64,000 bases of DNA from the human T2T-CHM13v2.0 reference genome, Homo sapiens: assembly GCF_009914755.1 (NCBI RefSeq), contig NC_060935.1, one strand, 5' to 3'. Positions 1 to 64,000 of the stretch are shown in pieces; the first letter of the stretch is position 1, and each line of letters starts with the position of its first letter. Made by a program: the position numbers and the translations under genes. Below the pieces are notes generated by a model. The model was given only the letters and a program-made list of their open reading frames with translations. It had not been told where the DNA came from and ran no database searches.

Positions 1-1780
1 AAGGTTTTGATGTGAACCACCGGAGTAGAAACTATTATAGTAAAAGTACCTGAATAAAAAAATTGGAAGGATACAAGACTGTGGTCTGAGAAGAGAATAC
101 ATGATTTTCAGAGAAGGTCTGAGATTATGGAAACGAAAAGTACAGGAGGCTAGCAGATTGTCTATGTGAACATTATAGTTGTCTAAAATGCTGACAGGTT
201 ATAATGAAGAGGACTACTATGAAAAGAAGTGCTAAAGTATTCAAAGAAAGAAATAAAACAATCAATGTTGTTCTCAATGGTAAATGGTAATAATCACAAA
301 AGAATAGAGCTTTTGGCCAGGCATGCTGGCTCATCCCTGTAATCCCAGCACTTTGAGAGGCTGAGGCAGGAGGATCTCCTGAGCCTGAGTACAAGACTTA
401 GGCAAGATGGCAAAAACCCATCTGTACAAAAAAAATTTTTTTTAATTAGCTGGGAGTGGTGGCGTGTACCTGTAGTCCCAGCTACTTAGGAGGCTGAGGC
501 AGGAGAAACCCATTAGCTCAAGAATTCAAGGTGACAATGAGCTATGATCATGCCACTGCACTCCAGCCTGGGCGACAAAGCAATACTCTATCTCTTGGAA
601 AAAAAAAAAAAAGAACTTTTTTTTCCCCCAAAAAAGAATGGAGTCACCATCCATAGGGATTATGATTCTCACTTTACAGATGTGAAAATATGGATTCTGA
701 AAAATTTAATAATTGATCCAAACCCATCCAACTACTAAATGGTAGAACTAAGACATAAATAAAGGTGCTTCCAACTCTAAGGCTCATTACATAGCTTTCC
801 TAAAAAAGAAATGCCCATGTTTTTGTTTTTCAGGAAGATTCAATTCAGAAGCCATATTCCTGAAATAAATACTTCAAATGTGGAAAAATACATACTAAGA
901 GGATTTAGATTTTAAGATTACCCTAAAAAGGTTTCTGAAAAATAAAAATGGTTTAATAATCAAGACAGCAGCAGTTAATGAGTGACAGCCTTAATCAGAT
1001 TAACATTTGCTATATTACAAAGACAAAGCAATTGAAATCAAGTTTTTTTCTTTAATCTATAGAATGACAAATGAAATCAAGTTTTTATGCTAACTACAAT
1101 ACATATAAAATGGATAAGTAAATTAAGAGTAACTTGTTTTCTTTTTTTAACTTAAAATTTTTTTAATTCATTTAACAAGGCAGTTTAAATCTATGCTCCC
1201 CAATTGTTTCACAAAAACATTTCATAACTGAAAAGTAGTGGTAATAAAAAAAATTTTAAAGAGTTAACATGGTAAAGATTTACAGTGTGCTTAGTGTCTC
1301 AAAGTACTTGCTCTTAAGATTACTAATTTATTCCTTTTAGTTTGTTCTTTGATTTTTGGTATTGAAACTGTGTAGGTTGTGAGGGCAGACATCCTTACTT
1401 GTTCCTGATCTTAGAAAGCGTTCAGCCTTTCACATTAAGTATATAAGATGTGGCATTTTTATGGATGCTCATTACCATTTTGAAGTTTCCTTCTATTCCT
1501 AGCTTGTTGTTGTATGTTTTTATCATGAAACGCTGCTGGATTTTGTCAAATGCTTTTTATGTGTACATTCAAATGATCATGTGATTTTGTCCTTTATTTT
1601 ATTCAAATAATGTATTATGTTTATTGCTTTTTGTATATTCCACTTGTTAAATGACACATAGGTCAGGTGTGGTGGCTCATGCCTGTAATCCCAGCACTTT
1701 GGAAAGCCGAGGTGAAAGGGTTGCTTGGGCCCAGGAGTTCAATACCAGCCTGGGCAACATAGCAAATCTGTCTTTGTTTA

Positions 1781-1782
<2 letters not shown>

Positions 1783-1828
<46 letters not shown>
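1783..1828. repeat. (AAT)n microsatellite
   Basis: About 15 AAT units derived from an Alu monomer tail. Confidence 0.95.
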
Positions 1829-1829
<1 letters not shown>

Positions 1830-2248
1830 GAAATAAAAATAATAGTGTATATCTTTTTTAACATGTTGCTGGATTCAGTTTGGTTGTATTTTGTTGACAA
1901 TTTTTGTGTCTATATTCATAGGGGATATTGGTCTGTAGTTTAATTTTGATATCTCTGTCTGGGTTGAATATTAGAGTAACTGACCTCACAGAATGAGGTG
2001 GGTCCTCTTCTATTTTTCAGAAGAGTTTTACAAAGTATTGGTGTTGTTCTCTAAATGTTTCATAGAATTGACCAATGAAATTATCTGATGCTGGGATTTT
2101 CTATGTGGGCAGTTTTTTTTATTACTAATTCTCTCTACTTATTAGATATATATTCCGATTTTCTATTTCTTCTTGAGATAGTTTTAGTAAACTGTGTCTT
2201 TCTTGGAATTTGTCCATTTTACCTGTCATCTAATTAGTTAGCATTTAA

Positions 2249-2623
<375 letters not shown>

Positions 2624-2783
2624 TGATTTCAGAACTTGAGTCTTCTTTTTTTTCTTGGTCAGTCTAGCTAAAGTTAGTCAATTTTTTTATCTTTTCAAAG
2701 AACTGCTTTTGGTTTCATTGATTTCCTCCATTGTTTTTCTGCTCTCTCTTTCATATATTTCTGCTTTAACCTTTATTAACTTC

Positions 2784-3323
2784 TGTATTAAGCATGTCTT
2801 TTTACTTTCTATAGTTTTGATGTTTTGACATCAGGGTCCTTGCTGACACTGGAGGGACTGCCCCTGCCAGGATTAGCTTTTTCATTAGAGATAGTAAACT
2901 CACCTTTGAGTACTCCTTTCATAGGCAAACCAACCAATCCAAAGCCAATACCCCAGCACCTCCTCTATGACACTGAGGGCCAATACTACACTGCCCTAAT
3001 CACCCGGGCCAGGTACTAGACAACCAGGAACAGCCCCTCAACCCCAGAACCCCTGAAATTATCCGAACTAGCTAATCCTAAACCTGCTTACCCTGTCTTG
3101 TGTGCCTCTTCCCTGAAAACCACAATCAAGGCTTTTGTCCACATTTCCCCAGCCACCTGCCTTTTAACTGACCCAGTGCTTCCCCATGTGGCCCCCTCTG
3201 GCATGGCATGCCCTCTTCTCTTGGGATCTGTGAGTATAACAAACTATCTTTTCAATGGCAATCATCTCCTGATCTATTGGCCTCACCATACAGGAATAAT
3301 GATAAAACCTAAATTTTAAAATA
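2784..3323 (+). mobile_element. Solo LTR (ERVL-type, LTR47-like; family tentative) inserted in the L1
   Basis: Starts with TG, composition shifts, the L1 sequence resumes after it, and it has an imperfect 5-bp flanking repeat ACTTC/GCTTC. Confidence 0.55.
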
Positions 3324-3943
3324 GCTTCTTCCTTCTGTCGCTTTGGGTTTAGTTTTCTTCCAGTTTCTTAAAGTAGAATGTTAGGCTATTTATTTAGTAT
3401 CTCTTTTCTTTTTTGTATAGCACTGCTTTAGTTGTATACCATAAGTTTTGGTGTGCTGTGTTTTCTTTTTTATTAATCTCAAAGCATTTTCTAATTTCTC
3501 TTGTGATTTCATCTTTGACATTAATTATTTAGGAGTGTATTATTTAATTTTCACATATTTGTGAATGTGCCAAATATCCTTCTGTTAATGATTTCTAATT
3601 TCATTATTCATTTATTCTTAATTTCAAATGTAGATAAAAAATGTCACAGAATCCTAGGCTTGGACAAAATCTATAGAGAATATCCACCATTACTTCTAAT
3701 GCCATCCTAGATGATATTGGAGATATATTTCAACAGACTTTGGAAGAGACAAAAGAAATCAAATGATAAAAGTTTATCCTAGGACTGGACAAAATCATTT
3801 ACACATTGTATTTATACAGCATTTTACAGATTATAGAAAGTACTTTTACATCCACAACTGCAAGTAAATAATTTTTTAAAAATATCTTGAATATTACTTG
3901 TAACACAAAATAGACAACAAATAAATTGGCAAAAACAAAATAC

Positions 3944-4002
3944 CTGATAGGTGTTGTCAAAACTGTCATACATGAATCTGGTGATCAAAGATGTCTTTCC
4001 AA
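3944..4002 (-). CDS. RAB6A: RAB6A coding exon 2 (59 nt; [20 protein letters not shown])
   Basis: Acceptor TTTTTTCGTTTCATTTCAG ends at 4003; donor CAG|GTATTT at 3943. 70+59=129 nt keeps the frame and completes the P-loop GEQSVGKT. Confidence 0.98.
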
Positions 4003-4460
4003 CTGAAATGAAACGAAAAAAAGATTTGCTCAGTGAACACATTACATTGGGTTCTCAGAAAATTTTTCTACAGAGAACTGCAATTAAAGTCAATGGGAAA
4101 TACCTGCAATGGTTCTACTAAGAATAATTAAAACCCATATAGCCCCAAGATTGTCAAAATGACTTTCTCCAAACACAGACAACCATCTCCCAATTTAAAA
4201 GCACAGGTAAACAGTCTATAGTTAAAAGTTGAAAACATTCTGTTATTATATACTGACATTCCTAATTCACAAAAGGCCAAGTAAGTGTTTACTTGGCCCT
4301 AACAAAAAGAATTAATGGAGGCTTAGGTCCACTTCATCTAGCAAATCAAAGTATAATCCCTGGGAGTAGAAAGGCAAAAGATAGTCTTAGAAGGGGTATG
4401 AGGGCTACAAGAACTACACTGTTTTAAGAGTGAGAAAAACTGGCCAGGTGCGATGGTTCA

Positions 4461-4767
<307 letters not shown>

Positions 4768-4847
4768 TCATTTCAAAACCAGATAGAACTCTCTACTTCT
4801 CTGGCAAAGAATTACCAAAGATCCATAACTTCACTTTGTATTGTGAG

Positions 4848-5130
<283 letters not shown>

Positions 5131-5359
5131 TGATTCGCCCGCCTCGGCCTCCCAAAGTGCTGAGATTATAGGCGTGCACCACTGTGTCTGGACTGTATTG
5201 ATATTTTTAGGTTAATCCATATGAAAGTGTCATGAGGTCAAAAGTAGTGGAATGCTGGCAATTTCTTTACCAATAAGCACATTCTCCAAGGGCAAAAACC
5301 ATATCTGATTATTTTTCTATTTTGCCAGTGGCTTGACACAGACTCAAAATACAAAATGA

Positions 5360-5536
<177 letters not shown>

Positions 5537-5553
5537 TGAGACCATCCTGGCTA

Positions 5554-5814
<261 letters not shown>

Positions 5815-5860
5815 TCAGGCAACAGAATCGCTTGAATCTGGGAGGCAGAGATTGCAGTGA

Positions 5861-6202
<342 letters not shown>

Positions 6203-6402
6203 TGATCCGCCTGCCTTGACCTCCCAAAGTGCTGGGATTACAAGCATGAGCGTCCACATCTGGCCTCAATTATTTTCTTCATGGCATCTGGAAACTTGTC
6301 TTGGTTGGCAGAAGCTGCTTCTGCTGTTACACTGATTTTTTTGTTGTTGTTGTTTTAAGCCAAGTCTTTCAAAAATCATCAAGCCATCCCTTGCTGGAAT
6401 TA

Positions 6403-6840
<438 letters not shown>

Positions 6841-7230
6841 CTACATAGAGTGAAAGAGACCAGATACAAAAGAATATATACTCTGTAATTCTATTTATAT
6901 GACGTTCAAAACTGGTAGAATTAATGCTGATAGAAGTCAAGAAAAGTTGTAAGGGGTTTCTAACTGAGAAAGGGAGCCAAGGAATCTTCTAAGTGCTGGT
7001 ATTAATCATTACAAAGGTGAATAAAAAAGTAAAATTTCCAACAAGCCATATATTTAAGATTTGTCTACTTTGTGCCCTTTACTGGATGTTATACTTTAAA
7101 ATAAAATCTTTTTCTCAAAGAGTAAAACACTTTACTATATATGTATCATTCCCAATAAAAAGTGTATATATGTATGTGGCTATCAAGAACCCCTGATATA
7201 CTGTGACAAGAAGGGCACTTCACCTTGTGA

Positions 7231-7593
<363 letters not shown>

Positions 7594-7643
7594 TAATAGT
7601 GAGAAAAAAAAATGGCAAACCCAAATTGGAGATAAATCTACAG

Positions 7644-7930
7644 TAGCAGTCACCAATCTTTTTGGCACCAGGGACCAGTTTCATGGAAGACAGTTTTTCT
7701 GTGGGAGTTGGGGAGGAGGAACGGTGGATGGTTTCAGGATGAAACTGTTCTACCTCAGATCATCAGGCATTAGATTCTCATAAGGAGCATGCAACCTAGA
7801 TCCCTCACATGCACAGTTCACTATAGGGTTCTCGCTCCTATGAGAATCTAATGCCAGCACTGATCTGACAGGAGGTGGAGCTCAGGCCCACTGCTTACCT
7901 CCTGCCGTGAGGCCTGGTTCCTAACAGGAG
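7644..7930. mobile_element. MER1B (hAT-Charlie) DNA transposon fragment
   Basis: CTTTTTGGCACCAGGGACCAGTTTCATGGAAGACA ... CTCAGATCATCAGGCATTAGATTCTCATAAGGAGC matches the recalled consensus. Confidence 0.8.
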
Positions 7931-8004
7931 TAATCTAAAATCTAGGAGAAAAAAAACTAAAGGAGAGTGTCTCTCAGTAAAAGTAGGTAGGAACAAGACA
8001 ACTA

Positions 8005-8170
8005 CAAGTTGAGTATCTCTTAACCAAAATGCTCAGAACCATAAATATTTCAGATTTTAGAAAATTTGCATTATACTTGAGCATCCTTAATCCAAAAGCC
8101 TGAAATGAGAAATGCTCCAATGAGCATTTCCTTTGAAAGTCATGTTTAAATATAAAATTTTGATGCATGT
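8005..8170. mobile_element. Tigger4/MER46-like DNA transposon fragment
   Basis: CAAGTTGAGTATCTCTTAACCAAAATGCT terminus and AAATGCTCCAATGAGCATTTCCTTTGA. Confidence 0.65.
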
Positions 8171-9305
8171 ATTTGTAAATCATCTCTTAATAACTACATT
8201 TGCATTCACTATGCTGCCTCAATGCAATCTCCAGAAACAAAATAGAAATTCTAGCACAATTTCAACATTTATAATAACATTCCTAAAATCACACCATCTG
8301 CACCATGCTAATTACACACTCTTGCAATTCTGTGAAGGCCAGACACAACAATGATCTCAGTAGGATTCACATTCCATTTGACTGTATTAACAACCACTGG
8401 CAAACAACTTGGGTATAAATTCTAATTCAAATGATAGGGCTCAATCTTTGAAACTTTTGTAGCCCAGGGCAAATATAATAGAAAAATGATCCTACTCACT
8501 TATATTTCTTCCTTTTAATGAGAACATACTAAATGCCAGGGACTGAAAAATGCTGGGGATATAAAAACAATCAGAACATAGTACTTGCTAAGGTTAAGTC
8601 AGAGAGACAAAAAGTTACTGCAGAGTGATAAAAAGTACAAGAGCATGTTGTGAATGGGGGCAGTCTTCTATTATAAGGCTAGAAGGTAAAGAAAAACTTT
8701 CCAGAGAAAAATAACTTTAAACATGAGGTCTGAAGGAGACTTTAGCTAGAAGAAAAAGAAGGTATCTCAGGCCTTTAACAAGGACCATGAGTATTAGAGA
8801 GCTAACTTAGGAAGCTTTATTTATTTTTCCAATCTTATTTGGAAAGAAATAAATTTAAATATGTAACTCTACTTATATACGAGATTACCTAAATTCTTCA
8901 ACAATAAATCAGACAAGTAAATCTGTAATAACCCATATGCAGGACATAATCTTGAAGTTACAGGCCCTCTTACAGGATTTTGCTGCTAATATCAAACCTA
9001 TCCCAACCTCAAAAGTCTATTTGAGAGAATAAGCAGTATTTGAGGAGGCAGTTTCTGGAATCCCAACCTTGCCTTAAAAAAAAAAAAAAAAAAAAAGAGA
9101 GAGAGAGAGACAGAGAGAGATAAATCACATACCATACAATTCACCTACTTTTTTTTTTTTGGAAACAGAGTGCAGTGGCATGATCGTGGCTCACCATGGC
9201 CTCAACCTCCTGGGTTGAAATAATCCTCTGACCTTAGCCTCCAGAGTAGCAGACGATACAGGTGGAAAGTGCTGGGATTACAGATATGAGAAATTCACCG
9301 TTTTA

Positions 9306-9943
<638 letters not shown>

Positions 9944-10502
9944 TCATCTCGAGAAAGAAAAAAAAAAGAAAAAAAAAAAAAAAAAAACAATTAGCCAGGC
10001 ATGGTGGTACATACTGTTGTCCCAGACACTTGAGAGGCTAAGGTGGGAGGATTGCTTGAGCCCAGGAGGTCAAAGCTACAATGAACCGTGATCATGCCAC
10101 TGCAGTCCAGCCTGGGTGACACAGCGAGACACTGTCTCAAAAAAAAAAAAAAAAAAAAGAAGAAAGAAAGAAAACAAGTGCTGGGACACAAAGCAAGTCT
10201 CAACAAATTTCAAATGTTTGAAATCATATAGAACGTATTATCTGCCCTCAGTGAAACTGAACAAGAAATTTACAACTAAAAGATATCCAGAAAATGTTGA
10301 AATGTTTGGAAATAACATAATGTACTTCTAACCCAGAGGTTCAAGAAGAACTCACAATGGAAATTTAGGCTTGGTGTGTTGGCTCGTGTATGTAATCCCA
10401 TCACTTTGGGAGGCTGAGGAGGATCGAGTGAATACAGGAGTTCGAGATCAGCCTGGGCAAATAAGCGAGACCCTATCTCTACAAAAAATTTAAAATTTAC
10501 TA

Positions 10503-10649
<147 letters not shown>

Positions 10650-11960
10650 TCATCATCATTTGAGCTAAATGATAATGAAATCATTATAACATATGGCAAG
10701 CACTACCCATAAGAGCCAAAGTGCAGAAACAAGCCAAATGTCCATCAACTAATAAACAAAACGTGGTACACAGATACAATGGGATGAAGTATTGATAATA
10801 TGCTTCAAAACAAATGAACCTTGAAAACACTACACTAACTGAAAGAGATCAGTCACTAAAGACCACATATTATTGCCGGGCATGGTGACTCACGCCTGTA
10901 ATCCCAGCACTTTGGGAGGCCAAGGCGGGTGGATCATGAGGTCAGGAGTTCAAGACCAGCCTGGCCAACATGGTGAAACCCCGTCTCTACTTAAAAAAAA
11001 TACAAAAATTAGCTGGGCGTGATGGTGGGCGCCTGTAATCCCAGCTACTCGGGAGGCTGAGGCAAAGAATTGCTTGAACCCGGGAGGCGGAGGTTGCAGT
11101 GAGCCGAGATCACACCATGCACTCCAGCCTGGGCGACAGAGGGAGACTCCATCTCAAAAAAAAAAAAAAAAAAAGACCACATGTTATTAATATATACTAA
11201 AAACCACTAAACTGTATACTTGATACAAGTAAATTATATGATATGTAAACTTTAGCTCCATAAAGTTGTTATAAAAATTTATGCAGGTGATGGTTGTACT
11301 AAATGTGAATGTTATTTTTTATTTATTTTTTACTTATTTATTTATTTTTAATAGAGACAAGGTCTCACTAAGTTGCCCAAGCTGGTTTTGAACTCCTGAG
11401 CTCAAGCAATCCTCCCACCACGGCCTCCCAAAGTACCAGGATTATGGTCGTGAGGCACCATGCCTAGCCGGTACTACAATGTGAATGTTCTTAATGCCAC
11501 TGAACTACACACTTAAAAATGGCTAAAATGGTCAGGGACAGTGGCTCTTGCCTGTAATCCCAGATACTCGGGAAGCTGAAACTGGAGGATGCTTGAGGCA
11601 AGGAGTCCAAGGCTAGCCGGGCAACAAAGCAAAACTCCATCTCCAAAAACATTTAAAAAGAAATTTAGCCAAGCACAGTGGAGTAGACCTGTAGCCCCAG
11701 CTACTTGGGAGGTTGAGGCAGGAAGATTCAAGCCCAGGAGTTTGCAACTACTATAAACTGTGATAGTGCCACTGCACTCCAGCCCTGGCAACAGGGTAAG
11801 ATCCTGTCTCAAAGTAAAAAATAAAATAAATATCCAATATTGAGGCCAGGAGCGGTCGCACTTTGGTAGGCCGAGGCAGGCAGATCACTTGAGGTCAGGA
11901 GTTTGAGGCCAGCCTGGGCAACATGGCAAAACCCCGTCTCTACTAAAAATACAAAAATTA

Positions 11961-12104
<144 letters not shown>

Positions 12105-12427
12105 TCAAAAAACAAAACTAAACTAAACTAAACTAAACTAATATTGGGGCTGGGCACAGTGGCTCATGCCTGTAATCCCAGCACTTTGGGAGGCTGAGGT
12201 GGGCAGATCACTTGAGGTCAGGAGTTCAAGATCAGCCTGGCCAACATGGTGAAATCCTATCTCTACTAAAAATACAAAAATTAGGCAGGTCTAGTACTCA
12301 GGATGCTGAGGCACAAGAATCGCTTGAACCTGGGAAGTGGAGGCTGCAGGGAGCCAAGATCACAGCACTGCACTCTGGCCTGGGAGACAGAGCAAGACTG
12401 CAAAAAAAAAATAGTAATAATAATTAA

Positions 12428-12477
<50 letters not shown>

Positions 12478-13120
12478 CTGGAACACCAAAGATAACTAAA
12501 AAGTAAACTAAAAAATTTTTTAAGAGATGGGGTGTCACTATATTGCCCAGGTTGGTCTCGAACTCCTGGGCTCAAGTGATCTTCCCGCCTCAGCCTCCCA
12601 AATGCTGGGATGAGTCATGAGCCACCAGTGCACTCAGCCTGATTTTTTATTTTTTATTTTTTTGAATCAGGGTCTTGTTCTGTCTCAGGCTGGAGTGCAG
12701 TGACACCAATCATGGCTCACTGCAGTGCCAAGTCCTTGGGCTCAAGAAATCCTGCCACCTCTAAGGTTGATTATTAAAAGTTAGATAAACTAATTATTGG
12801 GGCCTCAAGAAAACCGAGGGATATTAATTTAAAAGATAAGTTTTATAAGTGGCAAAGTAAGTCCTCACATAATATACTCTTGAAGGATACCTAGGATTCA
12901 CACAATCTAAGACTGGTATTTGCATAAAAAAGAGAAGCCTCAGGCCGGGCCCGGTGGCTCATGCCTGTAATCCCAGCACTTTGGGAGGCCCGGGCGGGCA
13001 GATCACAAAGTCAGGAGATGGAGACCACCACCCTGGCTAACACAGTGAAACCCCATCTCTACTAAAAATACAAAAAATTAGCTGGGCTTGGTGGCACACA
13101 CCTGTAGTCCCAGCTACTCA

Positions 13121-13261
<141 letters not shown>

Positions 13262-13716
13262 TTAGTCTACAATCTATAACTATGATAAATTCTGACCTGC
13301 TTCATAATTCTTGGTCAATAACATTGGCCAGATAGTATTGAACTAGACCAATTAGATATTTATATTTTTTACTTTTTCCCACAAAAAAACACTATAAAAA
13401 ATTAATCCGCTATGATAATGGTAGCTTAAATCATATGCTATGATTGTAGTAACAAAGCCAAGCAAAAGACACTATCTAGTCATTGTTCCATCCTGGTAAC
13501 AAAGACAGTTGAGAAAAGTACCTAGGGATCACAACAGAAAAGCTCAGCTGCAAGCAAACCTCACTGCAATATCATATCCAAGGGCGTCTCACCTAGGTGA
13601 TGCAATTCTAGAGGAAAACAAAATCAAATAAACCAAGCTAATGCTACTTCAGTGTAACTTACCTAGTCAATAAAACTAAAGTTTAAAAACCTAGTAGCCT
13701 TTCTCTAAAAGACCTA

Positions 13717-14054
<338 letters not shown>

Positions 14055-14290
14055 TTAAAAAAAAGAAAAAAAAAAACTACACTACACCTGTACAGTCGTA
14101 TTTAAAAATGGAGAGAATGAATGTGGTTGTATAGAAAATTTGTTAAAATAAGTAATTTCACATCTATGGCTCAAAAGTTGTTTTTAATAAAAGTGGTTTC
14201 TCCACAATAATATTTATTAGATCTACAGTATGAGTTTCCAGCATGATGAAATAGAGACATCCAAAGTAAAAACAAAAAATATTTACCTGA

Positions 14291-14524
<234 letters not shown>

Positions 14525-15148
14525 TGAACTCCTGACCTAAGGTGATCCACCCACCTCGGCCTCCCAAAGTGCTAAGATTATAGGCGTGAGCCACCGTGCC
14601 TGGCCCAAAATATACTCTTACCATATGATCCAGCGACCATGCTCCTTGGTATTTACCCAAAAGAGCTGAAAACATGTCCACACAAAAATCTGCACAAGAA
14701 AAAAAAAAAGGACGTACATGTATGTTTACAGCTGCTTTTTATTAGTAACTGGCAAAACTTGAAAGCAACCAAAATGTCCTTCAGTAGGTGAATGGATACA
14801 CAAACTGTGGTATATCCACACAATTGAGTATTATTCAGCACCAAAAAGAAATAAGCTATCAAATCATAGAAAGACATGCCAGAACCTAATGTGAACTATT
14901 AAATGAAAATATCTTATCTCGAAAGGAATGCATACATGATCCAACTACATAATATTCTGGAAAAGACAAAAAGAAATAAAAAATTAAAACAAAATGAAAT
15001 GAAATTTTTTAAGATTTAATTTTTTAGATCAGTTTTAGGTTCACAGCAAAATTGAGAGGCACTTACTGATATTTCCTATATATCTCCTGCCTCCAGGAGA
15101 CATATAGGGACAAGAAGGGAATGTGATTTAAAAAGAAAAACAAAATTA

Positions 15149-15554
<406 letters not shown>

Positions 15555-15856
15555 CTAAGCTTCCCAAAGTGCTGGGATTACAGGCGTGATCCACCACACG
15601 CAGACAAAAAAACTTGTTTAACTACATAAAAGCTGCAGATAAGAAAGATACATAATGGTAAAGACAGACTACTGATTACTCTTATCAAAGAAAAATGGGC
15701 CAGGCGTGGTGGCTCACGCCTGTAATCCCAACACACTGGGAGGCTGAGGCAGGTGGATCACCTGAGGTCAGGAGTTCAAGACCAGCCTGACCAACACGGA
15801 GAAACCCCGTCGCTACTAAAAATACAAAATTAGCTGGGCGTGGTAGCACATGCCTA

Positions 15857-16039
<183 letters not shown>

Positions 16040-16252
16040 CTATTAAATGCTAGGAAATAAGGAGGTTGGGGGATAAGAATGCAAAAACAAATACGAGTAA
16101 AGCCCTGACCTGAAAGGAGCTTACAATCCACTGAAGAAAACAAATATGCACACATACAAGAGAGTGAACAAGATAAGAAAGCACTGTAAGGCCAAGCACG
16201 GTGGCTCACGCCTGTAATCCCAGCACTTTGGGAGGCCAAGACGGGCAGATCA

Positions 16253-16531
<279 letters not shown>

Positions 16532-17318
16532 CTAGCAGAGGTATCCTTCTTCAATTTATAAAACATTGCAGGGGTCCCCAGTATCCGTAAGATAATGTTA
16601 AACTTTTAGCAGGTCATCAAGGACCTTTATGTCAAACTTGAGTTTGAAGCCAGGTGTGGTGGTGTGTGCCTGTAGTCCCAACTACTCAAGAGTATCAGGT
16701 GGGAGGATCACTTGAGCCCAGGAGACTGAGGCTTCAGTGAGACAGGATCACTGCAGCCTGGGCAATATGGCGAGATCCTGTCTCAGAAAAAAACCACCAA
16801 CCAAAAAAAAACACTTAATTCTGAGCCTAGCCTCCAGTCTCATCTCACACCTTTAACAAACATAAACCTCATCTGCCAATTACAGAAGGCTATTCATTAT
16901 TCTCCAAGCATACTATGTACTTTAGAGGCTCTGAACCCTTGCTCACATAACACAATTTTGTGAAACTTTTCTTTCCTGGTTACATTATTAGCTCATAAAA
17001 TTGATATCAGATATGGTTCTGCCTGAAGGAAAAAAAACTAAATTATCTTTCTAAATTACTTTCAGCCTAAGATTGCATCTCTCTAAGAATTTTAGATCAG
17101 CCAGGTGCCATGGCTCATGCCTGCAATCCCAGCATTTTGAGAGGCTGAGGCAGGGATCACTTGAGCCCAAAAGTTCAACATGGACAACATGGCAAGACCC
17201 TATCTCTACAAAAAATTTTAAACTGGACGGGCGCAGTGGCTCACGCCTGTAATTTCAGCACTTTGGGAGGCTGAGGCGGGTGGATCACGAGGTCAAGAGA
17301 TGGAGACCATCCTGGTTA

Positions 17319-17592
<274 letters not shown>

Positions 17593-18019
17593 TCACTTGA
17601 GCCCAGGAGGTCAAGGCTGTAGTATACTGTGATGACACCACTGCACTCCAGCCTGGGCAACAGAGTGAGACCCTGTCTCCAAAAAAAAAAAAAAAAAAAA
17701 AAGAATTTTAGATGGCAGCAGGACTTTTATTTTACTCCTACAACAAAGTCAACATACTTTTATAATTGTATCATAAGGACAAAAAGAGAAATCAAAATAG
17801 TTTGCACTCTAAAAGAATATTCCAGTGGAAAGTTCAAAATAAGCACTGGGGCTGGGCGCGGTGGCTTACGCCTGTAATCCCAACACTTTGGGAGGCCGAG
17901 GCGGGCAGGTCATGAGGTCAAGAGATCGAGACCATCCTGGCCAACATGGTGAAACCCCATCTCTACTAAAAATACAAAAATTAGCTGGGCATGGTGATGC
18001 ACACCTGTAGTCCCAGCTA

Positions 18020-18209
<190 letters not shown>

Positions 18210-18824
18210 TCACTCAAACACTTAAGTGTAGAAATTTTAAATAAAGCATGATCCATCTTTTCTTATGGGAAAAAATAGGAAAAATTGGTAATATAATAAA
18301 CACATTAACACTATCTCAAAGTATCTTGTTAATGCATTTATTTACTAGTTTACCTCTCTCAACTACACACGATAAAATAAGAAACAAGAACTGTATTTTT
18401 CTTGTTCATAGCTGTATACTCAGAGAGTCAGTTTCTGCCTGGCACTGAATGAATTAATTAACCAATGGAGAGAAACTTCACCAAGTAGACTTCATTCAGT
18501 ACTTTAGGCAGTTAATGTGGTCCAGAGTTTGGCCTAAAACAACTTTGCATTCTTAGAAAAATGAAAGTGGATACAACTCACAGAGACATAAAATTAACCT
18601 TAAGAAATAGAGATACAGGCCGGGTGCAGTGACTAACGCCTATAATCCCAGTACTTTGGGAGGCTGAAGCAGGTGGATCACTTGAGGTCGGGAGTTTGAG
18701 ACCAGCCTGACCAACATGGTGAAACCCTGTCTCTATTAAAAATTCAAAAATGAGATGGGTGGATCATCTGAGGTCAGGAGTTTGAGACCAGGCTGGCCAA
18801 CATGGTGAAACCCTGTCTCTACTA

Positions 18825-19232
<408 letters not shown>

Positions 19233-20082
19233 CTAACTACTCAGGAGGCTGAGTGAGAGGATCACTTGAGCCCAGGGAGTTCAAGAGCAGCCTGGCCAAC
19301 AGAGACCCCATCAATTTAAAAGAAAAAAAAAAAGCTGTTGTAAGCTAAAGAGAAAAGAAAAAAAGTCAAATTTTCTAATTTATAGTAAGAAATAACTTTT
19401 GTAAGAATGAGAATATTCATCAATTTTTCTCATTCAAGCTGTATATTTATGATTTATATGCTTCTATGTATACTACATATCAATCAAACATTTTCTCTAT
19501 ACACACACACAAAAAATAGCCAGGCACAGTGGCACATGCCTGTAGTCCCAAATACTAGGGAAATTGAGGCAGAAGAAACACTTGAGCCCAGGGGTTCAAA
19601 GTCAGTGTGCTATGATTGTGCCACTACACTCCAGCCTAGGTGACAGAGTGAGACTCTGTCTCTTAAAAAAAACCAGCACTTTGGGAGGCCAAGGCAGGAG
19701 GATCAGTTGAGCACAGGAGTTCAAAACCAGCCTGGAAACACAGCAAGACCTCATCTCTGCTAAAAATAAAAAAATTTAGCTGGGGATGGTGGTACACACC
19801 TGTATTCCCAGCTATGGTGAGAGGATTGCCTAAGCCCAGGAGACTGAGGCTGCAGTGAGCAGTGATCACACTACCATCACACTCCAACCAGGGAGACGTA
19901 GCAAAACTCTGCCTCGAAATAAATTAAAAAAAAAAAAAAAAGTGAGTTGTAGAACCAGACTACTGGGTTGAAATCCCAGCTTGCCTACTTACTAACCACG
20001 CAACCATGAGACAAGTTAGTTAATCTCTCTGTGCCTCAATTTCCTCACGGTAAAATCAGAATAACAGTAGTACACGTAGTAG

Positions 20083-20289
<207 letters not shown>

Positions 20290-20292
20290 TAG

Positions 20293-20582
<290 letters not shown>

Positions 20583-21988
20583 TGATCGGAACCCCCCCGC
20601 CCTGCCCCCGGCCTCCCAAGTGCTGGGAATTACAGCTGTGAGACACCATGCCCGGCCAGCCTCTAAGATAAAATCTTACATAACCACAGCACAATTATCA
20701 AAACTAAGAAATTAACAGTGATATAATGTTATTAACTAAACTATGTAACTTATTTAGAATTTCACCCATTTTTCTAATGCCCTTTTTCTGTTCCAAGATG
20801 TCATCCAGGATCCCACATTGCATTTAGCTGTCATGTCTCCTTGGTCTCCTCTGATATGTGAGATTTTCCCCATTTTCCCTTGTTTTCATGACATGGACAC
20901 TTTCAAATAATACTTGTCAGTTGTTTCATGTAATGTTCCTCGATTTGGATTTGTCTGATGTTTTCTCACGATTAGACAGAGGCCATGAATTCTTGGCAAA
21001 ACTACCACAGAACTGATGTGCCTTTCTCAGTGCATTATAACAGAGGATACATAATGGCCCATTATCTTATTCCTAACGATGTTAACCTTGATCACTTGGT
21101 TATTGGTGGTGTCTACAGTGTTTCTTCACCCTAAAGTTAATGTTTTTCCCTTTGTAAATAATAACTATTGGGGAAGATACTTTGAGATGATGCAAACATT
21201 GTGTTCTCAAACTTTTGCCCACCAATTTTAAAATTCATCAAAGGGATCTTACCTGCAGCAGTTATTACTGTGGTATTCTAATGGTGATTTTTAAATTTAC
21301 CTCATTCTGTCTGTATTTGTTAATTGGAATTCTTTTAAAGGAAGAGCTGTCACTTCTTTAGATTATGAACTCATGGATATTTTAATTCTCTAATATAGAG
21401 ATCCTGAAATATTAAGCTCAAAAACGTGTAAAGGAATGAACAGTATCCCAAAAATAAAGGCCTCTATGAGCAATTATGTATATAAATGTCAAGAATATTT
21501 CAATAAGGAGGTCTTCCTCTTTGAGCAGCCATAGCAAAATAGTTACAATACGACGTGTGGAGTTTGCTTTAAAATAACGCACTTTTCCTAAGAGTTCAAG
21601 GTTACAGTGAGCTATGGCTGCACCACTGGAATCCAGCCTAGGTGACAGAGTGAGACCTTGTCTCTAAAAAATAAATAGACACATAAAATAACCCACTTTG
21701 GTACAGAGGTTGGGAATGCTATATAGATGAAAAAAGATTAAGATACGAGTTAATAATTATTAAAGCTATGTAACAGCTAACAGGGGCTCCTGATGCTAGT
21801 CTCCGTATTTTTCTATACATTTAAATTTTTCCATAATGAAGAGTCAAAAAATATTTTAAGGACCCCAAAACACAGTATTTAGTTAAATCACAAGTTCACT
21901 TTTCAAATATGCCATTTATACCTGTTGTCTATTTCTGAATCCTCCTTCATCCCCCCAAAATTCTACCAAAGCTAACTTTAAAAAATTA

Positions 21989-22672
<684 letters not shown>

Positions 22673-23448
22673 TGTACAGTATACAACTTAATGACAATTT
22701 AAGAAACCAAAATAGGCTGGGCTCAGTGGCTCATGACTGTAATCTCAGCCTTTTGGGAGGCCGAGGCCAGAGGATCACTCGAGGCCAGAGCATTGCTCAA
22801 GGCCAAGAGTTTGAGACCACCCTGGTCAACAAAGCAAGATCTATCTCTATGAAAAAACTTAAAAATTAGCCAGGTGTGGTGGTATGTGCCTATAGTCCTA
22901 GCTACTCGGGAGGCTAAGCCAGGAAGACTGCTTAAGCCCAGGAGTTTGAGGATGCAGTGAGCTATGATCACATCACTACTCTCCAGCCTGGGTAACAGAG
23001 CAAGACCCTGACTGTAAGAAAAAAACAAACTGGCAGGGTATGGTGTCATATGCCTGTAGTCCCAGCTACTCAGGAGGCTGAGGCAGGAGAATCACTTGAG
23101 CTCAGGAGTTCAAGGCCAGCCTGGGCAACATAGCGAGATCTTACCTCTAATTACAACATTTTTAACACAAATTTTAAAAAATATTTTTTTTAAATCTGCC
23201 TTATAATAACAGGTAAAGATGAGTGTTAGAAGTAAGTGAGAGATACGAAGGTAGACGTCAGACCATGAAAGGGTTTAACTTAGACAAGAGAGTTTGGATT
23301 TCATCTCAAAAGTAAAGTTTGTCAGGATGTTTTGGCAAGGTTTAGTCAATCTCACAACGGACAGGATAACAAGGAGGTTTATTTAGTACTTATTAATTTT
23401 AAAAATCATAAAATATTTGTCCTTTTGTGACTGCCTTATTTCACTTAG

Positions 23449-23790
<342 letters not shown>

Positions 23791-24132
23791 TGAGCCCCCA
23801 TACCAGGCCAAGATTTCCTTCCTTTTTAAGGCTAATATTCCATTGTATGCATGTGTCACATATTGTTTATTAATTCATCTGTGGATGGATACTTGTTTGC
23901 CTCTACCTTTGGCTACTATGAATAATGCTACTATGAGTATGGGGGTAAATAAGTTGGTTTTAATTTTATAGAATGTACTTTTTTTTTGAGGCAGGGTCTT
24001 GCTCTGTCTCCCAGGCTAGAGTGAGGTGACACAATCAAGACTCACAGTAGCCTCAACCTCCTATGCTCAAGCCAGCCTCCCAAGTAGCTGGGACTACAGG
24101 CATGTGACACCACACCTGGTTAATTTTTTTAA

Positions 24133-24447
<315 letters not shown>

Positions 24448-25864
24448 AAACCAACTAACCAACCCTAAGCAAGTATTAAGTGTTGGTTCTTGGAAAATCT
24501 GAATCATCCAAGTTAGAAAGTAGAAAGCAAATGGAAAAGTAGTAATTGACCTAAAAGACTCAATAATGATCAATTTTAAACCGACAATGGGGAAAGCTGA
24601 GAAAGCTGATTTGGACCACAGAACCCCCATTGACTTAGGAATTGTCTGGGCCAAGTACATCTAGAAATAAAGGTAAAGATGGAGCTAAAAACAGAAGGAA
24701 GGGATGAAAGTCTATTTAACAAGTAGATTAACACTCTCTTCTATTCCCTCTTCTGTTCAACACAGCTGAAAATTAGAAGATAATGCTGCTGAGAAAGAAA
24801 AAGGGGGTTTCTGTACTAGGGATTACAAGGTACAGCTGAGGGATAGAGTACAAACAATATTAAAATCAAGGAGACTAAATGCATTTACTGTATGTTATGA
24901 CTTCAAACCCTCTCTCCATTCACCTCCAAGAACACTGACAACCAAGATTCTCTCCAGCAGTGCACTGAGTAATTCTTCTTCAGGGAATCTGACCAGCAAA
25001 AAGACTTAAAGACCTAACATCAGAGACTCCCAAAAAGGAACTCAGCAAGATCATTCTGCAGTAAAGACCCACAAACCCACACAAGAGCATAAAAAACAAA
25101 AACAAAAACACAACTCTCAGTGCTCACCTCTTAAATAGAAGCAAATAGCCAAGAAACACTAGTTTTTTGAGGACCACATCAAACAGGAAATAGAGAAACT
25201 AAAACAAGCAGAGATGAAAAACAATTTACAAAAACTAAATATGCAGGAAGAAAAAAGTCATGTATCTTATTAACATCTTCAAAATGACAAGAAAAGGTAA
25301 AAATTGGGAATTAAAAAGATGCTACAGAAGGCTGGGTGTGGTGACTCCCACCTGTAATCCCAGCACTTTGGGAGGCCAAGGGGGCAGATCACTGAAGGTC
25401 AAGAGTTCGAGACCAGTCTGACAAACAGTGAAATCACGTCTCTACTAAAAATACAAAAATTAGCCAGGTATGGTGGCAGATGCCTGTAATCTCAGCTACT
25501 CAGGAGACTGAGGTATGAGAATCGTTTGAACCCGGGAGGTAGAGGTTGGAGTAAGCCAAGATTGCACCATTGCACTCCAGCCGGGGTGACAGGGCAAGAT
25601 TCTGTCTCAAAAAAACAAAAACACAGATGCTACAGAAAGGAACATTCAGAAGATGAACAAAAACACTCTTTGAAATTAAAATGATAAGAACTGGCACGGT
25701 GGCTCATGCCTGTAATCCTAGCACTCTGGGAGACCGAGGCCAGGCAGATCGCATGAGCTCAGGAATTCGAGATGAGCCTGGGCAACATGGCAAAACGCCA
25801 TCTCTACCAAAAATACAAAAAATAGCCGGCCTTGGTGGCGCATGCTTGTGGTTCCAGCTACTCA

Positions 25865-26044
<180 letters not shown>

Positions 26045-26583
26045 TTATGAGAATTAAAACAGAAGCTTAAGGAAATGAAAGAGACCAGATGAAATAAAAT
26101 CAGGAAGTCTAATAAAAAGTCCAAGCCAGGTGAGGTGGTGCATGCCTGTAATTCCAGAGTCAGGAGCTTGAGGCGGGAATCACTTGAGGCCAGGAGTTGG
26201 AAAGCAGCCTGGCAACACAGCAAGACCTCGTTTGCTAAAAAAATTTTTTTTAATCAGCCGAGCGCAATGGCGAATGCCTCTAATCCCAACAGCTCCAGAG
26301 GCTGAGGTGGGAGGATCACTTGAGCCCAGGAGCTCGTGGCTGCAGTGAGCTATAATGGCACCCCTGTACTGTAGCCTGGGTGAGACAGCAAGGAGTTCAA
26401 GACTAACCTGGCCAACATGGCCACTCACTGCAACCTCTGCCTCCCGGGCTCAAGTGACTCTCCTGCCTCAGCCTCCTGAGATGGGATTACAGATGCACGC
26501 CATCATGCCCAGCTAATTTTTTGTATTTTAGTAGAGACAGGGTTTCACCATGTTGGCCAGGCTAGTCTCCAACTCCAGACCTC

Positions 26584-26937
<354 letters not shown>

Positions 26938-27454
26938 TTACAGGCGTGAGCCACCACGCCCAGCCTTAGCTCTACTTTTAAAAGCAGTGGCACTCATCAT
27001 GCTATATTGTATTAAGTATTGTGTATTTCTTCCCTGATAAAACGTAAATTCCTTAAAAGTAAGCACTACCAAACCACCTGACACTGTAGCAATTTTCAAT
27101 AAAGATTTGTTAAATTAAAACACTTTCTGAGCACTTCTCATGTGCCCAGCACTCTTCTAAATGTTTTGCATTATTTGACTAGTTTAAATGTCACAATAAC
27201 TCTATGATAGGTCTATTATCTTTATGTTATAGATAAGGAAAAATGGGGCATAAAGACATGTTGAGTAATCTGCCAAAGGTCAGTAGCCACTGCTAAAACA
27301 TGAAACCTAGACTCTTACTCTCCATCTCTACCAGTCCTCTAGTGCTCTAAATCATTAACTGTATGTACCACGCAGTTTTAAGGCTTCAGAACAAGATATG
27401 AAAAACTGGCAACATTATAACAGGAGATACAATTGACTTGATATTACCTAACCC

Positions 27455-29519
<2,065 letters not shown>

Positions 29520-29726
29520 TCAGTACTGCTAGTCTCTGACAATAAGACATTTTTTCCTTATCTAACATATTGCAATTTGATCAGCATTGATGGAAAAAAA
29601 GAAAAGGCAATATAAAGTGAAAAAAACAGTAGTAGGCTGAGTATGCGCTTCTCTCTGCCATTACATCTCCTAATTTATAATTGGTAACATGTATATATAG
29701 TGAAATCTTCTACTGTAAACCACTGA

Positions 29727-30041
<315 letters not shown>

Positions 30042-30237
30042 TGAACTCCTGACCTCAGGTGATTTGCCTGCCTCGGACTCCTAAAGTGCTGGGATTACAG
30101 GCGTGAGCCACCACGCCCAGCCAAACATTCCTTTATTAAACCGTAAGAATTTATCTAAGGTTAAGATTGATGTCATTAACTCAATCTGCTTCATGTACTG
30201 ACACAATTCATTTTCACTATAGAGCGTAGTATCTTAA

Positions 30238-30456
<219 letters not shown>

Positions 30457-30476
30457 TAATTTTTGTATTTTTGTAG

Positions 30477-30632
<156 letters not shown>

Positions 30633-33600
30633 TGATAAGCCAAATAAAACCTAATTTCAAATCAGTTCCATGAGCACATCATTGGTATAATTTGAATACT
30701 TTTCATGCGTTACATTAATAGCAAATAATTTAACAACTTTAATAAAGGAAGACGAATTTTGCTCAACTCAAAAAAAAGTACAAAATTCAGGTCAGTCCTA
30801 TTTTTTGAATGAAATGGTTGGGCCTCTAAACGATTGGTTTCTCTACCCCCTTAAGTATCTGATATATTCCTGTATACAATCAAATGATGTAAGTTTTAAG
30901 TGTTATTGTTAAACTATCAATTGCGTAACCATGTCAAAGAGTGTAACATAGGCTACTAGCTTTCGTTACTACTAGATTCAGCCATCATTCATTTACCCAA
31001 CATGTCTGAACAGCTACTATGAGCCTGGCTCTACGCTAGGCAATGGGGACACACTGAACAAAAAAGAATAGTTTTTATCTTCATGGGAGTTGCATTCTTC
31101 TGTGGGAAATAAAAACAAACACATAAAAAATAAGATAATTGTAAATGTGGTAAATGCTATTAAGAAGAAACAAGGCTTTGCCATAGATTACAGTCTTTGA
31201 AAGCTGAATTGTGGAATTCTAACAGACCTAAAAATAAATAATTCATGAAGAGTTACATCAAAAGGACATGGAGTCTACAGACTTCTAACGCATAAGAAAA
31301 CTATAGACACTGACCATGAAAACAGAGATCAATCTTTCATTGTCAAAGCTAATGAATGGCATTACTTGACAATATAGTAACCTCAAAAGATAATTAACTT
31401 CACATCCTGAATTGAATGCTGAAACAGAAAAAGGACATTAGGTTAAAACTAAAAATCTAAATAAACTATGGACTTAAGTTAATAATAACATATCAATATT
31501 AGTTCATTAATTGTTAACAAATGTGCCATACTAATGCAAGATGTTGATAACAGGGGAAACTAGATGTGTGGGTATATGGGAACTCTACACTATCTTTTCA
31601 ATTTTTCTGTAAGTCTAAAACTGTTCTAAAAAATGAAGTCTATTAAAAAAAATCTAACCAGGCTTCAGTAATGGAGGGGGGAGGGTAGTAGAGGCTTAAA
31701 CAAGGTACGAAATTAGAAGCCATAAAACTCTCCATTATGCATTAGAACATACACAAATACTCAAGAAATTCAAAGGAAACCTGAAGATACTTAGGAAGTT
31801 AAGCACTCCATTCATGCTAAAACCTTTTTAGGCAGGAAGATGAATAGGTTTTTTCATGCAAACTAAATAGCTGTGCATCACAACATAAGGAAGGCAATAA
31901 TATCCTTAGAATGCACAATAAGCACTTTGGATCCTTTTTATCAATAATAACCAATAAACTATATTTTATGTTTGGGAACTATCCTGATATTGACACAGAA
32001 AAGCTGGACTAGAAGCAACTCCATAGGTTCTACCAAGTTACTCACCTAAAGACACAAGTTTATACTTACTTCAGGAAAATATATAAGCAAAAAGGAGGGA
32101 GATTGTATTTTTCCCCCCAAAAGGGAGGAGGGGAAGATAATCTACACATGAAAGGAGAAAAATGATTTCCCAGTTCTAACTGGAGGCAATTTTGCAAGAG
32201 TATTAACCTCTGTGATGGCATACAAATTAGTATAAATAGTTCAAAGTAGTAATAAAAGCTACGAATTTATATCACTTACATGCCTTCCAGTCAAAACAAA
32301 TAACTAATGTTTTCTATAACCTCACCTAAAACACCTAGTAGGTACTCAATGTTTGATGACTCAGAACTAATCTCTCAATGTCTGAATTTTAAAGATGGGC
32401 ATGCAAAGTATGAGAAAAACAAAGGAGGGTAATCATCTCTGAATTGTCGAGTGTCAAGTTTGTATAATACAGCATAAAACTGGAATTACTACAAGAAGTA
32501 ATCGTAGATACAACCATCACAAAATTAGGATCTAGTATCTAATACAAAAGTACAGTGACAGCAGAACCTGACCAGGTAAATGACATAACAATTTCACTCA
32601 TCAGACAGTACAGAATATTAAGCATAAAAGAATTATTTAGCCCAAATGGTATTTAAATCTAATTTAGGTAACTAGATGATGAGTCTGTTCCTACTCTACT
32701 CCATTTTCCAAAGGAAATCCGACAAAACAAAGATGTTTGTTATTCCAAGCCTTCTCTCACATGAATCCTCAATATATCATTGGAAAATACTCAAGAAGGA
32801 ATGAATAATTAACATTTCCCCAGTAATTCCCTTTTGTACCACCATGAGACTCAGACGCTGCTTCATGTTGAAAAGAGAAAAAGGGGAGGTGAGATGAGAA
32901 AAATTCCAAGTAAAATGATCATGACATAGCATCTGGCAGAGATTGAAAAATCATCAACATTGCCAAAAGAATTGTCAGTGATGAAAGTCAAGAGAACAAA
33001 ATGAGGTTTTCCGACAAGCCACAGCCCCATCTAACCTAAGGGGCAAAAATCTCCACTGCCGACGCTACCCCTTTCACCCCCAACCACCCCATGCTCAAGT
33101 CGTCTCCAATTCAGATGTTTCCTCTATGGCCCAGACTAATTTCCCACCCAGGTGAAAATCATTTAATTTTTTCTACTACCACCCCTTCCCACCTTCCACG
33201 ACATCAGCACTTCGCAGGGCCAAGCCTCTGGGGAAAACAACGCCCAGATCCCACCCTCCTTGGCCAAGGTTGAAGAGGGCCCGCTCTCGGGAGTGGGGCT
33301 TCCCTGAGTGGGCCTCACAGAGCTGAGGAACTGGGAAAAGAGCAAGGAATAAGGGTGGGGCTCAAGAAAGGGGGCCGGGGTACGGGCAATGACCGAGACC
33401 GGAGGAAGAAAGGGATGGACAAGAGGCTGGGCGGGGTGAGGTCTGGGGAGGGAGGGCAGATCGACCGGAGATGGCCGGACTGCGGGGAACGGAGCCGGGG
33501 AGTCGAGGATTGAAGAACCCGGGGAACAGGGTAAAAACTCGGCCACTGGCGAAGAGCCAGTGGCACCGGGGGGCACATCGGGAAGGGCTGCGGTGGCAAC

Positions 33601-33710
33601 GAGCGCGGACGCGAGGCGGGCAGGGAGCCTCCGCGGACGGAAGGGCCGCACCGGGGGCGGTGCGGGGACGCTGCGGCCAGCTGCCAGGAGTAGGGGAGCC
33701 ACGCACTCAC

Positions 33711-33780
33711 CGCTTTGCTCCCCCAGGAACACCAGCTTGAATTTCCTCAGCGGATTCCCGAAGTCTCCGCCCGTGGACAT
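33711..33780 (-). CDS. RAB6A: RAB6A coding exon 1 (70 nt; [23 protein letters not shown] plus first base of Val), Golgi Rab GTPase
   Basis: Translation matches the recalled Rab6A N-terminus and start of the P-loop. Consensus donor G|GTGAGT at 33710-33705. Lies in a CpG island. Confidence 0.98.
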
Positions 33781-34330
33781 TGTGGAACTAGAGGAGCGGC
33801 CGCCGCCTCAGCCTAGAGACCTCCCGGACCGATGCTGCTCCAGCCAGCTGACGAAAAAGGCGAGCGGAAGGGCGGGCACCGAGCTCTCTCGGCCCCTGCA
33901 AGGCCCGGTGGAGGAGCCCGGCTGGAGGGCAGCAGGACTCTCCACAGACTGGCAGCCGCCGCCGCCTCCCGGCAGAGTAGCCTAGCACCGAGCGAGGCCC
34001 GCGGCTGGGAAGGGAAGGAGGGCGGTGTCGGCAGGAGCCAGGGGTGTCCTCTGGCTTCCCAAAGCTAGGGCCGTTCCCTCCTTCCGCACTCGGCTCCCAG
34101 ACCTGGGGAAGAGAAGCTGAGGGTGGCGGAGCCGGAACCGCAGACGTATCTGGGACCTCTCACGCGCAGCGCCTGAGCTTCCACAGCTGCCGCCGCCGCC
34201 GCAGCCCAACCTGCTGAGTGCGCGAGCCTCTGGAGCGGCGCGGGGCGAGCCCGGGCGCGAGCCTGCGGCCCCGCCGGCCGCTGGCGTGCGTGCGTGCGTG
34301 CATGCGTGCGCGCCACCGCCATCGCCATCG
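33781..34330 (-). other. RAB6A: RAB6A 5' UTR part of exon 1 (TSS position approximate)
   Basis: GC-rich, with (GGC)n runs and no AUG from 34300 down to the start codon. The TSS cannot be fixed from sequence alone. Confidence 0.7.
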
Positions 34331-34854
34331 CCTTCCTGGTTTGGACAGCTCTACCGGCTCCTCCCGCACGGCGGCGACGGGGCAGGTTAGGTTTCCACTG
34401 GCGTCAAAAGAAGCCAGGAGGAGGCGGGGCAAGCCAGGGATAAGTTAGTGGGAGGCTGGAGCCCTTACGTCACTTACATAATGAGCCAATCGGAAGGGGC
34501 TGAGGGCGAGCCCACACGCGAGTGAGGTGGCAGCGTGAGAGCGCGCGCAGCCCTCGAGCTGTGGAAAGCGGAGCACTGTGGCGGCCATAAGAAGTGTGGC
34601 GCCTCTCAGCCTGAGGGGAGGGGAAGGAAAGAAAGGGGAGGGGGAGAAGGGTGGGGCGGAGGCGGGGCCGGGACAAAGGTGGAATATGATCCCCCAAAAA
34701 GTGTGGGTGGGGTCCTATAGCCTTAAAATTTGTAATGGGAGCCTCTTTCCTGAGCCCTCAGCCGTGCCTCACAGTCCTCAGATCCCTTCTTCACCATTGC
34801 ACACACCCCACCTTCTCCATCCTCTCATCATAATTCCTCACAGGCATCTTACTA

Positions 34855-35758
<904 letters not shown>

Positions 35759-36982
35759 CTACTCAGGAGCCTGAAGCAGAAGGATTGCTTGAGTCCAGGA
35801 GTTGGAGGCTGAGGTATGGCACCACTACACTGAAATCTGGGTGACAGAACAAGTCCCTGTCTTAAAAAAAAAAAAAAAAAACAAAAAAACTTTCTAAGTG
35901 AATAATAAAAAATATGTCCTTACATTTGTGTCTATACACAAATGTATATCATTTGTGTATATCATTCACAAAACATTTATGTACTTTTTCTCATTATTGG
36001 GGAGTTATTTGCTTAGCTGTAGAAATGACAGGATTGAAAAAGTGCCTTCTCAGGCCCAGGGATGAATTGCTGACCTAGAATAAATTACAGGGAAGAACCA
36101 AAGTTCTTAAAATATCATCTATTCTGGCCTATCAAGACAACAGCTATATCCTCAAACCATCTCTATCAAAATTTACTCCCTTCTGGTTCCTCTCCCAGCC
36201 ATGTGCAGGTAGAACATGCATCTAAAATAAAATGGTAAAAACCTGGCTTGTAGCATGGACATTTGATTTTACAAGTAGTTTGTCAGATCTAATAGGGTCC
36301 TCTCCACCATTAACCCAGAACCCTGGCACATACAAAGAGCAGCTTAAACCAAGAAACTTTTTAAAAAGATTATGCAAACAAAAGTGAGTAGCTATTTTCT
36401 TTCTGATGGGTACCAAGTTTTCATTATGCTTCCTGAAATAGACTTTAAAGTAACATCTGAGGATTGGAACTATAATTACTTTGTACTTCCTACAGAACTT
36501 TATGAATCAGTCCTCCCTGCTGCTTTGGTCTCTGTAGTCACCTAGACAGGTGGTACTGTTCCCTGTCATTTTGAAGGGCCTTATGGTCTAGTCCACCTCT
36601 TACCTAAAATGTTTTAATGTTTTAAGCTTTCATTTTGCATTGACACATACACAGCCTCATTATCCTCTGAAGCTGCCTTCATATTACCAAGTACTCTGTG
36701 TAAGTTTTGTCTTCAGAGACTTTATGGCCTAAACATTGCATATTAAGTGCTGTAGGGTATAGCAAATGGAAAAATTACTCAGGAGAAAGAGGAATTAGAG
36801 AGGCCCTTTTCAAGAGTATTTTCACCAACATTTTCACCTTCATGATTTCCTACGCTCACTTCTCTTTACTGCAAACACTCTTCCCCTCCCTTCCCCACTC
36901 TTCCCCAATTCCTACTCATCCTTCAGTTAAAGAAATTGTCTTTTTTTTTTTTTCTTTTAAATCACTTACCACTTAAAGAAGT

Positions 36983-37346
36983 TGTCTTTGTCCATTCAGG
37001 CTGCTATAACAGAATACCATGACTGGGTGGCTTAAACAACAAATGTTTATTTCTCACAGCTGGAGACTGGAAAGTCCAAGAGCAAGGTACCAGAAGATAC
37101 TGTGTCTGGTGAAGGCCCACTTCCTGGTTCATAGACAACCATCTTCTCACTGTGCCCTCACATGGCAGAAAGAGAGCAAGAAAGCTCTCTGGGCTCCCTC
37201 TTACAAGGGAACTAATCCCATTTATGAGCACTCCACCCTCATGACCTAATCACCTCCCTAGGGTCCCACCTACTAATACCATCACATTGGGGACTATAGT
37301 TTCAACATATGAATTTTGGGGAGACACAAACATTCAGTCTACCACA
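36983..37346 (-). mobile_element. MLT1A-type MaLR solo LTR
   Basis: TG...CA ends, GGCTGCTATAACAGAATACCAT, ATGACCTAATCACCTCCC, TTTCAACATATGAATTTTGGGG. 5-bp flanking repeat GAAGT/CAAGT. Confidence 0.85.
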
Positions 37347-37934
37347 CAAGTCTTGCTCCCATCTGCTCCCATCCCCACTAACAGTATAAGTACCTTTGCC
37401 TGTCCTATTGTATCCTATTCTTAATTGCTGTTCATTGTCAGTGTTCCCTACTTGACTGTAACCTCCACGAGGTCAGATCTCATCTTGTATCCCCAGTGCT
37501 TGAAGAGTGCTTGCTACATAGTAAGCATGCAGCAGATGTTTGCTGACAAAATCAAATAAAAGAGGAATTATTTTTCACTGTCTTCAAAGGATGAATGGGA
37601 TTTGGGCATGCAGAGAAGGAAGGTTAAGAGCATTTTGGAGAAAGAGAACATTACCCAAAAATATGTCATGTAATTTGATACTTCTTTCCTAAACCATTAC
37701 TTATGAAAAAGATGCTGAGAACAGATCTTGTAACTAAAAATTAGGAACAATGGGAGAGGACAGTCTTCACAGCTCCAAATTCAAAGTACCTAAAGCAGCT
37801 TTCATTATCTATTTAAAGGTCATATCTAAATTGAAGCCCAGGAGTATGTAGGGAATCTATCACACAGAAATTGTAATAAAATTATAGCTTATCTTCTGCC
37901 CTGAGAGACACAAAACTTCTTGCAGGAGGACTGA

Positions 37935-38072
<138 letters not shown>

Positions 38073-38877
38073 TGAGATTACAGGCATGTGCCATCACGCC
38101 CAGCTAATTGTGTATTTTTACTAGAGATGGGGTTTCTCCATGTTGGTCAGGCTAGTCTCGAACCCCCGACCTTAGATGATCTGCCCATCTTGCTCTCCCA
38201 AAGTGCTGGGACTACAGGCGTGAGCCACTGTGCTTGGCTGAAATTTCTCTTTTTCCTTTTTGGAGACAGAGTCTTACTCTGTCCAGGCTGGAGTGCAGTG
38301 GCCGATCTCGGCTCACTGCAACCTCCACTTCCTGGGTTCAAGCGATTCTCCTGCCTCAGCCTCCTGAGTAGCTGAGATTACAGAAGTGTGCCACCATGTC
38401 CAGCTAATTTTTGTATTTTCAGTAGAGACGGGGTTTCACCATGTTGGCCAGGCTAGTCTCAAACTCCTGACCTCAAGTGATCCTCCTGCCTTGGCCTCCC
38501 AAAGTGCTGAGATTACAGGCGTGAGCCACTGCGCCCAGTCAATTTCATCTTATTCTTAGTGACAGACACTAGTGGTTGCATATCCAGCAATGCACACATA
38601 ACACACACACATACTTCCACCATATATACTAGAAATGACAGATGTGTTTCCAGCCTCCCTTCAGCTAAGTTATAGGCACATGAGTCCATCTGAGCCAGTG
38701 GGAGATGAAGGAAATGTGCTAGAGGCTTTTTTTATTCTAAGAGAAGAAGAGAGATAGAGAGACATATTTTCTTCCTTGATGAAAAGGAATAAATGAGAAA
38801 AAACTGCCATTTTTCTGCCATTGATGTAGCTGTGTAAGGACATGATATTTAGAGCTAAGATAGCTCTTCTGAACATT

Positions 38878-39099
38878 GAAGCTCTGCCTCCCGGGTTCAC
38901 GCCGTTTTCCTGCCTCAGCCTCCCGAATAGCTGGGACTACAGGCGCCTGCCACCATGCCCGGCTAATTTTTTTGTATTTTTAGTAGAGATGGGGTTTCAC
39001 TGTGTTAGCCAGGATGGTCTTGATCTCCTGACCTCGTGATCTGCCCGCCTCAGCCTCCCAAAGTGCTGGGATTATAGGCGTGAGCCACCGCACCCGGCC
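38878..39099 (-). mobile_element. 3'-truncated, tailless AluY-type element with 7-bp TSD, inside an old MLT1 LTR
   Basis: Alu 5' end GGCCGGG is intact at 39099; the element stops at ...GAGCTT with no A tail. GAACATT at 38871-38877 and 39100-39106. Confidence 0.75.
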
Positions 39100-41233
39100 G
39101 AACATTAATATATAATTCTAATGAAAAAAGCCAATCATTGATGACGGCTAAGCAGAAAGCTAAAAGGCATCATTGAGCCGCTGTACCAGCCCTGGAACTG
39201 GCCGCCTAGATTTCTTTTTAGTAACATAATAAATGTCTTTATATTTAATAATGCTTTTATGTGTCTTTGTATTTCTTTGTTATTGTTACTTGCAGCTCAC
39301 ATTCTCATATTTAGATCCCTTAAAACACCTTGCATAGTTCCTTGAATATTAGGCACTCAATATTGTATGTGTATATATAAAGTAGTAGTTACCACACTGG
39401 AACTGCCTTTTTCTGTTTACTACTCCCTAAAAAGGGATTTATTACTGTTGGAGAGGCAGGAAATCAATAGAAGGAGAAAAACTGTACAGGTAAAAGGACT
39501 GAAATCATATTGCTCACATTTGAAACAAATAATAGCTCTGGCAGGAATTCAAATTCCATCAAATGCAAAGCCCTTCTAACCCACACTGCAGGTTATTATA
39601 ATCATTGCTACTAAAAATAATAATGGGTCAATATACAAAGCATAAAAATGACAAATGCTCAGTAATTCAAGGTGACCAGTTAAATGAGTACAATTAACAC
39701 AAGGTATGTTGAAGTAAGTCTCATTTTTAAAAGACTACAAAAAATAAAGGGGGAGACGAGTCATGTTAAAACCTGTTTTCCAAATACTTTGACCTATAAG
39801 GACATGCCATGGGAGAATAAAGATTATTCAGTCAAAGTGGAGAAGGTGTTAGAACTTAAATGGAATGGTCCTTCCTGTAATTATAGCCAATTAATAGCTA
39901 AGTCAGAAGATATTTTTGCTACGGATTGATCTACAGAATCTATTTTTGATAATTCCATTTTGTTCTGTTCATGTGAATCATGGTCCCCATTATGAATAAT
40001 GTGATTTCTCAAAGCCTTGTAAGTGAGGTGTTACTTCCAGGCTTTGAAATTGCAGTGGGGGAAGAACTTGCTGCTTTTTATGCTAGTCCAGAATGTATAA
40101 AATCTGACACATTGCTGGAGCTCTCCTCTCCCCACACTCTATCCCCCACAAATAATAAAGTCTCCTCTAAGATGTACAAGAGAATGAATCACTCCACCTG
40201 CTACTAAGTGATAATCACTCTCAGAGTAGAAGAGAACAACTGCCTCTACTGCTGTTTATATAAAGAACAGAGCATCTTAGGATAGAAAAGTGAGACCAAC
40301 ACTGTTTGCACTGAAATACCAACAGACTGCACAGCCAAATTGTAACTTGCCAAAGAAGCCAAGAGAAACTATCTTTCTGTGAATATTTCTTCGGCTTTTC
40401 AATTAACACAAAGTAACTAGGACTTTATTTTATATAAAATCAAAAGATATCAAAATAATTATAGAAGTTGTAGCTCAAACTATGAAGTGAGATAATAAGC
40501 CCCAACATCACAGGAAAAATGAAAAAACTACCGGTTTTAGGAAGATAAAGATGTTCTGTCTTCTCTCTCTGAAACCATTCCAAAACGAGAATAAAGAAAT
40601 TAAAATGCAAACTCTGGATTTGACATCTGTAACCCAGAGCCATAATATTTTAAGATGGGGGACAAAGATAGAGCAATGGTAACTGACTAAACAGAACATA
40701 TAAAGTGCTTACTGAAGGATGAATTAACAAGAAGCAAGCCAATCAGCTAAGCGGAACTGCAGAAATTCTGCTCAGGAATGTGAAATACCAGGTACCATAT
40801 AAGGTAGGGGGTAAAACGAGGACAAAAACAAGGGAATTGTATCAAGGACTGTATGAACAGCATTTTAAACCCATCCCTTTCTATGGTGAAACTGAATATA
40901 AGAAGCTCTCAGCAGCGGGGCGCCGTGGCTCACGCCTATAACCCCAGCACTTTGGGAGGTCGAAGCGGGGCGGATAGCCTGAGGTCAGGAGTTCGAGACC
41001 AGCATGGCCAGCATGGTGAAACCCTTACTAAAAATACAAAAATTAGCCGGGCATGGTACCAGGCACCTGTAATCCCAGCTACTTGGGAAGATTGAGGCAG
41101 GAGAATCGCTTGAACCCAGGAAGCGGAGGTTGCAGTGAACCGAGATCGCGCCATTGCACTCCAGCCTGGACAACAGGGTGAGACTCCGTCTCAAAAAAAA
41201 AAAGTTCTAGGCTCAGTTAACCAGGCATAGTAA

Positions 41234-41562
<329 letters not shown>

Positions 41563-41675
41563 TGATCTGCCCACCTCAGCCTCCCAAAGTGCTGGGATTA
41601 CAGGCGTGAGCCACAGGGCCCGGCCCACATTAATTTCTAGACCAGCCTGGGCAACATGATGAAACCTCATCTCTA

Positions 41676-41921
<246 letters not shown>

Positions 41922-42345
41922 TCACTTTTCATACCAACTGTCTTCCTGGCTTTACCTGACACGCTGTTATTGCTGTTGTCCAGATCGGAGATTATCAAGG
42001 ACAGTGTGCAGTCTTTCCAGAGGAGGCTTGCAAGAACACCTACATCGTAGCTGTAGTCCAATACAGACAACAAAGATTACAATAGGGTTGACATGTGCCC
42101 TTTATATATATACTCCACTATCTTTTGATGAGGGAAAAAAACAAACAAAAAAAAAAAAAAAACAAAAAAATAAAGAAAAAAACCCCACAGTTTATTTGCT
42201 ATGTGATCCATTTACTAACATTATCATTTCAGAACCTTTCAGCTGGAAGAAACAGAAAACTCAACTCTAAATAATTTAAATGGGCGGGCTCTGTGGCTCA
42301 CATCTGTAATCCCAGCACTTTGGTGCGGCCAAGGCAGGAGGATCA

Positions 42346-42582
<237 letters not shown>

Positions 42583-42871
42583 TCAACAATAGGGCAAATC
42601 ACATAAAGAAGTCCTGGCCGGTGCAGTGGCTCACGCCTGTAATCCCAGCACTTTGGGAGGCCGGGATGGGAGGATCACGAGGTTAGGAGTTCAAGACCAG
42701 CCTGGCCAATATGGCAAAACCCCCGTCACTACTAAAAATACAAAAATTAGCCGGCCGGGCGTGGTGGAGCACGCCTGTAATCCCAGCACTTTGGGAGGCC
42801 GAGGCGGGCGGATCACGAGGTGAGGAGATCGAGACCATCCTGGCTAACATGGTGAAACCCCGTCTCTACTA

Positions 42872-43316
<445 letters not shown>

Positions 43317-43499
43317 CTACCCAGCAATGTCTACAAGAACCAGGTTGTTCTGTCTTTCTGCTCTGCCTTTCTCAGTGTATTGACTTTGCTCTTAGATGCT
43401 AGCTTCCCCAATAATCACAAGATTGCTGCTATAGTTCAAGCTGACACATCTATATCCTATAAAGTCCAAGGAAAGGAGATGCCATCTATGTATCTCTGT

Positions 43500-43530
<31 letters not shown>

Positions 43531-43726
43531 CATTTCCCAGAATCCCCCAGCAAACTCCCCATTACATCTCACTGGCCAGAATTGCTTCATATCCCCATCC
43601 TAAATCTGTCACTGCAAGAGAAATGGGATTACTAAGACTGGGATAGATAGATCTATGGCTGTGTGGAGAAAGATAGATTTTTGCATTAAAATTGTAATTT
43701 TGTTATGAGGAAAAGATGAAATATAA

Positions 43727-44218
<492 letters not shown>

Positions 44219-44257
44219 TGAGGTTACATCATTCTACTGGTGAGGCAAACATGTTAA

Positions 44258-44491
<234 letters not shown>

Positions 44492-44546
44492 TGACCTCAT
44501 GATTCACCCGCCTCAGCCTCCCAAAGTGTTGGGATTACAGGCGTGA

Positions 44547-44693
<147 letters not shown>

Positions 44694-44733
44694 TAAAAAA
44701 AAAACTAAATATAAGTAAGAATAAAGTAAGTAA

Positions 44734-45048
<315 letters not shown>

Positions 45049-45213
45049 TGATCCAGGCCCAGGTACTTTATAATTTTATTTAACTTATTAGATCTGCTAA
45101 GAAGAGTATATTATGGTCTACAGACCACAGAGATCATGCATATATTTCATATATCATCCACCACTTTGAAAACTAAGATATGGGTAAATCTTTTTTTTTT
45201 TTTTTCTTGTTGA

Positions 45214-45366
<153 letters not shown>

Positions 45367-45867
45367 TAATTTTTAGTAGAGACAGGGTTTCACCATGTTG
45401 GTCAGGCTGGTCTCGAATTCTGGACCTCAGGTGATCTGGCCATCTCAGCCTCCCAAAGTGCTGGGATTACAGGCGTGAGCCACCGCGCCCGGCCAGATAT
45501 GGGTAAATCTTAATTATCTCCTCCAGAAGAATATGAATTTGGTGAGTTTTCTATTTGCATTTTATTATGGCCAAAGCCCAAGAAATGACCAACTGTTAAT
45601 GATAAGTATTTTCACTACTGTATCATATCAATCTGGAGCTCAGGGGCTATGTCTGAGCTGTAGATAGAGATTTTGGAGTCATCAGCTTATATGTGGCAGC
45701 TGTAGTAATGAGAATGGATGTATCACCTAAGTAGAGTGTAGCCTGAGAAGGCCAGGATAGAATCCTATGGAACAGCAATATTTAAAGTCAGACAGAAAAA
45801 GTATGGCCGAGCGGGGTGGTTCACGCCTGTAATCCCAGCATTTTGGGAGGCTGAAGCGGGCAGATTA

Positions 45868-46191
<324 letters not shown>

Positions 46192-46332
46192 TCAAAAGGA
46201 AAGCCTCAGTCAGCAGACTGAAATACGTCAGAGCAGTTAAATAAGTCAAAGACTAAAAAGCATCCTATTATCAAAGGTGAGTGACTGCAAATGGGGCAAA
46301 TCGGGACAAGGAATCTTTTTTTTTTTTTTTGA

Positions 46333-46611
<279 letters not shown>

Positions 46612-46720
46612 TAAGGAATCTTTTTTAGGGTGATAGAAATCTTCTAAAAATTATACTGTGTTGATGATCACACAATTCTGCACATTAACTGAAAATCACT
46701 GAATTGTATGCTGAAAATGA

Positions 46721-46999
<279 letters not shown>

Positions 47000-47074
47000 T
47001 GATCTGCCTGCCTAAGCCTCCCAAAGTGCTGGGATTACAGGCGTGAGCCACCAAGCCTGGCTCTTTTTTTTTGA

Positions 47075-47275
<201 letters not shown>

Positions 47276-47511
47276 TGAACTCCTGTACTCAAGCAATCCT
47301 CCTGCCTCAGCCTCCCAGAGTGCTAGGATTACAGGAGTAAGCCACCGCACCTGGCCAAAACAGTATTTTCAAGAGGGTTACTGGTGGCCTGGGTCTGAGA
47401 AGTTTCAATGAAGTAATGAGAAAAAACACCAGATTTGGATTTAGAAGTAAATTCAAAATGAAGAAATGGAGGCAAGAAGTGAAGACTCTTTCATTTAAGA
47501 AATGTGGTTCT

Positions 47512-49085
47512 CCCCTCCCCCTCCCCCTCTCCCTCTCCCCATGGTCTCCCTCTCCCTCTCCCTCTCCCCATGGTCTCCCTCTCCCTCTCTTTCCACGGTC
47601 TCCCTCTGATGCCCAGCCGAAGCTGGACTGTACTGCCGCCATCTCTGCTCACTGCAACCTCCCTGCCTGATTCTCCTGCCTCAGCCTGCCCAGTGCCTGC
47701 AATTGCAGGTGCGTGCCGCCACGCCTGACTGGTTTTCATGTATTTTTGGTGGAGACGGGGTTTCGCTGTCTTGGCCGGGCTGGTCTCTAGCTCCTAACCA
47801 CGAGTGATCTGCCAGCCTCGGCCTCCCGAGGTGCCGGGATTGCAGATGGAGTCTCGTTCACTCAGTGCTCAGTGTTGCCCAGGCTGGAGTGCAGTGGCCT
47901 GATCTCGGCTCGCTACAACCTCCACCTCCCAGCCGCCTGCCTTGGCCTCCCAAAGTGCCGAGATTGCAGCCTCTGCCCGGCCGCCACCCCATCTGGGAAG
48001 TGAGGAGCGTCTCTGCCTGGCCGCCCATCGTCTGGGATGTGAGGAGCCCCTCTGCCCGGCTGCCCAGTCTGGGAAGTAAGGAGCGCCTCTTCCCGGCCGC
48101 CATCCTGTCTAGGAAGTGAGAAGCATCTCTGCCTGGCCGCCCATCGTCTGAGATGTGGGGAGCGCCTGTGCCCCGCCACCCCATCTGGAATGTGAGGAGC
48201 GCCTCTGCCCGGCCGCGACCCCGTCTGGGAGGTGAGGAGCGTCTCTGCCCCGCCGCCCCGTCTGAGAAGTGAGGAGCCCCTCTGCCCGGCAGCTGCCCCG
48301 TCTGAGAAGTGAGGAGCCCCTCCGCCCGGCAGCCGCCCCATCTGAGAAGTGAGGAGCGTCTCCGCCCGGCAGCCGCCCCGTCTGGGAGGGAGGTGGGGGG
48401 CAGCCCCCGCCCGGCCAGCTGCCCCGTCAGGGAGGGAGGTGGGGGGCAGCCCCCGCCCGGCCAGCTGCCCCGTCAGGGAGGGAGGTGGGGGGCAGCCCCT
48501 GCCCGGCCAGCCGCCCCGTCCGGGAGGTGGGGGGTGCCTCTGCCCAGCTGCCACCCCGTCTGGGAGGTGTACCCAACAGCTCATTGAGAACGGGCCATGA
48601 TGACGATGGCGGTTTTGTCGAATAGAAAAGGGGGAAATGTGGGGAAAAGATAGAGAAATCAGATTGTTGCTGTGTCTGTATAGAAAGAAGTAGACATAGG
48701 AGACTCCATTTTGTTCTGTACTAAGAGAAATTCTTCTGCCTTGGGATGCTGTTGATCTATGACCTTACCCCCAACCCTGTGCTCTCTGAAACATGTGCTG
48801 TGTCCACTCAGGGTTAAATGGATTAAGGGCGGTGCAAGATGTGCTTTGTTAAACAGATGCTTGAAGGCAACATGCTCGTTAAGAGTCATCACCACTCCCC
48901 AATCTCAAGTAGCCAGGGACACAAACACTGCGGAAGGCCCCAGGGTCCTCTGCCTAGGAAAACCAGAGAACTTTGTTCACTTGTTTATCTGCTGACCTTC
49001 CCTCCACTATTGTCCTATGACCCTGCCAAATCCCCCTCTGCGAGAAACACCCAAGAATGATCAATTAAAAAAAAAAAAAGAAAGA
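47512..49085 (+). mobile_element. Full-length SVA retrotransposon (probably SVA_C-like)
   Basis: (CCCTCT)n head, antisense Alu-like domain, GC-rich VNTR (~47960-48570), SINE-R and poly(A). 15-bp TSD AAGAAATGTGGTTCT at 47497-47511 and 49086-49100. Subfamily is tentative. Confidence 0.95.
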
Positions 49086-50188
49086 AAGAAATGTGGTTCT
49101 AAGGAAAGGAAATAAAAAACATAGTACCTAAAGAGACCCACAAGGTCAAGAAGGGGAGGAAGGTGGTAAGTTTAGTTTTAGATATATTCTGTTTGAGGTA
49201 AGACTCTATATAGCTAGTAGACAATTATTCCCTTTTGTTTGAGAAGTAGGAATTGTGGCAGATTGCTTAGTACAAAAGTTCCACAACAGGTGGGCATTGG
49301 AGTGAAGCTGGAAAGAGAGCAGCACAGCAGATAAAGGGCCCCAGTTGGTCTCTAGGCAAATTCCATTTCCAGAATTACTGAGCTCAGAGAATATCCATAG
49401 GACTTCATCTCTGTCAGCTTCTAGGCATATCAACATCAACTTCTTCCTCAGTACATATAGTGAAGAATCTCTCTCTACTCTCCCATTCTCCCCAGTTCCG
49501 GTTCTTCATTATCTGGAAGTTTTTCCTAGTGTTTAACACAAATCTCTCTTTAAAATTGAGTCTTTTAAAACTTCTCATTTAAGAAAAGATGCTGTGGCTG
49601 GGAGTGGTGGTTCATGCTTGTAATCTTAGCACTTTGGGAGGCCGAGGTGAGAGGATCTCTTGAGCCCAGGAGTTTAAGACCAACCTCTGTTGCATGGCAA
49701 GACCTCATCTCTATTTTAAAATAATAATAATAAAATGTATTTTAAAAAAAGAAAAAATGTTGTGTGCTGTCATGCTTTCTATTTCTAGTATTTATAAGAT
49801 TGCCAGACATCCTCTCTTTTTTTTTTTTTTTTTTAATGAGATGGAGTCTCGCTTTGTTGTCCAGGCTGGAGTGCAGTGGCTCAATCAAGCTCAGTTCACT
49901 GCAACCTCTGCCTCCAAGGTTCAAGCGATTTTCCTGCCTCAGCCTCCAGAGTAGCTGGAATTACAGACATGCACCACCATGCCCAGCTAATTTTTGTATT
50001 TTTGGTAGAGACGGGGTTTCACCATGTTAGACAGGCTGGTCTCAAACTCCTGACCTAAGGTGATCCTCCTGCCTCGGCCTCCCAAAATGTTGGGATTACA
50101 GGTGTGATCCACGGCTCCCAGCAGCAAACTACTATTGATTAATATTAAGCATAAAGCAAACTCGAAATAATGAAAAAAAAAGTATTTA

Positions 50189-50398
<210 letters not shown>

Positions 50399-50618
50399 TC
50401 ATGAGGTCAGGAGTTCGAGACCAGCCTGACCAACGTGGTGAAACCCCGTCTCTTCTGAAAACACAAAAATTAGCTGGGCGTGGCGGCGCATGGCTGTAAT
50501 CCTAGCTACTCAGGAGGCTAAGCCAAGAGAATCACTTGAACCCAGGAGGCGGAGATTGCAGTGATCTGAGATCGCGCCACTGCACTCCAGCCTGGGCGAC
50601 AGAGCAAGACTCCATCTC

Positions 50619-50620
50619 AA

Positions 50621-50675
<55 letters not shown>

Positions 50676-50676
50676 A
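50619..50676. repeat. (AAAT)n microsatellite in an Alu tail
   Basis: About 14 units. Confidence 0.95.
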
Positions 50677-50774
50677 AATGGGCCGGTCGCAGTGGCTCAC
50701 GCCTGTAATCCCAGCACTTTGGGAGGCCGAGGCGGGCGGATCACGAGGTCAGGAGACGGAGACCATCCTGGCTA

Positions 50775-50957
<183 letters not shown>

Positions 50958-50990
50958 TCAAAAATAATAATAATAAATAAATAAAACTGA

Positions 50991-51396
<406 letters not shown>

Positions 51397-51599
51397 TGAT
51401 TTGTCTGCCTCGGCCTCTCAAAGTGCTGGGATTACAAGCGTGAGCCACTGCGCCCGGTGTTTTTGTATTTTTAGTAGAGACAGGGTTTCACCATGTTGGC
51501 CAGGATGGTTTCAATCTCTTGACCTTGTGATCTGCCTGCCTCGGCATCCCAAAGTGCTGGGATTACAGGCGTGAGCCACCACGCCAGCCACAACATCTT

Positions 51600-52170
51600 T
51601 AATCATCAAGGAAATGCAAACCAAAACCACAAATATACCATTTCAAACTACTAAAATGGCTTAAAAAATGTTTTGGGACCTTCAAATACTTGTACAAAAT
51701 GTTCGTAGCAGCTTTGTTCACAATAGCCAACAGGTAGAAACAACCCAAGTGTCTGTTAACAGATGAACGGATAAACAAATTGTGGTATATTCATACAAGG
51801 GAATACTATTCAACTCTAAAGCAAAATAAAGTATTAATACATGGTACAACATAGATGAACCTTGAAAACATTATGCTAAGTGAAACTATGCAGACAGAAA
51901 ACCTCGACTATTGTGTGATTCCACTTATGTGAAATATAGCAAATTCATAGAAACAGAAAGGGTCCTGGAGATTAACAGGAGCTAGTAGGAGAGGTTAATG
52001 GGGAGTTATTGCTTACTGGGCAATGGATTCTGCTTGGGGTAATGAAAAATTTTGGAAATAGATAATGACGATGATTGCACGACACTGTGAATGTAATTAA
52101 TGCCACTGAATTATACACATATTGTTAAAATGGAAATTTTTCTCATATATATTTGACTACAATTTTTAAA
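51600..52170 (+). mobile_element. L1MB-like 3' end
   Basis: AAACAACCCAAGTGTC, GATGAACCTTGAAAACATTATGCTAAGTGAAA, GCCACTGAATTATACAC. Confidence 0.8.
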
Positions 52171-52199
52171 AAACGAGCTGACTATAGAGTGACTTTAAG

Positions 52200-52325
52200 T
52201 AGAGTGACTATAAACTCCAGAACAGTCCACATTTATGACTGTTGTGTGGATTGTAATTATTGATAGTATACCCCTAGACTCTCAAAGCTATCCCAGTTTG
52301 AACAATAAATTATATAGCCACCCAA
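52200..52325. mobile_element. MER81-like (hAT-Blackjack) MITE
   Basis: Degenerate TIRs TAGAGTGACTATA ... TATAGCCACCCAA; internal CTCTCAAAG...CCAGTTTGAACAATAAATTATAT. Confidence 0.6.
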
Positions 52326-52379
52326 TCTCTAAGATCTCATTTTGAATGATTCTGCAATCCTAACATCGGGCATTAGGAC

Positions 52380-53050
52380 CTTACAAAGGTTTTGCGATGA
52401 CATCACCTCTGGAAAACTAGAACCCACAGGCCTCCAGGGAACCGGAGGCTGGGCGGAAGATGTGTGCACTTCACACAAACGCCCAGCTCCCAAGTGAGAA
52501 TCATTTCAGTGGTAAATCATCTCTTTACTTGGGGTTCCAAGAGCCCACGACTAAAGGGAAACACTTGCAGAATGTGTCGGATGGAGTCAGCGACGCCAGA
52601 AACAGAGAATAGCCCCACCCTCCCCTGTCAAGCCACACTCAACATGGCCGCCAGCGTCCATGTGGAGGAGGGAGCGCGCCTCCTCTCGCAGCCCCAGAGG
52701 GGCGGGCCCTGGGAACCGAACGAGCTTCAGCAGACCAATGGGGAGAGGCAAGGGGCGGGGTTGGCCTGGGTCTTCGGCCAGAGGGCGGTGAGGTTGACTT
52801 GAACTGGCGGGTCTTGTTGTGCCGGGGCTGCCACGTTATTTCCAGCTTTTGAGGTGGATTTTGCCCGCTGGTGTGCCACCGTCAGCGCTTCCGGGTTGAA
52901 CTCCAGCTGAGCTGAGCTGATCAGATCCCACCCTACCCAGTACTTGTCCCTCCTCTTCCAAGCCAGCCCTAATCAAAGCCTTGTTGGCCCCTCCCTCTCA
53001 TTTGAGATGACTCATCTCTGTATCCCAACGACGCGGCACCAGGTGTGGCC
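52380..53050. promoter_or_regulatory. Intergenic CpG-enriched promoter/enhancer-like element
   Basis: Non-repeat GC/CpG-rich patch with YY1 (CAACATGGCCGCC 52640-52652), GC boxes (52699-52706, 52752-52760), CCAAT (52735-52739), CTCF-like (52775-52788) and ETS CTTCCGG (52888-52894) motifs. Confidence 0.7.
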
Positions 53051-53489
53051 TGACACGTTTGAGCTTAAAACCTTTTTTTCTGATTATAAAAATATATGCA
53101 TATTTTAGGAAATTAAGAAAAGTGTAATGGAAACAAAAGTGATTTACTGTCCCATCGGCCAGAAACAATCATAATTAACCTTTGTCATTCTTTTTTTCCC
53201 TCTGTGTGTCTATTTTAACACAATTGGGACAATGCTGTATAACTTATGTATTATCGTTTGCATATTAAGTGTTTTTCTTTGTGATTTTAAATGCATGGAT
53301 AGGATAAAGTATTCCATGGATGAATGACTGTGATTTTTATATTTTTCCGTTGAGCATTTAAACTTTGAGCCTGGGCACAGTGGCTCACACCTGTAATCCC
53401 AGCACTTTGGGAGGCCAAGGCGGGCGGATCACCTGAGGTCAGGAGTTCGAGACCAGCCTGACCAACATGGTGAAACTCCATCTCTACTA

Positions 53490-53744
<255 letters not shown>

Positions 53745-53929
53745 CTATTCCACAGCTTCACCTTCTCTTTGCAAAGTTGTTCCACAAGAATTACAAGATT
53801 GTAGAGTCTTTCAACATTTTAGGATCTTAGGGTTCTAAAGTAGTACAATTGAGAAACTCAGAATCATAACATCTTGGGTGAGTAAGGACCCCAGAAAAAA
53901 CAAGTCCAAGCCTCTACCAAATAGTTTCA

Positions 53930-54127
<198 letters not shown>

Positions 54128-54129
54128 TC

Positions 54130-54206
54130 AGAAAGAGAGGAGAGAGGAGAGAGAGAGGAGAGAAAGGAGAGAGAGAGAAGAGAGAGAGAGAGGAGAGAGA
54201 GAGAGA
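54130..54206. repeat. (GA)n/(GGAGA)n purine repeat
   Basis: Seen directly at an Alu 3' end. Confidence 0.9.
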
Positions 54207-54810
54207 AAAAAAATTGTAGGAGGAGGTGTGGCAAAAGCCAAATGGTATATTAATTTCCATAGGCCTATATGGCAGAGCATATAGAATAGTCCTTCTTAAG
54301 GCCAGAAGAGTTTTTTATTCCAAAACAGCATTATCAACTCAGAGTGACTTGTTTTAAATGAAGAATTGAGTTATTTTGGTGGTAAGGAGCAGGTTACCTC
54401 AAGTGGTTTAGGGTAAAAGTTTGTTGCGCATTTCATCATAAAAATAGGCATGTTGGAGAGCCCTGAGATGCTAAGCAGCCCAGTTTCAGGAAGAGTTGGG
54501 ATTCAAAAAGAGGGGGCTTCGGATTCAAGAAAGGGGTAGGGACCACAACAAAGTTGGAAGGTCTGGTTTCCTTGCAGCCAGACTTAATGGATAATGTATT
54601 CATTTGAACCGAGTCTCAGTTTCATCATCTGTAAAATGGAAATAACCATGTAATTGTTCTCTAACTAGACCGTTAACAATGTACGGCAGAACAATGAAAT
54701 CTAAGACCATTATAGGACCCGTGACCGGCTGGGTGGTGTTGATTTTTGCTGTTGTTGTTTTTACTTTTCTGTATTTTCCAAATGTTTTATAGTTAATTAT
54801 GCCTCCCTAC

Positions 54811-54931
54811 TTTTTTTTTTCCTTTTAATTACATTTATTTTAATGCTGAATTTACTCCCGTGCCATAAGTTTTGGCCCCCACGCTGCACCGGCGTCATCC
54901 GCCATTTGGTGTTTTCTCAGAAAAGAAGCAA
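54811..54931 (-). pseudogene. Chimeric processed pseudogene: RPS2 mRNA 5' end (54928-54874) + RPL17 mRNA 3' end (54873-54821) + poly(A)
   Basis: Minus strand reads CTTCTTTTCTGAGAAAACACCAAATGGCGGATGACGCCGGTGCAGCG (RPS2 TOP/5'UTR, MADDAGAA), then AAACTTATGGCACGGGAGTAAATTCAGCATTAAAATAAATGTAATTAAAAGG (RPL17 KLMARE*, 3'UTR, AATAAA), then an A tail. Flanked by direct repeat CCTCCCTACTTTTTT at 54802-54816 and 54932-54946. Confidence 0.88.
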
Positions 54932-55503
54932 CCTCCCTACTTTTTTGAAGAAAAGGCTCTCAAGGGCTAAAATAAGAGTTGCTAATCATGACAATCATCT
55001 CTACTTTGATCAAAAACTTAGAGTCAAAGTTCTTAGTATTCTTCAGCAAGCCCAATGTTCATCCACAAATTATTTCTGATACCTACAATGTGTAGATGCT
55101 AAAAATATGTTGAGAGAAACACAGAGTGGGATCAGACAAGGATCAGAACATCAAGGAGCACTGTCTGGTGGTTTGAAAAAACACATCTTCAAACAACTAT
55201 AAAACAAATTAAAAAGTATATAAAGGAGGTATAGGAAAATGTGTTGAACAGTTATCAGTGTGGTATATGCAATGCACATGTGAATAGGAATGGCTGAATG
55301 GTAAACTGGAGACAGATCATGAAAGCTAAAATGCCAGGTTAAGGAGCGTATTGTTAAATTGGAGGGCTGTAAGTAGCTATTGAAGGGTTTTTAAACTTTT
55401 ATTATTATTGGCCTGGCACGGTGGCTCACACCTGTAATCCCAGCACTTTTGGAGGCTGAGACGGGCAGATCATGAGGTCAGGAGATCGAGACCATCCTGG
55501 CTA

Positions 55504-55838
<335 letters not shown>

Positions 55839-55994
55839 TGAGCAGCTGGGATTACAGGCGCCCACCACCAAGCCCGGCTAACTTTTTTTTAGTAGAGACG
55901 GGGTTTCACCATGTTAGCCACACTGGTCTCAAACTCCTGACCTCAGGTGATGTACCAGCCTCAGTCTCCCAAAGTGCTGGGATTACAGGCGTGA

Positions 55995-56141
<147 letters not shown>

Positions 56142-59043
56142 TGAGTAGCTGGGATTACAGGCACATGCCACAATGCCCAGCTAATTTTTTTGTATTTTTA
56201 GTAAAGATGGGGTTTCACCATGTTGGACAGGCTGGTCTTGAACTCCTGACCTCAAGTGATCCGCCCACCTCAGCCTCCCAAAGTGCTGGGATTACAGGCG
56301 CGAGCCATTGCTCCTGGCATATTATTATTATTATTTTGAGATAAAGTCTCCCCCTGTCACCAAGGTTGGAGTGCAGTGGCACAATCACAACTCAACTGCA
56401 GCCTCAACCTCCCAGACTCAAGTGATCCTCTCACCCTCAGGCTCCCAAATAGCTGGGAAAATACGTATGCACCACCACACCCAGCTAATTTTTATTTTTA
56501 TATTTTGGTAGAGACAGGATTTTGCCATGTTGCTCTGGATGGTCTCAAACTCCTGGGCTGAAGCAGTCCTTCTGCCTTGGTCTCCCAAAGTGCTGGGATG
56601 ATAGGCATGAGCCATTGTGTCTGGCCTACATTTATTATTTCTTAATTTTTTTGAAGACAAAGTCTCGCTTTGTCGCCAGGCTAGAGTACAGTAGTGTGAT
56701 CATAGCTCACTGTAACCACAAAACCCTGGGCCCAAGGGGTCCTCCTGCTTGGCCTCCCAAAGTGTTGGGAGTACCCCAGCGTAAGTACCTCTGCACCCGG
56801 CTGTATTGAAGGTTTTTTGTTTGTTTGTTTTGCTTTTTAGATCATGATCTCCATGAAATATGCTTCAAGAAAGCTGTTTTTGGAAATAAACTGGCATAGG
56901 AATGAGACTAAAGACTGGCAGACCAATTAGTTACGCCAGCACAATAGTTCAGATGGGAGATAATAAAAATGGACCTTGGCTAGTACATGTGGAGGTAAAG
57001 AGGAGGGGCATTCAAATGAAGAGACAGAGCAGATAGTTGGAGATGAAGGTCAGAAGTGCCTATCTCATTAGGTCAAGGAGTTATTACTATCCTCTAAATA
57101 ATGTGTTTCAAAAACTATCTCCACATTTTTATTTTGTAAAATTTGCACTTGTGTCTCCTAACCCCAGGCTGCCAGGCAGGATAATTACACTAGAGGCTAT
57201 GAGTGGTTTGCTAGAGTGGAATTAGGGTTTTTCTGTTTCTGTTTTCCAGTACCTGTGTGATATTTGGGCCTTGGACAGCAGCAACACAAAGACCTTTTCC
57301 ATAAGAAAAGGGTTTGGTTTTGTTTTGTTTTGTAGAGATGTGGGTCTCATTATAGCCCAGGCTGGTCTCAAACTTCTGGGCTCAAGCAATCCTGCCTCAG
57401 CCTCCCTAAGCGCTGGGATTATCGGTGTGAGCCACCACACTTGGTCGAAAAGTTTTCTTACGTTGAGTAACATGTTTGCAATAACAAGTGGTTCAGTGCA
57501 GACCAACCTGAAAGGGATGGGAAGAGGTGGATAAGGATAGCCTCTCAGGTGTCACAGTATCCCTGCTGAGATTACAGGTGTGAGCCACAGCACCCTGCCC
57601 CTTCCTGTGGGCTTCTGTGATCTTACTGAACAGTTGAGCTTCCCTCTTGCAGCCTCTTTCATCATCTTTTCGCCCTCTCTCTAGGGTTAGGTAATTCCCA
57701 CTCACTCAGCCCAACCCTGCACAAGGAGAAAATTCCTGGTAAAGTTCGGGCTGGGGAGTCAGCACCATCTCTTTCTGGCTTTTCCTAGGTAGCCAGTCCT
57801 CTTCCACCTCTGGCCTTTTATATTTTTTCTTTTAAGTATGATTTTCTTTGTACCAAAATCATACCAAAAAATAGAAGCAGAAAAGTTCCACTGAAGCTAA
57901 AATAGTTTTCAGTTTGAGGTAGCTTAAGGTATATATCTCCACTTAAGCCATAGATTAGAACTTTTGGCACTATGGGAAACTTTTTATAATAGGTGATCAT
58001 GGAATTATTACTTTAAAGGAAGTTTAACCAGAGATCAAACATAGTCTTTCTAAAGGGCCTCCCTTTATTCTCTTGCTCCCTAAGGCATTCTCTGATGTGG
58101 CTGTGCTGAGAACCAGGACAGGTTTTTTTTTTTTTTTTTTTTTTTAAGCTTTAAAGGAAGGTTAGCTTGTAAAAATAAAACCAGAAAGGCAAAGTACTCA
58201 ATGCTTTTTTTGTGATGCAAGATCTTATAAAAATCTAAAATCCATATTTACTTCTAGGAACTTTAAAAATATTCGCACATTCATTATTTCATTCAACATT
58301 TGTTGGAGCTTCATTATGTTCTATGACCTGTGCCAAATGCTGAGGATAGAAAGAAAAATGAACAATATTCCTTTAAAAGTGCTCTAGTGAATCCAGTGGA
58401 GATCTAGTGGAGAAGATACATAAGTGAACAAATAGTTACAATACATTGTATTGAGAGCATAAGAAATGAGCTGTGGAAGTGCAGAGAAAGGACCACATTA
58501 TTTTCGTGGAGTGGTTGGAAATGGCTACACAGGAAAGGTAACATTTGACTTGTGTCTGGAAAGAAGAGTAGGAGTTTTCCAGGTGAATGAATAAAGAAAG
58601 GTCAACAGAAATATTGTAGGAGCAAAGGCAGGGAGGTGTGATAGAGAATATCATGATTGGAGAATTACAGGATTTAATATTGGCTATGGAGTAATATTTG
58701 TGTTGAAAAGGGTGGAAAGGCCAGCCAGGCTCAGTGGCTCACACCTGTAATCCCAACAGTTTGGGAGGCTGAGGTGGGAGGATTGTTTGAGGCCAGGAGT
58801 TCAAGACCAGCCTGAGTAACAAAGTGAGACCCCATCTGTACAAAAATAAAAATAAAAATAATTAGCTGGGCACAATGGTATGTGCCTATAGTCCCAGCTA
58901 CTTGGGAAGCTGAGGTGAGAGGATCACTTGAGCCCAGGAGCTTGAGGTTGCAGTGAGCAAGATCACATCACTGCACTTCAGCTTGGGTGACAGAGCAAGA
59001 CTCTGTCTCAAAAAAAAAAAAAAAAGGCTGGAAATAAGGCTAG

Positions 59044-59266
<223 letters not shown>

Positions 59267-59300
59267 TAGCCAGCATGGTCTCGATCTCCTGACCTCGTGA

Positions 59301-59621
<321 letters not shown>

Positions 59622-61119
59622 TGAGTAGCTGGGATTACAGGCATGCACCACTACGCCCAGCTAATTTTTGTATTTTTAGTAGAGACGGAGTTTCACAGTT
59701 TTGGTCAGGCTGGTCTCAAACTCCCGACCTTGTGATCCGCCTGCCTTGGCCTCCCAAAGTGCTGGGATTACAGGCATGAGCCACCGCACCCGGCCATGTA
59801 TCTTATTAGATTGTATTTACCTGGACTAGACAAGGAAAGAAACTCTCTGGCTGCCAACCTGCCCTTTTGCAAACCTATAGTCACAGTCCCATAAAATAGA
59901 TGAAGCACAGGCACGGAAATGAAACAGCTCACCACTTATATAACATTATGTTAACTAGGTACCTTCTTCCTGTCTCTGTTCCTCATCTGTGAAATGGGTA
60001 TAATGATCCTCAGCCTCATAGGGTTATTGGAAAGACTAAATGAACCCATACACCCATAAAGAACCGACCTGGCACATACTAGCATTTGATTGATTTTTTT
60101 TTTCTTATTTAAAATTTCACTTCTAAAACCCCAATAGCATTTATTAGGCAATAATCAATCACTGTACTGGAGGAGGTATGCCTGGTCCATTATATTTCCA
60201 AGCATAATTAATTGTCGTATCTGTGTTACCTCAGTACTTTGCACACAATTCTGGTATTTCACTTACCATACTAGATACTAATTATTTGTTACTAGATACT
60301 AATTATTTTTTGCTATTATTTTGATTGAGTTCCTCAAGGACTGAGATCCTGACTAATTTATTCCAGCATCTAGCACAGGACGTGGAAATCTGACTTCTAA
60401 ACTCAATTTAAGAGATGATTGGCTGGGCCTGGTGGCTCACGCTTGTAATCCCAGCACTTTAGGAGGCCGAGGCGGGCGGATCACCTGAGGTCGGGAGTTC
60501 AAGACCAGCCTGACAAACATGGAGAAACCTCATCTCTAGTAAAAATATAAAAATTAGGCGGGCGTGGTGGCGGGCACCTGTAATCCCAGCTACTTGGAGA
60601 CAGAATTGCTTGAACCCGAGAGGCGGAGGTGGCAGTGAGCTGAGATCGTGCCACTACACTCCAGCCTGCGCAACAGAGCGAGACTCCGTCTCAAACAAAC
60701 AAAAAAGTCAGATCTGTGCTAGACGCTGAAAGGAATTAATCAGACAGGATCTCAGTCTTTTAAGAACTTTCAAATACAGAGAAGAGGTGGTAACAAATCA
60801 TTAGTGTATAATATTGTAAGCGAAAAATTAGAATTGTGTGCTAAGTACTGGGGTAACACAGAGATGGTAATTAATTCTTTCTGGAGAAACAGCAGTGAAT
60901 GTGACAACCTGAGTGAGGGTGGAAAGCAGGAGAATTTCTAGACTCTGAATTTCAGAAGCTTCCGGAACTAAAATGATGTGGAAGTTGAGTGAGTCTCGGT
61001 GGGATATTGCTGCTGCACCTGGTCAAGGCCGTTCCTTCAGTGTTTTCAGACGCCCTGGGAACGCGGCTGCAGGGTCCGGTCTTCGGTTTGCACAGCTAGA
61101 GGCCGCGCAGCAGCAAAGG

Positions 61120-61140
61120 ATGAGCGGAACCTTGGAAAAG
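61120..61140 (+). CDS. MRPL48: MRPL48 coding exon 1 (MSGTLEK), mitochondrial ribosomal protein mL48
   Basis: ATG AGC GGA ACC TTG GAA AAG followed by donor AAG|GTAACG. Matches the recalled MRPL48 N-terminus (MSGTLEKVL...) and the known neighbour of RAB6A. Confidence 0.88.
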
Positions 61141-61169
61141 GTAACGTAGATTCCACGCACGCGGGGCGC

Positions 61170-61232
61170 GGGGAGATGGCGGACGGTGCAGAGAGGGGAG
61201 ATGGCGGAGGGTGCAGAGCGGGGAGGTGGCGG
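61170..61232 (+). repeat. 25-bp tandem repeat, 2.5 copies (GGGGAGATGGCGGA[C/G]GGTGCAGAG[A/C])
   Basis: Units at 61170-61194 and 61195-61219, partial unit 61220-61232. Confidence 0.85.
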
Positions 61233-61579
61233 CGCGCGGACATCCGGGGATGAGACACTGGGGCGCCCAAGGTCCTTCCCAGCAGCACATGCGGCTGCCT
61301 GGCGTTGAAGGGGCTGAGCAGATTCCTTTCCACCCGGGGCGAACTCTGCCGAGCCGACCCGTGCCACGCCCACACCACATGCCACTCTCTCCACCCAGTT
61401 TCTGGAAAAGGGAGAGCTCTGCGATGGGAATCACGACACCAGGATACGGTCCCGATTAACTGTGTGACCTTGGGCAGGTCATTTTATATTTGCATTCAGT
61501 TATCAACTTCCAGAATTTTTTCTAAGAATGCAGTTTTGACTTGCTGAACTGATGAGGATGTGAAGCTACCTGGTAATAA

Positions 61580-61900
<321 letters not shown>

Positions 61901-63148
61901 TGAGCCACCGCGCCCTGCAATAATTAACAACATTTTCGTTTCCAAAACCTTATTTAAGTGACTGTCATAAAACCGTATGAACCACTATAAATGTGTTCCT
62001 GGGCTTTCTCCCGTTCCCTTAACAGATTTAACAGATTTCATTTGTGCTCTTTCAATTGTATCATGCTGCTTAGATTAATGACTCATTTTAGCAATTTATA
62101 TTAAAATTTTGTTTTAGGCATTAATTGTGGCAACTATATTTCCATGATTCATAGGTCAGCATGGTCGTTGCAGCTCATGGGTCTACCTGTGGTTACCTTG
62201 GGGCTGCCCTTGAATGTGTGAGGGCCCACGCCTCACTTCATCCTTTATGAAACAATTCACTTGTTCACCTTAGCCAGTTTGTAAGAATTTGGCCAAATAT
62301 GGTGCCAAGATAATAGAAAAAAAAATCAGAAAGTTTCAAAATTCCATTGTTAAAGATGGTCACACTGGTGACTACACTCCTTGATTTGCCTTGGTTCCAA
62401 GAAGGGCTAAAAGGGAGGGATTATTTTTCAAGGAATACTATTTCCAACCATTCGGTTCTCCATGTTTCACCATATTGCTCAGGCTGGTCTGGAACTCCTG
62501 GAAAAGAGCCCATGGAAATCTGTCATTAAGGCCAGCATCTGACATGGGTATATAAGGCCTCTCGACGTCTGATGCCACTGTTCTCTTCCCGACTCCTTAG
62601 TTGCTTTAGTCAGCTAACCTCGTCATTATTTGCCAAATGTAAGTCTGTCTCAAAGTGTTAGTTAATACTTTACATTTATAAGGAAGGTCATGGGATTTGT
62701 CAGACAGTTCTGTCTCTTGTTATGACCTTGGGCAAGTTATTTAACTTTACTGCTTCTGTTTCCTATCTGTAAAATGCAGATGATGCCCACCACATGGAAT
62801 TGTAGAGACTATAGGGAATAATGTAAACAGGAATATTTTGTAAGGAATGAAGGATGATGCAAATAATAATATTGATATTGTTCTATAGTTAATAAATTTT
62901 CATTTACACAATTTCATTTGATCTTCACAATATCACGAGATAATCCTGGCAGATGCAACAGATGAGGAAATGGAAGCCTCATGTCTGGTATATAATAGAG
63001 ACTTTAATGTCATACTGATGGCTTGAATGAATGACTGGAACCTAGGCTTTGTTTTTGTTTAGAGACAGGGTCTCACTTTGTCACCCAGGCTAGAGTGCAA
63101 TGGTGCAGTCATAGTTTACTAAATCCTTGAACTCCTGGGTTCAAGTGA

Positions 63149-63397
<249 letters not shown>

Positions 63398-63506
63398 TAA
63401 TAGAGACGGGGTTTCACCATGTTAGCCAGGATGGTCTCTATCTCCTGACCTCGTGATCCGGATCCGCCCACCTCAGCCTCCCAAAGTGTTGGGATTACAG
63501 GTGTGA

Positions 63507-63737
<231 letters not shown>

Positions 63738-64000
63738 TAGCTAGGATGGTCTCGATCTCCTGACCTCGTGATCTGCCCACCTTGGCCTCCCAAAGTGCTG
63801 GGATTACAGGCTTGAGCAACCGTGCCTGGCCGCTCAGCTAATTTTTTTATTTTTAGTAGAGATGGGGTCTTGCTTTGTAGCCCAGGCTAGTCTCGAACTC
63901 CTGGCTTCAAGCAGTCCTCCCACCTTGGCCTCCCAAAGTTCTGGGATTGCAGATATGAGCCACCACTCCTGGATGAAACCTAGATTATTAGTTGTACCCC

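What the first reader, a model, noticed from the sequence alone, without database searches (positions are those of the whole stretch)
54802..54946. Chimeric RPS2-RPL17 mini-retrocopy made from two different ribosomal-protein mRNAs in one insertion
Seen: on the minus strand, a pyrimidine-rich start CTTCTTTTC (54928) and AAAACACCAAATG lead into 11 codons. These join at ~54874/54873 to AAACTTATGGCACGGGAGTAA, a short 3'UTR with AATAAA (54839-54834) and an A tail. One 15-bp TSD (CCTCCCTACTTTTTT) brackets the whole unit, and the nick site TTTTTT/GA fits L1 endonuclease preference. Recalled: the 5' part matches the RPS2 mRNA start (5'TOP, MADDAGAAGGP) and the 3' part matches the RPL17 end (KLMARE*, ...AATAAATGTAATTAAAAGG). 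Inference: L1 ORF2p primed on the RPL17 poly(A), copied ~53 nt, switched template to RPS2 at a G-run, and ran to the RPS2 5' end. Described template-switch chimeras mostly involve snRNA (U6) with L1, Alu or mRNA. A tiny mRNA-mRNA chimera between two TOP mRNAs is unusual, is too short for most pseudogene pipelines, and hints that TOP mRNAs are co-packaged with L1 RNPs.
Basis: partly seen in the sequence, partly recalled or inferred. Interest (0 to 1): 0.9.

Follow-up and report, generated by a model that had tools for sequence, protein, structure and literature searches.

The report
Two-mRNA chimeric mini retrocopy (RPS2 + RPL17)
A 130-base insertion upstream of MRPL48 is a single LINE-1-made DNA copy that joins the first 55 bases of the RPS2 messenger RNA to the last 53 bases of the RPL17 messenger RNA: a clean, unannotated example of a rare but already described kind of event.

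Summary
Read on the minus strand, one exact 15-bp target-site duplication (54946-54932 and 54816-54802) brackets these parts:
- three extra bases, TTG;
- nt 1-55 of spliced RPS2 mRNA (54928-54874), crossing the exon 1/2 junction at 54909|54908;
- the last 53 nt of RPL17 mRNA (54873-54821), identical to the chr18 gene;
- a run of ten A.

The join is blunt. It has no microhomology and no filler, and it is not at a splice site. In this genome only the window joins the two halves. All 24 other RPS2 5' ends run on as RPS2. Of 27 other RPL17 3' ends, 26 run on as RPL17 and one was not checked.

It is one L1 target-primed insertion of a two-part cDNA. Most likely ORF2p jumped from a broken RPL17 3' fragment to a broken, capped RPS2 5' fragment. 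Ligation of the two RNA fragments before reverse transcription is a serious rival that the sequence cannot exclude.

Chimeric retrocopies that include mRNAs are already described, so this is a new member of a known kind. No function is expected. Interest is modest.

The parts
54932..54946 (.). Target-site duplication, copy next to the 5' end of the insert. On the + strand it reads CCTCCCTACTTTTTT. The inferred first-strand nick is TTTTTT/GA, between 54946 and 54947.
   Evidence: exact 15-nt repeat, the only one in 54600-55150. Chance expectation is about 1.4e-4.
54929..54931 (-). Three extra bases, TTG, between the TSD and RPS2 nt 1. The G is probably the copied cap and the TT is probably non-templated addition.
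   Evidence: The gene has GTT, not TTG, before CTTCTT. G is the base just 5' of CTTCTT in 8 of 9 other RPS2 retrocopies examined. Cap copying and extra 5' nucleotides: PMC2912911. ORF2p non-templated addition: PMC10830420. The assignment is inferred.
54909..54928 (-). RPS2 mRNA nt 1-20, which is exon 1 with its pyrimidine-rich start. It differs from the gene at nt 10 and nt 13.
   Evidence: exon 1 in L047 is 20 nt and is followed by GTGAGT.
54874..54908 (-). RPS2 mRNA nt 21-55, the start of exon 2. It holds the ATG at 54905-54903, then 10 codons plus 2 nt. It differs from the gene at nt 48.
   Evidence: The intron is absent, so the template was spliced mRNA. The gene continues CGGGGG after nt 55, whereas the window continues AAAACT.
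54821..54873 (-). Last 53 nt of RPL17 mRNA. It contains the final 6 codons plus 1 nt, the stop codon at 54854-54852, the 3' UTR and AATAAA at 54839-54834.
   Evidence: 53 of 53 identical to the intron-containing gene copy in L002. The gene's preceding base is A, whereas the window has C.
54811..54820 (-). Run of ten A: the poly(A) tail remnant. Its last six A overlap the TSD copy, and up to four could be templated by the gene's own AAAAG.
54802..54816 (.). Target-site duplication, copy after the A run.
54852..54905 (-). In-frame 17-codon fusion reading frame, MADDAGAAWGPKLMARE*. Both breaks fall after codon position 2. There is no evidence that it is expressed.
   Evidence: An in-frame join is expected one time in three by chance.

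Best explanation
This is a single L1-mediated, target-primed insertion of a two-part cDNA.

Proposed steps:
1. L1 endonuclease nicked the + strand at TTTTTT/GA, and the T run primed on a poly(A) tail.
2. ORF2p copied a 5'-truncated RPL17 mRNA fragment (its last 53 nt plus tail) to that fragment's 5' end.
3. ORF2p then jumped end-to-end onto the 3' end of a capped 5' fragment of spliced RPS2 mRNA (nt 1-55).
4. It copied that fragment through the cap, giving the extra G, and added two untemplated bases.
5. The cDNA was joined to the second, staggered nick 15 bp away, which produced the TSD.

Shown: the anatomy, the two sources, the splicing, the single TSD and the blunt join.
Inferred: that the join was made by a template jump, and that both RNAs were already broken.

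The insert is an inert, intergenic mini-pseudogene.
For: - One exact 15-bp TSD directly abuts the RPS2 5' end (plus 3 nt) on one side and the RPL17 A run on the other.
- The nick site is T-rich.
- The RPS2 part is spliced and starts at the transcript start, with the extra G seen in 8 of 9 other RPS2 retrocopies. Reverse transcription therefore ran to a capped 5' end.
- The RPL17 part ends at the same AAAAGG as all 19 retrocopies shown.
- Both parts have the same orientation, and the join has no shared base and no filler.
- The join is interior to RPS2 exon 2 and to the last RPL17 exon, with no GT/AG.
- The combination is single-copy in the genome: only the window matches positions 1-111.
- Purified ORF2p performs non-templated addition, and template jumping that concatenates copies of two templates (PMC10830420, passages).
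- Bipartite chimeras of cellular transcripts, flanked by direct repeats and in one orientation, are a described product of LINE reverse transcription (PMC2104539 background).
- Truncated mRNAs have been proposed as templates of short pseudogenes (PMC2831318, abstract and Results).
Against: - Nothing in the DNA distinguishes a jump made during reverse transcription from a join made earlier at the RNA level.
- The described class has full-length 5' partners. Here the 5' partner is 3'-truncated to 55 of about 950 nt, so the acceptor must have been a fragment or the landing was internal. Neither has been shown for ORF2p on mRNAs.
- No untemplated bases are seen at the internal join, although ORF2p often adds them.
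- No empty orthologous site could be examined, because no primate genomes are held and the flanks are unique in this genome.
Confidence: 0.55

Rival explanations
1. RNA ligation came first. An endonuclease-cut 5' fragment of RPS2 mRNA, ending in a 2',3'-cyclic phosphate, was ligated (RtcB-type) to a 5'-OH 3' fragment of RPL17 mRNA. The resulting RNA of about 110 nt plus poly(A) was then retrotransposed in trans by L1 as an ordinary full-length template.
For: - The join is blunt, with no microhomology and no filler.
- The unit looks like a full-length copy of one short capped, polyadenylated RNA, with the cap G at the 5' end.
- RtcB joins U6 to L1 and to other mRNAs before retrotransposition. 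The authors note that 3'-truncated small RNAs joined to L1 or to other cellular RNAs could arise from endonuclease products ligated by RtcB (PMC6789731, passages).
Against: - Ligation between two mRNA fragments has not been shown in the passages read.
- The RPL17 cut, A|A, does not fit a pyrimidine-specific RNase (the specificity is recalled, not checked here).
- It needs two cuts with the right end chemistry plus a ligation, against one jump by an enzyme already on the template.
Confidence: 0.33
2. Two separate insertions followed by a deletion. A full-length RPS2 retrocopy made the 15-bp TSD. A short RPL17 retrocopy later inserted into it after nt 55, in the same orientation. Recombination or slippage between the two poly(A) runs then removed the rest of RPS2.
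For: - Nested insertions do occur. One RPL17 retrocopy (L023, chr19) is interrupted by an Alu-like insert of about 340 nt.
- Two A runs could mediate a deletion.
Against: - The supposed second target, GCGGGGGGGCC|CGGGGG, is extremely G+C-rich and unlike the T-rich L1 nick site.
- No trace remains of a second TSD or a second tail.
- It needs three events that leave a perfectly clean unit.
Confidence: 0.05
3. This is a retrocopy of a genuine chimeric transcript, made by trans-splicing or read from a rearranged source locus that already joined RPS2 to RPL17.
For: Readthrough or spliced chimeric transcripts can be retrotransposed (recalled example: PIPSL; not checked here).
Against: - The break is inside exons on both sides and has no GT/AG.
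- The genes lie on chr16 and chr18.
- No other place in the genome holds the joined sequence (1 of 40 scored matches spans positions 1-111, and it is the window itself).
Confidence: 0.04

Closest known systems
Bipartite chimeric retrogenes/pseudogenes made by LINE reverse transcription (Buzdin, Gogvadze and co-workers). The class features are as listed in the background of PMC2104539. The primary 2003 paper, PMC169886, is not held.
   Same: - Two cellular transcripts are fused directly in the same orientation.
- The 3' part is a 5'-truncated, polyadenylated copy.
- The 5' part starts at the true 5' end of its RNA.
- The whole unit is flanked by short direct repeats.
- mRNAs are among the listed partners.
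   Different: - The 5' part here is not a full-length RNA. It is only the first 55 nt of an mRNA of about 950 nt.
- Both partners are mRNAs, with no snRNA, L1 or Alu involved.
- The total size is only 108 templated nt.
U6/L1 and U6/mRNA chimeric pseudogenes (PMC4476161; PMC6789731).
   Same: - One TSD.
- An L1 nick site.
- A blunt join of a 5' RNA to a 5'-truncated polyadenylated RNA.
- Mechanism debated between template switching and RtcB ligation.
   Different: U6 ends naturally in a 2',3'-cyclic phosphate and is used whole. An mRNA 5' fragment would first have to be cut.
Short (300 bp or less) mRNA pseudogenes found by TSDscan (PMC2831318).
   Same: - Very short, 3'-end-derived mRNA copies with an A run and a TSD of about 15 bp.
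- Missed by protein-based pipelines.
- Truncated mRNA templates proposed.
   Different: - Those derive from a single parent mRNA.
- Whether this locus is in their table could not be checked, because the supplements are .xls/.doc files and cannot be read here.
L1 chimeras with fragments of tRNA, 5S rRNA, 28S rRNA, U3 and mRNA (Law and Burns, bioRxiv 10.1101/2025.02.02.635956).
   Same: Partial RNAs are joined to a retrotransposed 3' partner inside one TSD, and truncation before reverse transcription is proposed.
   Different: The 3' partner there is always L1, so their pipeline does not look for mRNA-mRNA units.
LTR-retrotransposon-mediated chimeric retrocopies (PMC5131818).
   Same: Pieces of different parental genes are joined by reverse-transcriptase template switches.
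   Different: Those are flanked by LTR sequence, lack a poly(A) tail and TSD, and show microsimilarity at the joins. This unit shows none of those features.

Membership tests
L1-mediated (TPRT) retrocopy / processed pseudogene | Target-site duplication of about 7-20 bp flanking the insert | tested here: met
   Exact 15-bp repeat at 54802-54816 and 54932-54946.
L1-mediated (TPRT) retrocopy / processed pseudogene | 3' poly(A) run at the mRNA's own polyadenylation site | tested here: met
   Ten A follow AAAAGG, the same end point as in the 19 RPL17 retrocopies shown. The gene itself continues AAAAGAATG. The tail is short.
L1-mediated (TPRT) retrocopy / processed pseudogene | T-rich nick site resembling TTTT/AA | tested here: met
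   TTTTTT/GA on the + strand at 54946|54947. That this variant is a commonly used one is recalled, not tested.
L1-mediated (TPRT) retrocopy / processed pseudogene | Introns absent (template was spliced RNA) | tested here: met
   RPS2 exons 1 and 2 are contiguous in the window. The gene has an intron there, running from GTGAGT to CCCAG.
Bipartite chimeric retrogene (LINE template-switch class, features as listed in PMC2104539) | Two different cellular transcripts directly fused in the same orientation within one pair of direct repeats | tested here: met
Bipartite chimeric retrogene (LINE template-switch class, features as listed in PMC2104539) | 3' part is a 5'-truncated copy, with the truncation point not at a special site | tested here: met
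   The RPL17 part is the last 53 nt. The break is 26 nt inside the last exon.
Bipartite chimeric retrogene (LINE template-switch class, features as listed in PMC2104539) | 5' part is a full-length copy of its RNA | tested here: not met
   Only nt 1-55 of RPS2 mRNA are present. Full-length RPS2 retrocopies align over about 950 nt. The 5' end is complete and the 3' end is not. 3'-truncated 5' partners are known for U1, U3, U5 and 5S rRNA (PMC6789731).
Bipartite chimeric retrogene (LINE template-switch class, features as listed in PMC2104539) | Join made by reverse-transcriptase template switch rather than by prior RNA ligation | not testable with these tools
   The DNA product is the same under both routes.
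LTR-mediated chimeric retrocopy | Flanking LTR sequence, microsimilarity at the joins, no poly(A) and no TSD | tested here: not met
   A TSD and an A run are present, there is no shared base at the join, and the flanks are unique in the genome.

The most novel reading that the evidence does not exclude
The unit may be a DNA fossil of an RNA made by ligating two mRNA decay fragments: a capped 5' stub of RPS2 and a poly(A)-bearing 3' stub of RPL17, both broken after codon position 2. That would mean mRNA-mRNA fragment ligation happens in the germ line and is recorded by L1. If so, tiny TSD-bounded two-mRNA units could serve as a genome-wide archive of such ligations, and of which mRNAs sit together with L1 RNPs.
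Probability: 0.3. Interest if true: 0.55.

Novelty: new member of a known kind. Interest (0 to 1): 0.35.

Why it matters
It is an unusually clean specimen. Both sources are identified to the base, both breakpoints are unambiguous, there is no microhomology, the cap-derived G is present, and there is a single perfect TSD.

Units this small escape protein-based pseudogene catalogues. A dedicated scan for a 5' mRNA start joined to a different mRNA's 3' end inside one TSD could show three things:
- how often L1 joins two mRNAs;
- whether partner choice follows abundance or reflects co-localisation;
- whether junction features favour template jumping or RNA ligation.

On its own, the locus has no expected function and does not change current models.

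Tried and rejected
- Paralogous empty site: a 751-nt query around the insert found only the insert's own RPS2 and RPL17 relatives and nothing for the flanks (40 of 71 candidates scored). No pre-insertion sequence is therefore available in this genome.
- Other chimeras with the same partners: none found.
  - 25 places carry the spliced RPS2 5' motif with 3 or fewer mismatches, against 0 in the reversed control. Of these, 22 continue as RPS2, 2 more do so, and only the window stops at nt 55.
  - Of 27 other RPL17 3' ends seen were shown with upstream RPL17 sequence. These include the gene itself (L002) and L023, whose upstream part lies about 340 nt away across an Alu-like insert.
  - Of the remaining seven, five (C3:48147937, C18:62619064, C6:56713342, C17:68660513, C4:113449542) abut an upstream RPL17 match. 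C19:22268867 was not resolved.
  - The count of 26 of 27 rests. Both searches score only 40 candidates, so it is a lower bound on the copies that exist.
- RNA structure at the break: the first 120 nt of an RPS2 retrocopy fold no better than shuffles (z = -0.08). This gives no support for a structural cause.
- Ribosome-phased decay: the RPL17 fragment starts 19 nt before the stop codon. This does not match the -17 position I recall for 5'-3' decay intermediates, so the idea was dropped.
- Rfam: no match in 54600-55150 at E up to 1, so no snRNA or other known RNA is hidden in the unit.
- First divergence table: inflated by an intronic repeat matching flanking repeats. It was redone on exons only.
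- Literature: Buzdin 2003 could not be read. I could not check whether it lists an mRNA-mRNA case with a truncated 5' partner. The searches returned no paper describing an RPS2-RPL17 chimera. That is not proof that none is in print.
- Supplement tables of PMC2831318 could not be read.

Full report
**What is there.**
Read on the minus strand, 54946 to 54802, the unit consists of:
- a 15-nt target copy, AAAAAAGTAGGGAGG (54946-54932);
- three bases, TTG (54931-54929);
- 55 nt beginning with a pyrimidine tract and containing an ATG (54928-54874);
- 53 nt ending in a stop codon, AATAAA and AAAAGG (54873-54821);
- ten A, of which the last six belong to the second copy of the same 15-nt target sequence (54816-54802).

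The 15-mer is the only direct repeat of 10 nt or more within 54600-55150. About 1.4e-4 such repeats are expected by chance. No Rfam family matches the region.

**Where the halves come from.**
A search of the window's own genome with the 111-nt core found only the window itself spanning positions 1-111. All other matches cover either 1-58 or 59-111.

The 3' half:
- It is 53 of 53 identical to C18:49686229-49686281.
- That copy has an intron acceptor 26 nt upstream of the break and no poly(A) downstream. The other 19 copies shown are intronless, and 18 of those 19 are followed by an A-rich run (L028 is not).
- A full-length retrocopy ORF hits Pfam Ribosomal_L22 and PDB chains named 60S ribosomal protein L17.

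The 5' half:
- It belongs to a family whose intron-containing member lies on contig 16, in seven exon blocks.
- Exon 1 is 20 nt (CTTCTTTTCCGACAAAACAC), followed by GTGAGT. Exon 2 starts CAAATGGCGG after CCCAG.
- Retrocopy ORFs hit Pfam Ribosomal_S5 N and C domains and PDB chains named 40S ribosomal protein S2.
- The window carries nt 1-55 of the spliced mRNA, with the exon junction at 54909|54908. It differs from the gene at nt 10 (C>T in a CpG), nt 13 (C>G) and nt 48 (G>T).

**The joins.**
- Internal join (54874|54873). RPS2 would continue with C, while the window has A. RPL17 has A before the break, while the window has C. There is therefore no shared base and no filler. The break is interior to exons on both sides and lacks GT/AG. 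Both breaks fall after codon position 2, so a 17-codon fusion frame results. One join in three would be in frame by chance.
- 5' end. The base before CTTCTT is G in the window and in 8 of 9 other RPS2 retrocopies, whereas the gene has T. This fits reverse transcription of the cap, as proposed for full-length L1 and SVA insertions (PMC2912911, passages). The two further T are neither target nor gene sequence. Extra 5' nucleotides occur in 4-15% of insertions depending on type (same paper) and are explained by ORF2p non-templated addition (PMC10830420, passages).
- 3' side. The + strand reads TTTTTT/GA at the inferred first nick.

**One event or several.**
The TSD copies abut the RPS2 cap end on one side and the RPL17 tail on the other. 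This is what a single target-primed insertion of one continuous cDNA gives. A nested-insertion-plus-deletion history would need three things: an L1 insertion into GCGGGGGGGCC|CGGGGG, loss of its TSD and of the first tail, and a clean result. I rate it about 0.05.

A retrocopy of a pre-existing chimeric gene or trans-spliced RNA is unlikely. The break is not at splice sites, the genes are on different chromosomes, and no other joined copy exists.

**Is it a one-off?**
- RPS2 side. 25 places in the genome carry the spliced RPS2 5' motif, against 0 in the reversed control. Of these, 22 continue as RPS2 over some 290-400 nt and 2 more do so. Only the window stops at nt 55.
- RPL17 side. Of 27 other RPL17 3' ends seen continue upstream as RPL17 and one was not resolved. 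One copy that looked truncated (L023) is merely interrupted by an Alu-like insert of about 340 nt.
- These searches score only 40 candidates each, so older copies are under-sampled.
- The flanks of the insert are unique in the genome.

**Age (inferred).**
- Two RPL17 3' UTR sites sort 19 retrocopies by age. The 11 copies with the gene's T and G states differ from the gene's last two exons by 0.35-5.1%. The 8 copies with other states differ by 5.3-10.3%. The window has T and G.
- RPS2 nt 13 is G in the window and in all 8 of the 9 retrocopies that lack the gene's C, including one only 1.37% diverged. The gene's C is seen in a single copy at 1.48%.
- The unit itself has two private changes in 108 templated nt.
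- Together this points to an age class of roughly 1.4-5% divergence. With recalled primate rates of 1-2e-9 per site per year, that is on the order of 10-40 million years. The uncertainty is wide, and orthologous sites are needed.

**Mechanism.**
Two routes give this product.

(a) Template jump. ORF2p primed on the RPL17 tail, ran off the 5' end of a truncated RPL17 fragment, continued on the 3' end of an RPS2 5' fragment, and copied it to the cap. ORF2p makes such concatemers in vitro. Chimeras of cellular transcripts are the classical evidence for this route. Truncated mRNAs have been proposed as templates of short pseudogenes.

(b) Ligation first. RtcB joins U6 to L1 and to other mRNAs before retrotransposition. 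Its authors suggest that 3'-truncated small RNAs joined to other RNAs may arise the same way.

The blunt join fits both routes. I prefer (a), 0.55 against 0.33, because it needs fewer steps and uses an enzyme already on the template. No observation here decides between them.

A fold of the RPS2 5' region gave no signal. The position of the RPL17 break does not match a recalled ribosome-decay landmark.

**Comparison and novelty.**
- The unit meets the tested L1-retrocopy features: the TSD, the A run at the mRNA's own polyadenylation site, the T-rich nick site and the absence of the intron.
- It meets most features of the bipartite chimeric retrogene class. It fails 'the 5' part is a full-length RNA'. 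In this respect it resembles the 3'-truncated U1/U3/U5/5S chimeras and the fragment chimeras of Law and Burns.
- In the papers I could read I found no description of a unit made of an mRNA 5' stub and a different mRNA's 3' stub. However, the primary catalogue, Buzdin 2003, is not held, and the short-pseudogene table could not be read.
- I therefore file it as a new member of a known kind.

**The co-packaging idea.**
Ribosomal-protein mRNAs give about 2000 pseudogenes and about 20% of species-specific ones, so a second ribosomal-protein partner is unsurprising.

**Verdict.**
The unit is inert and intergenic, about 6 kb upstream of MRPL48. Interest is 0.35.

Noticed in passing
L012, L014-L018, L025, L026, L030 (RPS2 retrocopies), 5' ends: In 8 of 9 RPS2 retrocopies the base just before the first transcript base is G, where the gene has T. 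This fits a reverse-transcribed cap. Three of them, like the window, read TT(G/A) there, which is unexplained.
   Followed up: partly
L047 (RPS2 gene, contig 16) compared with the retrocopies, mRNA nt 13 and about nt 60: All 9 retrocopies read CCCGGAGGCCC (or a variant of it with the A) where the gene reads CCCGGGGGCCC. Eight of the 9 have G rather than C at nt 13. The youngest copies are only about 1.4% diverged. The gene's 5' region therefore seems to have changed recently, or this assembly carries a derived allele.
   Followed up: partly
L023 = G000:C19:8332641-8335692: This RPL17 retrocopy has its last ~70 nt separated from the rest by about 340 nt ending in an Alu-like tail (ctccatctcggaaaaaaaaaaaa). 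It is an Alu inserted into the pseudogene, not a chimera.
   Followed up: partly
window 54852-54905, minus strand: The two mRNA pieces are joined in frame and give a 17-codon ORF with an ATG in the RPS2 context and the RPL17 stop codon. There is no evidence of transcription or translation, and the chance of an in-frame join is 1 in 3.
   Followed up: no
L015 = G000:C14:99081274-99084327: In this RPS2 retrocopy the G run after the start codon has expanded to more than 20 G. This suggests the tract is slippage-prone.
   Followed up: no
L016 and L019, contig 17 at 19.39 and 19.45 Mb: An RPS2 retrocopy and an RPL17 retrocopy lie about 50 kb apart on opposite strands. This is probably coincidence.
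   Followed up: no
L055 = G000:C1:32314480-32314780: In this old RPS2 retrocopy the similarity to RPS2 stops at about mRNA nt 214. It may be truncated or interrupted.
   Followed up: no
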